The notes beneath the pieces were generated by a model that was not told the origin of the DNA, made no database searches, and worked only from the letters and a program-made list of their open reading frames with translations. A stretch of DNA of 64,000 nt from an uncultured cyanobacterium (GTDB lineage: Bacteria; Cyanobacteriota; Cyanobacteriia; CAKZMO01), in the NCBI GenBank assembly GCA_963719515.1, contig CAVRCJ010000010.1, positions 32,001-96,000 of the forward strand, written 5' to 3'. Shown in pieces: positions 1 through 64,000 of the stretch. Numbering within the stretch: the stretch's first letter is position 1; each line of letters starts with the position of its first letter. The position numbers were made by a program, and so were the translations under genes.

Positions 1-353
1 ACGCGAATCTGGACGATGCGGGCTCGGGTGTGGGCGGCCTCGGTGACGATGCCCACCTGCGCCCCGGTGAGGGAGACCGCTGAATGACCCTCGGCCTGGA
101 TGGCCATACTCAGCAGCGCAATCGACACCTGCTCCCCGGTGGACAGCAGCATATCCATCTCGCGGCGGCTGGGGGAGGGCGTAATGTCGTTGGCTAGCTT
201 CACCAGCTGGTCTGTGGTTTTGCCCATAGCTGACACCACCACCACCAGCGAGTGGCCCGCTGCTGCGGTCTGTACAGCCCGCTTCGCTACCGCCTGAATG
301 CGCTCGACGGTGCCGACGGAGGTGCCGCCAAATTTTTGAACGATGAGTCCCAT
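1..353 (-). CDS. lysC: Aspartate kinase, N-terminal part (runs off window start)
   Basis: Manual reverse translation from ATG at 353: [14 protein letters not shown]...[14 protein letters not shown]...[14 protein letters not shown], the aspartokinase signature. Not in the ORF track. Confidence 0.93.
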
Positions 354-450
354 AGTCTTGATGCGTCTTTGGCCAAGATCAATCCAGGTAACTTAATGTA
401 TCATCATCACCCGGCGACTCTCGCCACCTTGTTGCACTAGGTTACACGCT

Positions 451-1845
451 ATGGCTCTCATCATTGCAGGCGATCGCAGCGGCGTCGGCAAAACCACGAT
501 TACCCTGGCGCTGCTGGCCGGTCTGCGTCACCTGTTCCCCCATCAGCCGGTGCAGAGCTTTAAGGTGGGCCCCGACTATATTGACCCCATGTTTCACGGG
601 GCTATCACCGGGCGGCCCTGCCGCAACCTGGACCCGGTGCTCACCTCAGAAGACTACGTCCGGGAGTGCTTTGCTGCCCATAGTCAAACCGCCCACTACA
701 GCGTAGTAGAGGGGGTGATGGGGCTGTTCGACGGGGCTGGGGCCACCGACACCGCCAGCACCGCCCATGTGGCCAAGCTGCTGGGAGGGTCCGTGCTGCT
801 AGTGCTCGACGCCCAGCGCACCTCCCGCTCCATTGCCGCCCTCGCTCACGGGTTCTGCAGCTTCGACCCTGCCGTCACCATAGCGGGGGTGGTGCTCAAC
901 CGGGTGGGGAGCGATCGCCACTGCGACCTGCTCAAGGCGGCGCTAGCCTCTATCAATCTGCCCGTGCTGGGGGTGCTGCGGCGAGAAGCGGCGATCGCCC
1001 TGCCCTCGCGCCATTTGGGGCTAGTGCCTACAGCTGAGCTGACAATTCAGCCTGTGTTAGATCGGCTGGTTCAGCTCGGCAAGACCGCCTTTGATTGGGA
1101 GCGACTGCTGCCGTTGCTCACCTGTCCTCCCAGCCCACCCTCAGGATCGACGCCGCTGGCGAACAGGCCTTGTCAGACCTCAAAGTCGCCTGCCCTGCGT
1201 CTCGCGATCGCCTCCGACGCCGCCTTTAGCTTCTACTACGCCGATAATTTAGATCTGCTGTCGCGCCGCGCTGAGCTAGTCCCCTGGAGCCCGCTGCGCG
1301 ACCCGCTACCGCCCGATGTCCACGGCCTTTATTTGGGGGGCGGGTTTCCGGAGATGTTTGCGGCGCAGCTGGCGGAGAACCGGGAGGCGAGCGATCGCCT
1401 GCGCCAGCTGGCTCTGGGCGGGCTTCCGGTTTACGCCGAGTGCGGCGGGCTGATGTATCTGTGCGAAAGGCTGACGGACCTGGAGGGCAAAATTCACGCT
1501 ATGGCGGGGCTGATTCCGGCGGCGGTGGCTATGGAGCCTCGCCTCACTTTGGGCTACCGCAGGGCTACTGCCCTAATTGACACCCCGATGGTGCCTAAAG
1601 GCACGGTGGCGTGGGGCCACGAATTTCATCGCTCTCAGGTGGTCTATCAGCCGCAGACCGAGCGGCAGCTATACGCGCTACAGAATTTCGACCAGCAGTC
1701 TCTAGGCCGTGAGGGCTGGTACTCGCCCACCCTTCACGCCTCCTACGTTCACCTCCACTGGGGGGCGGTGCCCGAGCTGCCACAGCGATTTCTGCAGGTT
1801 TGTGATCGCTACGCTGATCAAAATCACGCGCTAGGGGTGATGTAG
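451..1845 (+). CDS. cobB: Cobyrinate a,c-diamide synthase
   Basis: SGVGKTT P-loop, FKVGPDYIDP, VEGVMGLFDG, C-terminal GATase motifs YAECGGLMYL and GHEFH. Confidence 0.95.
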   Translation: MALIIAGDRSGVGKTTITLALLAGLRHLFPHQPVQSFKVGPDYIDPMFHGAITGRPCRNLDPVLTSEDYVRECFAAHSQTAHYSVVEGVMGLFDGAGATDTASTAHVAKLLGGSVLLVLDAQRTSRSIAALAHGFCSFDPAVTIAGVVLNRVGSDRHCDLLKAALASINLPVLGVLRREAAIALPSRHLGLVPTAELTIQPVLDRLVQLGKTAFDWERLLPLLTCPPSPPSGSTPLANRPCQTSKSPALRLAIASDAAFSFYYADNLDLLSRRAELVPWSPLRDPLPPDVHGLYLGGGFPEMFAAQLAENREASDRLRQLALGGLPVYAECGGLMYLCERLTDLEGKIHAMAGLIPAAVAMEPRLTLGYRRATALIDTPMVPKGTVAWGHEFHRSQVVYQPQTERQLYALQNFDQQSLGREGWYSPTLHASYVHLHWGAVPELPQRFLQVCDRYADQNHALGVM

Positions 1846-1906
1846 TCTAGTGAACCGAGCGAGGCGCTAATCCATACTGAGGTCAGCGAGGCATTGAGAG
1901 AGAGCA

Positions 1907-2107
1907 ATGACAAACCAAACCGGCGAAGCAACGAAGAACACAACGGTAATGACGCGGCTGGTTCAGGCAGCTGTCCTGACGCTGCTGCTGCAGCTCATCT
2001 CCCAGTTCTACCCCTCTACCCTGACTCGGACCTCCTCCCTACAGCTACAGGAGATCAACGAGACCCTGCTTGCTTGGGAGCGCACCCCAGACCGCGAGGC
2101 GCGGTGA
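1907..2107 (+). CDS. Small hypothetical protein (66 aa) with one hydrophobic segment
   Basis: ATG preceded by purine-rich GAGAGAG; LVQAAVLTLLLQLISQFY hydrophobic stretch; no family recognised. Confidence 0.4.
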   Translation: MTNQTGEATKNTTVMTRLVQAAVLTLLLQLISQFYPSTLTRTSSLQLQEINETLLAWERTPDREAR

Positions 2108-2112
2108 AGCGC

Positions 2113-2206
2113 CTGTGCCGTTGACTTTGTACTGCCAACGCTGTGCCGCTGACTTTGTACTGCCAACGCTGTGCCGCTGACTTTGTACTGCCAACGCTGT
2201 GCCGCT
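2113..2206. repeat. 28-bp tandem repeat, ~3.3 copies (CTGTGCCGCTGACTTTGTACTGCCAACG)
   Basis: CTGTGCCG recurs at 2113, 2141, 2169 and 2197 with near-identical intervening sequence. Confidence 0.95.
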
Positions 2207-2350
2207 AACATTGGATTTGCTGCCTGACGGGCCTACGTTCGAGAAATTTCCTCGCTAAAGAAATGGGTCATCACGGGTGATCACTGAATTATCACTGAAC
2301 CCGCTACCATAGATGGCGTAAGCCCACTCTCTACTCCAATCGGGTTCATC

Positions 2351-3757
2351 ATGGTAGATCTCCTCAATCGCCCTACCCCTGCCCTGCCGACCGGACCTCG
2401 TAGCTCTCCCGCCCGGCAAATCTTTAACTGGCTTACCCGGCCCTATCCTTTTTTAGACGACTGCGCTCAGAAATTTGGCGATACCTTTACCCTACGATTT
2501 TGGGGGCTAGAGCCCATCGTCTTCTGCAGTAATCCTAAAGTCATTCAATCTATCTTCCGGGCCGGACCCAATCGCTTCACGGCGGGCAGCAGCAACAAAA
2601 TTGCTCGCCCGCTGGTGGGAGACGCCTCAATTCTTCTGCTTGACGGCGATCGCCACCGCCGTCAGCGTCAGCTGCTGATGCCGCCCTTCCACGGTGAGCG
2701 CATGCGCACCTACAGCGCGACCATTTACGACATCACGGCCCGCGTCTCCCAAAGCTGGAGCCAGGGCGATCGCGTTCCCGTGCGCCCCGTCATCCAGGAC
2801 ATTTCCCTGCGGGTGATTTTAGAGGCGGTGTTTGGTCTGCATGAGGGTGACGCCCTAGAGCGGCTAGCGACCCTCACTAGTGAAATGCTGGATACCACCA
2901 GCTCTCCCCTCAGCTCGTCGATGCTGTTTCTCCCCGGACTGCAGCGCGATTTGGGGGCTTGGAGCCCCTGGGGCCAGTTCCTTCAGCGGCGATCGCAGAT
3001 TGACAAAATTCTCTACCAGCAGATTGAGGCGCGGCGCCGCGCCATCGAGGCAGGGCAGCAGTCGAACGATATTTTGTCGATGCTGCTAGAAGCCCGTGAC
3101 GAGGCGGGTAACCCCATGACGGATTCAGAGCTGCGGGACGAGCTGATTACGCTCCTCGTCGCGGGGCATGAGACAACGGCCTCCTCTTTGGCCTGGGCGC
3201 TGTACTGGCTGCACCGCGACCCTCAAATCTTGTCCACCCTGCGCAACGAGCTCGCCACTGTGGATGTTGACGCCACGGGTGACCCTATGACGCTGATGCG
3301 GCTCCCTTACCTAAACGCGGTGTGCCAAGAAGCGCTGCGGCTTTATCCGGTGGTACCCATCACCTTCCCCCGCCGCGTTATGGAGCAGCCCTTTGAGTTT
3401 GAGGGACACCTGCTGCCGGTGGATAGCTTGGTTGCCCCCTGCCCCTACCTCACCCATCAGCGGCCAGATCTCTACCCAGAACCTAAGCGCTTCCGCCCCG
3501 AGCGCTTTCTAGAGCGGGAGTTTTCGGCCTATGAGTTCATTACCTTTGGGGGCGGCAACCGTCAGTGCATCGGCATGGCCTTTGCCCTATTCGAGATGAA
3601 GATCGTGCTGGCAACGCTGCTCCAGCGCTATGAGTTTACCCTGGCTCAAGCTCAGGATATCAAGCCCGTGCGCCGGGGGCTTACCGTCGCGCCGCCGCCG
3701 TTTCAGCTGACGGTAGCTCAGCGCCTTGAGGGGCGACTGAAGAGGCATGGGCAGTAG
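2351..3757 (+). CDS. Cytochrome P450 (CYP110-like)
   Basis: AGHETTA I-helix, EALR ExxR, PERF, heme motif [10 protein letters not shown]. Confidence 0.95.
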
Positions 3758-4442
3758 CGCCCCTTCCCTGTGCCATCTCCACTGTCCGGGCCGGGTTGAT
3801 TACCAAACCGCCTGGGACTGGCAGCGATCGCTCTTGAACCAGCGGCGGCACAATCCGGACCTGCCCGATATGCTGCTGCTGCTGGAGCACCCGCCCACCT
3901 ATACCCTGGGCCAGGGCTCCTCCCTAGAGTTCCTTAAGTTTGATCCCCAGCAGTCAGAAGTCGCGCTGTTTCGGACGGAGCGGGGCGGGGAGGTGACCTA
4001 CCATGGTCCCGGGCAGCTGGTGGGCTACCCAATTTTGAACCTGCGCCGCCACCGACAGGACCTGCACTGGTATCTGCGTCAGCTTGAGGCGGTAATTATT
4101 CAGGCGATCGCCCCTTACGGTCTGCAGGGAGAGCGAGAGGAGGGACTGACCGGGGTGTGGGTGGCGGGGGAAAAGGTGGCCGCCATCGGCATCAAAGTCA
4201 GCCGCTGGATTACGATGCATGGGTTCGCCATCAACGTCTGCCCGGACCTGGCGGCGTTTGAAAAGATCGTGCCCTGCGGCATTGGCGATCGCTCGGCGGG
4301 CAGCCTGGAGCGCTGGGTTCCCGGCCTAGAGGTTGCCACCGTACAGCAGCAGGTGTGCTGCTCCTTTGAGCAGGTGTTTAACCTCTCCCTGCAGAGCATT
4401 TCAGAATTGGATCTCCACAGCGTTAGCCCCAGCTCACCATGA
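3747..4442 (+). CDS. lipB: Lipoyl(octanoyl) transferase
   Basis: [45 protein letters not shown]. Confidence 0.95.
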
Positions 4443-5458
4443 ATACCCTCCCCCTCCCTCCCCACTACAGCCCTGAGCGGGTCGCCGAAGTGTGGCGAGT
4501 GCCCTATCAGACGCGATCGCAGGACGCCCGGGCCTGGCGCGACGAGTACGGCATCGCTGCCGCTGCCGCTGATGAACTGCGGGTGGGGCTGCTGCTAATC
4601 GATGTGCAAAACACGTTTTGTATTCCCGGCTTTGAGCTGTTTGTGGGCGGGCAATCGGGGAACGGTGCGGTGGACGACAACCGGCGGCTGTGTGAGTTTA
4701 TCTACCGTAATCTGGGCGGCATCACCCAGATTTTAGCGACGATGGATACCCACACCGCCGCGCAGATCTTTCATCCTGTATTTTGGGTCAACCCCGAGGG
4801 GGCGCATCCCGAGCCCATGACCGCCATTTCAGCTGAGGCTGTGGAGCAGGGCCGGTGGCGGGTGAACCCTGCGGTTGCCGCTCTCTCCCCCAAAGGGCTG
4901 GGCTGGCTGCAGAACTACGCCCATCACTACGTCAAAACCCTAGCGTCCAACAGCAAGTATCCCCTGATCGTTTGGCCCTATCACGCCATGGTGGGGGGCA
5001 TCAGTCACGCTTTGGTGGCTGCTGTGGAAGAGGCCTGCCTGTTCCACAACTTTGCCCGCAGCAGCCCTACCCACTTCGAGCAGAAGGGCAGCAACCCGCT
5101 GACGGAAAACTATTCGGCGCTGCGGCCCGAGGTGCTGGCCGACCAGGCGGGAGAGGCGATCGCCTCCCTCAACGCCGCCTTTTTGGATCGCCTGCTCAGC
5201 TTTGACCGCCTGATCGTGGCAGGGCAAGCCCAGAGCCACTGCGTCGCCTGGACGGTGGATGACCTGCTAACAGACCTGCTGGCCAAGACCCCTGAGCTTG
5301 TGGGACGGATTTACCTGCTGGAGGACTGCACCTCGGCGGTGATAGCACCGGGAGCCGACTTCACGGAGCAGGCTGATAGCGCCTTTCAGCGCTTTGCGGC
5401 GGCGGGAATGCACCGCGTGAAGTCGACTGACTGTATGAAGGAATGGCTAGGAATGTAG
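4439..5458 (+). CDS. Isochorismatase/nicotinamidase-family cysteine hydrolase
   Basis: [23 protein letters not shown] motifs; ATGA overlap with lipB. Confidence 0.85.
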
Positions 5459-5520
5459 AGGATTAACAGAACATGCGCCGACAATAGGACTGATAACCAA
5501 CTTGAGCACGGGAGCTTGCT

Positions 5521-7080
5521 ATGGCGTTTCTCAGTACGGCGGGCGGAGCGGGTGGCGTTAGAGTCGATGTCGATGCCTATGGGTCTTTTGGGTCCGGGGT
5601 TGGCGTTGGGGTAAGCGATGCCATCTATGACCCCGTTGGCAGCCTCGGACCGGCGGGAACAGTGTTTGAGTCTGGTGTGGCTATTGGGCTTGACGCCGCC
5701 GATACTCGAACAGTTCTGACGACGGGCCTAATCGGGGATGTAGAGGGTTTGGTGGACCCGGGCTTTGTTTCTACTATCGGCGCTGCTGGCGTCGTCAGCG
5801 TCTTTGAGTTCGGCAGCTTGGGGTTTGGGCTCAATCAAGACACGACCGATCTGGTTAATTCTGCCGGCGATCGCACCGGTAGCCAGATCACCCAAATCTA
5901 CACAATTACCAATAGGGCCGCCCAAACCGTCAGCTTTGACCTGTTCCGATACCTAGACGGCGATTTGCTCTTTGACGACACCTCTTTTGATAGGGGCGGC
6001 CTATTTATTGATGGCGACCGGGAGCTCTTATTTCAGATTGACGCCGGCGGCAATCCCGCTATCGGGACGACCCTTGTGGGCATTACGGCTGAAGGCGGAG
6101 ACACCAGCGGCCCCGGACGCTTCGAGCTCAACGCCTTTCCTGACGTAAAGCTTGGCATTATCGATGGCAACGACCTAACGGACACCCTCGCAGGGGACGG
6201 CCCAGATGCCGACCGGTTCGTTGATGCTGGGAACGCTCTAGACGCCACCCTTGCCCTTAGAAATGACTTTGTGCTGGCACCGGGGGCGATCGCGACCTAC
6301 ACGACCACAACCCGATTTGGCACCGGAACCCCGGCAGCTGTCGCCCGATCATCAGGCTCCGCCAGGGTGCTCGTCATTGGCACGGCACGCTCTGATACTC
6401 TCGATGGAACCTCCGGGGACGAAGACTTTCGCGGCCTTGCCGGTGACGACTTTATAGTCGCTCTAGGGGGGAATGATCGCGTTCTGGGAGGCCTTGGAAA
6501 CGATGGCATTGCGGGCAACGGTGGTGACGACATTCTTTTGGGTAATGGCGGCAGCGATCGCCTTGCGGGCAACGGCGGCAGCGACCGAATTCTGGGGGGC
6601 TTTGGCAATGACCAAGCCCTGGGCGGCAGCGGCGACGATTTAATCAGGGCGGGTTTGGGCGACGATAGGGTCGTCGGAGGGAACGGCGACGATGAGCTGT
6701 TGGGCAACCGAGGAGCCGATCGGATCGTCGGCGGCGCTGGGGACGATCGGATCATTGGCGGCTTCGACAGCGATCGGATTACGGGGGGTGGCGGCAGCGA
6801 TACGATGGTCTATCGCAGCATTCGAGACGGCTTCGATACCATCACTGACTTTGAACTGGGTACCGATCTCATTGACGTGAGGCGGCTGTTGAGACGCTCT
6901 GGTCTGACCGCTGGGGCTAGCGCCCTAGGGAATGCGATTCAGCTGGGCGGCGGCGACAATCGCACCGTTGTCTCGTTCGATCGCGATGGCGCTGATGGCA
7001 GCAGAGATCCGCTACGTCTAGCGGTTTTGGCCGGGGTCAGTCTATCAGCAGTCAGCGCCGAGAGCTTCGTTTTCGCCTAG
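5521..7080 (+). CDS. Calcium-binding RTX-repeat protein, probably secreted
   Basis: Long run of GGxGxD nonapeptide repeats in the C-terminal half, then a DTITDF...DLID tail; no signal peptide. Confidence 0.85.
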   Translation: MAFLSTAGGAGGVRVDVDAYGSFGSGVGVGVSDAIYDPVGSLGPAGTVFESGVAIGLDAADTRTVLTTGLIGDVEGLVDPGFVSTIGAAGVVSVFEFGSLGFGLNQDTTDLVNSAGDRTGSQITQIYTITNRAAQTVSFDLFRYLDGDLLFDDTSFDRGGLFIDGDRELLFQIDAGGNPAIGTTLVGITAEGGDTSGPGRFELNAFPDVKLGIIDGNDLTDTLAGDGPDADRFVDAGNALDATLALRNDFVLAPGAIATYTTTTRFGTGTPAAVARSSGSARVLVIGTARSDTLDGTSGDEDFRGLAGDDFIVALGGNDRVLGGLGNDGIAGNGGDDILLGNGGSDRLAGNGGSDRILGGFGNDQALGGSGDDLIRAGLGDDRVVGGNGDDELLGNRGADRIVGGAGDDRIIGGFDSDRITGGGGSDTMVYRSIRDGFDTITDFELGTDLIDVRRLLRRSGLTAGASALGNAIQLGGGDNRTVVSFDRDGADGSRDPLRLAVLAGVSLSAVSAESFVFA

Positions 7081-7815
7081 ATTTGAGCCGTTGCCTGGGG
7101 AATCACCGTGGTGGCGGACCGCCGCTGCCGTGACCAGGTTGACCAAGCCCTCGACCATGCGATCGCGCTCTAGCGGCAAGATGTCGCTCCCGTTCATCAC
7201 GTTTTGCACAATGAGGTAATGCACCAAAGAACCGGCAAAGATGCGCGCCGCTACCATTGGGTCGGGAAGGTTGAGCTGCGGTTGCGAGGCGAGGTAGGCG
7301 GCGAGCTGCTCTAGCAGAGGCTTTTGGATATCTCGCACAAAGGTCTGGGCTAGGTGGGGAAAGCGCTCAGACTCCCCAATTATCAGCCGCATTAAGGTCA
7401 ATAGCGCCTGGTTTCCAGAGAACTCTTCCAGCACGGATGTGGCCATCTGCCGCAGCATCTGCGCCGGTTCGGCTTGGGCATCGGGACTTGTCGGCAAGCT
7501 AAACAAAATTCGGTTGCTGCGCTGCGTGAGCTTTTGAATCAGAGCCACGAACAGCCCTTCTTTGTCTTGAAAGTAGCTGTATAGGGTTGGTTTCGAGACC
7601 CCCGCCGCTGCCGCAATCCGATTCATGCTGGCGGCCGCGTAGCCGTCCGCCATGAAAACCTGCAGAGCGCCTGTGAGAATTGCCTCTGCTTTATCGGATT
7701 TTTGCTTACTTGACGGTCTGAAGGAAGGGGCGGACTCAAGGGGGTTGTTCAAAGGGATTAGGGACGTGGGTAGGGGATAGCTTGCGGTTTTGGTTAGCGC
7801 TGGGCGGTACCCCAC
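7045..7815 (-). CDS. TetR/AcrR family regulator (start uncertain, possibly TTG 7752)
   Basis: HTH SMNRIAAAAGVSKPTLYSYFQDKEGLF; divergent from devBCA-type operon. Confidence 0.92.
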   Translation of the reverse strand: MGYRPALTKTASYPLPTSLIPLNNPLESAPSFRPSSKQKSDKAEAILTGALQVFMADGYAAASMNRIAAAAGVSKPTLYSYFQDKEGLFVALIQKLTQRSNRILFSLPTSPDAQAEPAQMLRQMATSVLEEFSGNQALLTLMRLIIGESERFPHLAQTFVRDIQKPLLEQLAAYLASQPQLNLPDPMVAARIFAGSLVHYLIVQNVMNGSDILPLERDRMVEGLVNLVTAAAVRHHGDSPGNGSNLGENEALGADC

Positions 7816-7857
7816 ATTGTATACAACTGGCTTATCACCAAGGTGACGTGCCTGGAC

Positions 7858-7885
7858 TTGACTTTACCAAACGGTTTAGTAAAAT
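7858..7885 (+). promoter_or_regulatory. Putative sigma70 promoter (TTGACT-16-TAAAAT) overlapped by a 21-bp palindromic TetR operator
   Basis: TTTACCAAAC-G-GTTTAGTAAA at 7863-7883 (9/10 arm match) lies across the -35/-10 spacer. Confidence 0.7.
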
Positions 7886-7926
7886 AGAGCTATAGCTTTT
7901 CTCGTGCTGAAGGTTGGGAGACCCCT

Positions 7927-9126
7927 ATGAGCTTAAACGCGGCGAGCCACCCCACTACAGCAGCCCTACCCCCTCGACGCTGGCTTGTCTTAGGGGCTGC
8001 CATACTCTGCCTGACTGGTGTCCTCGCTTGGGGTACCGACCGCTTTCGGATTGCTGCGGTCGACGAGGCCCTTGTGGAACCCCCGTCAGTGCCGCTCCAG
8101 ACCGTCACCGCTTTGGGACGACTGGAGCCTGCGGGGGAGATTATCTATTTGACGGCACCCACCTCAACCCAGGAGAGCCGCATCGCCGAACTCCGAGTGG
8201 CTGAGGGCGATCGCGTCGAGGTAGGCCAAATTATTGCCGTGTTGGACAATCGCGATCGCCTGCAGGCCGCTTTGCAGCGGGCGGAAGAGCAGGTCAAAGT
8301 CGCTCAAGCCCGGCGTGAGCAAGTGGAGGCAGGCGCTAAAACGGGGGAGATTCAGGCGCAGCGATCTGAGATTGCTCGCCTGGAGGCAGAGCTAGCCGGC
8401 AACGTAAATACCCAGCGGGCGGCGATTGCCCGCTTTGAGGCGGTGGTCGAGAACGCCCGCGTCGAATACCAGCGGTACAGCGCGCTGCAGGACGAGGGAG
8501 CGGTTTCGGCCTCCGAGCGTGACGCCCGGCAGCTCACCTACCGTACGGCTCAGCGTCAGCGCCAGGAGGCTGAAGCGGCGCTGGCGCGAATTGAAGCGGC
8601 GGGCCAGGCTCAGCTTGCCCAAGCTCGCGCCACCCTAGACCAAATTTCCGAGGTGCGGCCTGTAGACGTGACGGCCTCAGCCGCTGAGGTGCGCTCTGCC
8701 CTATCCTCGGTGGCTGAGGCGAAGGCCCAGCTGGAGCAGACGCTAGTGCGATCGCCTCAGGACGGCCAAATCATCGAAATCTTCACCCATCCTGGAGAAA
8801 CCGTTGCCGAGCAGGGCATTGCCACCCTAGGGCAAACCCAGCAAATGATGGCGATCGCGGAGGTGTACCAAAACGATGTTTTTCAGGTCTCGGTAGGCCA
8901 GCCGGTGACGGTGACCTCCCCCGCTCTTCCCGGCTCTCTCCAGGGCACCGTTGAGCGTATCGGGCTACAGGTGGGGCAGCAGCGGGTGGTCGATGAAGAT
9001 CCCGCTGCCAACATCGACGCCAGAGTGGTGGAAGTCCACATCCGTCTCGACCCAGAGGCGAGCGAGCGGGTAGCGAAGCTAAGCAACCTGCAGGTTACGG
9101 CCACGATTCAAACCGGTCACGATTGA
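7927..9126 (+). CDS. devB: DevB-family ABC exporter membrane fusion protein
   Basis: N-terminal TM, VTALGRLEP, coiled coil, AEVYQ, RVVEVHIRL. Confidence 0.88.
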   Translation: MSLNAASHPTTAALPPRRWLVLGAAILCLTGVLAWGTDRFRIAAVDEALVEPPSVPLQTVTALGRLEPAGEIIYLTAPTSTQESRIAELRVAEGDRVEVGQIIAVLDNRDRLQAALQRAEEQVKVAQARREQVEAGAKTGEIQAQRSEIARLEAELAGNVNTQRAAIARFEAVVENARVEYQRYSALQDEGAVSASERDARQLTYRTAQRQRQEAEAALARIEAAGQAQLAQARATLDQISEVRPVDVTASAAEVRSALSSVAEAKAQLEQTLVRSPQDGQIIEIFTHPGETVAEQGIATLGQTQQMMAIAEVYQNDVFQVSVGQPVTVTSPALPGSLQGTVERIGLQVGQQRVVDEDPAANIDARVVEVHIRLDPEASERVAKLSNLQVTATIQTGHD

Positions 9127-9134
9127 AGTCAATG

Positions 9135-9242
9135 TATAGCAAATGTCCTAATGCATTAGGACATTTGCGCACACAGTTGCCTACAGAATCTCGCGGCTTT
9201 TGGCCAATTGTGCTGTCCTAAGCAACTGTGCCAACGCAATAG
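9135..9242. repeat. Dispersed structured repeat, copy 1
   Basis: Perfect 30-bp palindrome GCAAATGTCCTAATGCATTAGGACATTTGC (9139-9168) plus second stem CACAGTTGC/GCAACTGTG; homologous to 28935-29038. Confidence 0.85.
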
Positions 9243-9254
9243 GAGTGATCTACC

Positions 9255-10448
9255 ATGCTGGGCTTACTCAACCGCATTAGTGTCCTCAGAACTCTGCGAC
9301 AGCGCACGCCCCTAGGGCTGAAGCAGCTGAAGCACGACCCGCTGCGGCTGCTGACGGCGATCGCAGGGATTACCTTTGCCGATGTGCTTATCTTCATGCA
9401 GCTGGGCTTTGCCGATGCCCTCTACACCACAAATACCCAATATCCCCGCAGCCTGCAGGCCGACCTAGTTATCGTTAGCACCCAAGCCAAAAACTTCAGC
9501 CAGCTGCGCACCTTTCCCCGGCGACGACTCTATCAGGCCCAAGACGTCCCTGATGTCGCTACGACTGATTCACTCTACGTGGGCTCTGCCGAGTGGCGTA
9601 ATCCCCAAACCCGCGAAGAGACCTCAATGATGGTGCTGGGTCAGAGCCCCGATCGACCGGCGTTTACCCTGCCCGAGGTCAACCAGCAGCTCGATACGCT
9701 TCGCCTACCCGACGCGGTTTTACTTGACCAAGCCTCTCGGGGCGACTACGCAGAGGTGATTGACCAGGTGCAGCAGGGCAATTGGGTCACTACCGAAATT
9801 GGGCTGCGTACCATCACCGTGGCGGGCCTGTTTGAGGTAGGGGCGTCTTTTGCCGACGATGGGGCACTGATCACCAGCGACCAAAACTTTTTGCGGCTGT
9901 TTCCTCGGCGGAGCGCTGGGGCGGTCAGTCTGGGGCTAGTGCGCTTAGCGGCAGGGGCTGACCCGGAGACGGTGAGGACTGACTTGGCGGCGCGGCTGCC
10001 AGGCGACGTGCAGGTGATGACCCACGACGCCTATGTCGACTTTGAGCTGGCAGACATTCAGTCTGAGTCACCCATTGGCTTTGTCTTTGGATTAGGGACG
10101 GCCATGGGGTTCATCGTCGGCGTGGTGATTGTCTACCAGGTGCTCTCCACTGACGTCAACAGCCACCTTGCGGAATACGCGACCTTCAAAGCCATGGGCT
10201 ACCGCAACCGCTATCTGCTGGGGGTGGTGTTTGAAGAGGCTCTAATTTTGTCGCTGTTGGGCTTTGTACCGGGCATGGCGATCGCCTTTGGAGCCTACCA
10301 GCTCACCGCTGCGGCGACGGCGCTACCCATTGCGATGCCCGCCAGCCGCGCCTTACTCGTGTTTTTGCTCACTTTGGGGATGTGTGGCGGATCAGGGGCA
10401 ATAGCCACTCGTCGCCTCCAGGCCGCCGACCCCGCCGACATTTTTTGA
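9255..10448 (+). CDS. devC: DevC-family ABC transporter permease
   Basis: AGITFADVLIFMQLGF, FPRRRLYQA, HLAEYATFKAMGY, ADPADIF end; AGGAG RBS. Confidence 0.92.
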   Translation: MLGLLNRISVLRTLRQRTPLGLKQLKHDPLRLLTAIAGITFADVLIFMQLGFADALYTTNTQYPRSLQADLVIVSTQAKNFSQLRTFPRRRLYQAQDVPDVATTDSLYVGSAEWRNPQTREETSMMVLGQSPDRPAFTLPEVNQQLDTLRLPDAVLLDQASRGDYAEVIDQVQQGNWVTTEIGLRTITVAGLFEVGASFADDGALITSDQNFLRLFPRRSAGAVSLGLVRLAAGADPETVRTDLAARLPGDVQVMTHDAYVDFELADIQSESPIGFVFGLGTAMGFIVGVVIVYQVLSTDVNSHLAEYATFKAMGYRNRYLLGVVFEEALILSLLGFVPGMAIAFGAYQLTAAATALPIAMPASRALLVFLLTLGMCGGSGAIATRRLQAADPADIF

Positions 10449-10472
10449 TATCCCGCATGGCCATCAATATCT

Positions 10473-10500
10473 GTACGGGCGAATGGCCATTCGCCCCCAC
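10473..10500. repeat. REP-like palindrome GTAC-GGGCGAATGGCCATTCGCCC
   Basis: Perfect 20-bp palindrome 10477-10496 with GTAC head, between devC and devA. Confidence 0.7.
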
Positions 10501-10529
10501 CCACCCAACATTCGATATCAATTCAAATT

Positions 10530-11237
10530 ATGACTACCCCACCACCCGCCATTTCTATCCATCAGCTCAATCACATCTTCGGCAGCGGACAGCTCCGTAA
10601 ACAGGTGCTCACCGACATTACGCTAGACATCGCCACTGGCGAAATCGTAATTATGACCGGGCCATCAGGCTCCGGGAAAACCACCCTGCTTACCCTAATC
10701 GGCGGCCTGCGATCGCCTCAGACCGGTAGCCTCAACGTGGCAGGCCACGAGCTATGTCAGGCCAGCGATCGCCAGCTGGTGGCAGCGCGACGGCACAACG
10801 GCTATATCTTCCAGGCTCACAATCTTCACGGCAGCTTGACGGCTCTAGAAAACGTGCAGATGGCCCTAGAGGTGCAGGGGACCTTGTCACAGCTAGAGCG
10901 CCACCGCCGCGCCGCTGAGATGCTGATCCAGGTCGGGCTAGAAGATCGCCTCCAGTACTACCCGGCAGACCTGTCGGGGGGGCAAAAGCAGCGGGTGGCG
11001 ATCGCCCGCGCCTTGGTGAGCCACCCAAAGATTGTGTTGGCGGATGAGCCAACGGCGGCGCTAGACAGCAAGTCGGGGCGGGATGTGGTGGATATTATGT
11101 ACCGTTTGGCCAAAGAGCAAGGGTGTACGATTTTGCTGGTGACCCACGATAGCCGGATTTTGGACGTCGCTGACCGCATTGTTCATATGGAAGATGGGCG
11201 CTTGGCCCAATCAGCCAACGTCCGGAGTCCTGTCTGA
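10530..11237 (+). CDS. devA: DevA-family ABC transporter ATP-binding protein
   Basis: GPSGSGKTT, LSGGQKQR, LADEPT, VTHD. Confidence 0.93.
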   Translation: MTTPPPAISIHQLNHIFGSGQLRKQVLTDITLDIATGEIVIMTGPSGSGKTTLLTLIGGLRSPQTGSLNVAGHELCQASDRQLVAARRHNGYIFQAHNLHGSLTALENVQMALEVQGTLSQLERHRRAAEMLIQVGLEDRLQYYPADLSGGQKQRVAIARALVSHPKIVLADEPTAALDSKSGRDVVDIMYRLAKEQGCTILLVTHDSRILDVADRIVHMEDGRLAQSANVRSPV

Positions 11238-11275
11238 GCTAGCGGTAGCGAGACCGTAATTTGATCTGAGCTAGC

Positions 11276-12781
11276 CTAGCGCATTGTCTCTAGTTTGTGG
11301 GCAATAGAGGGCTTTAGCTTCTCCAACTCAGCCTTCAGGACGGATTTACTGAGGCTGAAGTCAGACGCTCGCGCAGCTTGACCCATCATCGAGAATTCGT
11401 TGAGCCGCTTTGCTTGGGTTTCAAGCAGCTCTGGCTTGACCAACACCGACGGCTCTGTAATCGTCAGCAGCTTCACGTAGGAGCACCGCTGGGCGTCTTC
11501 TAAAGAAAAGCACAGCATACGGTAGTGCCTTGTTTTACTGAGTACCCGCAGCAGCTGCTGTCCCTGCGGTAGTTTGAGATCGAGGTAGCAAGGCAGCCAC
11601 CGGGGGCTGTGCTCGTAGTTGTAGAGCACCGTCGCCCAAAGTAAAACGGGATGCGGCGACGCCAAAAACATAAACTTGTTGTAGGGAATCGCCGCCGCTA
11701 TCCGTTCAATATCGCGGTAGGGCAGCATCACCCAAAGCGTCGCAAAGAGCTCGTCTTCGAACTGCATGAGTTGGGGAAAGACGATTTCGGCTCGAGGTTT
11801 TCCCTCAGGCCACACAGCGCGGCGGCACTGCGCTTCAATAGACGAGGAGAGATTGTAGGGCTTTGGCCTTTCTTCGAGGATAGCGGGGTAGGATTTGTAC
11901 TGCTCTGCGATGGGCTCTAGCCGCTTCAAAACCTCGCTGACGTGCTGCGGGCGACGGCTAGGAGATTTGGCCATGCAGTCCATAATCAGCTGATCTAGCT
12001 CCTTTGGAACCCGAGTTCCAGGGCAAGCTGCATCGATTGAAAGGGGCTGCAGCTTACGGTGAGCCTGATACCACCCGCCGAAATTGTTGTTGACGGGCTG
12101 AAAGGGGAGCTTTCCCGTCAGCATTTGGAACATCATAACGCCGAGGCTGTAGAGATCAGAGCGCTGATCGAGGTTTTGGCCCTCCATTTGCTCTGGAGAA
12201 GCGTAGGCCAGAGTCCCCATGAAGCAGTCCGTCTGCTGCGAGTCTGCCTGGCGCATTTTGGCGATGCCAAAATCGAGAACTTTGACGAGCTGACCTAGCG
12301 TATCGTTCTCAGCGACAAAAATATTGCTGGGCTTGATGTCGCGGTGAATGACCGGAAACGTCTCGTCGTCGATCTCAATCCCCTGGTGCGCTCGCTGCAG
12401 CCCCAAGCAGGTTTGCCGTGAGACGTCTAGAAACTGCGGCAGCGGGAGTGGATTATAGCGAACCATGTCGGCCAGGCTTTGCCCAACCAGGTGCTCCATG
12501 ACGTAAAAAGGCACTTTGCGATCGTCGATACCGTAATCCGTTACTCGCACGATGTGAACGTTTCGCTGACCCAAGATAGCGCAGGTTTGGGCCTCTCGCT
12601 CAAACCGCTCCCGCATCTTTTGGTTGAGTAGCGTCTGCGCCAAAAATTTGACGGCGACCATGACCCCTCCTAGGGTCAAATCTTTAGCGGCATACACCCG
12701 ACCCATTGAACCTTGGCCCAAGGGTCTGACAAGCTGATATCGGTTAGCTAGTTTACGGCCAAGGTTGGTGTCTGCCTGCAC
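11276..12781 (-). CDS. Hanks-type Ser/Thr protein kinase with uncharacterised C-terminal domain
   Basis: LGQGSMGRVY, VAVK, HRDIKPSN, DFG, YASPEQ, SDLYSLG. Confidence 0.93.
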   Translation of the reverse strand: MQADTNLGRKLANRYQLVRPLGQGSMGRVYAAKDLTLGGVMVAVKFLAQTLLNQKMRERFEREAQTCAILGQRNVHIVRVTDYGIDDRKVPFYVMEHLVGQSLADMVRYNPLPLPQFLDVSRQTCLGLQRAHQGIEIDDETFPVIHRDIKPSNIFVAENDTLGQLVKVLDFGIAKMRQADSQQTDCFMGTLAYASPEQMEGQNLDQRSDLYSLGVMMFQMLTGKLPFQPVNNNFGGWYQAHRKLQPLSIDAACPGTRVPKELDQLIMDCMAKSPSRRPQHVSEVLKRLEPIAEQYKSYPAILEERPKPYNLSSSIEAQCRRAVWPEGKPRAEIVFPQLMQFEDELFATLWVMLPYRDIERIAAAIPYNKFMFLASPHPVLLWATVLYNYEHSPRWLPCYLDLKLPQGQQLLRVLSKTRHYRMLCFSLEDAQRCSYVKLLTITEPSVLVKPELLETQAKRLNEFSMMGQAARASDFSLSKSVLKAELEKLKPSIAHKLETMR

Positions 12782-13530
12782 TGGAATGCCCTCGCATCAT
12801 GATCTATGGCTTTTGGCGAAGCGCGGCGCAGAAGGTCACCCACGGTCAAGCTTCGCCTATGAACAATTTTTCCCGAATAGATGCCCCGAAGTGAGACCAA
12901 AATCCATCTCGGAAACTGGAGTTCCCGCGCTATATGAGAGTGTTGTACAATCTCGCAAGCTGTGTAGCCGTCAGCAAAGCGCCGCAGGTTGACCTCGCCG
13001 GGAAGAGGACGTCCAGTACAGCAGCGTTTGTTGATGACGACCTACTTTCTTAACGATTATAGTTACGGGCTGCGAATAGCTCTCAGCGTCAGCTGCAGTC
13101 TTGCCTTTTCTTTTACAAAGATGCCCTATTCAGTCATAGCAGTGTTTATGCCATTGGACTACGCCAGTCTGTTCTTTTTCCCAAAGTTTTGGGGAACTTG
13201 AGGCACTGGTCAGTAAGCCCAAGCTCAACGCATCACTCCGTTGAATTGGCTTCGAAGTGAGCCAATAGCCGCAAGTGATAGCCTTTGCCGTGGCGCTTAC
13301 CCAAGAGATCGAAGACATATTCAGTAAAGAAGATTGGAATTTTGGGGCGTGAGGGCTATATTAATTGTGCAGTACCGATTGACACTGCATTCTGGCTGCA
13401 CTTCGGGGATCTACGACCATTTATTGCTTATGAAGGCCAGAGGCTTGCTCTGCTGTTGTAGCGGTTTGCTGCACTTTTGATTTTGCCTGTAGCTGGCGCC
13501 TTACCCACTTCCACGATCGCCTAACATCCT

Positions 13531-14100
13531 ATGTCCGTGCCAAACCGTTCTACACCCAGTTACGCTAAGGCTCGTCGCCGATCGCGGACGTCCCGAGCGC
13601 TAGGGGCTAGCGCAACCCGCTCTTCTAGCCTTCAGGTGAGCGGGTCGGCTGCCCTTGCTCCCCTTCCCGCCTCCCCTCGGGCGATCGCCCCTAAGCCTGC
13701 GCAACCTTCACTGGTCGTAACGTTCCCGAAAGGGCGACGACGTCGGCAGCCTAAAGCTCTACAGCTGTTGATGGTGGCCCAGCGGAGTTCTTTCATCTGC
13801 GCCTCTACGGTGACGGCTATTGCCCTAACGCTTTACGGTTGGACGGTTTACTCCCAGCAGCGGTGGTCGAACCACTACAGCCGCTTTAGGCAGCTTCAGC
13901 ACTATGAACAGCAGTTGGTTACCGTTACGGGTGCCCTCGAAGCGCAGATTTTACAGCCCGCTGACGCCGCGTCCATCGTGCGGCCTATTACCCCCGACGA
14001 CGTTGTCGAGCTGGTTCCGGCTGCGCCCCGGTCAGCGATCGCCGAACCTACCCCCCCTTCTGAGCTGACCTGGTCCGCGCCTCAGCCCGTTGGATACTGA
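13531..14100 (+). CDS. Single-TM coiled-coil protein upstream of ftsI (FtsL-like candidate)
   Basis: Basic N-terminus, TM segment, heptad region RQLQHYEQQLV; stop 14 nt before the PBP gene. Confidence 0.7.
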   Translation: MSVPNRSTPSYAKARRRSRTSRALGASATRSSSLQVSGSAALAPLPASPRAIAPKPAQPSLVVTFPKGRRRRQPKALQLLMVAQRSSFICASTVTAIALTLYGWTVYSQQRWSNHYSRFRQLQHYEQQLVTVTGALEAQILQPADAASIVRPITPDDVVELVPAAPRSAIAEPTPPSELTWSAPQPVGY

Positions 14101-14114
14101 GGCGGTGCATTAAT

Positions 14115-16049
14115 ATGGCTCCCCGGCTCCCTGTTCATCGCTACTCTCCCCGGCAAGCTCAACCTGTTGGACGCCGCCCCAGTGCAGGGAGCGCGGTCAC
14201 GCTGGCAACGCTAGGTCGCGCTAAACCGGGCCGCGCTAATCTGGGCCGCGCTAATCTGGGCCGCGCTAAATCGGGCCGCGCTAATCTGGGTCGCAGTCGG
14301 AGACCCTCACGGGACCGCCGCGCCTCAGCGCTGTCTTACCGCTGCCCCAAGCCTCGGCTGATTGCGGCGTGGCTGCTGCTGGTCATGGCGATCGCAGGGC
14401 TAGGCGCGCGGCTATTCCACCTGCAAATCCTGCAGTCTGATACCCTTGCTCAGCGCGCTGAAGGGCAGCGCCGAATTGCGGTTATGCCGCTGATTTCCCG
14501 TCGCCCCGTCGTTGACCGGTACAACCGCGTTGTCGCCACCGATCGCCAGGTGTATACTCTCTACGTCCATCCAAACCAGTTCGAGGATTCTTCCCAAGCC
14601 TATATCTCTGAGGTGGCCGCTAAACTAGCGCCGCTGGTTGACCAAGACGCTGACAGCCTTCGCAGTCAGCTCAGCAGCGCTGACAGCGGGATCAAGCTGC
14701 AGGAAGGGATAACGGAGGACACCGCCAACCGAATTCGACGGCTTTACCTCAACGGGCTCGATTTGAGTTCTCAGCGCGAGCGATTTTATGCCCACGCGGG
14801 CGCGCTTGCCCATATAATCGGCTACGTCGATTCGGATGGCCTAGGGCAAGTCGGCGTTGAGCAAAGCTATGAAGATCAGCTGGCTCAGCCGTTTGAGGCT
14901 ACCGATCTGATCCAAGGGGGCAATGGCGCGGTTGTCTCCAGCGGCGTCCCGGCTGAACTGCTGCATCGCGACGATCTCAGCCTTAAGCTCACAATTGACA
15001 GCCGCCTGCAGCAGATTGCCTATCACGCTCTACAGGAGCAGGTGGAGGCCTATGGCGCTGACAAAGGAGCAGTCATGGTGATGGATGTCCGCACCGGAGC
15101 GCTGCGGGCTATGGCTACAACGCCCACCTATGACCCCAATCAGTTCTATAACTCCGATCTTGAGACGCTCAAAAACTGGGTGCTCAGCGATCTCTACGAG
15201 CCGGGATCGACGTTCAAACCCATCAACGTGGCGATCGCCCTAGAGACAGGTTACCTACAGCCCACCGATATCATCAGCGACGAGGGTAGGATTGTCTTCG
15301 GCCAGTGGACAATTCAAAACCATGACTACGAGACGGTAGGTAGCCGAGGGGCGCTCAGCGTCAGCGAGGTGCTCCAGTATTCCAGCAATGTGGGCATGGT
15401 CAACATTATGAAGCGTATGCCGCGAGAGGAATACTACAGCTGGCTGGAGCGCCTAGGGCTGCGGGAGGAGACTGGAATCGACCTGCCCTCTGAGGCGTTG
15501 AGCTTGCTCAAGTCTCAAGAGCAGTTCACCCAATCGCCCGTTGAAGCGGCAACGACGGCGTTTGGTCAGGGATTTTCCCTCTCTGCGATTCAGCTTTTAA
15601 AGCTTCATGCGGCAGTTTCTAACGGCGGTACCTTGGTGACTCCCCATGTCATTGAAGGGCTGTTTGATAACCACGATGTCTCCCAGTGGCAGCCTGAGCG
15701 CCCCGCAGTACGACGGGTTTTTTCCCCGAAAACCAGCCGAGCCGTAATGTCTATGATGGAAGATGTGGTTGTTGAAGGCAGCGGTGAACCGGCTCAAATT
15801 AAAAACTATCGTATTGCTGGAAAAACAGGAACGGCCCAGAAGGCCGGAGCGGGGGGCTATTCCAACTCTCGCGTCACCAGCTTTGTCAGCGTCTTACCGG
15901 CAGACAATCCCCGCTACGTCGTGTTGACCCTAATCGATGAGCCTCAGGGAGAGGGGGCTTACGGCTCAACGGTGGCCGCGCCCGTGGCCAAAAAGGTGAT
16001 GGAGGCGCTGATTGTGATGGAAGGGTTGCCCCGCCAGCAGACCGACTAG
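14115..16049 (+). CDS. ftsI: Class B penicillin-binding protein (FtsI/PBP2 family)
   Basis: EPGSTFK (SxxK), SSN (SxN), GKTGTAQK (KTG); N-terminal TM. Confidence 0.9.
   Translation: MAPRLPVHRYSPRQAQPVGRRPSAGSAVTLATLGRAKPGRANLGRANLGRAKSGRANLGRSRRPSRDRRASALSYRCPKPRLIAAWLLLVMAIAGLGARLFHLQILQSDTLAQRAEGQRRIAVMPLISRRPVVDRYNRVVATDRQVYTLYVHPNQFEDSSQAYISEVAAKLAPLVDQDADSLRSQLSSADSGIKLQEGITEDTANRIRRLYLNGLDLSSQRERFYAHAGALAHIIGYVDSDGLGQVGVEQSYEDQLAQPFEATDLIQGGNGAVVSSGVPAELLHRDDLSLKLTIDSRLQQIAYHALQEQVEAYGADKGAVMVMDVRTGALRAMATTPTYDPNQFYNSDLETLKNWVLSDLYEPGSTFKPINVAIALETGYLQPTDIISDEGRIVFGQWTIQNHDYETVGSRGALSVSEVLQYSSNVGMVNIMKRMPREEYYSWLERLGLREETGIDLPSEALSLLKSQEQFTQSPVEAATTAFGQGFSLSAIQLLKLHAAVSNGGTLVTPHVIEGLFDNHDVSQWQPERPAVRRVFSPKTSRAVMSMMEDVVVEGSGEPAQIKNYRIAGKTGTAQKAGAGGYSNSRVTSFVSVLPADNPRYVVLTLIDEPQGEGAYGSTVAAPVAKKVMEALIVMEGLPRQQTD
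14211..14294. repeat. In-frame 15-bp tandem repeat (~5.6 copies, LGRAN-like) in the PBP N-terminus
   Basis: Units such as CTGGGCCGCGCTAAT starting at 14211, 14226, 14241, 14256, 14271. Confidence 0.92.
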
Positions 16050-16095
16050 TGATACCATCAGTCAAATTACGTTAGGCTATAGCCTCAGTTTACAG

Positions 16096-16812
16096 ATGTC
16101 TACCGTCACCCTCCCCAAAAGTCTAGATGAAGCCGTGGTCCAAGCTCAAAGGGCAACTCAAGCCGCCCTCGACGATGGTCACCAGCGCCTTCAGGTGGAG
16201 CTGCTGTTTCCTGAGCTAAAGGTGATGCCCGTAGCCCAATCGTTTTTGGAGGAGTTCGAAGCTTTAGGTGCGGCTCTGCGGGTTGTATTCCCTGATGCGG
16301 GTTCGGCGGCGCTGGCGCGACGAGACTGGGGCGACAAGTCGTTTGTGATGCGCGGTATAAGCGACATGAACGCGAAGTTTCAGGACGACGAGGCGATGTT
16401 CATTTTTGTTGAGCCGTCCTCGGTTGAGGTGACCCAGGTGGAAACCCTCTGTCAGGCCGCAGGCGATCGCCCCGTGGTCATGCTCAACCCGAGCCTAGAA
16501 GATGTGGCCGTTGTGGGGATCGGCTACGCGGCCAGGCAGCTGCGAGAGCGGTTTTTGAGCCTGTTTGAATCCTGCTACTACCTCAGACCGCTGAACGACG
16601 CGGCGCTATTTCGCTGCTACCCCAGCCCTTGGCAGGTGTGGCGACAGGTGGGAGAGGAGTACGAATGGGTCGGGGAGCAAGACACCCGTCCCAGTTCAGA
16701 TGAGATTGATCAGATGCTGATGGGCACCCTAGATGAAGATGGCCCAAAGCGAGCTGTCCGGCGCGGTATATTGTCGGAGCTACAGTCGTTTCTGCGGGCG
16801 CTGAGCCAATAA
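16096..16812 (+). CDS. DUF1995-family protein
   Basis: LPKSLDEA...QVELLFPEL, FPDAGSAALARRDW, VGIGYAARQLRERFL, FRCYPSPWQV. Confidence 0.85.
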   Translation: MSTVTLPKSLDEAVVQAQRATQAALDDGHQRLQVELLFPELKVMPVAQSFLEEFEALGAALRVVFPDAGSAALARRDWGDKSFVMRGISDMNAKFQDDEAMFIFVEPSSVEVTQVETLCQAAGDRPVVMLNPSLEDVAVVGIGYAARQLRERFLSLFESCYYLRPLNDAALFRCYPSPWQVWRQVGEEYEWVGEQDTRPSSDEIDQMLMGTLDEDGPKRAVRRGILSELQSFLRALSQ

Positions 16813-16923
16813 ATATACTAGTCAACACAGCAAATAACCTTCGTAAAGATTCAATTAACGTTGTTTCAGTTTCATGCAATTAGCGCTTTAGACCCAGTAG
16901 GTTATCAAAGAGGGATAGGAGCG

Positions 16924-16968
16924 CTACAGGGCGCTAATCTACAGGTCGCCAATCTACAGGGCGTTAAG
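16924..16968. repeat. Intergenic 15-bp tandem repeat x3 (CTACAGGGCGCTAAT-like)
   Basis: CTACAGGGCGCTAAT / CTACAGGTCGCCAAT / CTACAGGGCGTTAAG. Confidence 0.8.
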
Positions 16969-17052
16969 ACAGTGGGTGTTGAATAGAGTCGATAAGACAG
17001 ACGGTGCAGTTGGCTCCTAGCCTGATTTCGTTAGTAACCAGAGGTTTGAGGC

Positions 17053-17811
17053 GTGTTTCAAGGCCGTCAGATTGTAATTGGTGATGTGCATGGGCAGTAC
17101 GACGGATTGATGCGACTGCTCGAAGCCGCCAATCTTACCTCAAGCGATCGCGTTTATTTTCTGGGTGATCTGATCGATCGCGGACCTAAGAGTGCTCAGG
17201 TACTGTCGCTTATTCAGCAGCAGGGCTACGTCTCTTTGCTCGGCAACCACGAGCAAATGCTGCTAGATGCGTTTCCTAACGGTAAGGCCGCGCCTTCAGC
17301 GCTAGCGGCTTGGCTATACAGCGGCGGACAGGCTACGCTGGACAGTTTTGACACTGTTCAAGACCTAATCGCGCAGCTTGACTGGATTAATTCCTGGCCC
17401 ACATACCTTGATCTGGGCGATACCTGGCTGGTCCACGCAGGGGTTAACCCCGATGTGTGCCTTGAGAAGCAAACTAAGCAGGACCTCTGCTGGATTCGCC
17501 AAAAGTTTCACAGCATTCCCCGCCCTTACTTCGCGGATAAGCTGATTATCACCGGGCACACCATCACGTTCACCCTGCCCGATATTGCCCCAGGCGCTTT
17601 GGTGAGAGGAGAAGGGTGGCTCGACATCGATACCGGAGCCTACCACCCCCGCAGCGGCTGGCTTACAGGAGTAGACCTCACTTACCAGAAGGTCTATCAG
17701 GTGAATGTCTACACTAAGGATCGCCGCTGCTTATCTTTAGAAGAAGCGGTGGTAAAAATCGACCCGACCTTGATTCCCCGCCGCAGGCCGCTGGCTAGGT
17801 TTGCAGGCTAG
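17053..17811 (+). CDS. Metallophosphoesterase (PPP-type Ser/Thr phosphatase family)
   Basis: GDVHG, GDLIDRG, GNHE, HAG, GHT, IDTG. Confidence 0.93.
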   Translation: MFQGRQIVIGDVHGQYDGLMRLLEAANLTSSDRVYFLGDLIDRGPKSAQVLSLIQQQGYVSLLGNHEQMLLDAFPNGKAAPSALAAWLYSGGQATLDSFDTVQDLIAQLDWINSWPTYLDLGDTWLVHAGVNPDVCLEKQTKQDLCWIRQKFHSIPRPYFADKLIITGHTITFTLPDIAPGALVRGEGWLDIDTGAYHPRSGWLTGVDLTYQKVYQVNVYTKDRRCLSLEEAVVKIDPTLIPRRRPLARFAG

Positions 17812-17835
17812 ACCTTGCGGTCTAAGGTTTGCAGG

Positions 17836-18483
17836 CTAGACCTCGCCGAGATGAGCCACGTCATTAAACCGCCGAATTTGCCACAGCGAGCTGTTGAGCT
17901 TCTGCTCAGGCGTGGCCCAGCGATCGCGGTCGAGCCAAATTTCGATCAGGCCCGCGTTGTTTAGGGGAAATTCCCAGGTGCGATCGCAGCCTAGCAGCGC
18001 CGACAGTAAGTGCTGCAAGAGCCACTGGTGAGACACTACCCAGACCTGCTCCCCGGCCTGATGGGTCAGTAGCTTTGCCATGACGCGGTCGGCGCGATCG
18101 CGCCCCGACTGCAGAGTCTCCGCTCCGGGAATAGGGATCCAATCATGGGAGTGGGTGAGCCGCTGGCATAGTTCAGGATAGCGACTTGAGGCCTCTGCCC
18201 AAGTTAGCCCTGCAAAGACGCCATTCTGGAACTCCTGCAGATCATCTAAATAGACCAGGGGAGGTGGCGACTGCTGAGCCTGCTGAAGAATCTTCGCTGT
18301 TTCTGCCGCCCGCTGCAGCGGACTGGCATAGAGACGAGTGGGGCTAGGACCTTGCCCTAAGCGCTCTGCCAACTGCTGAGCCTGCTGTCTACCGAGGGCC
18401 GTCAGCGCGTCGTGGCGTCCCATCATCCGGCCTTCAGCGTTTCCCACTGATTGGGCGTGACGAATCAACAGCAGCCGCAGCAT
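17836..18483 (-). CDS. Histidine phosphatase family protein
   Basis: LIRHAQS, SPLQRAAETA, VVSH. Start set at ATG 18483 with TAAGGAG RBS; the longer track ORF overlaps ycf39. Confidence 0.9.
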   Translation of the reverse strand: MLRLLLIRHAQSVGNAEGRMMGRHDALTALGRQQAQQLAERLGQGPSPTRLYASPLQRAAETAKILQQAQQSPPPLVYLDDLQEFQNGVFAGLTWAEASSRYPELCQRLTHSHDWIPIPGAETLQSGRDRADRVMAKLLTHQAGEQVWVVSHQWLLQHLLSALLGCDRTWEFPLNNAGLIEIWLDRDRWATPEQKLNSSLWQIRRFNDVAHLGEV

Positions 18484-18547
18484 TGGGCGATCGCTCCTTA
18501 GGGGTTTGGTCTCTAGACGTTTGGCCTTTAGACCTCGAGCCTTTGGC

Positions 18548-19525
18548 CTAGACTCCGGTTTTGAAGGGCGTTTTTTTCTTCTTCTTAGACTTCTGCTTCT
18601 CGTAGTCGATTTCTCGCAGCTTTTTGAGAATGCGGTCAAAGTACTCTTTGAGATAGGCTTCTAGGGTCGTGATGCTTTCAGGGTCGATGTCGAACGCTGC
18701 GTAGGTTTTTTCCATGCTGGCGTCGAGGGGCTTGCCTGAGGCCACTACCTCCATAAAGGCAAGGCGATCGGCGATGTTGGAGGTCCACTGGAAAAAGCGC
18801 GCCGACCGGCGGATCACCCGCAGCAGGCCGCTGGGCATGCGCGTGATGCGGGCGTCTTTGCCCGACAGCCGCTCGCACAGCCGGATGATTTCGTAAGCGC
18901 CCCAAGCGCGGCTGCCCACAATCGGAAAGGTCTCTCCTACGGTCTCTGGTCGCTCTAGAGCCTGGATAGCGAAGCGAGCAATATCTTGGGTATTCATGTA
19001 GGCTGTGGGTGAAGTATCCCCCATCACCCACACGGCCTGACCCTCAAGAATCGGAATGGCGTATTGGCCGATCAAGCCCTGCAGGAAGCCACAGGGACGC
19101 AAGATGGTGTAATCTAGCCCGGATTCTGCCAGGTACGCCTCTGTGCAGCGCTTGATCTCCATCAGCGGCACGTCCGGATATTTCTCAGCATCTAAAATAG
19201 AGATAAAGATGAAGCGCTTCACCCCGCAAGCCTGAGTCGCCTTGATCAAGTTAACCTTCCCTTCCCAGTCCACCTGACGAATAGACACAGAGTCTGTGGG
19301 ACGGTTGGCAGAGGCGTCGATTACAGCGTCGATTCCCTCTAGGGCAGCTGGCAAGGTGTCAGGCCGGCGGAGGTCTCCACCCGCAAGTTCAGTTCCCCAT
19401 TCTTTTAGAAAAGCGGCTCTTCGAAAACTTCGAACTAGACAGCGGACCTGATGTCCCTCATCTAACGCACGGCGGGCTATTTGACGACCTAGGGTACCCG
19501 TCGCACCAACGATCAATACTTTCAT
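18548..19525 (-). CDS. ycf39: Ycf39-like NAD(P)-binding atypical SDR
   Basis: VGATGTLGRQIARRALDEG, FLKEWG, PLMEIKRCTE, QGLIGQYAIPILE. Confidence 0.88.
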   Translation of the reverse strand: MKVLIVGATGTLGRQIARRALDEGHQVRCLVRSFRRAAFLKEWGTELAGGDLRRPDTLPAALEGIDAVIDASANRPTDSVSIRQVDWEGKVNLIKATQACGVKRFIFISILDAEKYPDVPLMEIKRCTEAYLAESGLDYTILRPCGFLQGLIGQYAIPILEGQAVWVMGDTSPTAYMNTQDIARFAIQALERPETVGETFPIVGSRAWGAYEIIRLCERLSGKDARITRMPSGLLRVIRRSARFFQWTSNIADRLAFMEVVASGKPLDASMEKTYAAFDIDPESITTLEAYLKEYFDRILKKLREIDYEKQKSKKKKKTPFKTGV

Positions 19526-19737
19526 GGGGAAACTTAACTGTTGTATCGTTAACTTTTTATAAGATTTTATCAGATAAGGTAAGCTTACCCTAAATTGACC
19601 GCAGCGATCGCTACTAACCCTTTCAAGATAGAGCTAAGCGTTCCAACCCTCGCCTTCTAGCGATCCCACCACGATTCGCAATCTTTCACTGCGCCAACAG
19701 CACATAAGATTGAAGGGGCCACTAGGGAAACAGGGCA

Positions 19738-21546
19738 ATGAGCGGCGAGAGAAGTTTTGAGCAATTCCAGCAGGTGATGGAATCACTGGCGCGTACAGAG
19801 GACTACCTATCGCTTCGGGTACGGCAAGAAAAGCGACTCGCAATTCAGACGCTGCTTGAAGAGTGGGCTGCCGATATCTCGGCAGAGGAGCGGGCTAAGC
19901 TGCGGTTTGAGCAGGGTTTGATTGACGCCTACGAAAACAACTATCGGGAGGCGCTTTCGGTCTGGGACGCCACCGGCTTAGTGGATTCAGGGACAGTAGA
20001 TAGAAGTCTAGTGGATGCTGCTCCCAAGCAGTCTGGGTCGTCTAAGCGTGACGTTCGCAGCGTTTTGAGCGCTTACGAAGCCGCAATTGCCGCCTATGAG
20101 CACTCTAGCCCCGGTGACCCGGCGGAGGGCGTTGTTCTGGGGCTGCTTAACCGCTACCCAGAGGCGATCGCCGCGTTTAGTCAGGTTCTGGCAGACCGCC
20201 CCAACGATAGTCACGCCTGGTACAACAAGGCGATAACGCTGCGTAAGCTCGGCAGAGACCAGGCCGCGATCGCGGCTTTTGATGTATCCCTCGACATCGA
20301 CCCCGACGCCACCAAGGCCCACTACGGTAAAGCTATGCTGCTGTGCGAGCTGAATCGCCACGGCAAAGCTGCCGCCGCCTGGGACGACCTGCTGTCCCTC
20401 CAGCCCCATCGGCTTGAGGGACTGTTTGCCCAGGGCTTGTCCCTCACGTATCTGGGGCAGTACCGCGAGGCGATCGCCGCTGTGGGCGATGTTTTGGGCC
20501 TAGACCCCGACGACCAAGATGTCCTGCAATATCAGGGGTATGCCTTTCGTAAGCTGAGGCGCTACAAAGATGCAGTGGAGGCCTACGGGAGCGCCCTCGA
20601 CTTTCGGCAAAACTATCGGGGCATGGCCCATCGTCAGGTCAGCTACCCGAACTTTGTCTGTCAGCAGCTCAGCCAGCTCAAAGCCGCGATCGCGCCAAAA
20701 GAGGACGCGTCAGAGGCAACTGCTCTAGATAGGGCCAATGCCGAAGACTCCGGCGCTAAAGCACCAGAGGCAGTACTCAATGCCAGTACATCAGACGCCA
20801 ATACGTCAGCCCCTAACCCGTTTGATTCCGCTAGCTCAGCGCCGGAGCTGTCTGAGGAGCCAGGACTGCCGCTGCTGATAGACCCTATAGAGCCTAAGAA
20901 CGAGCTTAAGAATGAGCCCAAAAATCCTGAACCCGAGCTTCAGGAGCCCGAGGGTCAAGAACCCGAGCTGGACTCTCATGATCAAGAACCCGATGATTTG
21001 ACACCACAGGCGGAACTAGAAGAAGCGGCGATCGCCCCGGCTGAAGAGGGCGCTGAGGTGGAACCCCCCAAGTCGGTGGAGCTGGAGACGGCGGCGATCG
21101 CTGAGGCCTCAAATCTTCTAGACGATATGGAGCAAGCCCTACTGCAGGATGCTGAAGCGACGCAGGAGAGAGAGGATGAAGCGGTATCTGAGGCCCTGAG
21201 CGGTGATGCTGACACAGAGCCGCCGCCCAGACTCGATGGGGACCACGAGGCGCTTTACAACCAAGGGAATGCCTCAGTGCGTCAAGGCCGCTACGAAGAG
21301 GCGATCGCGCTCTACGACGCCGTTTTGACGATTCAGCCAGGCTATCAGTTGGCGGCGTACAACAAGGCCTGCTGCTATGCGCTGTGGGGGAGGCCGGAGC
21401 GGGCGGTGCAGCAGCTTGAGGAGGCGATCGCCCTCTATGCTGGGTACCGTGAGAAGGCTATGGCTGATGACGATTTTGCGTCGCTACGGGATGATGAGCG
21501 CTTCAAGAGTCTCGCGAATCGGAACGCTGCGCACCGCCATAAGTGA
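19738..21546 (+). CDS. TPR protein with long acidic linker
   Basis: Repeated AWYNKA/ALYNQG-type TPR helices; Glu/Pro-rich spacer; YNKACCYAL C-terminal repeat. Confidence 0.85.
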   Translation: MSGERSFEQFQQVMESLARTEDYLSLRVRQEKRLAIQTLLEEWAADISAEERAKLRFEQGLIDAYENNYREALSVWDATGLVDSGTVDRSLVDAAPKQSGSSKRDVRSVLSAYEAAIAAYEHSSPGDPAEGVVLGLLNRYPEAIAAFSQVLADRPNDSHAWYNKAITLRKLGRDQAAIAAFDVSLDIDPDATKAHYGKAMLLCELNRHGKAAAAWDDLLSLQPHRLEGLFAQGLSLTYLGQYREAIAAVGDVLGLDPDDQDVLQYQGYAFRKLRRYKDAVEAYGSALDFRQNYRGMAHRQVSYPNFVCQQLSQLKAAIAPKEDASEATALDRANAEDSGAKAPEAVLNASTSDANTSAPNPFDSASSAPELSEEPGLPLLIDPIEPKNELKNEPKNPEPELQEPEGQEPELDSHDQEPDDLTPQAELEEAAIAPAEEGAEVEPPKSVELETAAIAEASNLLDDMEQALLQDAEATQEREDEAVSEALSGDADTEPPPRLDGDHEALYNQGNASVRQGRYEEAIALYDAVLTIQPGYQLAAYNKACCYALWGRPERAVQQLEEAIALYAGYREKAMADDDFASLRDDERFKSLANRNAAHRHK

Positions 21547-22003
21547 GGCTCCTGAAGCCAGTAGGAGCGGTAGCGGTGGAGCGATTGTAGAATCCTCGCC
21601 TGCCGTCATCTGTACTGTGACAAACCTTAAACAGAATCTAAATAATAGCCAAAGGTTGCAACTGCTGTAACTGGGGCGATCGCTCTATGCCTACAAGCCT
21701 TGAAAGCCCTGCGGGGCTTGGCATTCAACCCTTCGTTTGGGGTTGTTCAGATCGATAATAGAAGGCCGAACCTGTGGGGATCGCGAGTTGAGTGGGATAT
21801 CATGACTTAGCTGTGGTTCATTAGAATGCGTACCTTAGCGACTCGTACGACCTTGAGGGACAGTGCCAGAACCGTTCTAGAGCCTACAGCAAGCGCTCAA
21901 TGTGCAACCTCTCAAGTTAGTTCTAGCGTTTGACAGAAGGCCTCAGGTAATCTGAGGCTCATAGTCAAGGCGCTATCAAAATCTGTTGGTAAAAGGAGAG
22001 TTC

Positions 22004-23167
22004 ATGAGGATTTCTGTCGTTAAAGAAAACGGCTTTGATGAGCGCCGCGTGGCCTTAACGCCTGACGTGGTCGCTCGACTAATCAAATCTGGATTCGAGG
22101 TTCACGTTGAGTCGGGCGCCGGAGAAGGCGCCTTCTTCTCAAATGAAGATTACCAAAGCGCAGGCGCAACAGTGGTGAGCGACCCTGGCCAGCTTTGGCG
22201 AGAGGCCGAGATTTTGATGACGGTATGCAGCACTCAGGCCGGAGATGATGACCAGCCCGGTTTTCGCTGGCTAAAGCCAGGCGCGATCCTCGTCGGCTTC
22301 ATGAACCCCCTGGGTGAGCCCGTCAAAATCAAAGAGATGGCCGAGCATGGAATCACGGTGTTCCCCATCGAAATGGTGCCCCGCAGCACCCGCGCTCAGA
22401 GCATGGACGCGCTGTCGTCCCAGGCCTCTTTGGCAGGCTACAAAGCGGTCTTGGTTGCGGCAGCCTCCCTGCCCAAGTTCTTCCCCATGCTAACCACCGC
22501 CGCCGGCACCATCCGCCCTGCCAAGATATTTATCATGGGGGCTGGTGTCGCGGGTCTGCAGGCGATCGCCACTGCCCGTAGACTCGGCGCCGTGGTAGAA
22601 GGCTACGACATCCGCCCCGAGGTGAAGGAGCAGGTGCAAAGTCTGGGCGCTAAGTTTGTGGAGCTAGTGCTCGATGAAGACACCAACGCTGAGGGGGGCT
22701 ATGCCAAAGAGCTCTCTGAGCAGTCGAAGCAAAAGGCCCTAGAGCTGGTAGCCGACCACGTCAGTCAGGCCGATGTGGTGATCACCACGGCCCAGGTGCC
22801 CGGGCGGAAAGCGCCTCTGTTGGTGACCGAAGAGATGGTCTCCCGCATGAAGCCGGGGTCTGTGATCGTAGATTTGGCCGCTGGGCAGGGGGGCAACTGT
22901 GCCTGCACCGAAGCTGGGAAAGACGTGGTGGCCCACGGGGTAACCGTCATTGGTCCTACCAACCTGCCTGCCTCCATGCCGGTCCACGCCAGCCAGACCT
23001 ATGCCAAAAACCTGCAGTCGCTGGTGGGGCTGCTGGTGAAAGACGGGGCGATCGCGCTCAACTTAGAAGACGACATTGTTAGTGGCACCTGCGCTGCCCA
23101 CGAGGGCAAAATCCGCAACGCCCGCATCCAGTCGGCCCTGGACAAGGCGTTGGCGGAAGCTCTGTAG
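22004..23167 (+). CDS. pntA: NAD(P) transhydrogenase alpha subunit, part 1
   Basis: ERRVALTP, RAQSMDALSS, GAGVAGLQA, DLAAGQGGNC; ATG 22004 with AGGAG RBS. Confidence 0.95.
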   Translation: MRISVVKENGFDERRVALTPDVVARLIKSGFEVHVESGAGEGAFFSNEDYQSAGATVVSDPGQLWREAEILMTVCSTQAGDDDQPGFRWLKPGAILVGFMNPLGEPVKIKEMAEHGITVFPIEMVPRSTRAQSMDALSSQASLAGYKAVLVAAASLPKFFPMLTTAAGTIRPAKIFIMGAGVAGLQAIATARRLGAVVEGYDIRPEVKEQVQSLGAKFVELVLDEDTNAEGGYAKELSEQSKQKALELVADHVSQADVVITTAQVPGRKAPLLVTEEMVSRMKPGSVIVDLAAGQGGNCACTEAGKDVVAHGVTVIGPTNLPASMPVHASQTYAKNLQSLVGLLVKDGAIALNLEDDIVSGTCAAHEGKIRNARIQSALDKALAEAL

Positions 23168-23347
23168 GGTGCGTTAGGAACGCACCGTCTCACTCGGTGC
23201 GTTCCTAACCTCGCATGAACTGTCGCGTTTCAAGACGGGTGCGTCATGACGCACCCTACGTAAACTTCCCTGTTCTAAAACCGGTGCGTCACGACGTACC
23301 CTGCGAACAATCAAAACCCGAAAATGGTGCGCTGCGGCGCACCGTAC
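23164..23347. repeat. Cluster of five GTAG-type REP-like palindromes (GGTGCG...CGCACC core)
   Basis: GTAGGGTGCGTTAGGAACGCACCG, its inverted partial copy, GGGTGCGTCATGACGCACCCTAC, and two degenerate copies. Confidence 0.85.
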
Positions 23348-23364
23348 ACCCAAGGAGCATATCT

Positions 23365-23652
23365 ATGGCAGCTGGACTGCTAACCGGATTGGTTGTCTTT
23401 GTGCTGGCGTCGTTCATCGGCTTTGAAGTCATCAACAAAGTCCCACCGACGCTACACACCCCCCTCATGTCGGGCGCAAACGCCATCTCTGGCATCGCCG
23501 TAGTGGGTGCCCTGCTGATATCCGGACCGAAAACCTGGAATCTAACGGTTATCCTGGGTCTCGTCGCCGTGGTGCTGGCTACCATCAACGTTGTGGGTGG
23601 CTTCCTGGTCACCGATCGCATGCTGGAAATGTTCAAGAAAAAGGAGGCGTAA
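23365..23652 (+). CDS. pntA: NAD(P) transhydrogenase alpha subunit, part 2 (membrane)
   Basis: KVPPTLHTPLMSGANAISG, NVVGGFLVTDRML; ATG 23365 with AAGGAG RBS. Confidence 0.95.
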   Translation: MAAGLLTGLVVFVLASFIGFEVINKVPPTLHTPLMSGANAISGIAVVGALLISGPKTWNLTVILGLVAVVLATINVVGGFLVTDRMLEMFKKKEA

Positions 23653-25065
23653 GTGAACGCATTGACTGGATTGAATACCGGCATTGAGCTGTCTTATCTC
23701 GTCGCCGCATCACTGTTCATTTTGGGCCTTAAAAAGCTAGGCTCGCCCGCCACTGCCCGTCAGGGCAACACCTACGCCGCCGTGGGCATGCTGGTGGCCG
23801 TAGTGGCGACCTTAGTAAACCAAGAGGTGCTGAACTACCAGATAATTCTGGTGGGCGTAGTCGTTGGCTCGGTGATTGGGGCGATCGTCGCCCGCTCGGT
23901 CGCCATGACGGCGATGCCTCAGATGGTTGGCATCTTCAACGGTTTGGGCGGGGCCGCTTCGGCGTTGATTGCCATCGGTGAATTCTTCCGGCTTTTAAAT
24001 GCCGGTGGGCCGATTACGTTTGACGCCAGCCTAATTGCCGTACTGGGCGTGTTCATCGGCGGTCTTACCCTCACGGGTAGCCTGGTGGCCTTCGCCAAGC
24101 TTCAGGGTATTTTGCCCGGTATGCCGATTAAGTATCCGCTGCAGCAGCCCTTGAACCTGGCGCTGCTGGTGGGTTTCGTGGTGGGTTCGGTCTACCTGAT
24201 TGTGAACCCGACAAATCTGCCAGTCTTTCTAGGTCTGGTGGCCATCTCCCTGCTGCTGGGGGTGCTGTTTGTAATCCCCATCGGCGGAGCCGATATGCCC
24301 GTGGTAATTTCGCTGCTCAACTCCCTTTCGGGTTTGGCAGCGAGCGCGGCGGGCTTCATTCTGCTCAATAACGTGCTGATTGTCTCAGGGGCGCTGGTGG
24401 GCGCGTCGGGCCTCATCCTGACGCAGATTATGTGTAAAGCTATGAATCGCTCTTTGCCCAGCGTGCTGTTTGGCGCATTTGGCGGCGGCGGGACAGTGGC
24501 GAGTGGTGGCGGCGGCGCGGACTACGACAAGACCGTGCGTCATTTAGAGGCAGAAGAGGGCGCTATGATGCTGGGCTACGCCAAGTCTGTGGTGATTGTG
24601 CCCGGATACGGTATGGCCGTAGCTCAGGCACAGCACTCCATCCGCGAACTGGCTGACCAGCTGGAGAACCTCGGCGTCGAGGTGCGCTACGCGATTCATC
24701 CTGTGGCAGGGCGGATGCCGGGTCACATGAACGTGCTGCTGGCGGAGGCCAATGTGCCCTACAACCAGCTCTACGATATGGATGATATCAACCCTGAGTT
24801 TGACCGTACGGACGTAGCCCTGGTGATCGGGGCCAACGACGTGGTGAACCCGGCGGCTCGCGATGCGCCCACCAGCCCTATCTTCGGCATGCCCATTCTG
24901 GAGGTAGACCGGGCGCAGCACACGATCATCATCAAGCGCAGCCTCAGCACGGGCTTTGCAGGCATCGATAATGAGCTGTTCTACAAGAGCAACACGGCGA
25001 TGCTGTTTGGTAGCGCTAAAGATATGGTGGCTCAGCTCGTGAGCGAGGTGAAGCAGCTCAACTAG
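23653..25065 (+). CDS. pntB: NAD(P) transhydrogenase beta subunit
   Basis: IGGADMPVVISLLNS, VPGYGMAVAQAQ, HPVAGRMPGHMNVLLAEA, GANDVVNP. Confidence 0.97.
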   Translation: MNALTGLNTGIELSYLVAASLFILGLKKLGSPATARQGNTYAAVGMLVAVVATLVNQEVLNYQIILVGVVVGSVIGAIVARSVAMTAMPQMVGIFNGLGGAASALIAIGEFFRLLNAGGPITFDASLIAVLGVFIGGLTLTGSLVAFAKLQGILPGMPIKYPLQQPLNLALLVGFVVGSVYLIVNPTNLPVFLGLVAISLLLGVLFVIPIGGADMPVVISLLNSLSGLAASAAGFILLNNVLIVSGALVGASGLILTQIMCKAMNRSLPSVLFGAFGGGGTVASGGGGADYDKTVRHLEAEEGAMMLGYAKSVVIVPGYGMAVAQAQHSIRELADQLENLGVEVRYAIHPVAGRMPGHMNVLLAEANVPYNQLYDMDDINPEFDRTDVALVIGANDVVNPAARDAPTSPIFGMPILEVDRAQHTIIIKRSLSTGFAGIDNELFYKSNTAMLFGSAKDMVAQLVSEVKQLN

Positions 25066-25111
25066 TCTGCGCTCTCTTAAAGATGCGGTGGCCGTAAGTA
25101 AACCCGCTGTC

Positions 25112-25148
25112 CTAGCGATCGCCTTTTTTGACAGGAGGCGATCGCTAG
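25112..25148. terminator. Hairpin built from two HIP1 sites downstream of pntB
   Basis: CTAGCGATCGCCT...AGGCGATCGCTAG 13-bp inverted repeat. Confidence 0.5.
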
Positions 25149-25251
25149 CCGTTTTAGCCCTGGCCCTGTACTCAAGCCTGGGCCAAAAGCCAATCCCACG
25201 GCGAATGCGATACAGTCTGTAGAGACCCCGTCAATAGACCGTATTCGCACT

Positions 25252-26694
25252 ATGACCACCCTTCCCCGACCTCAAACCGAAACCTCCCTGACCTGGTCAA
25301 AGGCGATCGCCCAACCCGCCTCAGAGTTTCCCAAGACAGCGCTACCTCTGCTAGAGGGCTGCGTTCCCCAAGGGTTACGGGGCACCCTATACCGCAACGG
25401 GCCGGGGCGGCTGGAGCGGGCGGGTGAAAAAGTGGGGCATTGGTTTGACGGGGATGGCGCTGTGCTGGCGGTATCGCTTGGGGAGGAAGCCTCAGCCACC
25501 TATCGCTACGTGCGCACCAGCCAGTTTGCGACCGAAGAGCTCGCCGATAAGTTTCTCTACAGCGGCTACGGCACAATGGCTCCGGGGCCCGTTTGGAAAC
25601 GCTGGACGACTCCCCTCAAGAATGCCGCCAACACCTCAGTCCTGGCCTTGGGCGATCGCCTCCTAACGCTGTGGGAAGGTGGCAACCCCCACGCCTTAGA
25701 CCTAGATAGCCTAAGGACTTTGGGGCGCGATGACTTAGATGGGGCACTAGCAGGAAATCTCGCCTACTCCGCCCATCCCAAGGTTGACCCTACAACCGGC
25801 GATATCTATAACTTTGGCGTTGCGCCAGGACTCAACTCGACGCTTCACCTCTACCGCAGCGATCGCGCGGGGCGAGTGCAGCAGCAGGCCGAAATTCCTC
25901 TAGACGGCACGCCTCTGGTGCACGACTTTGCCTTAGCAGGCCCTTACCTAGTGTTTTGCGCCCCCCCCACGCGCATCGACCTGCTGCCTGTAGGCCTGGG
26001 TCTCAAGCCGTTCAGCGACTCGATTCAGTGGAAGCCCGAGCTAGGTACTCAGATCTATGTCGTCGATAAGACCTCGCTCGCCTTGGTGAGCCAAAGCGTC
26101 GCCGATCCCTGGTTTCAGTGGCACGTCAGCAATGCCTACCTCGATGCCCAGGGCCACATTGTGCTGGATGTAATCCGCTATGCCGACTTCCAGACCAACG
26201 AATTTCTGCGAGAAGTGGCCGCAGGGGAGATCCAAACCCAGACGAAAGGAACCTACTGGCGATTTCAGCTTGACCCCACTACGGGTAAGGTTCTCTCTCA
26301 AACAGAACTCATTAGCCGGGGGTGCGAATTTCCGGTGGTGAAGCCACAGCACGTCGGGCAAGAAGCTGACGCGGTTTACCTGACCATCCACCGCCAAAAC
26401 GCTAGGGGTCACCGCGATTTATTCGGGGCGATCGCCCGCCTTACGCCTGCAACTGGGGCAATGGTGTTAGCGGATTTGGGTGAGCAGCGCTATCCCTCAG
26501 AGCCGATTTACGCTGAGGATTGCGACGCGCCTGAACGAGGATGGCTACTGACTGTTGTATTTGACGGGGCGAGGGAGCAAAGCGAGGTATGGATTTTTGA
26601 CGCTGATGGGTTAGAGTACGGACCGGTAGCCCGGTTAGGTCTGCCCGGCATCATTCCCCACAGCTTCCATGGCACTTGGCACCCAGCGATTTAA
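25252..26694 (+). CDS. Carotenoid oxygenase (RPE65/CCD) family protein
   Basis: LYRNGPG, HWFDGDG, SAHPK, VHDF, EFP, SEP, HSFHGTW. Confidence 0.93.
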   Translation: MTTLPRPQTETSLTWSKAIAQPASEFPKTALPLLEGCVPQGLRGTLYRNGPGRLERAGEKVGHWFDGDGAVLAVSLGEEASATYRYVRTSQFATEELADKFLYSGYGTMAPGPVWKRWTTPLKNAANTSVLALGDRLLTLWEGGNPHALDLDSLRTLGRDDLDGALAGNLAYSAHPKVDPTTGDIYNFGVAPGLNSTLHLYRSDRAGRVQQQAEIPLDGTPLVHDFALAGPYLVFCAPPTRIDLLPVGLGLKPFSDSIQWKPELGTQIYVVDKTSLALVSQSVADPWFQWHVSNAYLDAQGHIVLDVIRYADFQTNEFLREVAAGEIQTQTKGTYWRFQLDPTTGKVLSQTELISRGCEFPVVKPQHVGQEADAVYLTIHRQNARGHRDLFGAIARLTPATGAMVLADLGEQRYPSEPIYAEDCDAPERGWLLTVVFDGAREQSEVWIFDADGLEYGPVARLGLPGIIPHSFHGTWHPAI

Positions 26695-27651
26695 ATGACC
26701 CCAAATCAAATAGGGCACTGCTCCACCACAGCGACGAATCCCTTAGCTGAGCTTTCCCTAACTCAGCTCAATGAGTGGATTCGGCATGCGAAATACTATG
26801 CCAAGAGCGGTCGTGTGCCCACCTACGTTGGCGGGCTAGCAACGGCTCAGACAGACTGGTTTGGGCTCAAGATTGGCGGGGAGGGAATCGCGAAACAGCT
26901 GGGGGAAACCCACTTAGCGTTTCCGCTGATGAGCGTTATGAAGCCTTTCTTGCTGTTTCACCTGCTCGAAACCGAGGGGGAGCGAGTTTTTGAGCAGGTC
27001 GGCATTCAGCCTTCTGAGCAGCCGTTCAATTCTCTCAAGCAGCTCGAAGCGGACGACTACTTCCCCCGCAACCCCATGCTCAACAGCGGGGCTATTGTCC
27101 TCACCTCAATGCTGTCCGGCGCTGATGGCGAAGCGCGGTGCGATCGCCTGCGGCAGTGGCTCAACCACCGGGCAGGCTGCGCGCTGACCCTAGACGAGCA
27201 GATGCTGGCCACCGTGCGATCGCTGCCCAACGAGCGAAACCGCTGTATTGCTCGGGCTTTAGGAGATGCCAATCGGCTACAAAGCGAGGTCTCAGTCGCC
27301 CTCGACGCCTACGAGCGGATCTGCTGTCTCTCTGGCACCCTAGACGACGTCGTTGCCTTGGGTAAGCTGTTTGTTGACCCGCAGCTCGGCGTTTTCGAGC
27401 ATCAGCGGAAGGTGCTGGCGCTGATGCTTACCTGCGGACTTTACGAAGAATCAGGAACGGCTGCGGTCCGCATCGGACTGCCTATGAAGTCGGGAGTCAG
27501 CGGCGTGCTGCTGGCCGTCCTGCCGACGGGCGGAATTATTGCGACCTATAGTCCTCCCCTCAACGCCATTGGTAATTCTTTAGGGGGGCTCTATCTGATG
27601 ACCCAGATGTCTCAACACCTAAAGCTCAGCCTGCTATCGCCTAAGTTATAA
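26695..27651 (+). CDS. glsA: Glutaminase
   Basis: SVMKPF (SxxK), NPMLNSGAI, TCGLYE, PMKSGVSG, SPPLNAIGNS. Confidence 0.9.
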   Translation: MTPNQIGHCSTTATNPLAELSLTQLNEWIRHAKYYAKSGRVPTYVGGLATAQTDWFGLKIGGEGIAKQLGETHLAFPLMSVMKPFLLFHLLETEGERVFEQVGIQPSEQPFNSLKQLEADDYFPRNPMLNSGAIVLTSMLSGADGEARCDRLRQWLNHRAGCALTLDEQMLATVRSLPNERNRCIARALGDANRLQSEVSVALDAYERICCLSGTLDDVVALGKLFVDPQLGVFEHQRKVLALMLTCGLYEESGTAAVRIGLPMKSGVSGVLLAVLPTGGIIATYSPPLNAIGNSLGGLYLMTQMSQHLKLSLLSPKL

Positions 27652-27653
27652 CC

Positions 27654-28676
27654 ATGGCCTCACGCTCTAAAGCTCTTTTCTACTACGTGCTCACGCGGCT
27701 GCTGCTAGCGCCCCTGATGCTGTTTACGATTACGACGTTTGTCTTTTTGCTGATGCGGGCAACCCCCGGTGACCCGGTGGATGTGGCGCTCGGCCCCCGA
27801 GCCCCTGAGGCCGCTCGGGAGGCAATGCGGGAGCGGCTAGGGCTCAACGCACCGCTGTGGGTCCAGTATTTGGTTTACATGGGGGCCCTGCTGCGGTTTG
27901 ATTTGGGAACAGCGCTAGATAACACTCCGGTAACCCGAATCATTGCTCAGCACTTTCCTGCGACGGTAGAACTCGCGGTCTGCAGCATGCTCGTTTCGGT
28001 GACGGTGGGGTTGGCGGTCGGGGCCCTGGCGGCCTCTCGGCCCAACACCCCGCTCGACGCTGGCGGGCGGCTGTTTGGGATTATCACCTACGCTGTGCCC
28101 ATGTATTGGTTTGGGATGCTGCTGCAGCTTTTGTTCGCCGTGCAGCTCAGGTGGTTTCCCCTAGGCTCGCGCTATCCTCTCTCCGCGCAGCCACCCGACG
28201 GTCCGACAGGGCTATATCTGGTAGATAGTCTGCTCCATCTCAATCTGGGGCAGTTTGGCACAACTCTCTACTATCTGGCCCTTCCCAGCGTGACCTTGGG
28301 CGTCCTGCTGAGCGGCATCTTTGAGCGGATTATTCGGGTCAACCTCAAGCAGACGCTGCGCTCAGACTACGTTGAGGCGGCAAGGGCTAGGGGGATTCCG
28401 GAGCGGCGTATCGTACTGGTCCATGCGCTAAAAAATGCGCTGATACCCGTGGTGACGGTATTGGGGCTGACGTTTGCCTCCCTGTTGGGAGGGGCAGTGC
28501 TCACAGAGGTGACCTTTGGCTGGCCAGGGCTGGCCGGACGGCTGTACGAGGCGATCGCTGAGCGAGACTATGCGGTGGTGCAAGGTGTGCTGGTGTTTTT
28601 CGCCGTGATTGTGGCGATCGCTAGCATCGTGATTGATATTCTCAATGCCTGGATTGATCCGCGCATTCGCTATTAG
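27654..28676 (+). CDS. Peptide/nickel ABC transporter permease (DppB-like)
   Basis: PGDPV, FPATVELA, DYVEAARARG (EAA loop), HALKNAL, DPRIRY. Confidence 0.93.
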   Translation: MASRSKALFYYVLTRLLLAPLMLFTITTFVFLLMRATPGDPVDVALGPRAPEAAREAMRERLGLNAPLWVQYLVYMGALLRFDLGTALDNTPVTRIIAQHFPATVELAVCSMLVSVTVGLAVGALAASRPNTPLDAGGRLFGIITYAVPMYWFGMLLQLLFAVQLRWFPLGSRYPLSAQPPDGPTGLYLVDSLLHLNLGQFGTTLYYLALPSVTLGVLLSGIFERIIRVNLKQTLRSDYVEAARARGIPERRIVLVHALKNALIPVVTVLGLTFASLLGGAVLTEVTFGWPGLAGRLYEAIAERDYAVVQGVLVFFAVIVAIASIVIDILNAWIDPRIRY

Positions 28677-28934
28677 ATCCTACTTTTGAGCTGGAGCAGA
28701 AAACCTGTCCTATAGAGTTAGCGGTGTCTATGTCTCAAGATAGTTTTAGTACGCAAACTTACGCGGGCTGAACTGCTCTGCTTTAAAGGAGCGTCAACGC
28801 TGCTTCTCGCCGCCTTTGGCCCACAAAGTCATAGTGCAATTCTCTCAGTGGAAAAGCGCGACCGTAGAGCGATTCTGAATCACTCCAATGGTGGAGGGGA
28901 TTAATCAAATATCACGGAATCATGAAGTTAGACA

Positions 28935-29038
28935 TATAGCAGATGTCCCAATGCATTAAGACATTTGCGCGTTCAGTTGTCTACCCAAAGTCAGGCTTTC
29001 AGCCGAATCTGGTCTAAGCAACTGAACCAACGCAATAG
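28935..29038. repeat. Dispersed structured repeat, copy 2
   Basis: TATAGCAGATGTCCCAATGCATTAAGACATTTGCGC...TAAGCAACTGAACCAACGCAATAG aligns end to end with 9135-9242. Confidence 0.85.
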
Positions 29039-29083
29039 TGCTCTAAAGCATAAACAAAATTAATAAAACTAGAGGTTACAGCA

Positions 29084-29638
29084 ATGGCCGACAAGACAAC
29101 GCTGGAAACGAAGCTTGCCGATTTGAAGCTTTTTCAAACGGTTCTCATTGAGATTGAGCAAAAGCTCATGGCGCAAACTCAGGACAGCACCATTCGCGAG
29201 CGGCTCGAGGGCATGCTGAAGAGCGATCGCGAAAATCTCGCCCCTATCGAAGAGGCAATCTCTAAATCTGCTACCAGCGGCTCTCCCCGAAATATTACTC
29301 AGCAGCACGCCGACAAAGTTTTGGAAATGATGGACTCATCGGACCTGTCTCTCTATGACAAGTTCTTTCAGTTTGAGCTTTTGAAGCACCAGCAAACCAT
29401 GACTGGTTTGGTACTTCATAAAGTGGGGCAGACGCTAGACGATACGCTTCAAGACGCCATGGAACCCCTCAACAAAGTCAACTTTGAAAATCGCGCTCAT
29501 CAAGAGGTGCTCAAGGGCGTTCTCTACTTCGTCGGCACGAGAGAAATGGCAGGAAAAGATCCTGACATGGGCATTTGGGCGAGCGTTGAGCAAGGCATTG
29601 CGGCCCTCAAGGGCGCTATCGGTTCAGCCGCAAGCTAG
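29084..29638 (+). CDS. Conserved cyanobacterial helical protein (resembles N-domain of hemerythrin/HHE-associated proteins)
   Basis: KLADLK, ELLKHQQ, PLNKVNFENRAHQEVLKG, GTRE motifs recalled from that family; GAGG RBS. Confidence 0.7.
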   Translation: MADKTTLETKLADLKLFQTVLIEIEQKLMAQTQDSTIRERLEGMLKSDRENLAPIEEAISKSATSGSPRNITQQHADKVLEMMDSSDLSLYDKFFQFELLKHQQTMTGLVLHKVGQTLDDTLQDAMEPLNKVNFENRAHQEVLKGVLYFVGTREMAGKDPDMGIWASVEQGIAALKGAIGSAAS

Positions 29639-29746
29639 TAGAAAATCCAGATTGATCCAGCTGAATTGATTTTATCAGGTTGGTTTTGTCAGGTTGACTT
29701 TGCGAAAATCGCAAAGTCAACCTTTTTCTATGCCGCGGTTCAGGGC

Positions 29747-30277
29747 CTATCCACCGGTTAGCCCCAGCAGCACTAGTCCTCCCACCAGCATAATCACTCC
29801 CAACCCCAGCCACACGAACCCGTTTTCTCGGGTGTTTACCTGGCTTAGATCTACTGGTTCTGGCTTCGGGCTTGGCTTCGGCGGGCGCGATCGCTTTGGC
29901 GGTGCGTACTGCGACAGTCCCTTGCCCGAGCCGCCCTCTTCTAATGAGGACAGATCGGGAATCGGAGTGATCCATTCGGGCCGCAGCTTGAGCTGCGGGG
30001 CCTCCAAGATATACAGCAGTCGTCGGGCCTGCTTGGCGGTGACGGAGTCTGGATGACGGGTCACCTGACGGCATAGGGTGATGGCGTCCTGCATTTGCCC
30101 CTGGGCTTGGTAGGCGGTCACCAGCCAAATCCCCACCTCTCCGCCAAAGGGAGAAATTCTGTCCACCAAGCTGACCGCTTTTTCTAGAAGCTGTACGGCT
30201 TGGCGATACTGCCCCCGCTCAAAGGCCAGCTTCCCCAGCTCGTACTGCTGGCGGGCAATCGTACGCTGATCCGTCAT
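29747..30277 (-). CDS. TPR-containing protein with C-terminal TM anchor
   Basis: YELGKLAFERGQYRQAV TPR, LLYILEAP, hydrophobic C-terminus; directly downstream of argB. Confidence 0.8.
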   Translation of the reverse strand: MTDQRTIARQQYELGKLAFERGQYRQAVQLLEKAVSLVDRISPFGGEVGIWLVTAYQAQGQMQDAITLCRQVTRHPDSVTAKQARRLLYILEAPQLKLRPEWITPIPDLSSLEEGGSGKGLSQYAPPKRSRPPKPSPKPEPVDLSQVNTRENGFVWLGLGVIMLVGGLVLLGLTGG

Positions 30278-30284
30278 GCTCTCG

Positions 30285-31250
30285 CTACTGGAAACTCACG
30301 TTCTGGGAAAACTCTTCGGCGAACTCTGAAGCAACGATCATGCTGCCCACCCCAGCATCCGTCAAAATCTCTAGCAGCAGGGCATGGGGCACCCGACCAT
30401 CGATAATGTGAGTGGCTCGTACCCCTTGAGCAAGCGATCGCACGCAGCAGTTCACCTTCGGAATCATACCCCCAGCGACAACCCCCTCGTCTATGAGGTC
30501 GCGGGCCTGCTGAATGTTGAGCTTGGGCACCAGGCTATCCGGCTCGCTGCGATCGCGCAGAATACCGGGAATGTCGGTGAGCAAAATCAGCTTCTCAGCT
30601 CCTAGCGCCGCCGCTAGCTCTCCCGCCACGGTATCGGCGTTGATGTTGTAGGCTTGTCCGGTTTCATCCGCCGCAACGCTTGAGATGACTGGGATATAGC
30701 CTGCTGCCGACAGCGTCTCGACCACTTTTGGGTCCAAAACGTTGACCTCTCCCACAAAGCCAATGCCCTCGTTGCCCTGAGAGCGGGCGCGAATCAAGTT
30801 GCCGTCTTTACCGCTCAGACCAACTGCCGATCCGCCAGCCTGACTGATAAGCGTCACAATCTCCTTATTGACTCGGCCCACGAGCACCATCTCCACAACA
30901 TCCATGGTGGCGGCATTGGTAACCCGCAGACCGTTCTTGAACTGCGGCTCAATGCCCAGCTTTCCCAGCCAGGTATTGATTTCAGGGCCGCCGCCGTGCA
31001 CCAGCACCGGGCGCAGCCCCACGCAAGACAGAAACACCACATCTCGCATCACGTCTGCCTTGAGACGGCCATCTTTCATCGCTGCCCCACCGTACTTAAT
31101 GACAACGGTGCGGCCGGTAAATCGCTGGATGTAGGGCAGCGCTTCGCTCAGAACCTTAACGCGAGACGCGGCGGCAGCTTTGAAAGATTCGGTGTCAGTT
31201 GAAGTAGTACGCACTGGGCTAGAGGCAGCTAAAAGACTATTTCTCAGCAT
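30285..31250 (-). CDS. argB: Acetylglutamate kinase
   Basis: [34 protein letters not shown]. Confidence 0.97.
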
Positions 31251-31271
31251 ACCATCCCCACATTCGCAGCC

Positions 31272-31604
31272 CTATAGGATTCGCGTCAGGGCCGCGACCT
31301 TAGTGAGCTTGGCGGGTTCAAGTCCGGCTAGATCCTCGGCTGCAAGCCATCCCTCTTTCGTCAGTTTTGCCAAAACGAAAAGAACCTCTTCCTCTCTATC
31401 GTCATACTTACCGTCAATGTCAAAGCGGCGAGCGCTCAAAAAATCGTTCAGACGCCAAACGTCATTGAGCTGCTCAACTTGAGTCGCTTTTTCGCGCACC
31501 CACTGAACTAAGCCGTCGGTTTCTCGCTTACGCGCCGTCTGTAGGGCTGTTTTGACAATCTGTTGCTCCTGAACGGACCAGTGAGTTTTACTTACCTGCA
31601 TCAC
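31272..31604 (-). CDS. frp: Fluorescence recovery protein
   Basis: WS..EQ, WRLNDFLSARRFDIDGKYD, LTKEGWL; downstream of ocp. Confidence 0.93.
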   Translation of the reverse strand: MMQVSKTHWSVQEQQIVKTALQTARKRETDGLVQWVREKATQVEQLNDVWRLNDFLSARRFDIDGKYDDREEEVLFVLAKLTKEGWLAAEDLAGLEPAKLTKVAALTRIL

Positions 31605-31688
31605 TAAATATTTGAATAACTTATGTGTATAACTTCAATATCCCTCAGTATCAGCTTTTTTGCAAAACTTTACACTCTCTCATAAACC

Positions 31689-31765
31689 GGACCGAAGCCT
31701 TGAAGAAGGCTTCGGTCCAGATTGGGACACCGATTGAGCGGAGCCGAAGCTGAATTAGCTTCGGC
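31689..31765 (-). terminator. Twin hairpins between ocp and frp
   Basis: GGACCGAAGCCTT-gaag-AAGGCTTCGGTCC (31689-31718) and GCCGAAGCT-gaatt-AGCTTCGGC (31743-31765). Confidence 0.65.
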
Positions 31766-31775
31766 CACAGCGAGC

Positions 31776-32735
31776 CTATCGCATCAGATTCAGGAGCTCT
31801 TTGGGAGACGCGAGCAGGTCAATTGCCACAAAGAAAATTTTGCCGTCTGGGTTGAGCAAGAACCGCCAGGCAATATTCATCCCAACGCTCGCGCCAAACC
31901 AAGGGGTCTGAACCTTCCCGGTGACCTTAGTCTGAGTGAAGCCGTCGTCAGCGGGCTCAGTCACCCCGCGCTCAGGAATAAGATTTAGGTTCTGACACTC
32001 TTCTCTAAAAAAGCGCAGGACGTTGTCTTTACCGACAATCGGCTTTCGAAAAGGAGGCTGCAGAGCACCATCAGGGGCGAATAGCCCAATGAGAGCGTCG
32101 AAATCGTTGGCATTCAGGTTATTCATGTACGACAAGATCGTAGCGTTATCGACCCCTTCGATCTTGACCTTGGTGCGCTTGTTCATATCCTGAGGCGGTT
32201 CGACGGGCTCTGAGACGCGGGCTGCTGCGTCCAAATTGCCTTGGTCAAACCCCATATCCAAGACCGAATTTCGGAGCACGGTGATTTGCTGTCCCGACTC
32301 GAGGCTTCTGATGTCTTGCAGCACCGCTGAAGCATTGGCAGAGAGCTTGTAGCCCTCCGGAATAGGCGCGACAGACCCATCTGCCATCCACTGACCGAGC
32401 TGGTACCAAAACCCTAGCTTGATGTTGGGAGACCAGGAGGCATAGGTTCGACAGAGGGGGGTATCAACCCGGTTCGCCAAGTTACACATTGCCTGAGACT
32501 GCTCTTGGAAAGACATTTCTCGGACCTCTTTCAAGGTGCGCTCCGCAAACTGCATGCTGGCAGCACCGAGGGCGACATCTGTAATAGACTTGCCCATTTC
32601 CAGGTAGGCAAACCAAATAAGCGCCAGCTGATCCTCAGCGCTGAGCTGGTTAAACCTTGCGATGGTAGCCGGTACAGCGTCGGCTGTTAGCGTGCTGGGA
32701 AAGATATTGCGGGCTGATTCGATAGTAAATGGCAT
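31776..32735 (-). CDS. ocp: Orange carotenoid protein (OCP1 type, FRP-linked)
   Basis: MPFTIESARNIFP start (ATG 32735, AGGAG RBS), EDQLALIWFAY, KVQTPWFG, IDLLASPKELL. Confidence 0.97.
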   Translation of the reverse strand: MPFTIESARNIFPSTLTADAVPATIARFNQLSAEDQLALIWFAYLEMGKSITDVALGAASMQFAERTLKEVREMSFQEQSQAMCNLANRVDTPLCRTYASWSPNIKLGFWYQLGQWMADGSVAPIPEGYKLSANASAVLQDIRSLESGQQITVLRNSVLDMGFDQGNLDAAARVSEPVEPPQDMNKRTKVKIEGVDNATILSYMNNLNANDFDALIGLFAPDGALQPPFRKPIVGKDNVLRFFREECQNLNLIPERGVTEPADDGFTQTKVTGKVQTPWFGASVGMNIAWRFLLNPDGKIFFVAIDLLASPKELLNLMR

Positions 32736-32920
32736 GGTGTTGGTTGTGCTCCTTCGTCTGAAAGTTGGTTGATTCTTGTAGGGCTTTATTACTTTTTGTA
32801 ACAAAACCTAGCAAAACCTATATATTTACAGTACGGGAGGCTCGTCCTGTTGTAAAGGACGTTAGAGCGCGAGATGCTTAAATGCGGTGAGCAAAATCGC
32901 TTCTCAGCCGCCGAGGGGAA

Positions 32921-34624
32921 CTAATCCACCCTCGGTAGAATTAAATCTACCCCTGATGCCTCTGTCACCAGCTGCCCTAGACGCTGCCGCAGCGTCTCCA
33001 GCCCCAGGCGATCGCGGGCCGACACAAACACCGCATCGGGGTAGAGGGCCTTGGCCGTCTCCAGCACCTCGCTGTCCACCTGGTCCAGTTTGTTAAAAGC
33101 CAGCAGGTTGAGTCCCGGCGTCAGCTCCAGGTCGCCCAAAATCTTCTCCACTGAGTGAATCTGGCTTTGCCAGGCCGGGTGGGACAGATCCACCACATGC
33201 AGCAGCACATCCGCCTCCGTCACTTCCTCCAGGGTGGCGCGAAAGGCGTCCATCAGCGACGGGGGCAGCTCATGGATAAAGCCCACCGTATCGGTAAGCA
33301 CTAGCGGCACGGACTCTCCCGTTTCTGCATGGGGCACGTTCAGCCGCCGGGTCGTGGGGTCCAGGGTTGCAAACAGCTGGTCTGCGGTATAAACCTGGGC
33401 GTTGGTTAGGGCATTGAGCAGCGTCGACTTGCCCGCGTTGGTATAGCCCACCACCGCCACCGAGGTTACCTCCTGGTTTTGACGCTGCTGCCGCAGTCGT
33501 CCCCGGTGGGCCTGCAGCTGATTGACATCCTTCTGCAGCCGGGAGATGCGGCGCTGAATGGTGCGGCGCTCGGTCTCTAGCTTCGTCTCGCCAGGGCCTC
33601 GGGTACCGATACCGCCTCCCAGTCGGGACATGGCCTGACCTCGGCCAATGAGCCGAGGCATCATGTACTCTAACTGCGCCAGCTCCACCTGCAGTTTTCC
33701 CGCTCCGGTCTGGGCCCTTTGGGCGAAGATATCCAGAATCACCTCAGTGCGGTCCACCACGCGGATGCCGATGCGTGATTCTAGATTACGTACCTGAGCG
33801 GGAGAGAGGTCCTGGGCGAATACCACCAGGGTGGCCCCCGTAGTCTGGGCTGCTAAGGTAATTTCCTGGACTTTGCCTGCGCCCACGACGGTCTGCGGAT
33901 GCAGGTGCGATCGCTTCTGAGACAGGGTCTCAATCACATCGCCCCCCGCCGTATCTACCAAGCGTCCCACCTCTGCCAAGCGATCGCTGAAGGCTTGGGC
34001 CGTTAGGCCCTTGGTAACCACCCCGACCACCAAGACCCGGTCGTGGTCGCTGTCCACCTGCTGTGCCACAAACTCGCGGCGGAACTCTTCTTCTAGCCCC
34101 TCAACGAGATCAATAAAGTCCTGGCTAGCGATGTCGTCTAGGGTTGTGGGTGGCGACACTGTCCAGCGCGCTTGAGGGATTAGATGGGCCAAGTAGCCCC
34201 CATCAACGTAGCCCGTACCGCCGCCCCCCCGCCGCTGAAACCCTTCCCCCGACAGCGTCAAAATAGCCAGCGCATCAAGCCGCTGAATAGCCATTGCCGT
34301 CAGGGTGGCCTCACTGGGCGGGTCGGGGGTGCGCTGGGTGGCTAAGCAGCGCAGGCCACAGAGACGCTCCGCGCCATATCGCGGCAGTTCTATTGGGGGG
34401 ATTTGGGTCTGGCGAGGGGAGCCCACCCCTACCCGCACGACATGGCCCCGCCGGTCGACATAGGCGCACAGCGGCTGGTCGACGCTCTGACTGGCAGAGG
34501 CAAGGCGCTGCGCAAATTCGGGCGTGGTAACGCGATCGCGGGGCAGCCGCTGGTGGTAGAGCCGCCGGAGCTGCTTGAGCTGACTGGGTTTGAGACCTTG
34601 GATCTGTCCGTAAATCGTTTCGAT
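32921..34624 (-). CDS. hflX: GTPase HflX, with probable non-AUG (ATC) start
   Basis: G1 GYTNAGKS, QLFATLDPT, DTVG, NKLD. The frame stays open upstream of track start 34438 and reads IETIYGQIQGLKPSQLKQL..., the cyanobacterial HflX N-terminus. Confidence 0.92.
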   Translation of the reverse strand: METIYGQIQGLKPSQLKQLRRLYHQRLPRDRVTTPEFAQRLASASQSVDQPLCAYVDRRGHVVRVGVGSPRQTQIPPIELPRYGAERLCGLRCLATQRTPDPPSEATLTAMAIQRLDALAILTLSGEGFQRRGGGGTGYVDGGYLAHLIPQARWTVSPPTTLDDIASQDFIDLVEGLEEEFRREFVAQQVDSDHDRVLVVGVVTKGLTAQAFSDRLAEVGRLVDTAGGDVIETLSQKRSHLHPQTVVGAGKVQEITLAAQTTGATLVVFAQDLSPAQVRNLESRIGIRVVDRTEVILDIFAQRAQTGAGKLQVELAQLEYMMPRLIGRGQAMSRLGGGIGTRGPGETKLETERRTIQRRISRLQKDVNQLQAHRGRLRQQRQNQEVTSVAVVGYTNAGKSTLLNALTNAQVYTADQLFATLDPTTRRLNVPHAETGESVPLVLTDTVGFIHELPPSLMDAFRATLEEVTEADVLLHVVDLSHPAWQSQIHSVEKILGDLELTPGLNLLAFNKLDQVDSEVLETAKALYPDAVFVSARDRLGLETLRQRLGQLVTEASGVDLILPRVD

Positions 34625-35578
34625 AGGCGTTGAGTCGGTGCGGGGCAGCCGATAAATACAATACCTTTAGTCTAAGCCTTTAGTTTAAATCGGTATTGCG
34701 CTGTTGGTTGAGGAAGGGGCGACGGGAGCCTATCACCGCAAATGACAGTGACATACGCCCCGGGGGCGATCGCCCCTGATAGATACCGCTTCGCTGAACA
34801 CTTGACAAGGATTTTCCTGCGTGGCTTTACGTAGCGCTATCCGCTGGCCACAGAGAGCTGATGACAAAAATTGGAAGGCTCCCCAGCAAATTATCAACAA
34901 GTTCTCTGACTTTATTCCAAATTTTTTCGAATAGTCTTTCAAATTAAACTGCGCTGAGTCTTGTGGCTTATGTGATCTTGTCCCTGTGGAAAGCTCGCAA
35001 ATGGGCTTCAGATTGGACGGCGGTAATCTGGCGCAACCTAGTTTTTACTGATGTTTAATTTTACTACGGAAGAAGTTCCGTCCATTTTGCTAGAAGCAGC
35101 GGCTTAAGAATCAACCTCTGCCTGCGGTGGGTGACTCCTAAATTGGGTTTCACCCCCTTTGCAAATCTTGACTAGCTTAGATATGGTCTAAATGAAAGAG
35201 CAAGTCGCCTGGAAAAATATGCTAGTTAAAGTAGGTTGATTAGCGCTTATGTGAAGCAAGCTATTTCGAGTGACGAGCGCTTTCGAGGCTGACGCCGTTC
35301 AGCATAAGACCTGAGATTCTAGCTGAAGTGAAATAAATTACTTCTCAAAGCGAGAAATATTTTCTAGATAATCTGTTAGCCCGACTCGCGTCCTTTGGCT
35401 TCTAGATGTTCAGCAAATAAAACAAAAACGGCTTCTAAATTTAGAGTGGAGACGTCAGTTTTCTAGATACGCTACCGGACTCAGCTTGTGCCGGCTCACC
35501 TTAAACAGTAAGCCGGTGAAAAAAGAAAGATCAGCTCGCCGCTGTTGCCACTCACCTCGCCTGTAGGACTACGTAAAA

Positions 35579-38500
35579 ATGAGAGATGCTCTAACGGTTG
35601 GCATCAATACCTATCAGTATTTGCCGAAGCTGAAGACTCCAGCTAATGACGCGAATGCGATCGCCACTTTATTGGAGCAATACGGTAGCTTTCGCGTCCA
35701 GCGCCTGCCCGAGGTCATCCGTGAAGAGCGGGCTACCGTCGGACGACGAACGCCGGTTACTCTTCCAGAGTTAGAGTCGGCTTTGATTCGCCTGTTTAAG
35801 CCCCCCGGTTCTAATGTGCCCCAAACGGCATTGTTTTACTTCTCAGGGCACGGCATTCAGCGGCATGCAGGCATTCGGGAGGGTTATTTGGCCCTGTCGG
35901 ACTCTCAACCTGAGGCCGGGGCAGCGGGGCTGTCGCTATTTTGGCTGCGGCGACTGCTGCAGGAAAGCCCAGTTCGGCAGCGCATCGTCATTCTAGACTG
36001 CTGTCACAGTGGCGAATTACTCACCTTCCTAGAGGCCGATCCCGGAGCGCGGCCTGGCACCGACCGTATGTTTATGGTGGCCTGCCGGGAGTACGAAGCG
36101 GCCTATGAGTCTCTCACCAGTGATCACAGCATCTTTACCGAGGCCATCTTGAGTGGGCTTGATCCTCGCTGCCATGCTGCGGGCCGCGTCACCAACTACT
36201 CCCTCACGAGCGGGGCGAATCGAGCGCTCCAAGGGCAGCCCCAGCAGCCCCTCTTCGAGAATTCGGGGGGAGAAATTCTGCTCACCGCTAGCAGCACTCA
36301 GCTACGGGCTCGGTCTGATGGGGACGACTACTGCCCCTATCCAGGGCTGGCTCCGTTTGATAGCGGTCACGCCGACTATTACTTTGGGCGGGAGAAGCTC
36401 ACCCGCACGCTCATCGACGAAGTGATTACGCGCCCGCTGGTGACGCTCATTGGTCCTTCGGGCTGCGGCAAATCTTCCCTACTGCGGGCGGGGCTGATGG
36501 CTCAGCTGCGCCGGGGCCAGGCCTTTCCCGAGAGCGATCGCTGGCGCGTGCGGCTGATGGTGCCAGGCGATCGCCCCCTCAAGCAGCTGGCCGCCGCTTT
36601 CATTGACCCTGACAGCACTGGACTTGAGCGGGCCGAGCAGCTGCGACGGGCGGAGGGGTTTTTGCAGGACGGCGGCCCAGGGCTGACCCAACTCCTGCGC
36701 GGCAGCCTGCTGAAAGAAAGCGCCAGCGGCTTGGGGCCACGTCCACGATTTGTGCTCGTGATCGATCAGTTTGAAGAGCTGTTTACCCTGTGCCACAGCG
36801 ATCGCAGTCAAGCCGAGCGGCGGCAGATGATTGATGCGCTATTGCATGCGCTGCGGGAGGCCCAAAGCTGTTTTCGCGTCGTTGTGGGGCTGCGAGCAGA
36901 CTTTTTGGGCCGCTGCCTCCAAGATGATGCCTTGGCGGCGGCGATGACGCCAGGACTGCTGCGGGTGCTTCCCCTATCCTACGAGCAGCTCAAAGCAGCT
37001 ATTCTCAAGCCTGCTCAAAAAGTAAACCTCTATTGCGAACCCCACCTTGTGTACGCCATGCTGTTTGACATCGTTGGTGCGCCGGGGGAGCTACCGCTGC
37101 TGCAGTACACGCTGCGCCAGCTGTGGCAGCAGCGTCAGCAAAATACGCTCACCCAAGCAGCCTACACGGCTTTGGACGGCGTTCACGGCATCCTGCACAC
37201 CCGCGCCTCCCAGGTGTTTGACCATCTCTCGGTAACCCAGCAGGACATTGCGAAGTGCATTTTCCTGGCGCTCACCCAGCTGGGGGACGGCACCGAAGAC
37301 ACGCGGCGGCGGGTGGCAAAATCCCATCTGCTGCAGCTGGCTTACGCGCCCCGAGCCATCGAAGAAACCCTAGAAATCTTGGTGAACGAGAAGCTTATTA
37401 TCACAAGTCATCGAGACCTAGACTGCTCTGAGGGAAAGACTCTGGAGGGCCACCGCGAAACGGTGGATATTGCCCATGAAGCCCTAATTCGCCGCTGGCC
37501 GCTATTGCAGGGGTGGTTGGACGAAAATCGGGACATGCTGCGGCGGCAGCGAAGTCTGGAGCAGGCGGCAACGGTCTGGTATCAAGCCGGGCAGCCTGAC
37601 CATGTAGAGTATCTGCTTCAGGGGAGTCGCCTTCTCGACGCCGAAGAATTTCTTCACCAGCCCAACTATAAGCCTACTCGCCTAGTCAAGCAGTACGTCG
37701 CCCTCAGCCGCGCCACCAACCAGCGATCGCATTGGGAGCGGCGACGACTGCAGTTTGCTCTGCCCTGCATTATTCTGATGGCCTTGGTCGCCGGCTTTTC
37801 TCAGTACTATGGCGCGGCGAGGGCACGCTCAATTCAGACGGCACAGCTGCGCCAGCTGCAGTCACGAGAGCAGGCGGCAATCGCTCAAGATCTGCTCGAT
37901 GACCCCACCAGTGATCCGACGACGGCGCTGCTCATCGGCGCGCTGGCCCTCGAGAGTGCCCCCACCCCCGCCGCGCAGACCAGCGTTCGCCAGGCGCTGG
38001 CACAGCTTCCGCTCCAGACTCTATCGCTGGACTCAGGGCCAATTACCCAGATTGCGGCTGATGCCGGGCAGCTGGCGATCGCTAGCGCTGATGACACCAT
38101 TCGCTTGTGGTCTTCCCGTCGCCGGGGGCTGCAGCGCCCTAATCATCGCGCTGCAGCACAGCAGCTCTCGGCTCCGGACTATTTGCTCTCGGCCTCTCGG
38201 TCGCCGCTTGACCCTGAGGCCAAAGCTGTGACCCATCTCGCCTTTAGCGCCGATGGGTCAGCGCTAGTCGCCGCCACTGAATCGGTGACGGGCAGCACTT
38301 TAATTCGCCTGTGGTCTACTGATGGGGTGCTGCTGCATGAGCAGGACATCGACAGCCCTGTGACGGCGCTGGCGGTCAGCCCAACGGGGCGCTGGGTGGC
38401 AGCGGCAACTGCGGATAGCCTGCTGGTGTGGGAGCCTCAGAATAAGGTGGCAGAACTCGCCGCAAAGCCACTTTCCAAGATCAAAGCGCTACAGTTCCAG

Positions 38501-39952
38501 AGCGATACCGCCCTAGTCTCATTTAGCGGCCAGACTCTCCACCACTGGCGGCTCGGTTCGTCACCTTCTCTTCAGGAAACCCAGCAATTAGAGCCCCCTG
38601 GTGCTGCAGGTCCTGGCGCTACTCACTCTAGTTTTGCTCGTTTCAGCGCCGATGCGTCTCAGATCGCCGTTTCATCTCAGGAGGTCGGTCACCTCAACAT
38701 TTGGCAGACTTCTACCGGAGCGGTCCGGACGGTGACCTCTAGCCTGGGAGGTGATATGGCCTGTGCCGGGTCGCGGTTCCAGCGGATAGACCGCAACCAC
38801 CGCTATACGGCGACCGTTGTGTCAGACGCAGCGCAGCGCTACCTTTGCGTTAAGCCCCTAGAGCATCCCCAGTCTCTCGCCTTTAGGCTGGACGACGCAC
38901 CGACCGCGATCGCCTTTAGTGAGCAGGGGGATTACCTTTTAACAGGAGATGTGTCTGGCACGGTACGCATCTGGTCTTTAGGGGGAGGAGAGCTGCCAAC
39001 TATTGCGGCAGTTGAGCCGGTCCGCTGGATTCGCTTTCAGCCCCAGGCCACCCTGACTCAGCAGGGTCTACAGAGTATCGGAGTAGCCAGCGACCTGAAT
39101 CTCATCTCTCCCCCACCGGGCCCCGCTCGGCTCGTGGGAGTTACCGACGGGGGTGACGTGAGCTATCGCGTTGCAGCTGGGCTGACCGCGCTGCTGACCC
39201 CTTCCCCTCCCGCCGCACCCGCGCAGGATACCGCAGACCGGGCGATCGCCACAGCTCCTATCGCCTGGAGCGCGGACGGTGATCAAAAACTGATTCCCCA
39301 AGGGAAAACAGTGCATCTTAAGGAGGTTTCTTCAGGGGAAGAATTCCAGCTAGAACACGAGTCTGACGTCTTGGCGGCTCACTTTAGCCAAGAGGGCGCT
39401 TGGATTGTGACGGTTGAGGCCAGCCGAGCGACCCTCTGGAATACTGTGTCGCGGCAGATTGCCCATCGGTTCGAGCATGACGCTGAAGGTAAGCTCACTG
39501 CTGCGGCAGCAGATGCCAAACAAGGGCGCTTTGCGCTCGGCGACAACACCGGTAAGATTCACCTTTGGGATACCGCTCAGGGACGCCTTCTGGCGCGCTT
39601 TCAGGCTCATACTTCCGCCCTCTCTGCCCTAGCCCTCAGCCCAGACGGTAAGAGTCTGGCCAGCGCCGATCGCAGGGGTCAAGCTAGCCTGTGGCAGCGC
39701 TCGACCGAGGACGGAGTCGCCCAGCCGCTTGAGCTGGCGCATGGCGACAGCCCCTTTGTTCAACTTGCTTTTAGCCCCACTGGAGACTATCTGGCGCTGT
39801 TGGACCAGATGGGACAAATTCACCTGCGCGTTGGCCGCCCCGAGCCACTGAGACAGCTGTCCCAAGACCGGGCTGGGCGATCGCTCACGGCGCGAGAATG
39901 TCGGCAGCATTTGGTACCGACAGTGGACTGTCAACGGCTAGACGGCGAGTAG
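35579..39952 (+). CDS. Caspase (peptidase C14)-STAND NTPase-TM-WD40 multidomain protein
   Basis: FYFSGHG (His) and ILDCCHSG (Cys); CPYPGL..F, GPSGCGKSS, VIDQFEELF, LPLLQYTL, HEALIRRWP; hydrophobic helix near 37750-37810; degenerate WD40 repeats. Confidence 0.92.
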   Translation: MRDALTVGINTYQYLPKLKTPANDANAIATLLEQYGSFRVQRLPEVIREERATVGRRTPVTLPELESALIRLFKPPGSNVPQTALFYFSGHGIQRHAGIREGYLALSDSQPEAGAAGLSLFWLRRLLQESPVRQRIVILDCCHSGELLTFLEADPGARPGTDRMFMVACREYEAAYESLTSDHSIFTEAILSGLDPRCHAAGRVTNYSLTSGANRALQGQPQQPLFENSGGEILLTASSTQLRARSDGDDYCPYPGLAPFDSGHADYYFGREKLTRTLIDEVITRPLVTLIGPSGCGKSSLLRAGLMAQLRRGQAFPESDRWRVRLMVPGDRPLKQLAAAFIDPDSTGLERAEQLRRAEGFLQDGGPGLTQLLRGSLLKESASGLGPRPRFVLVIDQFEELFTLCHSDRSQAERRQMIDALLHALREAQSCFRVVVGLRADFLGRCLQDDALAAAMTPGLLRVLPLSYEQLKAAILKPAQKVNLYCEPHLVYAMLFDIVGAPGELPLLQYTLRQLWQQRQQNTLTQAAYTALDGVHGILHTRASQVFDHLSVTQQDIAKCIFLALTQLGDGTEDTRRRVAKSHLLQLAYAPRAIEETLEILVNEKLIITSHRDLDCSEGKTLEGHRETVDIAHEALIRRWPLLQGWLDENRDMLRRQRSLEQAATVWYQAGQPDHVEYLLQGSRLLDAEEFLHQPNYKPTRLVKQYVALSRATNQRSHWERRRLQFALPCIILMALVAGFSQYYGAARARSIQTAQLRQLQSREQAAIAQDLLDDPTSDPTTALLIGALALESAPTPAAQTSVRQALAQLPLQTLSLDSGPITQIAADAGQLAIASADDTIRLWSSRRRGLQRPNHRAAAQQLSAPDYLLSASRSPLDPEAKAVTHLAFSADGSALVAATESVTGSTLIRLWSTDGVLLHEQDIDSPVTALAVSPTGRWVAAATADSLLVWEPQNKVAELAAKPLSKIKALQFQSDTALVSFSGQTLHHWRLGSSPSLQETQQLEPPGAAGPGATHSSFARFSADASQIAVSSQEVGHLNIWQTSTGAVRTVTSSLGGDMACAGSRFQRIDRNHRYTATVVSDAAQRYLCVKPLEHPQSLAFRLDDAPTAIAFSEQGDYLLTGDVSGTVRIWSLGGGELPTIAAVEPVRWIRFQPQATLTQQGLQSIGVASDLNLISPPPGPARLVGVTDGGDVSYRVAAGLTALLTPSPPAAPAQDTADRAIATAPIAWSADGDQKLIPQGKTVHLKEVSSGEEFQLEHESDVLAAHFSQEGAWIVTVEASRATLWNTVSRQIAHRFEHDAEGKLTAAAADAKQGRFALGDNTGKIHLWDTAQGRLLARFQAHTSALSALALSPDGKSLASADRRGQASLWQRSTEDGVAQPLELAHGDSPFVQLAFSPTGDYLALLDQMGQIHLRVGRPEPLRQLSQDRAGRSLTARECRQHLVPTVDCQRLDGE

Positions 39953-40030
39953 TGACCCCATAGCGTACGGTTTTACGGTGCCCTGCCTTGCCGCATCTCA
40001 CGTTGCGGCATCCTCCCGCCAGCATTGCCC

Positions 40031-40684
40031 TTAGCAATACTGGCTGACGTCCTCATCGCAGTCGTCCGCCAGGTAAGTCAGCGCCCGAAACCGCAGGCCC
40101 ACAAGCTGCTCATAGAGGGGATTGAGCTTGCACATGGGGGGAATGTGAACCAGCTTGTGGCCGAAGAGCTTGACGTCGCGCTCAAAGGGACACTGGGGCG
40201 GGATCATTTTGCACAGGAAACGGGCAACGCCGGGACTCTCGATATCGAGCTGGTCGAGCCACGCTCTTACGGGACGAAGCGGCTCAAGGCTGGACTGAAG
40301 ATCCGACGCTCCGCCCTCACTGGGAAGGGTAAGGCGCAGGTGATCAAGAACGTCGGTCGGCTGGTTCATCGCGTCGCAGAACTGCCGCAGAACGCGGTCT
40401 TCTGCTGGGGAGTAAACGCCATCGGCGATCGCGACCATGACGGCGGTGCGCATAAAATTTTCAACCCTCTCTTTGTCAGGGCCGATAATCTCGGCTAGGG
40501 CCTGAGGCTCGATGACCTCTAGGGTCTCAGGGTTGGCGCGTGGGGCAATTTCCGCTTGAGCTAGTGACAGGATGACATCTTGCTCTTCGTCATTAAATTG
40601 GCCATCGGCCCAGGCAACAGTTGAGAGGCCTCTAAGCCATGCAGAGGTTTGCTCACGGGTGTAAGCGTAGGTAATATTCGTCAT
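40031..40684 (-). CDS. TerB-like domain plus 'Mo-dependent nitrogenase C-terminal' domain protein
   Basis: AWADGQFNDEE and VAIADGVYSPAE TerB motifs; CKMIPPQCPFERD...PPMCKLNPLY. Confidence 0.88.
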   Translation of the reverse strand: MTNITYAYTREQTSAWLRGLSTVAWADGQFNDEEQDVILSLAQAEIAPRANPETLEVIEPQALAEIIGPDKERVENFMRTAVMVAIADGVYSPAEDRVLRQFCDAMNQPTDVLDHLRLTLPSEGGASDLQSSLEPLRPVRAWLDQLDIESPGVARFLCKMIPPQCPFERDVKLFGHKLVHIPPMCKLNPLYEQLVGLRFRALTYLADDCDEDVSQYC

Positions 40685-40965
40685 CAGACTGTATCCGTGT
40701 GGTGTACTGGCTGGATTGGTCTCAATCTAAGCGTGCGGATGAAGTGCTCGAAAATCACTTCTGCCAACGACTCTTGCGTATTTTGATTGCTCGCTACGAT
40801 TCTAGCGCTGGTTTTTTAGTTTGGCTGCCCTTGAGCCAAGCTGCGGCGACAGCTCGACCCAAAGACTAGCCTTTTCTAGCTTAGAGTTAGCCTACTCAAA
40901 AAACGTTTAGCGATAACCGTCCAGCGAGATCCTTAGCACGATCTACCCTTGGACTTAAACAGACC

Positions 40966-41370
40966 TTAGAAATCGTCTAGCTCTGCTGGGTCAATTTGTC
41001 GGCGCATCTCGGCAATGGTCTGCGCGGGAGCCGTCGCCACCATCGGCATGCCTCCGTTGTGGCTCAAGATGTTTTGCCTAGGGGGCGGGGTGATGAAAGC
41101 CGCCGAATCTCCAATGCCATAGCGCTGCTGAATTTGAAAGATACGAAACTGAAGCTCTTCCACTGCAGTCGCCGCTAAGTTTTGCAGCTGAGCGGGCTCG
41201 AGGTCATCTTCTAGCACCCAGGGCATGTAGAACGCTTTGAGCGCCCTCAAAGTTGCATCTCGGGGCGGCAAGATGGGGTCTTCTTTGAGATAGTTCACCA
41301 GCTTTCCATCCATGGAGCTAACCTCAGCATCGATGCGGATGCTGATGCGCTCGCGCTTTGGCTTACTCAT
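40966..41370 (-). CDS. Putative ParR-like ribbon-helix-helix adaptor
   Basis: Alternating beta-strand RISIRID then two helices; Pro-rich linker; acidic/aromatic tail ELDDF; ATGA overlap with ParM-like gene. Confidence 0.65.
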   Translation of the reverse strand: MSKPKRERISIRIDAEVSSMDGKLVNYLKEDPILPPRDATLRALKAFYMPWVLEDDLEPAQLQNLAATAVEELQFRIFQIQQRYGIGDSAAFITPPPRQNILSHNGGMPMVATAPAQTIAEMRRQIDPAELDDF

Positions 41371-42503
41371 GACAGCGCTCCCATAGAGCGAGATTGTGAT
41401 GTGGACAGGGTACCATTGGTCGCGTCGCTAAACTTGATTGCCAGCCATTTTGCGCCGCCGTAGCAGTCGGAGAAGCGAGCTTGGTCAGCAGGGGTCATCA
41501 CCCGCAGCACAGAGCAGACCTCACGGCCCATCTCTGCTAGCCAATTGACTTCAGCGCCTGGCATATCTGTCAGCATCTGATTGAGGTTGTCCCGCAGCAG
41601 CGTATGAGCCGTGCCCCCGCCAATCAGGATTTCGTAGTTAGGAATGTTGAGCGAGGCGAACTTATCGCTCAGGTGGTGGCGGACCTGCTCCCAATAGTAG
41701 GCTTCTGCTTTCTGACGCCGTTCCGTGAGGGGATACTGCTTGCCGGGCTGATCGGGAAACGCCACGGTGTCAGCGCCGCGAATGAGAGCATCGTAGAGAT
41801 AGGGGTTGTCGGGCTTGCACATGCCCTGGGAAATCGACTGTAGATATTCTAGATAGCCCAGACGCACCGTTCCGCTCGGCTCTCCTGTCGGGGGCTTTCC
41901 CTGCCGGAAAATAAGAAAAGTGAGGTCGCGGTGACCGACAATAACCACTACGTAGGAACTTTGCGGGGGCTGACCATGCTGCATGGCCTGCATTTTTCGC
42001 CACTGCACCAGCCCAGCGCCCTCAGGCAGAATTTTAACGGCCTGAGGCTCAATCGTAATTTCTTTGCCTCGGTACAGAAAAGACGACGTTGAGCTGAGCT
42101 GCTGGCTAACTTCATGCTGATCGCTGAGGTACTCGTCAAACGGGAGGGCAACGCCGATGTCGATGGGCAGCCGGTCAACTTTGAAGCGCTCTGCCAGCTC
42201 GCCAATAGCCCCTAAAATTCGCAGCTTGGCTAGCGTGCTTTTCCGCAGCATCTCCGTGCTCTTGTTGGAGCGGCCTTCAGCGTCATCTGCCAGGGCATAG
42301 CCCTTGCCGTCTACCTGGAGGTAGGCTCCTGAACCAATACCGCCACCAAACTGATCGCCTTGATCGGTCAGTATCTGTAATTCGGAGGGAGGGAGATCGG
42401 CGACTTTGGGCGGACAGAGATAGCTGTAGAAGCTGATGCTATCGCTGAAAGACGCCTTTGTCGCACTCATGCCCAGGTCAACAAAGATTTGAAACTTAGC
42501 CAT
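41367..42503 (-). CDS. ParM/StbA-family actin-like ATPase
   Basis: Actin-fold motifs VDLGMSATK (phosphate 1), ILPEGAG, VIVGHRD (phosphate 2), LIGGGTA (adenosine), RFSDCYG. Confidence 0.88.
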   Translation of the reverse strand: MAKFQIFVDLGMSATKASFSDSISFYSYLCPPKVADLPPSELQILTDQGDQFGGGIGSGAYLQVDGKGYALADDAEGRSNKSTEMLRKSTLAKLRILGAIGELAERFKVDRLPIDIGVALPFDEYLSDQHEVSQQLSSTSSFLYRGKEITIEPQAVKILPEGAGLVQWRKMQAMQHGQPPQSSYVVVIVGHRDLTFLIFRQGKPPTGEPSGTVRLGYLEYLQSISQGMCKPDNPYLYDALIRGADTVAFPDQPGKQYPLTERRQKAEAYYWEQVRHHLSDKFASLNIPNYEILIGGGTAHTLLRDNLNQMLTDMPGAEVNWLAEMGREVCSVLRVMTPADQARFSDCYGGAKWLAIKFSDATNGTLSTSQSRSMGALS

Positions 42504-42678
42504 GGTTCTGCTGTACTGCGAGGGAAGCTAGGAGCATTATGGCGCATTATGGCGTTTAGTAACTGTATAACAGGGGGATGATCTGACTTATTACAGATGA
42601 CTTGATAAACCTGTCCTGATTTAGAGTTTATCTGGCGGAATTCTGGTTTTTGGGCTGTCTAGATAAGTGGATGCCTTC

Positions 42679-42860
42679 TTAGAGGGCGTTTGAAAAGTAG
42701 CCAACGCTCTGCATTGCCCCCTCTAACTCCCCTGCGTCCTCCGGACATGCTCCGCGAATACAAAGGGGGAGAATCAGGATTTCCCCCTTTGGCAAGAGGG
42801 AATTAAGGGGGGGGGGAAGCAGTGGCGTAACGCTTTGATCAACGCTTTTCAAACATCTTA
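42679..42860. mobile_element. MITE-like non-autonomous element with internal C/G-run palindromes
   Basis: Ends GAGGGCGTTTGAAAAG and CTTTTCAAACATC (10-bp perfect inverted core), TTA on both flanks, no ORF. Confidence 0.6.
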
Positions 42861-42953
42861 GGACTCGGAAACTTTAAGGCCCTTTGAGACCCAAGCTTGA
42901 GACCAATGGACCCTCTACCTGCGATCGCTCTCACCCTTTAGGATATTTCCCTG

Positions 42954-43901
42954 ATGACTCAACTTGCCTCTTCCGCTACCGCTTCGCCCCGCGTGGTCTC
43001 ACTAATTCCTAGCGCCACAGAAATTATTGCAGCGTTGGGACTTTCAGAGCAGCTCGTGGGCCGCTCTCATGAGTGCGACTATCCCCCAACCCTGAGCGAT
43101 CGCGCCGTCTGCACCGCGCCCAAGTTTAACCCTGAAGGCACAAGCCGCGACATTCACGAGCGGGTAAGCGATTTACTGCAGCAGGCCCTAGCGGTGTATC
43201 GCATCAAAACAGAGGTGCTCAAGACGCTGCAGCCCACCCACATCATCACCCAGGCTCAGTGCGATGTGTGCGCCGTTAACCTCAGCGATGTAGAGCAGGT
43301 GGTGGCCGATGTGACGGGGCTTGGAACTCAGATTATCTCGCTCCAGCCCATGACTATTGAGCAGGTGTGGAGCGACATTGACCGCGTCGCCGCCGCCCTA
43401 GCGGTCGACGCCGCGCCGCTGCTCGCCCAGATCCGCAATCGCGTCGCTGCCTGCCAGGAGCGGGTGGCTAATAGCGATCGCCCTACGGTCGCTTGCATTG
43501 AGTGGACGGACCCGGTCATGGTGGCAGGACACTGGATGCCGGAGCTGGTGTCTCTTGCCGGGGGGCGCTCGCTATTCGGCAAGTCGGGGGAGCCGTCTCG
43601 AATTTTAGAGTGGGACGATCTGGTGGCCGCTGACCCCAATGTCATTGTGGTGGTTCCCTGTGGGTATAGCCTCGACCAAACCCGCGACGACATGCAGGGC
43701 ACGCTGGCAAAACATCCCCAATGGTCACAATTGACGGCGGTGCAGTCGGGCCGAGTTGTTTTGGCCGACGGCAACTACTACTTCAACCGCCCCGGGCCCC
43801 GGATCATAGACTCGCTGGAGATTATGGCGGAGATGCTGCACCCAGAGGTGGTGGGGACCTCGCAGCGCCACCACGGTTGGGATTACTACACCGCTGACTA
43901 G
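42954..43901 (+). CDS. Cobalamin/Fe-siderophore type substrate-binding protein (BtuF-like), no signal peptide
   Basis: RVVSLIPSATEI, VGRSHECDYP, TQAQCDVCAV, YFNRPGPR. Confidence 0.88.
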   Translation: MTQLASSATASPRVVSLIPSATEIIAALGLSEQLVGRSHECDYPPTLSDRAVCTAPKFNPEGTSRDIHERVSDLLQQALAVYRIKTEVLKTLQPTHIITQAQCDVCAVNLSDVEQVVADVTGLGTQIISLQPMTIEQVWSDIDRVAAALAVDAAPLLAQIRNRVAACQERVANSDRPTVACIEWTDPVMVAGHWMPELVSLAGGRSLFGKSGEPSRILEWDDLVAADPNVIVVVPCGYSLDQTRDDMQGTLAKHPQWSQLTAVQSGRVVLADGNYYFNRPGPRIIDSLEIMAEMLHPEVVGTSQRHHGWDYYTAD

Positions 43902-44218
43902 AGGCTCAGCGCGGCCTGCCAGCTGAAGAAGACCGCCATCCCCACCACAATCGTCAGCAGCAGATTTCGCGTTACGCCGCCTACAATCCCCGCAGCGATC
44001 GCCCCCACCAGCCGGGGATTTAGATAGCTCAGGTTCAGCGCCCCGTCTTGAAGCATCACCTCCGGCACGACGATAGCGGTCAGCACCACTGGGGGCACAT
44101 AGCGCAGGGCGCTCAGCACGGCGGGGGAGAGGGCAATGCGGCTGCTGGCCCCAAACATTACGTAGCGAATGGCAAAGGTGGCGATCGCCATGCCGCCAAT
44201 CATCAGAAATTCAGTCAC
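43898..44218 (-). CDS. azlD: AzlD-family membrane protein
   Basis: [30 protein letters not shown]; overlaps azlC. Confidence 0.88.
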
Positions 44219-44978
44219 GGGGGTTGCCTCCGGTGGGATAAGACTTTTGGGCCAGCGCTCGCTCGCTGCAGACCCCAGCCAAGATGCCGGCGATCGCTGC
44301 CACCATTAGCCCAAGCTTGTGGGGCAGCGGGCCGGCCATCAGGGCGACCAAGCCCGAAACCGCTACGGCTATACCCATAGGCCGGGTTTTGAGGTAGGGA
44401 ATTACCATGCCGATAAAGGTCACCGACATGGCGAAGTCAAGTCCCCAAGCGGTGGCGTTGGGAATCATCTGCCCCACGGTGACCCCAAGCAGCGTGCAGA
44501 GCTGCCAGTTGGCGTACATCACCAGCGCCGCCCCCAGGTAGTACCACTGCTTAAACGGGGATTCATCGTCAGCTTCATAGCGGCGGATAGCAACGGCGAA
44601 CGCTTCGTCGGTGAGCCAAAAGGCGAGAACCGCTTTCCACCGCTGGCTGAGCGGCTTCACGTAGGGCACCAAACTCACGGCATAGAGCAGGTGCCGCAGG
44701 TTGACCACAAACGCCGTCACCACAATCAGCAGCCCGCCCGTGCCGGCAGCCATCATGCCCACGGCGATGAACTGAGACGACCCGGCAAAGACGATCGCCG
44801 ATAGGGCCAGCGTGCCGCCAGCGGAGAAGCCGCTGCTTGGGGCTAGGGTGCCAAAGATGATTCCGAAGGGAACCGCACCCACAACAAGCGGAATGATGTC
44901 CCGCGCTCCGGCCCAAAACTCAGCGCGGGGAGAGGCGTGCTGCGATCGCCTTGAAGTTAGAGGTAAGTCAGTCGGCAT
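44211..44978 (-). CDS. azlC: AzlC-family branched-chain amino acid exporter
   Basis: [28 protein letters not shown]. Confidence 0.92.
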
Positions 44979-45031
44979 AGCCTTAGTAGAGATCTACAGC
45001 CCTTAGACTATCGGGATCATTCTGCGCAGTC

Positions 45032-45344
45032 TTGTACGTTTTTAATCGCAGTGGGCGAGGTCGCAGTGTACTTGGACGAACAGCGGGAGGAAACCCACCG
45101 GATTCAGGTCCTGGGTGCGGGCAATGTGGTCGGGGCGGTAGACTTTTTCCGCCAGTCGACCCACCAGACGACAGCCATTGTCGAAGCGCCCAGCACCCTC
45201 TACCGACTGTCTAAAGAAAGCTTCCAGCGCATGGAGCAAGAGCACCCCGAGGTCGCTACCGCATTTCAAGCGGTAGTAATTCGGATTTTGGGCGATCGCC
45301 TCACCTATGCCTACAAAGAACTTGCCGATTTGCTGCGATCGTAA
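45032..45344 (+). pseudogene. Orphan cyclic-nucleotide-binding domain fragment
   Basis: GEVAVYL...GAGNVVGAVDFF...TTAIVEAPSTLYRLSKESFQRMEQEHPE resembles the cNMP tail of SulP-STAS-cNMP proteins; N-terminal part missing or out of frame. Confidence 0.6.
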
Positions 45345-45495
45345 TGGGGAAAAGGCCCGGTACTGCTGCACAGCGATGAACTGCTCTAGGCAGGCCACGG
45401 CCATTTTTGACGGCTTGTTTGAAGCACTTGGAACGGCTCGGCTACGGAGCGCTGCCTCTCTACCCGCTTGCCAAGCCCTGAGCACCTCCAGGACT

Positions 45496-46362
45496 CTATC
45501 CAGTTTTGCAGCCCCGCGCATACTGCCCGGGTGTCACCCCCAGCATCTTTTTGAAATGGCGATGCAGATGACTTTGGTCTGTAAACCCGATCTCTAGGGC
45601 GGCATCGCTCAGAGACCAGCCTGCCGCAATCAGTCGTTTAGCCTGGTGGACCCGGACATGGTTTAGGTAGGCATGGGGCGGTAGTCCAACCTGCTTGCGA
45701 AAGCTCTGCAGTAGCCGCATTGGACTCAAGTTAACGAGTTCAGCCAACTCGGACAGAGGCGTATTTACGCTGTAGTGAGCCATCAAGTACTCCCGAATGT
45801 CCTCGACGGCGCGGCACTCTTTGCCGGGTGGAGTTCTGGGCCTATGGTCCGTGGAGTAGCGCTCCACAAGCTGAGCCATATCCCACAGGAACTGAGACTC
45901 ACGCTCTAGGGGTGAGGAGGAGGTCTCGAGCGTGCGGTGAAGCTTCACAAGCTGCTGGTTGAGTCGGCAATCTCGAATGACTGGCGAGGGAAAATGGGGC
46001 ACGCCACAGGGACGTCCCGCCAATTCTGTTGCGGCATTTTGCAGCCAATCTACGGCAGGCAGCAGGGTGCGATAGGTCCACCCCGTTTCTAAGGCGGCAT
46101 AGCCTGTATGCATTTCACCGGGGCCGGTGATGACGACAGTGCCCGCCGGAGCAACATGGGTGCTCCCCCGATAATCGAACGCCATGGCCCCCGATTCCAC
46201 GATGGCAATTCCAAATCCCTCGTGGGCGTGCCGAGAGAATGCGTAGGTGACATAAGTAGCCCGCAGCATCTCCAGGTTGTGCAGGGCCGAATCTCGCCAA
46301 AACTTAACCTGCTCTTTTTTGATCTGTTCTTTTCTAGTCTGCGCTTTGGAAGTGGCTGACAT
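45496..46362 (-). CDS. AraC family transcriptional regulator
   Basis: FSRHAHE, PGEMHTG cupin; FRKQVGLPPHAY, GFTDQSHLHRHFK, GVTPGQY. Start taken at ATG 46362 (uncertain). Confidence 0.93.
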   Translation of the reverse strand: MSATSKAQTRKEQIKKEQVKFWRDSALHNLEMLRATYVTYAFSRHAHEGFGIAIVESGAMAFDYRGSTHVAPAGTVVITGPGEMHTGYAALETGWTYRTLLPAVDWLQNAATELAGRPCGVPHFPSPVIRDCRLNQQLVKLHRTLETSSSPLERESQFLWDMAQLVERYSTDHRPRTPPGKECRAVEDIREYLMAHYSVNTPLSELAELVNLSPMRLLQSFRKQVGLPPHAYLNHVRVHQAKRLIAAGWSLSDAALEIGFTDQSHLHRHFKKMLGVTPGQYARGCKTG

Positions 46363-46874
46363 AGTGACTGTTGACCGAGCTATCTCATTATCAAAGATTG
46401 TCGCAGTACTCCGCCCCTTTAGTGCGGCGGTCGATGGGTTTAGCGTAGATCCCAGGACATGCGCAGCAGCGGCACATGGAGCTAACTGCATCTTTGCCTG
46501 TCGCCCCTCAAACTTTTTCTCTGCAATATCGCCTAATAAAATTTGCCCAACAAAAAATTTGACGCAATCTCACACTTTACGCCCACCTTTCTAGGCTCAC
46601 GTCTCAACGCTGGATAGGTTCGTGAACACTTCATGCTAAGACCTCCGGACTGACCCGCTGTAAGCGGGAAGGATGGAGCAGTTTGAGTTACGGGTGGACC
46701 TGCTGAGTACTGCAGCGGCAATTGTTTAGTGATTAATTCCTATTCTCTAGGCGCTGCCTTACCTAGGTCAAGTTCTACCGCAGCTACAGTTATTTGAGGT
46801 TGAAGTTTGTAATGGGTCAACCCATGCATCGTGCGGAAAGAAGCACCGGCAGCTTGGGCCGTAAGGTGATTTCA

Positions 46875-48212
46875 ATGCTGAAAAAGCTATTTCAGCGACC
46901 GACAACGACATTGACAGCATTAGCCCAGCGCCGGTTGTTGATTACAACTCAGTTTTTCCCACCAGATTTTGCGGCTACTGGTCAGTTAATTGATGAATTG
47001 GCGCAACAGCTCAGCCGCCAAGGACATGGCGTTACGATTTTTACGGGACAGCCAAGCTACGCCTTTGAGGTGGAATCGGCGCCGAGCTACGAACATAAAG
47101 CTGGGGTTGTTGTGAAGCGATCGCGGGTTTCTCGGCTATGGTCGTCCCGAATTCGCGGCAAGATGGTGAGCGGTCTGCTATTTTGCGTGCGAGTCGTCCT
47201 TCATCTAGTGAGGCGAGCCGCGACCTACGACGTGGTGCTGCTCACCACAGCGCCCCCCTTTCTGCCTATTTTGGGCTACCTAGTCTGCCGACTCCTAAAG
47301 CGCCCCTACGTTTGCCTGATCTACGATCTCTACCCAGATATCGCGATCAAGCTTGGGGTAACCAGTGAAGTTCACTGGGTGAGCCGACTGTGGATTTGGG
47401 CCAACCGACAAACCTGGCGGCATGCCCAGGGCATCGTTGTGCTCAGTGCCTCTATGAAAGCGCGAGTGGAGACCTTAGCGCCAGAGGTCAGTGGCAAGCT
47501 CTCCATCATTCACAGCTGGGCTAGCCCCACTCAAATCACCCCTATGGCCAAGGAAGCCAACTGGTTTTCCCACCAGCACCACACCGTAGAGCGCTTCACG
47601 GTGATCTACTCCGGCAACATGGGGCGCTGCCACGACGTCGATACGGTGCTCGATGCCGCCGAGCGGTTGAGGTCTTATCCGATCCAATTTGTATTTATCG
47701 GCGGGGGCGCTAAGCAGCCCTACCTAAAGGCTAGCGCCGACGAGAGGCAGCTCAGCAATTGCCTATTTTTGCCCTATCAAGATAAAGCCGTCTTGCCCTA
47801 CTCGCTGACGGCAGGTGACCTTTCTTTGGTTACCGTTAGCGACGGTATGGAAGAGCTGGTTGCGCCTAGCAAACTGTACTCGGCGCTGGCTGCAGGCCGC
47901 CCTATCGCTATGGTTTGTGCCGCGTCTTCTTACTTAAATCATATGGTTGCCCACGGTCGATTCGGAGCGTCGTTCGAGAATGGGGACAGCTTTGGACTGT
48001 CGGAATTTATCTTATATTTGAGCCGCCATCAGCAGGTCGTAGACGCTATGGGCCATCGAGGGCGGTGCTACCTCGAGCGGTATTTCACGCCCGACTTGAT
48101 TGCGCTGCAGTACAGCCAAGTTCTGTTTGAGCAGGCGGTCATCTCTAGTCTGGTGGATCGCGCCCAGCCGCTGACGGCACCGCTATTTCTGCCAGCTCAA
48201 AAAATTGCGTAA
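46875..48212 (+). CDS. GT4 glycosyltransferase (WcaI/WbuB-like)
   Basis: TQFFPPD, YDLYPD, YSGNMGRCHD, APSKLYSALAAGRP. Start taken at ATG 46875 (AAGGTGA upstream). Confidence 0.9.
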   Translation: MLKKLFQRPTTTLTALAQRRLLITTQFFPPDFAATGQLIDELAQQLSRQGHGVTIFTGQPSYAFEVESAPSYEHKAGVVVKRSRVSRLWSSRIRGKMVSGLLFCVRVVLHLVRRAATYDVVLLTTAPPFLPILGYLVCRLLKRPYVCLIYDLYPDIAIKLGVTSEVHWVSRLWIWANRQTWRHAQGIVVLSASMKARVETLAPEVSGKLSIIHSWASPTQITPMAKEANWFSHQHHTVERFTVIYSGNMGRCHDVDTVLDAAERLRSYPIQFVFIGGGAKQPYLKASADERQLSNCLFLPYQDKAVLPYSLTAGDLSLVTVSDGMEELVAPSKLYSALAAGRPIAMVCAASSYLNHMVAHGRFGASFENGDSFGLSEFILYLSRHQQVVDAMGHRGRCYLERYFTPDLIALQYSQVLFEQAVISSLVDRAQPLTAPLFLPAQKIA

Positions 48213-48294
48213 GCCGGGCCTCTGGCTCGCCATCAGGGGCAGCACCGTGACCTGATTTGCAGCACTCAGTAACACTGCTTAAACCAATTTATTT

Positions 48295-49392
48295 ATGACA
48301 TATCTCTCTGCCCTCGATCTATCAAGATCGACCACAGGTTGGGGACTTTGCTTGACTCCGATCGGCGCTGGCGGCCTCGCCCTGTGTCTCACCCCCTGGG
48401 TGAGAGCAGCTGCGCAGCTGCTCGGCTACCTAGATGCCCCTGACGCCCGAAAAGTTCACTCCCAGCCTGTAGTCCGCCTGGGGGGAGTCGCCATCAGCGT
48501 GGCCACCTTGGTCAGCGTGGCGATCGCCCTGCTGCTCTTGCCCATAGAGACGGCGAGACCGCTGCTTGGCGTCTTGGGCGGCAGTCTAGGATTTTTTCTG
48601 ATTGGGCTCGCAGACGACTTGATTGGCCTATCGCCCTATTCGCGTTTGGTTCTACAGGGCCTAGTGGCGGCGGGAAGCTGGAGCCTAGGGGTGCGCATTG
48701 ACGTAATTTCTCTGTTGGGGCCTGGCGCCATTAGCCTCGGCCTACTTAGCCTGCCCATCAGCGTCGTTTGGATGACCGGCGTGGTCAATGCGATCAACTG
48801 GATCGATGGCCTCGACGGTCTCGCAGCGGGTATCTCCACCATCGCGGCCCTAGTCCTATTTGTCCTCTGTCTACCGTTTGGCGCGCTGGGAGAAGAGGTG
48901 ATTTTCCTAGCTCTCATCGGTAGCTTGATGGGCTTCCTCCGCTACAACTTCAACCCTGCTCAAATTTTCATGGGGGATGGGGGCTCTTACTTCATTGGCT
49001 TCTTGCTCAGCAGCATGAGCGTCACGGCCCTGACCGCTCAAAGTTCAGACCATCCTTCGGCTTTGGCGATCGCTCTACCTCTGTTGGTTTTGGGCGTTCC
49101 GCTGGGGGACATGGTCTTTGTGATTGCAGCCCGGCTGTGGCGCGGCCAGTCTCCCTTTGAGGCGGACCGAGGTCACGTTCACCACCGGCTCATGGCCGCT
49201 GGGTTGACCCACCGCCAGACGGTGCTATTCCTCTACGGCGCTACCCTGTGGCTGGGGGGGCTGGCGCTGACTGGGATTAACGTCTGGGGCGGCGTGATGG
49301 GAATGGCGATTGGGCTAGGGGCCATGGGAGGACAGCTCTGGCACTCTCGGCACGCCGTTCTGTGGCGGGACGACCTCAGCGCTAGCCGCTAA
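48295..49392 (+). CDS. MraY/WecA-family polyprenyl-phosphate sugar-1-phosphate transferase
   Basis: RKVH, GLADD, NAINWIDGLDGLA, FMGDGGS, DRGHVHHRL. Confidence 0.92.
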   Translation: MTYLSALDLSRSTTGWGLCLTPIGAGGLALCLTPWVRAAAQLLGYLDAPDARKVHSQPVVRLGGVAISVATLVSVAIALLLLPIETARPLLGVLGGSLGFFLIGLADDLIGLSPYSRLVLQGLVAAGSWSLGVRIDVISLLGPGAISLGLLSLPISVVWMTGVVNAINWIDGLDGLAAGISTIAALVLFVLCLPFGALGEEVIFLALIGSLMGFLRYNFNPAQIFMGDGGSYFIGFLLSSMSVTALTAQSSDHPSALAIALPLLVLGVPLGDMVFVIAARLWRGQSPFEADRGHVHHRLMAAGLTHRQTVLFLYGATLWLGGLALTGINVWGGVMGMAIGLGAMGGQLWHSRHAVLWRDDLSASR

Positions 49393-50936
49393 AAATCAAA
49401 GTAAATATAAGGCAAACTCTCTGATGGCGCGAGCAGCCACGCCAGATAGATCAAAACGGGAGCCAGCGCGACCTTGAGGTACCAGTTAAACTGCAGCTTC
49501 AGCCCCTGACGAAACCCCTGCACGACCGCCATCACTCCGAGCACCGCCAGCAGCATGAGAATGACCTGAAAGCGGCTAGCCTGTAGCCCTTCTGCGTAGA
49601 TCTTGGGCGCGAACTGAATGTCGGCAGTCTGTCCGATGAGTCGACTCAGGGCTAGCTTATAGGTCTGAGGGTCAGGAAGTCGAAAGAAGATCCAGGCAAA
49701 GCAGACTGTAGACTGGGTAAGCCCCCAGCCCAGAAATAGTCCCAAAGGCTGGCCCCAAAACTGAGCCACAGCGGGCGATCGCCTGGCGAGCTGGTCCGTC
49801 AGCCGATGGACGGCAAGGGCGACCCCGTGAATTAGCCCCCAAATAATGAACCCCCAGCCTGGATTGTGCCAAATTCCGGCAATGACCATCACGATCACCA
49901 AGTTGAGGCAGGTGCGTAGAAGACCCCGCCGCGAGCCGCCCAGGGGAAAGTACAGGTAGTTTCGCAGCCAGTCGCCCAAGGTAATGTGCCACCGCCGCCA
50001 AAAGTCGGCAATGCTGGCGGAGAAGTACGGGGCGCGAAAGTTTTCGGGCAGATAGATGCCCAGCAAAATAGCGCTACCTCGAGCCACGTCGACATAGCCG
50101 CTGAAGTCGAGGTAGATCTGCAGGCCGTAGGCCACAGTGGCCAGCCAAATGTCCCCGCTGCCCGCCCGCTCTAGGTTGGCAAAACTGAGGTTGACTAAGG
50201 TGGCCAGGTGATCCGCCAGCAGCAGCTTTTTGACCGCTCCCACCGCGATCAGCCACAGCCCGTCAACCCCCTGCTCAAGCCGGAGGGGCAAGCGGTGCGC
50301 CAGCTGGCTTTCCATCGCGTGATAGCGGGTAATTGGCCCTGAGAGCAGCTTGGGAAAAAACAGCTTGTAGGTAACGAACTGTAGCAGATGGACGGCGGCG
50401 GGGGCTCCGCGATAGACATCTACCAGGTAGGCGATGCATTCAAACACAAAGTAGCTAAGGCCCAAAGGCGCAATTAGCTGGGCGATAGGGTTAGTGCTGG
50501 GCGGGGGTATGGGAAGAGTCGTCAGCGCCGGCTGGGCCACCGTCAGCAAAAAGGAAAGATACTTGAACCCCACTAGCGCTAGCACCAGCAGCCCGATACT
50601 CAACCCCAGCAGTCCCAGCCGTCGCCGGTTCCAGTCGGGTTCTGAGGGCTGCTCCTTTGAGTACGCTTTCTCTGAATACCCGGCTGCGGGATAACCGCTC
50701 GGCGCACCGAAGTCAGAGGGATAGGCCTGCCTACTGGCGGCCATGGCCTTACCGACCTCAAACGTAATCAGCGCTAGCGCCAGCAGCAGCGGCACGTACT
50801 GAAGCTGCAGCGACCCGTAAAAGACTACGCTAGCCAGCAGCAAAACCCCGAGCCGCAGCGATCGCGACTCCTGTAGCCAGTACAGCCCCAGCACGCTGAG
50901 CAGGAAAATGCCGTAGGTAATCGAGAGTAGCGTCAT
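49389..50936 (-). CDS. MBOAT family O-acyltransferase (AlgI-like)
   Basis: PLGLSY, FFPKLLSGPI, YLDFSGY, FWRRWHITL, GIWH, YIYFDF. Confidence 0.93.
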   Translation of the reverse strand: MTLLSITYGIFLLSVLGLYWLQESRSLRLGVLLLASVVFYGSLQLQYVPLLLALALITFEVGKAMAASRQAYPSDFGAPSGYPAAGYSEKAYSKEQPSEPDWNRRRLGLLGLSIGLLVLALVGFKYLSFLLTVAQPALTTLPIPPPSTNPIAQLIAPLGLSYFVFECIAYLVDVYRGAPAAVHLLQFVTYKLFFPKLLSGPITRYHAMESQLAHRLPLRLEQGVDGLWLIAVGAVKKLLLADHLATLVNLSFANLERAGSGDIWLATVAYGLQIYLDFSGYVDVARGSAILLGIYLPENFRAPYFSASIADFWRRWHITLGDWLRNYLYFPLGGSRRGLLRTCLNLVIVMVIAGIWHNPGWGFIIWGLIHGVALAVHRLTDQLARRSPAVAQFWGQPLGLFLGWGLTQSTVCFAWIFFRLPDPQTYKLALSRLIGQTADIQFAPKIYAEGLQASRFQVILMLLAVLGVMAVVQGFRQGLKLQFNWYLKVALAPVLIYLAWLLAPSESLPYIYFDF

Positions 50937-50984
50937 GGCGCGATCGCGTCGTAGGGTAAGGGGGGACCAACAGCACAGTTCACA

Positions 50985-51395
50985 ATGCTCAATTTAACAG
51001 TTCGAGCCCCCCTCGCCGTGGCGCTGGGCGCGATTGCCGGAGCGCTGTGTCGCTACTACATTAGCCGCTGGATTTCCCTCACTGGTTTTTTAGGCAGCGC
51101 CGATAGCGGCTTTCCCGCAGGCACTTTTGGGGTCAACATCAGCGGCTGTCTGCTGATGGGCCTAGCCGCTGCCCTAAGCGATCGCCTAGGCCTAGCGCCC
51201 GATCTAAAGCTACTGCTGACTACGGGGGCACTGGGAGCCTATACCACCTTCTCCACCTATAACCTGGAGACTGTTGCCCTACTGCAGCGGGGCCGTCTGT
51301 GGACCGCAGGGCTGTACTGGGCAGGCAGCGCTGCGGTCGGTCTGGCCGCGCTGTGGGCCGGGTTCAGTTTGGGGGGGGTAGGGTCCCGCAGCTAA
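50985..51395 (+). CDS. crcB: Fluoride channel Fluc/CrcB
   Basis: GAIAGALCRY, GTFGVNISG, TGALGAYTTFSTY. Confidence 0.93.
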   Translation: MLNLTVRAPLAVALGAIAGALCRYYISRWISLTGFLGSADSGFPAGTFGVNISGCLLMGLAAALSDRLGLAPDLKLLLTTGALGAYTTFSTYNLETVALLQRGRLWTAGLYWAGSAAVGLAALWAGFSLGGVGSRS

Positions 51396-51440
51396 CGCTT
51401 TCTCCCTTCAAACCCCAGCTAGCCTAGACCCTGAATTAGC

Positions 51441-51911
51441 TCAGAACCCAATCAGCTCAAAAAACTGATCGTCTAGCTCATACCCCAGAGTTTTCGTCAT
51501 TAGCTTAACGCTATTGCGTCCGGCCACGTCGTTCGCCTTTAGCCAATGAACGATGTGAAACACCTTGCTCATAACAAATAGCTCTAGCGCCTCAGGGTTG
51601 TACTGAATGCCTGACTTGCTAAACTGATGCGGCACTAACATGGCGGTGTACCGCCCTAATTCTCCCGACTGCCAGTCTAATAAATAGGGGAACCAGGGAT
51701 AGCGCGCGTCGAGGGCCACAAACCAAAGCCGAACCTCAGGAACTTCAGAGAGCTCGCGGGGGTCAGACGGCTCGCGGGGGTAGTCGACGTCAAACGCAAT
51801 GGGCGATCGCTGGGTTAGCGCTCCTGATGCTTGCCGAGACTCAATTACAGTCTGAGCTGGGGTTAAATCGAGCGTTTCGATATGGGACTGCAGCAGCGCA
51901 ACGGTAGACAT
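51441..51911 (-). CDS. CRR6-family NDH-1 assembly factor
   Basis: DPRELSEVPEVRLWF, LDARYPW, RYTAMLVPHQF, YNPEALELF. Confidence 0.88.
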   Translation of the reverse strand: MSTVALLQSHIETLDLTPAQTVIESRQASGALTQRSPIAFDVDYPREPSDPRELSEVPEVRLWFVALDARYPWFPYLLDWQSGELGRYTAMLVPHQFSKSGIQYNPEALELFVMSKVFHIVHWLKANDVAGRNSVKLMTKTLGYELDDQFFELIGF

Positions 51912-52054
51912 AAAGTGTTGAAGTATAGGGTTAGCAAATTAGCCTAAACTGGGTAAAACTCGGTCTGGTAGACAATCTTAAGACGTTTACGCTAAGGTTG
52001 GAATAGTCTGTCAACACGAAATCATATCGAGTTCGCCTTAGACGCAACACAACG

Positions 52055-52519
52055 ATGCAACAAGACGCCGCTGCTCCCAAGCCTATTCGCTCTCTAGAGG
52101 ATGCTTTTGCCCGTTGTCGAGACTTAGGAATGAGGCTTAGCAAGCAGCGCCGCTACATTTTGGAGCTGCTCTGGAGTCAGCGGGAGCACCTCTCTGCGCG
52201 GGAGATTTACGACCGTCTGACGCAGCAGGGAAAAGACATTGGCCACACGTCGGTTTACCAAAACCTAGAAGCGCTCTCAGGGCAGCAGGTGATTGAATGC
52301 GTAGACCGAGCAGATGGGCGGCTTTACGGGAGCGTCAGCGACTCCCACAGTCACGTCAACTGTCTTGACACCGCGCAGATTATGGACGTCTTTGTTCAGC
52401 TTCCTGAAGACATCATTCAGTCTATCGAGCGTCAGTGTGGCGTCAAAATTACCGACTATAGAATTGACTTCTTTGGCTACTCCCAGCAAGATGAAGCGGA
52501 GAGCGCCCCCGTCGACTAG
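52055..52519 (+). CDS. Fur family transcriptional regulator
   Basis: GMRLSKQR, HLSAREIY, IGHTSVYQNL, HSHVNC. Confidence 0.92.
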   Translation: MQQDAAAPKPIRSLEDAFARCRDLGMRLSKQRRYILELLWSQREHLSAREIYDRLTQQGKDIGHTSVYQNLEALSGQQVIECVDRADGRLYGSVSDSHSHVNCLDTAQIMDVFVQLPEDIIQSIERQCGVKITDYRIDFFGYSQQDEAESAPVD

Positions 52520-52786
52520 CCGCACCGCGTAAGCAACGGCTGTCCCATACCCCAGCTGATTGACGAGAGCCTTGGGCTCTGCCATCATACGCTCATGTCA
52601 ACCCTTGATGAGACTGAGGGCTGACCCTTTGGCTTTGAGACTGCCTTCAGCTTCCCATAGGGTTGCGGTGACCTGCCTCTCTGCGGTGCGCAGCCCACAT
52701 CGATACTTTTCTTTTGGGCAAGCTCTTTTGGGCAAGCTCGCTTAGTTCTCTCAGCCTGTACCTACCGCACTCCCAACAGCTGCACT

Positions 52787-54751
52787 ATGCGTGACGTCAG
52801 CCGCTCTACCCATCCGCAAAGTGAAGCGATCGCCAGTCTGCGCCAGGCGCTGGCCTATCACCAGCCAATTGCCCAAAGATCTGAGCGCAGCCGCCGGGAG
52901 CGGTGGCAGCTATTGAGCTGGGTCTGGTCTCCTTTACTGCTGCTGGGCCTGGCGCTGACGGGAGGAATTGGGATGGTGGCGCTCCAGTCCCTTTTAGAAC
53001 CTCCCCCCGTTCCCAACTGCCGGGCTCTCTCTCTCCTTGCCGCCTCCGCCAAGCGGCTGCACTGCGCCCAGCAGCTCGCCTCCACGGGAGACTCCACTCA
53101 CCTGATTGCCAGCATCAACACGGTGAAATCCTGGGACGCTACCCATTCCCTACACCGCGAAGCCCAGGCGCTGTTGACTGAGTGGTCGGCAGTACTGCTA
53201 GAGAATGCAGAGGATACGCTAGCTGTCGCTGGACTAGAGCAGGCCGTCCGGCTGGCCCGCTATATTCCGCCCACCAGTTCTGTCTATGGGACGGCTCAAG
53301 CCAAGATTGAGGACTGGCAGGGGCAGTGGACTGAGGGTGAGGAGATCTATCAAACGGCGATCGCAGCCCTAGAGCAGCAGCAGTGGAAGCAGGCCTCACA
53401 GCAGGTGGTTGCCTTGGGCGATTTGACCTCGCCTTATTGGCATAACCGCGGCAGCATGCTCAGCTTGCGCATCGTCGCCGAGCAGCAGGGACGTCAGATT
53501 TTGAAAGAGGCGGAGGAGATGGCGGCTCAGTCTCCGGCACAGACTCCCGATCAGATCGCCGCCGCGCTGACGCATCTGCAGACTATTCCCCCGCAAACCC
53601 TAGCGCAGCAGGAGGCTGCCTCGCTGCTGCAAACCTGGAGTCCCCAAGTAATCGACGCTGCCGTAGCTGAACAGGCTGCAGGCCGCCTTGAACGCGCAGT
53701 GGCCTTGGCCCAGACGCTGCCCCCCGCAGCAGTCCAGACGGATCTCCCTGACCCGGTTAGGGATCTCATCCGCTACAGTCAGGCGCAGCGCTTTGCCCAA
53801 AAAGCCGATGCTCAGCCAGAGCAGTGGTGGCTGTTGGCCGAGGCGATCGCTTCCGCCCAGGCAATTGCCCCGCAGCGTGAATTGGGTCAGCGGATTGCGC
53901 CTCAGCTCGCCCAGTGGCAAACCCGGCGGGACGCCATGACCCAGCTGCAGATGGCTCAGGCCATCGCGGGCACGGGGCAGCGCTGGCTGCTGCAGGCTGG
54001 CCTGGCCCAAGCGGAAGCCGTCAGCGACGCTGGCGGTGCTGACGACCTGCTGCGATCGCGGGCTAACGAGCTGACGGCGGCCTGGCGTCAATCCGTCGCT
54101 CAAATTGACGGTCGTCCCTACTTTGCACTGGCTCAACAAACGGCGCAGCCGGGCAGTGAAGAGGCGCTCAGCGACGCCATCCGCATTGCTGAGCCTCTGG
54201 TGGCCTCGGGTCTGGAGTGGCCCCAGGTGCAGCAGGCGCTGGCCGACTGGCGATCGCGCATCCAGGTGATGGAAGATCAGCCCATCATCGCCCAAGCCCA
54301 AAAGCTGGCCGCCGATGACAAATTTCAGGAGGCGATCGCTCGGGCTCAGACAATTGCCGCAGGCCGGGCGCTCCATCCTCAGGCCCAGAGCTTAGTGGGT
54401 GAGTGGCAGGGCTCCCTGCGGGCGGTTGCAGATCGCGATCGCCTCAATGAAGCGACCGCCCTGGCAAACCGTCTGCGGCTGAGCCGGGCGATTGAAGTGG
54501 CCCGGGAAATCCTTCCGGCCAGCGGTGCGGTGTATAGCGAAGCCCAAACCGCCATCGCCCAGTGGCAGCAAGAGCGAAACGAGCTTTGGGCTGAGCGGCA
54601 GCGGGCTCAGGACGAGGCGAGCTGGGCGCAGCCTGCTAGACCTGCGGAACCCGCCCCTAGCCCTGAGCCGGTGGCAGCTCTGCCAGACCCTGAGGTTAGC
54701 GCTGATCCGGCTGAGTCCCCTTACTCTGGCTATTACGGGACTACTGAGTAG
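52787..54751 (+). CDS. Conserved cyanobacterial TM-anchored helical-repeat protein
   Basis: N-terminal TM, PPVPNC...RLHCAQ, repeated A..IP....Y..AQ..I..W units. Confidence 0.75.
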   Translation: MRDVSRSTHPQSEAIASLRQALAYHQPIAQRSERSRRERWQLLSWVWSPLLLLGLALTGGIGMVALQSLLEPPPVPNCRALSLLAASAKRLHCAQQLASTGDSTHLIASINTVKSWDATHSLHREAQALLTEWSAVLLENAEDTLAVAGLEQAVRLARYIPPTSSVYGTAQAKIEDWQGQWTEGEEIYQTAIAALEQQQWKQASQQVVALGDLTSPYWHNRGSMLSLRIVAEQQGRQILKEAEEMAAQSPAQTPDQIAAALTHLQTIPPQTLAQQEAASLLQTWSPQVIDAAVAEQAAGRLERAVALAQTLPPAAVQTDLPDPVRDLIRYSQAQRFAQKADAQPEQWWLLAEAIASAQAIAPQRELGQRIAPQLAQWQTRRDAMTQLQMAQAIAGTGQRWLLQAGLAQAEAVSDAGGADDLLRSRANELTAAWRQSVAQIDGRPYFALAQQTAQPGSEEALSDAIRIAEPLVASGLEWPQVQQALADWRSRIQVMEDQPIIAQAQKLAADDKFQEAIARAQTIAAGRALHPQAQSLVGEWQGSLRAVADRDRLNEATALANRLRLSRAIEVAREILPASGAVYSEAQTAIAQWQQERNELWAERQRAQDEASWAQPARPAEPAPSPEPVAALPDPEVSADPAESPYSGYYGTTE

Positions 54752-54825
54752 TGCTACCCTAAAGCCACTGGCTCAACAGCCATGGCCCAACGCCCACCTG
54801 CCGCCTCACGAGTTTGTTCTGCGCC

Positions 54826-56610
54826 ATGACAACGCTGCCCTCCGACGCGCCGCTTTTAGTCACCGTCATCGACGACGATGCCATCTTTCGTGCGGGGCTG
54901 TGTAGCTGGCTCGAGTCTCAGGGCGTAGAGGTCCTCGCTGGGGGCCGCGTCTCAGCGGTCGGGCTCGCGGGTCGGCCCGCATCCGCGCCGTCCGGGCGAC
55001 CCCAGGTTATTCTTTATGGCTTCAACCGGGGAGCAGCAGCGGTTGCGCCTGCGCTGCGGTCTTTACGGGCGATCGCGGAGACGCCCCTATTAGGGCTGGG
55101 GCCAGCCGAAACGGCCGTGGCGCTCAGAGCGCAGCAGGCTGGGGCTCGCGGCTACTGGGTCAAGGGGCGCGACCCCGAAACCCTGCTGGCGGCAGTGCGC
55201 CGGGTGGCGTCAGGGGAGGAAGCCTGGTCTATTCCCTACTGGGCCTCAGCGCCGGCTGCCGGGTCCGGGCCGATTGACCGCTGGCGAAGCCGCCTCTATG
55301 CCTCGGGTCTCAGCCAAATCGAGGCGGCGATCGCCGACCTTGATGCCCAGCTAGCCGCGCAGATGCCGCCGCTAGACCGGGCCGTGACGGCAGGGCACCA
55401 CCGCGAGCTGCGGGCGGCCCGCGGTCTGGTGACCTGGCTGCTGGCACCCCGCGTTGGGGCTAGTGAGTTTGGGACGATGCCGGCGGGCGATGGTGGGCCG
55501 ACGGGCGACAGCTGGTCTACTAGCGCCGACGCTGCGCCGACCCCGCCCTCATCCTCCAGCTTGACTGAAGCCTCAGCGCCCCAGCTTCGCCTCAGAGAGC
55601 AGACCGCCGACGGAGCGATTACGCTGGGGGGCATGCAGGCAACGCTGTTTGAAAGCCTTGAAACCAAGCTGCAGTCCCCGCTGCGTAACCAGACCCCTCG
55701 CCCCCTCGAGCTCGATATCTTGCGTGAGGATCGTCGCCGCGAGCTGCTCTATCAAGTGCTGCGATCGCTAAAGCTGTTGCTGAATGAGCTCCGACAGAGC
55801 AGCATCCAGCCGGCTCAGCTTATAGATCAGCGATCGCGGCTGCTGCGAGACCTGTGGCAGAACGTCACCGTCGAGTTTTTTGGTAAGTACTACGCCGTGT
55901 CTATTGAGGGCGTGGAGCTAGAGGTGGTGCCCTTACTGCTGCGGGAGGCCGACCGCGTCCTGCCCATCTTAGAGGAGATACCGGGCGTCGTCGATCTGCT
56001 GGCGCACCTGCTATTTCAAAATCCCCTGCTGGTGGACAGCGTTCCTCACGCAGTGGGCACGGCAGCGGCAATGGCGCGGGCTGAGCAGCTGCTCGACAAT
56101 CTAATGGTGCGAGTGGCCAACGCGGTGGTGCAGCCCATGCTCAATCAGCTCGCCGACGTGGAAGTCATCAAGCAAAATTTCTATACCCGTCGCCTGCTGT
56201 CGAGCCGGGATATAGCCCAGTTTCGCAACGATCTATCGTGGCACTACCGGCTCGCTAATGCCCTGTACGAGCCGCTCGATATCTTCGAAAGCCAGATGCG
56301 GCTGTTTCGCCTTGGCCCTATTGGGGTTGAGGAGCAGCGAGTCTACTTACCCAGACGCAGTGAACTAGAGCAGCTGACGGGACTGCGCTTTGCGGTGACG
56401 CTGGTGCTGGAGCTGCGCGATGCCCTAGCCCCCCGATTTCAGGCGCTGGTGAGCTGGGTCGGTAAGCTGGTGGTTTACCTGTTGACTGAGGTGCTGGGGC
56501 GGGGCATCGGTCTTGTGGGCCGCGGGGTGCTGCGGGGAGTCGGCAGCGCTTGGCAAGATGCCCGGGTGAGCCGCGATGGCCCTAAGGGTCCGTCTGGTCA
56601 ACGCCGCTAG
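54826..56610 (+). CDS. Receiver-like domain plus DUF3685 (Ycf55-like)
   Basis: VIDDDAIFRAGL, GYWVKG; LELDILR, SSRDIAQFRNDLSW, GRGIGLVGRG. Confidence 0.85.
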   Translation: MTTLPSDAPLLVTVIDDDAIFRAGLCSWLESQGVEVLAGGRVSAVGLAGRPASAPSGRPQVILYGFNRGAAAVAPALRSLRAIAETPLLGLGPAETAVALRAQQAGARGYWVKGRDPETLLAAVRRVASGEEAWSIPYWASAPAAGSGPIDRWRSRLYASGLSQIEAAIADLDAQLAAQMPPLDRAVTAGHHRELRAARGLVTWLLAPRVGASEFGTMPAGDGGPTGDSWSTSADAAPTPPSSSSLTEASAPQLRLREQTADGAITLGGMQATLFESLETKLQSPLRNQTPRPLELDILREDRRRELLYQVLRSLKLLLNELRQSSIQPAQLIDQRSRLLRDLWQNVTVEFFGKYYAVSIEGVELEVVPLLLREADRVLPILEEIPGVVDLLAHLLFQNPLLVDSVPHAVGTAAAMARAEQLLDNLMVRVANAVVQPMLNQLADVEVIKQNFYTRRLLSSRDIAQFRNDLSWHYRLANALYEPLDIFESQMRLFRLGPIGVEEQRVYLPRRSELEQLTGLRFAVTLVLELRDALAPRFQALVSWVGKLVVYLLTEVLGRGIGLVGRGVLRGVGSAWQDARVSRDGPKGPSGQRR

Positions 56611-57407
56611 CTCAGCGCATCTAGAGCAGCTTGAGCGGAGGACGGACGGCCCTTTGGGTCACTATTGCTCATGCCCCGGAGCCAGGCCGTGAACTGAGGC
56701 GAAAGGAGTAGGGCCCTGTCGTCAGCTCCTGAGGCTCCGGCGGGATCATACAGGCCCTGTCCCGTAATCAGGGTCGTGATCGTCACGCCCAGGCTATAGA
56801 GATCAGAGACCTTAAGCGCGCGACCGCCAAGCTGCTCGGGAGCCCGATAGCGATGGGCTCCCAACAGGGTCATGCCCGTGTTGTAGTCGGGGTTCGGCAA
56901 GATAGGTTTGACTGAGCCGAAATCAATCAGGTAGACTTGCGTTCGCTGTTTCGGCAGCGTTGCCAGCACGATATTGCTGGGCTTGATGTCCCGGTGTAGG
57001 ATAGGCGGCGACTGTTCGTGCAGATAGATCAAAACGTCGAGAATTCCGATCGCAATTTGCTTCGCCTCTTTCTCTGAAAAGGTGCGGCCTTGCCGAAGAT
57101 AGCGGTCTGTTGAGGTGCCTCCGATGTAGCTCTCTATCAGCACGAGCGCTTTTTTCTCACGGGGGAGCTCGATGTCGAAGCAGCCCAGATACTTGGGAAT
57201 CGAGGAATGGTCGAGCTGCTTCAGCGTGTCGATCTCGCGCTGAAAGAGGCGCAGACAGTCTGGATGGAGCTCCTCATCAATAGAAATAAGCTTGAGAATC
57301 ACCAAGCCATCCGTGGTTAGGTCTGTGGCCAGCAGCGTCCATCGACCGGCTTTGTAGCCGAGCTGTTTCTCGATGTGATAGCGATCGCCTAAGATTTGAC
57401 CCGCCAT
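56607..57407 (-). CDS. Stand-alone Ser/Thr kinase domain protein
   Basis: ILK, LFQRE, HRDIKPSN, DFG, APEQ, SDLYSLG. Confidence 0.9.
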   Translation of the reverse strand: MAGQILGDRYHIEKQLGYKAGRWTLLATDLTTDGLVILKLISIDEELHPDCLRLFQREIDTLKQLDHSSIPKYLGCFDIELPREKKALVLIESYIGGTSTDRYLRQGRTFSEKEAKQIAIGILDVLIYLHEQSPPILHRDIKPSNIVLATLPKQRTQVYLIDFGSVKPILPNPDYNTGMTLLGAHRYRAPEQLGGRALKVSDLYSLGVTITTLITGQGLYDPAGASGADDRALLLSPQFTAWLRGMSNSDPKGRPSSAQAALDALS

Positions 57408-57610
57408 ATTGTTTTATTTCGGTTCGTCTCACCCAAATCAGCAGTTCGACAGTCAGTGATGCGGTTTGTTACTGCCAACGATATCATCCGTCGATCTACG
57501 GTATCTTTAAAGCCGTTCTTGACTTTTGCTGAGCGGTTCCGCAGGTTCAATCCGGCGCTGAGGACCTCGGCGCGCTTAAGCTCAGCAAACCGTACCCTAC
57601 GTAATCTGTC

Positions 57611-58357
57611 ATGTCTTTAGCTCCCCCGGTCTCCATTCGGCAACAGCAGCACCCGCTGATTTGTGCATTAGCCAACGCCATCGAAGAGACATGGCATCGC
57701 TACCTAGATCTGTCTCCCTACGAGCTGCCCCATGACTTGGGATATATTGAGGGGCGGCTGGAGGGCGAGCGGCTGGTCATCGAAAATTCTTGCTATCAGA
57801 CGCCTCAGTTTCGCAAGCTCCACCTCGAATTGGCTAAGGTTGGTTCCAATCTAGACATTCTCCACTGCGTAATGTTTCCCCGCCTAGACTACCCTTTGCC
57901 GATGTTTGGTACCGATCTGGTGGGTAGCGCTCAGCACATCGGTGCCGCTATTGTTGATCTTTCACCCATTGAACAGGTGAAACAGGATTGGACGCTATCT
58001 GCCGACTACCAAGCAGCTTTGCGGGCCTTGCCCAACGCCGATTTTTCCCAGCCCCGGGAGCTTCCGAAGTGGGGCAACATTTTCTCCGAGTTTTGCCTGT
58101 TTGTTCGCCCGAGCGGCGAGGCTGAGCATCAGCAGTTCGTGGCGAGAGCCCAGGCGATGCTCGCCATTCACTGTCAGCAGGCCGCCGCCATGGCCCCCGC
58201 CTCCGAGCGCCGCGCTGAGATTGCGGCAGGGCAGCGGCACTACTGTCTGCAGCAGCAGAAAAACGATAAGACTCGCCGCGTTCTAGAGAACGCCTTTGAC
58301 ACCCAGTGGGCAGACCGGTATATGACGACGGTGCTGTTCGATTTACCCGAAGACTAA
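57611..58357 (+). CDS. pcyA: Phycocyanobilin:ferredoxin oxidoreductase
   Basis: FRKLHLELA, LDILHCVMFP, AAIVDLSP, QQKNDKTRRVLE. Confidence 0.96.
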   Translation: MSLAPPVSIRQQQHPLICALANAIEETWHRYLDLSPYELPHDLGYIEGRLEGERLVIENSCYQTPQFRKLHLELAKVGSNLDILHCVMFPRLDYPLPMFGTDLVGSAQHIGAAIVDLSPIEQVKQDWTLSADYQAALRALPNADFSQPRELPKWGNIFSEFCLFVRPSGEAEHQQFVARAQAMLAIHCQQAAAMAPASERRAEIAAGQRHYCLQQQKNDKTRRVLENAFDTQWADRYMTTVLFDLPED

Positions 58358-58408
58358 TGCCAATCCGCATCGTCCCGCGCTACCCTTCTTAGTAAGCTTT
58401 AATACGCT

Positions 58409-59315
58409 ATGACCACCACACCTTTCTCCTCCCGCCTTATTCAGGGGCTACTCAGCGTTCGGCCCCTGGCGGCGATCGCCAAGCATCAGGCCCGCCGCAT
58501 GATTATCAACCGCGCCGAATCGCTGGGTATCCCTTGGCGGCAAGAGGTGGAGCGGCTGCGATCGCAACAGCCCCAGTGGGAAGAAGACCTAGCCGAGATC
58601 CGCGACTCCGACGTGACTTACCCCGACTACTTCTGCCAGTCGTTCCACGCCTACGATGAGGGAAACTTGGGCTGGATGCCCGCTTTTGAGGTGGATGTAG
58701 CTGCGCAGGCGGTTCACGCGCGGCTGTGGCCGGAAGAAGGCCGTCGGGGAGACCTGCGTCTGCGGCAGGAGTACCACCAGGTGCTCCAGGCTCACCTGCC
58801 CCAGGCCCCTCGCGTCAGCGTTGACCTCGGCTGCAGCTGCGGGGCCAGCACTGCCGCCCTGCAGGAGGCGTTTCCCGAGTCCCAGGCCGTGGGTATAGAT
58901 CTTTCCCCCTACTTCCTCGTGATTGCCCGCCAAAACTTCCCCGACGCCCCCGCCCTGAGCTGGCGTCACGCCGCCGCTGAGGCGACCAGGCTAGAACCCG
59001 CCAGCGTCGACTCTGGTCTCCGCATTTTTGCTGTTTCACGAGCTGCCGCCGTCTGTGGCGATTGCGGTGCTGCAGGAGGCTAAACGAATCTTGCGTCCTG
59101 GTGGCCACTTTGCCCTCATGAGCATGAATCCGGCCTCCCCGGCCTACGCCAAGATGCCCCCCTACGTGCGCACCCTGATGCGGAGCACCGAACCCTTCAT
59201 AGATGAATACTTTGCCTTAGATTTAGAGGCGGCGATCGCTGAGGCGGGGTTTGAGCCCCCGACGATGGCGGAGACGAGTCCGCGTCACCGAGCGCTGATT
59301 GCTCAGATTCGTTGA
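58409..59315 (+). pseudogene. Class I SAM methyltransferase split by a +1 frameshift near 59012
   Basis: Frame 1 has YPDYF..FHAYDEG, DLGCSCG, IDLSPYFL; removing one base in GAC-T-CTG restores SVDLVSAFLLFHELP...LRPGG. Confidence 0.85.
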
Positions 59316-59409
59316 ACAGATTCGTTGAACTGCGCCCGCGCGAGTGAAATAAGCAACAGCCACCCCATTTAGCGGTTTGTTGTGACGCCGCGATGCTACA
59401 GCTGTGTCA

Positions 59410-59988
59410 TCAAACATCAATGTCGATGTTTTCGTAGAGAGAGGTAATCTCGATTTGAGCCTCAACGGCGCTCAGCGCAAATACGGCGTTCGGATCGTCG
59501 TATTCTGTTAGCAGCCATTGATTAGAAGAAGTTTTCACATAGTGCTCTACATGAGTACTGTACTGATCAATGAGTAGATATTCGTGAAAGCTATTGATAG
59601 TCCGGTAGGCAGAAAACTTTTCACCGTGGTCGTAATCTTGGGTTGATTTAGAAAGGACTTCAGCAATGAAGCAGGGATTAGTCACGGTGTCAGTACGCCC
59701 GGTTTGAAGCTGCAGAGGCTTTTCGATAGCCATGACGTCGGGGTAGGTGTAAAGATTGCGGTCGGGAATCCACAGCCGTTGATCGGCTCCAAAGATCCGG
59801 TAGGGTTTACCCCGCAGAGCAGATTTGAGCAGGGCTGCGAGATTGATGGCCAATTCGTTATGGTCAGGCGTGCCCCCGGTCATGGGCCGAATTTCTCCAT
59901 TCACGTATTCGTGGCGTTCCTTCGAGGCCACTTCAAGCTCAAGATATTCTTCGCGGGTGTAAGTCCGTTGCTCAAGCGCCTGCGTCAT
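59410..59988 (-). CDS. Uma2 family PD-(D/E)xK endonuclease
   Basis: EEYLELE, HEYVNG, YPDV, EVLSKSTQDYD.GEKF..Y, EYLLIDQ. Confidence 0.93.
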   Translation of the reverse strand: MTQALEQRTYTREEYLELEVASKERHEYVNGEIRPMTGGTPDHNELAINLAALLKSALRGKPYRIFGADQRLWIPDRNLYTYPDVMAIEKPLQLQTGRTDTVTNPCFIAEVLSKSTQDYDHGEKFSAYRTINSFHEYLLIDQYSTHVEHYVKTSSNQWLLTEYDDPNAVFALSAVEAQIEITSLYENIDIDV

Positions 59989-59991
59989 GGG

Positions 59992-62799
59992 CTAACCCTC
60001 TCCCACGATTTGCTGAAACCACTCGTCGCGGCGCAGGCGGGCAAAGGTATTGTCCGTGCGGGCTTCAGACTGATAGCGGCTCTCTAGCTCGATTGCCCGC
60101 TGCAGGTTCTCTAGCCCCAGATCGATTTCTCCCTGGTTCACGTAGGAAGCTGCCTTGCCGTAGTAAGCGGGGGCGTGGTCGGGCTGCAGCGCTAGCACCT
60201 GGTCCAGGCTAGCGATCGCCTCCTTGAACTGCCGCAGCGCCGCCTGGCTATTGCCCCGGTTCAGGTAAGCTTTGTAAGATTTTGGGTTCAGCTCTAGGGC
60301 ATGGTCAAAGGAGTCAACGGCGTCTTCATGGCGCTCTAGCTCCACTAAGGCCAGGCCCCGATTCAGCCAGGCTACCGCGTCTCCCGACTCAATTCCCACA
60401 GCCTTGTCGAACGACTCAAAGGCGTCCTCATGGCGCTGCAGAATTCCCAGGGCCACCCCCCGATTCACCCAGGCCTCGTGGTAGTCGGGCTTCAGCTCCA
60501 CCGCTTTATCAAAGGACTCCAGCGCCGTCTCCCGGTCCTTGAGGCGGTTGAGGACAATACCGCGATTTAGCCAGGCTTTGGGATCGTCCGGCTGCAGCTG
60601 CACCACCTCATCTAAAGCTGCTAAAGCGGCGTCGTACTGCTTCATCTCTTTGAGCGCCAGACCCCGGTAGTACCAGGGAACTGGATTTTTAGGAGCCAAA
60701 TCAATCGCCTGGTCGAAGTTGGCGATCGCCTCGTTAAACTCCTGTAGCTCGGCTAAGGCCAGCCCCCGCCGATACCACAGGTCTGCGTTTTTGGGCCGCA
60801 GCTCCAGCGCCTGATCGTAGGTGGCGATCGCCTCCCGGTAGCTGCCCTGTTCTGCCTGCTGGGCGGCCTGAATGACGTAGTCATCAATGGCCATAAACAG
60901 CTCAGGGTGGTTAGATTTCAGGGCATCCAGCAGCTGGGTCATCGAATCTAGCCGCTGCTGGGCTTCATCAATGAAGGTGCCGGCCACCACCTCGGGGGTC
61001 AGCTCAGACAGCCGCGTCAGAATGTCCTGCTTGCGGGCGTCAGCGTCTTGCTTAAGGTCGCCCAAGGCCTTGGACATGTCTCGCTCCAAGTCCCGCAGGT
61101 GCTGCAGGGTTTGATTACGGCCATCCATCGCCCCTGATTCCAGCTCGGCGAGCTTAGCGTCAAATCGCTTTTCAAGAGATTCAACGCTCTGACGCAGCCG
61201 GTCTTTTTGATTCTTAACGGCGGTTTTCATGTCGCCAAGCTGGTCGGAAATCTCACCGTCGGCCCGCTCTAGCGTAGAAAATACGGTCTCGCTGCGCCGC
61301 TTGACGTCGCCCTGAAGAGCATCCATCTCCTGGGAGAACTGAGCTTCTAAGGACTTCAAATGGGTCTGAATGCCGCCTTTGTGGGTCTCTGTCTCCGCTT
61401 CTAGCGTCGCTTTTTGGGCGTCAAATACCTCTGAGAGCTGGTCTAGGTAGTCCCGAATCGCGGCCTGCTGCGTCTCTGCCTCACTCTGGAGCGACTGCAG
61501 CTGCTGGGTAACGCGCTCTTCCAGCTGAGTTAGGGTCTGCTGGACCGCGCCCTGCTGCTCGGCTACGCTTCCCTGCATCTGGTCAAGCTGCTGAGTGAGC
61601 TCGTCCGACAGCCGGTGGACGTTCCTCCGCAGCTCGTCCCGCTCTTGGTCAGTGGTCGACCTCACGCTGGCAACGTCAGCTTCTAGCGCCCGCTGAAGCT
61701 GCTGCATTCGCTCGGTGGCCTGGGCGCGATCGCCCTTAGCGTCATTTTCGAGCTGAGACAGCTGCTCCCGGTAAGCCTGCTCAATTTGCCGGAACTCGTC
61801 AACCAGTCGGGTTTGCTGCTCTTGCACCAGCGATCGCACGCGGTTGATGTCCTGCTGGGCCTCATCCTGCACCCCCTGCAGCTGCTCGATTCCCGTACGC
61901 GCCTGCTCCTGCACCTGCTGCTGAGCTTCGGCGCGGAGGCTGTCAAGCTGTGGCGCAAGCTGCTGCTGGAGCGCTCGCAGTTCGCTGACAATTTGGTCTC
62001 GGTCAGAGGCCGCCCCGGCGGTGAGCTGCTGCAGCCGCTGTCGGGTATCGGTTCGGGCCTGGGTCAGATCCTGCAGCAGCTCTGTTTGCTGGCCGTCTAT
62101 ATCGTGGCGGCGCTGGTTGAGCTCTTCGTTAAATTGGCCGCCGGAGGCGTCCAAGGCCTCAATCACCGCCGCTTTTTTCTCCGTCAGGGTCTTCTGATAC
62201 TGGGGAATTGAATCTATAAAAGAGGCTTCCGCCGAGCTGAGCCGCTGCTGGGCTGACTCTAGGGAAGCGCTGAGGGTGTCAGTAGCCCGCTGCTGGATCT
62301 GCTTCAGCTCTTCTGAAAGCCGGGCTAGGCGCTGGTGTCGGTCTTCGACGGACGTTTCAAAGGCTTCGGCTTCTTTTCCAAGATCATCGGCAAAGACTTC
62401 AAACTCCTGCACAACGCTGCTCACCTCACGCTTGGCGCTGTCGATTTCCCCCCGCAGATCCCCCAGCTCTTTGAGGTGGCCCTGCACAATCTCCGTCACT
62501 TCCCGCAGCACCGATCGCCGCAGCAGCCATAGGGCCGCGATCGCCGCCACCAGCAGCAAACCCAGCACCCCCAGCATGACGTTGAATAGAGTAGTGGTGC
62601 GCTCCACCTGCTCTAGCCGCAGCTCTAGGAGCTCTTGGGCAGAGGTGTCGGATTGAGCTAGTAGGGTAGACGCAGAGAGCGGCATGACGCTGGCTTGAGC
62701 CGGAGCCGCGCTGACGCTTCCCATCACGAGGAAGGCGATCGCGAGCACCGTACTGCTGCGAGAAATCCAGGTCAAAAAGTTGAACGTTAAATGCGTCAT
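59992..62799 (-). CDS. Membrane-anchored long coiled-coil protein with C-terminal TPR array
   Basis: Signal-like N-terminus (ATG 62799 preferred), TM LGVLGLLLVAAIAALWLL, Q/E/L-rich coiled coil, about 8 AW.NRG-type TPRs. Confidence 0.85.
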   Translation of the reverse strand: MTHLTFNFLTWISRSSTVLAIAFLVMGSVSAAPAQASVMPLSASTLLAQSDTSAQELLELRLEQVERTTTLFNVMLGVLGLLLVAAIAALWLLRRSVLREVTEIVQGHLKELGDLRGEIDSAKREVSSVVQEFEVFADDLGKEAEAFETSVEDRHQRLARLSEELKQIQQRATDTLSASLESAQQRLSSAEASFIDSIPQYQKTLTEKKAAVIEALDASGGQFNEELNQRRHDIDGQQTELLQDLTQARTDTRQRLQQLTAGAASDRDQIVSELRALQQQLAPQLDSLRAEAQQQVQEQARTGIEQLQGVQDEAQQDINRVRSLVQEQQTRLVDEFRQIEQAYREQLSQLENDAKGDRAQATERMQQLQRALEADVASVRSTTDQERDELRRNVHRLSDELTQQLDQMQGSVAEQQGAVQQTLTQLEERVTQQLQSLQSEAETQQAAIRDYLDQLSEVFDAQKATLEAETETHKGGIQTHLKSLEAQFSQEMDALQGDVKRRSETVFSTLERADGEISDQLGDMKTAVKNQKDRLRQSVESLEKRFDAKLAELESGAMDGRNQTLQHLRDLERDMSKALGDLKQDADARKQDILTRLSELTPEVVAGTFIDEAQQRLDSMTQLLDALKSNHPELFMAIDDYVIQAAQQAEQGSYREAIATYDQALELRPKNADLWYRRGLALAELQEFNEAIANFDQAIDLAPKNPVPWYYRGLALKEMKQYDAALAALDEVVQLQPDDPKAWLNRGIVLNRLKDRETALESFDKAVELKPDYHEAWVNRGVALGILQRHEDAFESFDKAVGIESGDAVAWLNRGLALVELERHEDAVDSFDHALELNPKSYKAYLNRGNSQAALRQFKEAIASLDQVLALQPDHAPAYYGKAASYVNQGEIDLGLENLQRAIELESRYQSEARTDNTFARLRRDEWFQQIVGEG

Positions 62800-63197
62800 C
62801 GAAAATACCCCTACGAGCTGGGCGGTAAGCGTTGGAACAAAGTTGGGCCAGTCTGCCAAAAGACCATACCCCATATTCCCATATCGCAACTGTAGCTTAG
62901 GATCACCGTGGTCTGATGGGACTCTCCGCCGCCGCCTCCACAAGCTGACTCCCACTGACGGTGGGCCGGCGGGTCATGAAAGCTTTATAAGCCCGGCTAG
63001 CGATCGCCGAATCAGCAGCTTTTCAAGGTCTATGCCGAAATTTCATAGAGGCCGTCCTACGAAATGATCCCCCGTTTTCTCTCTGCAGAAGCCGCGATTA
63101 TACGCGATGAAAATTTCGCGATACCCTCTTTTATTTCTGGAAAACATCCTATAGGATGCCTGGTATATGGCCCCTTGTGGCGGCAAGAAATAGATCT

Positions 63198-63242
63198 AGC
63201 GCCGCGGTAGCGTCTCAGATGAGTCCGCTACCGCGGCGCTTT
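63198..63242 (+). terminator. Strong GC-rich hairpin in a divergent intergenic region
   Basis: AGCGCCGCGGTAGCG / CGCTACCGCGGCGCT perfect 15-bp arms, short T run after. Confidence 0.55.
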
Positions 63243-63304
63243 CAAAACTTGGTTGACAGTCTACATTTCACTCAAACAATTTTAGTTAAACGAAGGATTT
63301 ACCG

Positions 63305-63763
63305 ATGGGACTATCCGAAAGCTTTTCTCGACTCTGTCACTCTTACCTCAATCTAGCCGACCGCTTTCAGCAGCTCGACGTTGAGCATATGGCCCTCAAA
63401 AAACGCCTAGTGCCCCTGCTGCACAACTTCAAAGGTCAGCAAGAGGAGATCGATGGGCTGATGGCGCAAAATCAGGCCCTGTCGCAGCAGCTAGAGGCGA
63501 TGACCGTTAAATACGAGGCGGTGAAATCTCTGGAGAGCGTCATTGGCCCCGAGCTGCAGTCTTTGCTCAAAGAAGCCGAAGCGCAGGCCGATCTGGTGGA
63601 TGAGACCATTCTCGAGATGGACAGCGACAGCATGCCGGGGCTCACCCCCTACGACAAACAAATTCTAGATCAGTTCTTCAGCCACCCGGAGCAGTTCGCT
63701 CCGGCGGAGGGGAGCGATCGCAGCGGTCACTCTGTCCCTGTCGAAGCGGCTAAAGCATCCTAG
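63305..63763 (+). CDS. Hypothetical coiled-coil protein
   Basis: 152-aa ORF with heptad pattern; GAAGGA upstream. Confidence 0.75.
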   Translation: MGLSESFSRLCHSYLNLADRFQQLDVEHMALKKRLVPLLHNFKGQQEEIDGLMAQNQALSQQLEAMTVKYEAVKSLESVIGPELQSLLKEAEAQADLVDETILEMDSDSMPGLTPYDKQILDQFFSHPEQFAPAEGSDRSGHSVPVEAAKAS

Positions 63764-63769
63764 AATCCG

Positions 63770-64000
63770 CTAGACGTCACCTTCCCCCTCAAACAGGGTG
63801 TCCAGCGGCTCCGCCTCTAGGCCCAGCGCCTCCCGCAGGTAGCGCGCCAGCGTATCCGACTGGCCGTGGGTGACGTAGATCTTTTCCGCCTGGGTTTCTT
63901 TTACCGTCTGCACTAGCCCCGGCCAGTCGGCGTGGTCTGAGAGCACAAACCCCCGCTCATAACCCCGCCGCCGTCGCGCGCCCCGTACCGCCATCCACCC
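63770..64000 (-). CDS. Ligase-associated DNA damage response exonuclease (MBL/beta-CASP), C-terminal part
   Basis: GWMAVRG..RR, FVLSDHADWPGL, VTHG; runs off window end. Confidence 0.85.
   Translation of the reverse strand, partial: GWMAVRGARRRRGYERGFVLSDHADWPGLVQTVKETQAEKIYVTHGQSDTLARYLREALGLEAEPLDTLFEGEGDV

Follow-up and report, generated by a model that had tools for sequence, protein, structure and literature searches.

Chromosomal ParMR systems are already known from cyanobacteria (CorMR/FcmBC) and from Firmicutes (cParMs). The closest described relative of the pair analysed here is CorMR of Nostocales and Oscillatoriales (PDB 9rmi), which is called FcmBC in the accessible part of PMC12645912. 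It is a chromosomal actin-adaptor operon of plasmid origin that forms cortical filaments, has a cell-shape phenotype, and is controlled through MinC. The CorMR paper (10.1101/2025.06.27.661541) describes one chromosomal ParMR incorporation, vertically inherited in cyanobacteria, plus lineage-specific acquisitions, and asks whether the repurposing of ParMR happened more than once. It also treats the positioning of multi-copy cyanobacterial chromosomes as an open question. The cParMs of Desulfitobacterium and Clostridium (PDB 8x1i) are conserved chromosomal ParMRs of unknown role; in one of them the adaptor binds a parC located on the genome, according to the accessible part of PMC12270681. On plasmids, the type II ParMRC systems (R1, pSK41) combine an actin fold, a ParR-like adaptor with a C-terminal actin-binding peptide, and promoter repeats. 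Cyanobacterial plasmids carry relaxase-linked ParM/StbA pairs (pCC7120gamma WP_010994090.1, pNPUN03 WP_012412853.1, and pLBX WP_017291841.1). The CorMR paper has two mostly plasmid clades, of which these pairs probably form one and, as far as its accessible part tells, likely the one whose function is unknown.

The pair described here shares its chromosomal operon structure, plasmid origin, fold (Z 28), adaptor ending LDDF, and an adaptor tail predicted to bind actin with CorMR. In contrast to CorMR, it has been captured separately, is only about 17% identical, lacks the phosphate-2 aspartate, has kept short promoter repeats, and belongs to a family whose members co-occur with CorM. The adaptor lacks the N-terminal amphipathic helix and the actin the 40-residue extension. 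With ParMRC it shares the fold, a ParR-like adaptor whose C-terminal peptide is predicted to bind actin, and repeats near the promoter, but it is found off-plasmid and has only two repeats and no phosphate-2 aspartate. It resembles the relaxase-linked plasmid pairs in the aspartate-less G-H/Y-R phosphate-2 motif, the adaptor core (99.1%), and the actin-then-adaptor order, and the nearest mobile members also share the CGCCA repeats. However, no PLSDB copy is more than 28.6% identical to the pair, which is chromosomal and apparently vertically inherited and has neither relaxase nor oriT region nor downstream mobilisation genes, and a LexA-like site has been added in several lineages. The cParMs belong to another phylum and an unrelated lineage (14% identity in the structure alignment), and neither relaxase-linked ancestry nor LexA-like sites are seen for them in the accessible part of PMC12270681. 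The pair is an independent capture from the relaxase-linked clade, one of at least two such events; its mobile relatives are close, and it has a candidate host control. Our literature searches, which covered the CorMR paper without its supplement, found no published account of this actin family. The locus is a concrete second case of ParMR repurposing in cyanobacteria.

The locus and its chromosomal context

The window, which is the whole stretch of 64,000 nucleotides that was analysed, comprises positions 32001-96000 of contig C10. This contig is 904,777 bp long, encodes 11 tRNAs, and has the usual GC content of the genome. The nearest titled records are from Elainellaceae and Leptolyngbyaceae cyanobacteria. 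The first-pass annotation had placed two coupled reading frames of 378 and 134 residues here, and both are found together with their ATGA overlap at 41367-41370. The features of the locus are:

42535 to 42554, minus strand: tandem pair of 10-bp repeats, each with the core CGCCA, at -51 and -41 relative to the start codon; putative operator for the adaptor or reduced parC (sequence)
42504 to 42517, minus strand: LexA-box-like 14-mer abutting the start codon (-14), matching 10/13 consensus positions (consensus match)
41367 to 42503, minus strand: ParM-fold actin-like protein of 378 aa, P0001 (ORF, Pfam, AlphaFold, structure matches)
41922 to 41954, minus strand: phosphate-2 region of the actin, residues 184-194 YVVVIVGHRDL, without the usual aspartate (alignment)
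40966 to 41370, minus strand: ParR-like adaptor of 134 aa, P0002, its gene coupled to the actin gene by the ATGA overlap (ORF, profile comparison)
41215 to 41358, minus strand: adaptor residues 5-52, a basic extended segment and two helices, likely a ribbon-helix-helix (RHH) unit (sequence pattern, model)
40969 to 41028, minus strand: C-terminal adaptor peptide, residues 115-134, ending in LDDF, whose predicted binding site is a conserved groove on the actin (alignment, complex model)

The neighbours of the pair are ordinary chromosomal genes. In the Pfam scan of 44 window ORFs, the families found were housekeeping ones and none was a rep, relaxase, or integrase, in agreement with the annotation, and a TrwC relaxase was not found anywhere in the genome. 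The pair is chromosomal, and the annotation's concern that the contig might be a plasmid does not fit 905 kb of sequence with 11 tRNAs. Apart from a Uma2 endonuclease 17 kb away from the pair, no gene name in the window looks mobile. The genome also encodes MreB and a further conserved chromosomal ParM-like pair, which has a stronger LexA-like site.

The actin-like protein

P0001 matches the Pfam family ALP_N with 41.3 bits, which is above the cut-off, and its AlphaFold model has a pLDDT of 89.4. The top structural match is CorM (9rmi; Z 28.0, rmsd 3.9, 319 aligned residues, 17% identity), followed by Ta0583, Alp7A, and ParMs, and CorM is also the only sequence match in the PDB. The claim that all actin-fold motifs are present holds for phosphate-1 (DLGMSATK), the invariant Glu161 of the PEG motif, and the adenosine motif GGG. 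It does not hold for phosphate-2, which reads V-I-V-G-H-R-D and has Ile188 at the position of the aspartate in CorM. Among the rows displayed, this aspartate is absent from every family row outside CorM and from every relaxase-linked row, but present in the CorM rows. Because it is missing, ATP hydrolysis would perhaps be slow. Only three residues precede the first strand compared to 40-41 in two Nostocales-type CorMs, and there is no disordered N-terminal extension.

The adaptor and its predicted contact with the actin

Searches with the adaptor against Pfam and NCBIfam gave no match, and the PDB sequence search gave a chance match only. In profile comparisons, it matches the partners of plasmid-type ParMs with 99.1% probability versus 44.5% for CorR. 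In the model, an extended N-terminal segment is followed by helices at residues 20-29, 36-52, and 59-84, after which a disordered linker leads to the tail. The N-terminus had been annotated as RHH-like, and such a fold is likely, as predicted from the sequence pattern and an Atlas lead to PF10784 at 0.89; the structure searches with the monomer model (Foldseek and VIA-align) did not confirm it, yielding no RHH match and nothing above Z 4.8. The ELDDF tail is present as annotated. LDDF is invariant in 28/28 aligned adaptors and also terminates CorR, but is absent from the plasmid outgroup partners.

The tail is predicted to dock on the actin. The model of the complex between residues 1-362 of the actin and 101-134 of the adaptor scores 0.75 compared to 0.00 for the best of three controls, a mark that is also reached by 116/157 solved complexes and 2/215 mismatched pairs, although the pass may be due to the likeness with ParM-ParR peptide complexes that have been solved. 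Agreement between runs covers at least 61% of the contacts, with a partner pLDDT of at least 63. The contacted residues Lys157, Ala163, Val166, Lys170, Lys352, and Trp353 are identical in the tabulated chromosomal and mobile members. Judged from the model, it is very likely that the adaptor binds the actin.

The first-pass annotation had pointed to the membrane-binding adaptor of CorMR. The first 11 residues of P0002 are basic and ribbon-like, with a moment of 0.24 and a mean hydrophobicity of 0.08 versus 0.54 and 0.40 in Nostocales-type CorR, as gauged by a simple moment calculation instead of Amphipaseek. This calculation did not find a CorR-type N-terminal amphipathic helix on the adaptor. 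The basic ribbon-like N-terminus, the missing amphipathic helix, and the short promoter repeats together point to DNA, so that the adaptor probably binds DNA and not membrane.

Probable capture from relaxase-linked mobile elements

Trees were computed with FastTree on 149 rows and with IQ-TREE (LG+G4) on 45 of those rows, and therefore long-branch placements, above all that of CorM, are unsure. The window actin falls into a relaxase-free clade of 21 rows (clade A, support 100), which is separate from CorM in both trees, as one alternative of the annotation had it, and which sits inside a set of rows whose TrwC relaxase gene is divergent from the actin gene. Such a relaxase gene is located 200-800 bp upstream in 10 of the 44 GTDB loci of the actin family. 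Two further relaxase-linked loci came from the class search, and one Leptolyngbya genome contains three such copies. The closest PLSDB match of the actin is 28.6% identical (42 records), and seven of the nine inspected plasmid matches are divergent from a relaxase gene.

A second relaxase-free clade (clade B) comprises 15 Leptothoe/Adonisia-type loci, two Leptolyngbya bins, and three Spirulina-type loci. The Leptothoe/Adonisia-type loci are syntenic in 14 of the 15 cases (dUTPase, M23 peptidase, and chorismate synthase), and two are located on scaffolds of 7-8 Mb. Clades A and B as a single clade are rejected (AU test, p=2e-5), which rules out one capture for both chromosomal clades. Clade B is, by sequence phylogeny, a separate capture. 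A relaxase-linked sister copy (L140) is found inside a closed chromosome of 5.6 Mb and is a plausible intermediate, which suggests a route of integration followed by loss of the transfer genes of the element. Clade A being free of relaxase genes is a statement mainly about the loci with 6-8 kb of upstream sequence, because the flanks of L024, L026, L028, L029, and L033 are short. The branching order at the base of clade A is open in the IQ-TREE run, and later transfers could therefore have happened.

The pair is present in 5/5 genomes of its own genus and 3/4 of a second genus, and was not found in 8/8 genomes of three other genera. It is dispensable because it was not found in 9/17 genomes of the taxonomic family. 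Within the class, the actin family (>470 bits) is found in 14/301 genomes. Upstream of the pair, the azlC-AraC block is retained in 3/3 relatives with flanking sequence, the downstream flank of this genome has been rearranged, and the neighbours differ between genera. The reading frames are intact in all clade A loci. At a dS of 1.3-2.1, the actin has a dN/dS of 0.025-0.030 and the adaptor one of 0.04-0.06. The actin is 93.3% identical to that of one congener, which ranks second among 67 gene pairs from 21 sampled regions with a median of 80.3%. Own-family members of clade A stand apart from other-family members in the gene tree, just as they do in the RpoB tree (30 genomes). A clade that broadly follows the RpoB tree fits one old capture followed by many losses.

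By its own terms, the annotation would have been refuted by a pair that is absent from related chromosomes and nests among recent plasmid copies. Half of this applies, as clade A sits among relaxase-linked copies, but synonymous sites are near saturation within the genus, and the capture is therefore old and not a recent insert. The domestication that had been proposed is supported by conserved gene order, purifying selection, a gene tree that agrees with that of the species, and the loss of the relaxase, and an old domestication is highly probable. It is likely that the capture took place long ago, from a mobile element with a relaxase and independently of that of CorMR. We consider this evolutionary result solid, while the function is something that we infer.

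Promoter repeats and the LexA-like site

The two repeats overlap a -10-like CATAAT at 42536-42541, and a sigma-70 scan did not find a full promoter for the operon. At least two CGCCA cores at a period of 10-11 bp are present in 8/13 clade A, 4/12 relaxase-linked, and 0/20 clade B loci. The cores, where present, number two or three, and one relaxase-linked locus has two blocks of three. As background, exact pairs are found upstream of 6/3717 ORFs of the genome and pairs with one mismatch upstream of 37/1200, and arrays of three cores at an exact 10-bp period were not found genome-wide. The annotation saw no long iteron array, which is true for a long one, but the short one at 42535-42554 had been missed. 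The parC of R1 has about ten repeats. Two repeats are far below a working parC and may act as an operator only; the CGCCA repeats read as a putative operator or a shrunken parC.

The LexA-like site next to the start codon, scored against the cyanobacterial LexA-box consensus in the accessible part of PMC3091678, is found at the same place in all four genus members examined. In all 15 Leptothoe-type loci, a GTAC-N4-GTAC site near -41 matches the same box, a count that is not an independent test because the motif was first noticed in these loci. By one rule, LexA-like sites are present in 6/13 clade A and 15/20 clade B loci, that is 21/33 chromosomal loci, counts that reflect about three lineages because related genomes are not independent. 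The site is thus missing in 7/13 clade A loci. By the same rule, sites are found in 0/12 relaxase-linked, 0/21 outgroup, and 2/18 CorM loci, and in 48/3705 upstream regions as background. The genome encodes lexA, which carries the site itself, and recA matches 11/13 positions by a looser score but fails the strict rule. A dispersed intergenic repeat also satisfies the rule at 10/13. The genes behind LexA-like sites are mixed and include SbcD-like, IS200/605, ribonucleotide reductase, SepF, and unrelated enzymes. Control of the operon by LexA is a putative reading of these sites, to which we give slightly less than even weight.

Possible functions of the pair

Our preferred reading, which is tentative, is a DNA-anchored filament that represses its own operon, is likely gated by LexA, and positions or tethers chromosomal DNA. 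Adaptor dimers would bind the promoter repeats and repress the operon, and LexA would hold expression low until DNA stress. The actin would then polymerise with ATP, the adaptor is predicted to grip it through the LDDF tail, and the filament could position or tether chromosome copies. That chromosome handling is the selected function is a possibility that we hold with some more reserve. ParB was not found in 5/5 genomes of the genus, nor in genomes without the pair, and ParB matches exist in 5/6 other clade A hosts. A replacement of ParB by the pair does not give a pattern, since the absence of ParB does not track the pair. A role on the chromosome would make the pair a testable candidate for the positioning of multi-copy cyanobacterial chromosomes, and gating by LexA, if true, would make it the first system of the ParM type, within the literature searched, with a link to the SOS response.

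The pair could instead be a shape system that has converged on CorMR, with cortical filaments that reach the membrane by a partner other than an N-terminal helix. The niche would be free because CorM, which is present in 74/301 class genomes, is above the cut-off in 0/17 genomes of the host's taxonomic family and in 0/12 searched clade A hosts. In addition, the adaptor ends like CorR, CorM is the top structural match, the whole family as sister to CorM is not rejected (AU p=0.53), and some CorR are also without a clear N-terminal helix. However, the hydrophobic N-terminus of the CorR type and the 40-residue extension of the actin are both missing, 12/15 clade B hosts retain CorM, members of the taxonomic family with neither system exist, and the genome has MreB. 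A shape function is therefore unlikely. Neither the non-segregation role that the annotation had proposed nor a role at the membrane or in cell shape finds support in the anatomy of the pair with its basic N-terminus, missing amphipathic helix, and promoter repeats. A replacement of CorM by the pair would fit clade A (0/12) but not clade B (12/15).

It is also improbable that the pair is a host tool acting in trans on mobile DNA, which would either help to keep or move relaxase elements or block them by repeat titration and filament mixing. The ancestral copies are located opposite relaxase genes, and at least five plasmids carry the aspartate-less type beside a relaxase gene and, among 15 of the 68 records matching the second type, an aspartate-bearing ParM elsewhere. 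Two ParM types on the same plasmids suggest a transfer-related job for the aspartate-less type, and ParM and ParR of R1 stimulate the relaxase according to the accessible part of PMC4949242. Some mobile copies share the CGCCA core, and the groove for the adaptor is the same in chromosomal and mobile members. However, the genome does not contain a TrwC relaxase to act on. Defence-type genes tend to evolve fast, and it would be unusual for one of them to rank among the most conserved of those sampled. The pair also opens a way to study the plasmid ParM clade whose function is unknown.

That the pair is a relic left behind by an integrated element, functionless or kept only as a self-repressing unit, is very unlikely. 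The patchy distribution (14/301 class genomes), the nesting among mobile copies, the different neighbours in each genus, and the missing phosphate-2 aspartate would be expected from such a remnant, but dN/dS is about 0.03 at saturated synonymous sites, the actin ranks 2/67, all clade A frames are intact, and no other element genes are nearby. The plasmid copies are also without the phosphate-2 aspartate.

A divergent CorMR (FcmBC) orthologue, suggested by FcmB as sole NCBIfam match, CorM as sole PDB sequence match, and the common LDDF tail, is extremely improbable given 32.3 bits against NF052678 with its cut-off of 300, the rejection of clade A plus CorM (AU p=0.002), true CorM in 8 of the 14 genomes that carry the family, and the plasmid-ParR-like profile of the adaptor. 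Between a divergent CorMR and a separate lineage, which the annotation had left side by side, only the latter survives, and the pair is almost certainly not CorMR.

Returning to the DNA-anchored filament, its widest version would include at least three domestications of plasmid actins besides CorMR, namely clade A, the Leptothoe/Adonisia clade, and the second pair of this genome, of which several would have been wired to LexA independently. They would provide a DNA-anchored cytoskeleton, induced by DNA damage, by which chromosome copies are moved or tethered in cells without ParB. As a whole, this generalisation is doubtful.

Relaxase-linked relatives of the pair that are 57-71% identical are still available. 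With relatives this close, the steps of the domestication should be readable, from the loss of the relaxase to the shrinkage of the repeats and the gain of host sites.

Plasmid relatives and a probable route of capture

Five plasmids (NC_003267.1, NC_010630.1, NZ_CP054694.1, NZ_AP017297.1 and AP018225.1) each carry two types of ParM. In both of those that were inspected, it is the type without the phosphate-2 aspartate that faces the relaxase, a hint that plasmids use this clade for transfer rather than partition. The members of the actin family that face a relaxase (loci L036-L043, L064 and L134) have genes for a response regulator and a histidine kinase downstream, in many cases together with one for a Uma2 endonuclease. 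The Nodosilinea-type members of this group have CGCCA-N12-TGACG upstream, in place of tandem repeats. One relaxase-linked sister pair is found inside a closed chromosome:

G184, C1, 1354000-1371000 (locus L140): relaxase-linked sister ParM pair

Genes for a large DEAD/MrfA-type helicase and for a NACHT protein lie on its flanks. This is an integrated element and likely the intermediate of capture.

Further chromosomal pairs

The separately captured clade B is represented in Leptothoe/Adonisia-type genomes:

L044-L051 and L053-L059: separate chromosomal members of the actin family (clade B)

A single syntenic site holds 14 of these 15 loci, and all 15 have a GTAC-N4-GTAC site near -41. A true CorM accompanies the clade B member in each of the ten such genomes searched (10/10); in the host family of the source genome (G000) no CorM was found. 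No ParB-domain protein was found in G000 or its four congeners. G000 itself encodes another pair on the contig of the window:

C10, 430005-431330 (positions 1411-2726 of locus L002; locus L221): second chromosomal ParM-like gene and its partner, 347 aa and 96 aa

The 347-aa protein retains the phosphate-2 aspartate and can scarcely be aligned to the actin of the window. Its gene is present in 15 of 16 host-family relatives (73-87% for full-length matches), in G029, and in the closed chromosome of G031, where RecJ follows; the best plasmid match reaches 47%. A LexA-like site precedes the pair in 9 of 12 loci; in G000 it lies at -51 with 12 of 13 positions matching, and outside the host family one of two loci has it. 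This second pair is likely a further domestication event of wider spread.

Other features of the window and the genome

Two other features of the window are:

35579-39952 (+): caspase-like peptidase, nSTAND1 NTPase and WD40 protein, 1457 aa
42761-42791: perfect 10-bp inverted repeat, shaped like a terminator, in the spacer that separates the actin gene from the divergent gene for a binding protein

The domain architecture of the 1457-aa protein is of the STAND conflict-system type. A LexA-box-like intergenic repeat of 14 bases, with agreement at 10 of 13 positions, is dispersed over more than 10 sites in G000 (e.g. C3:80711, C10:526169 and C11:34843).
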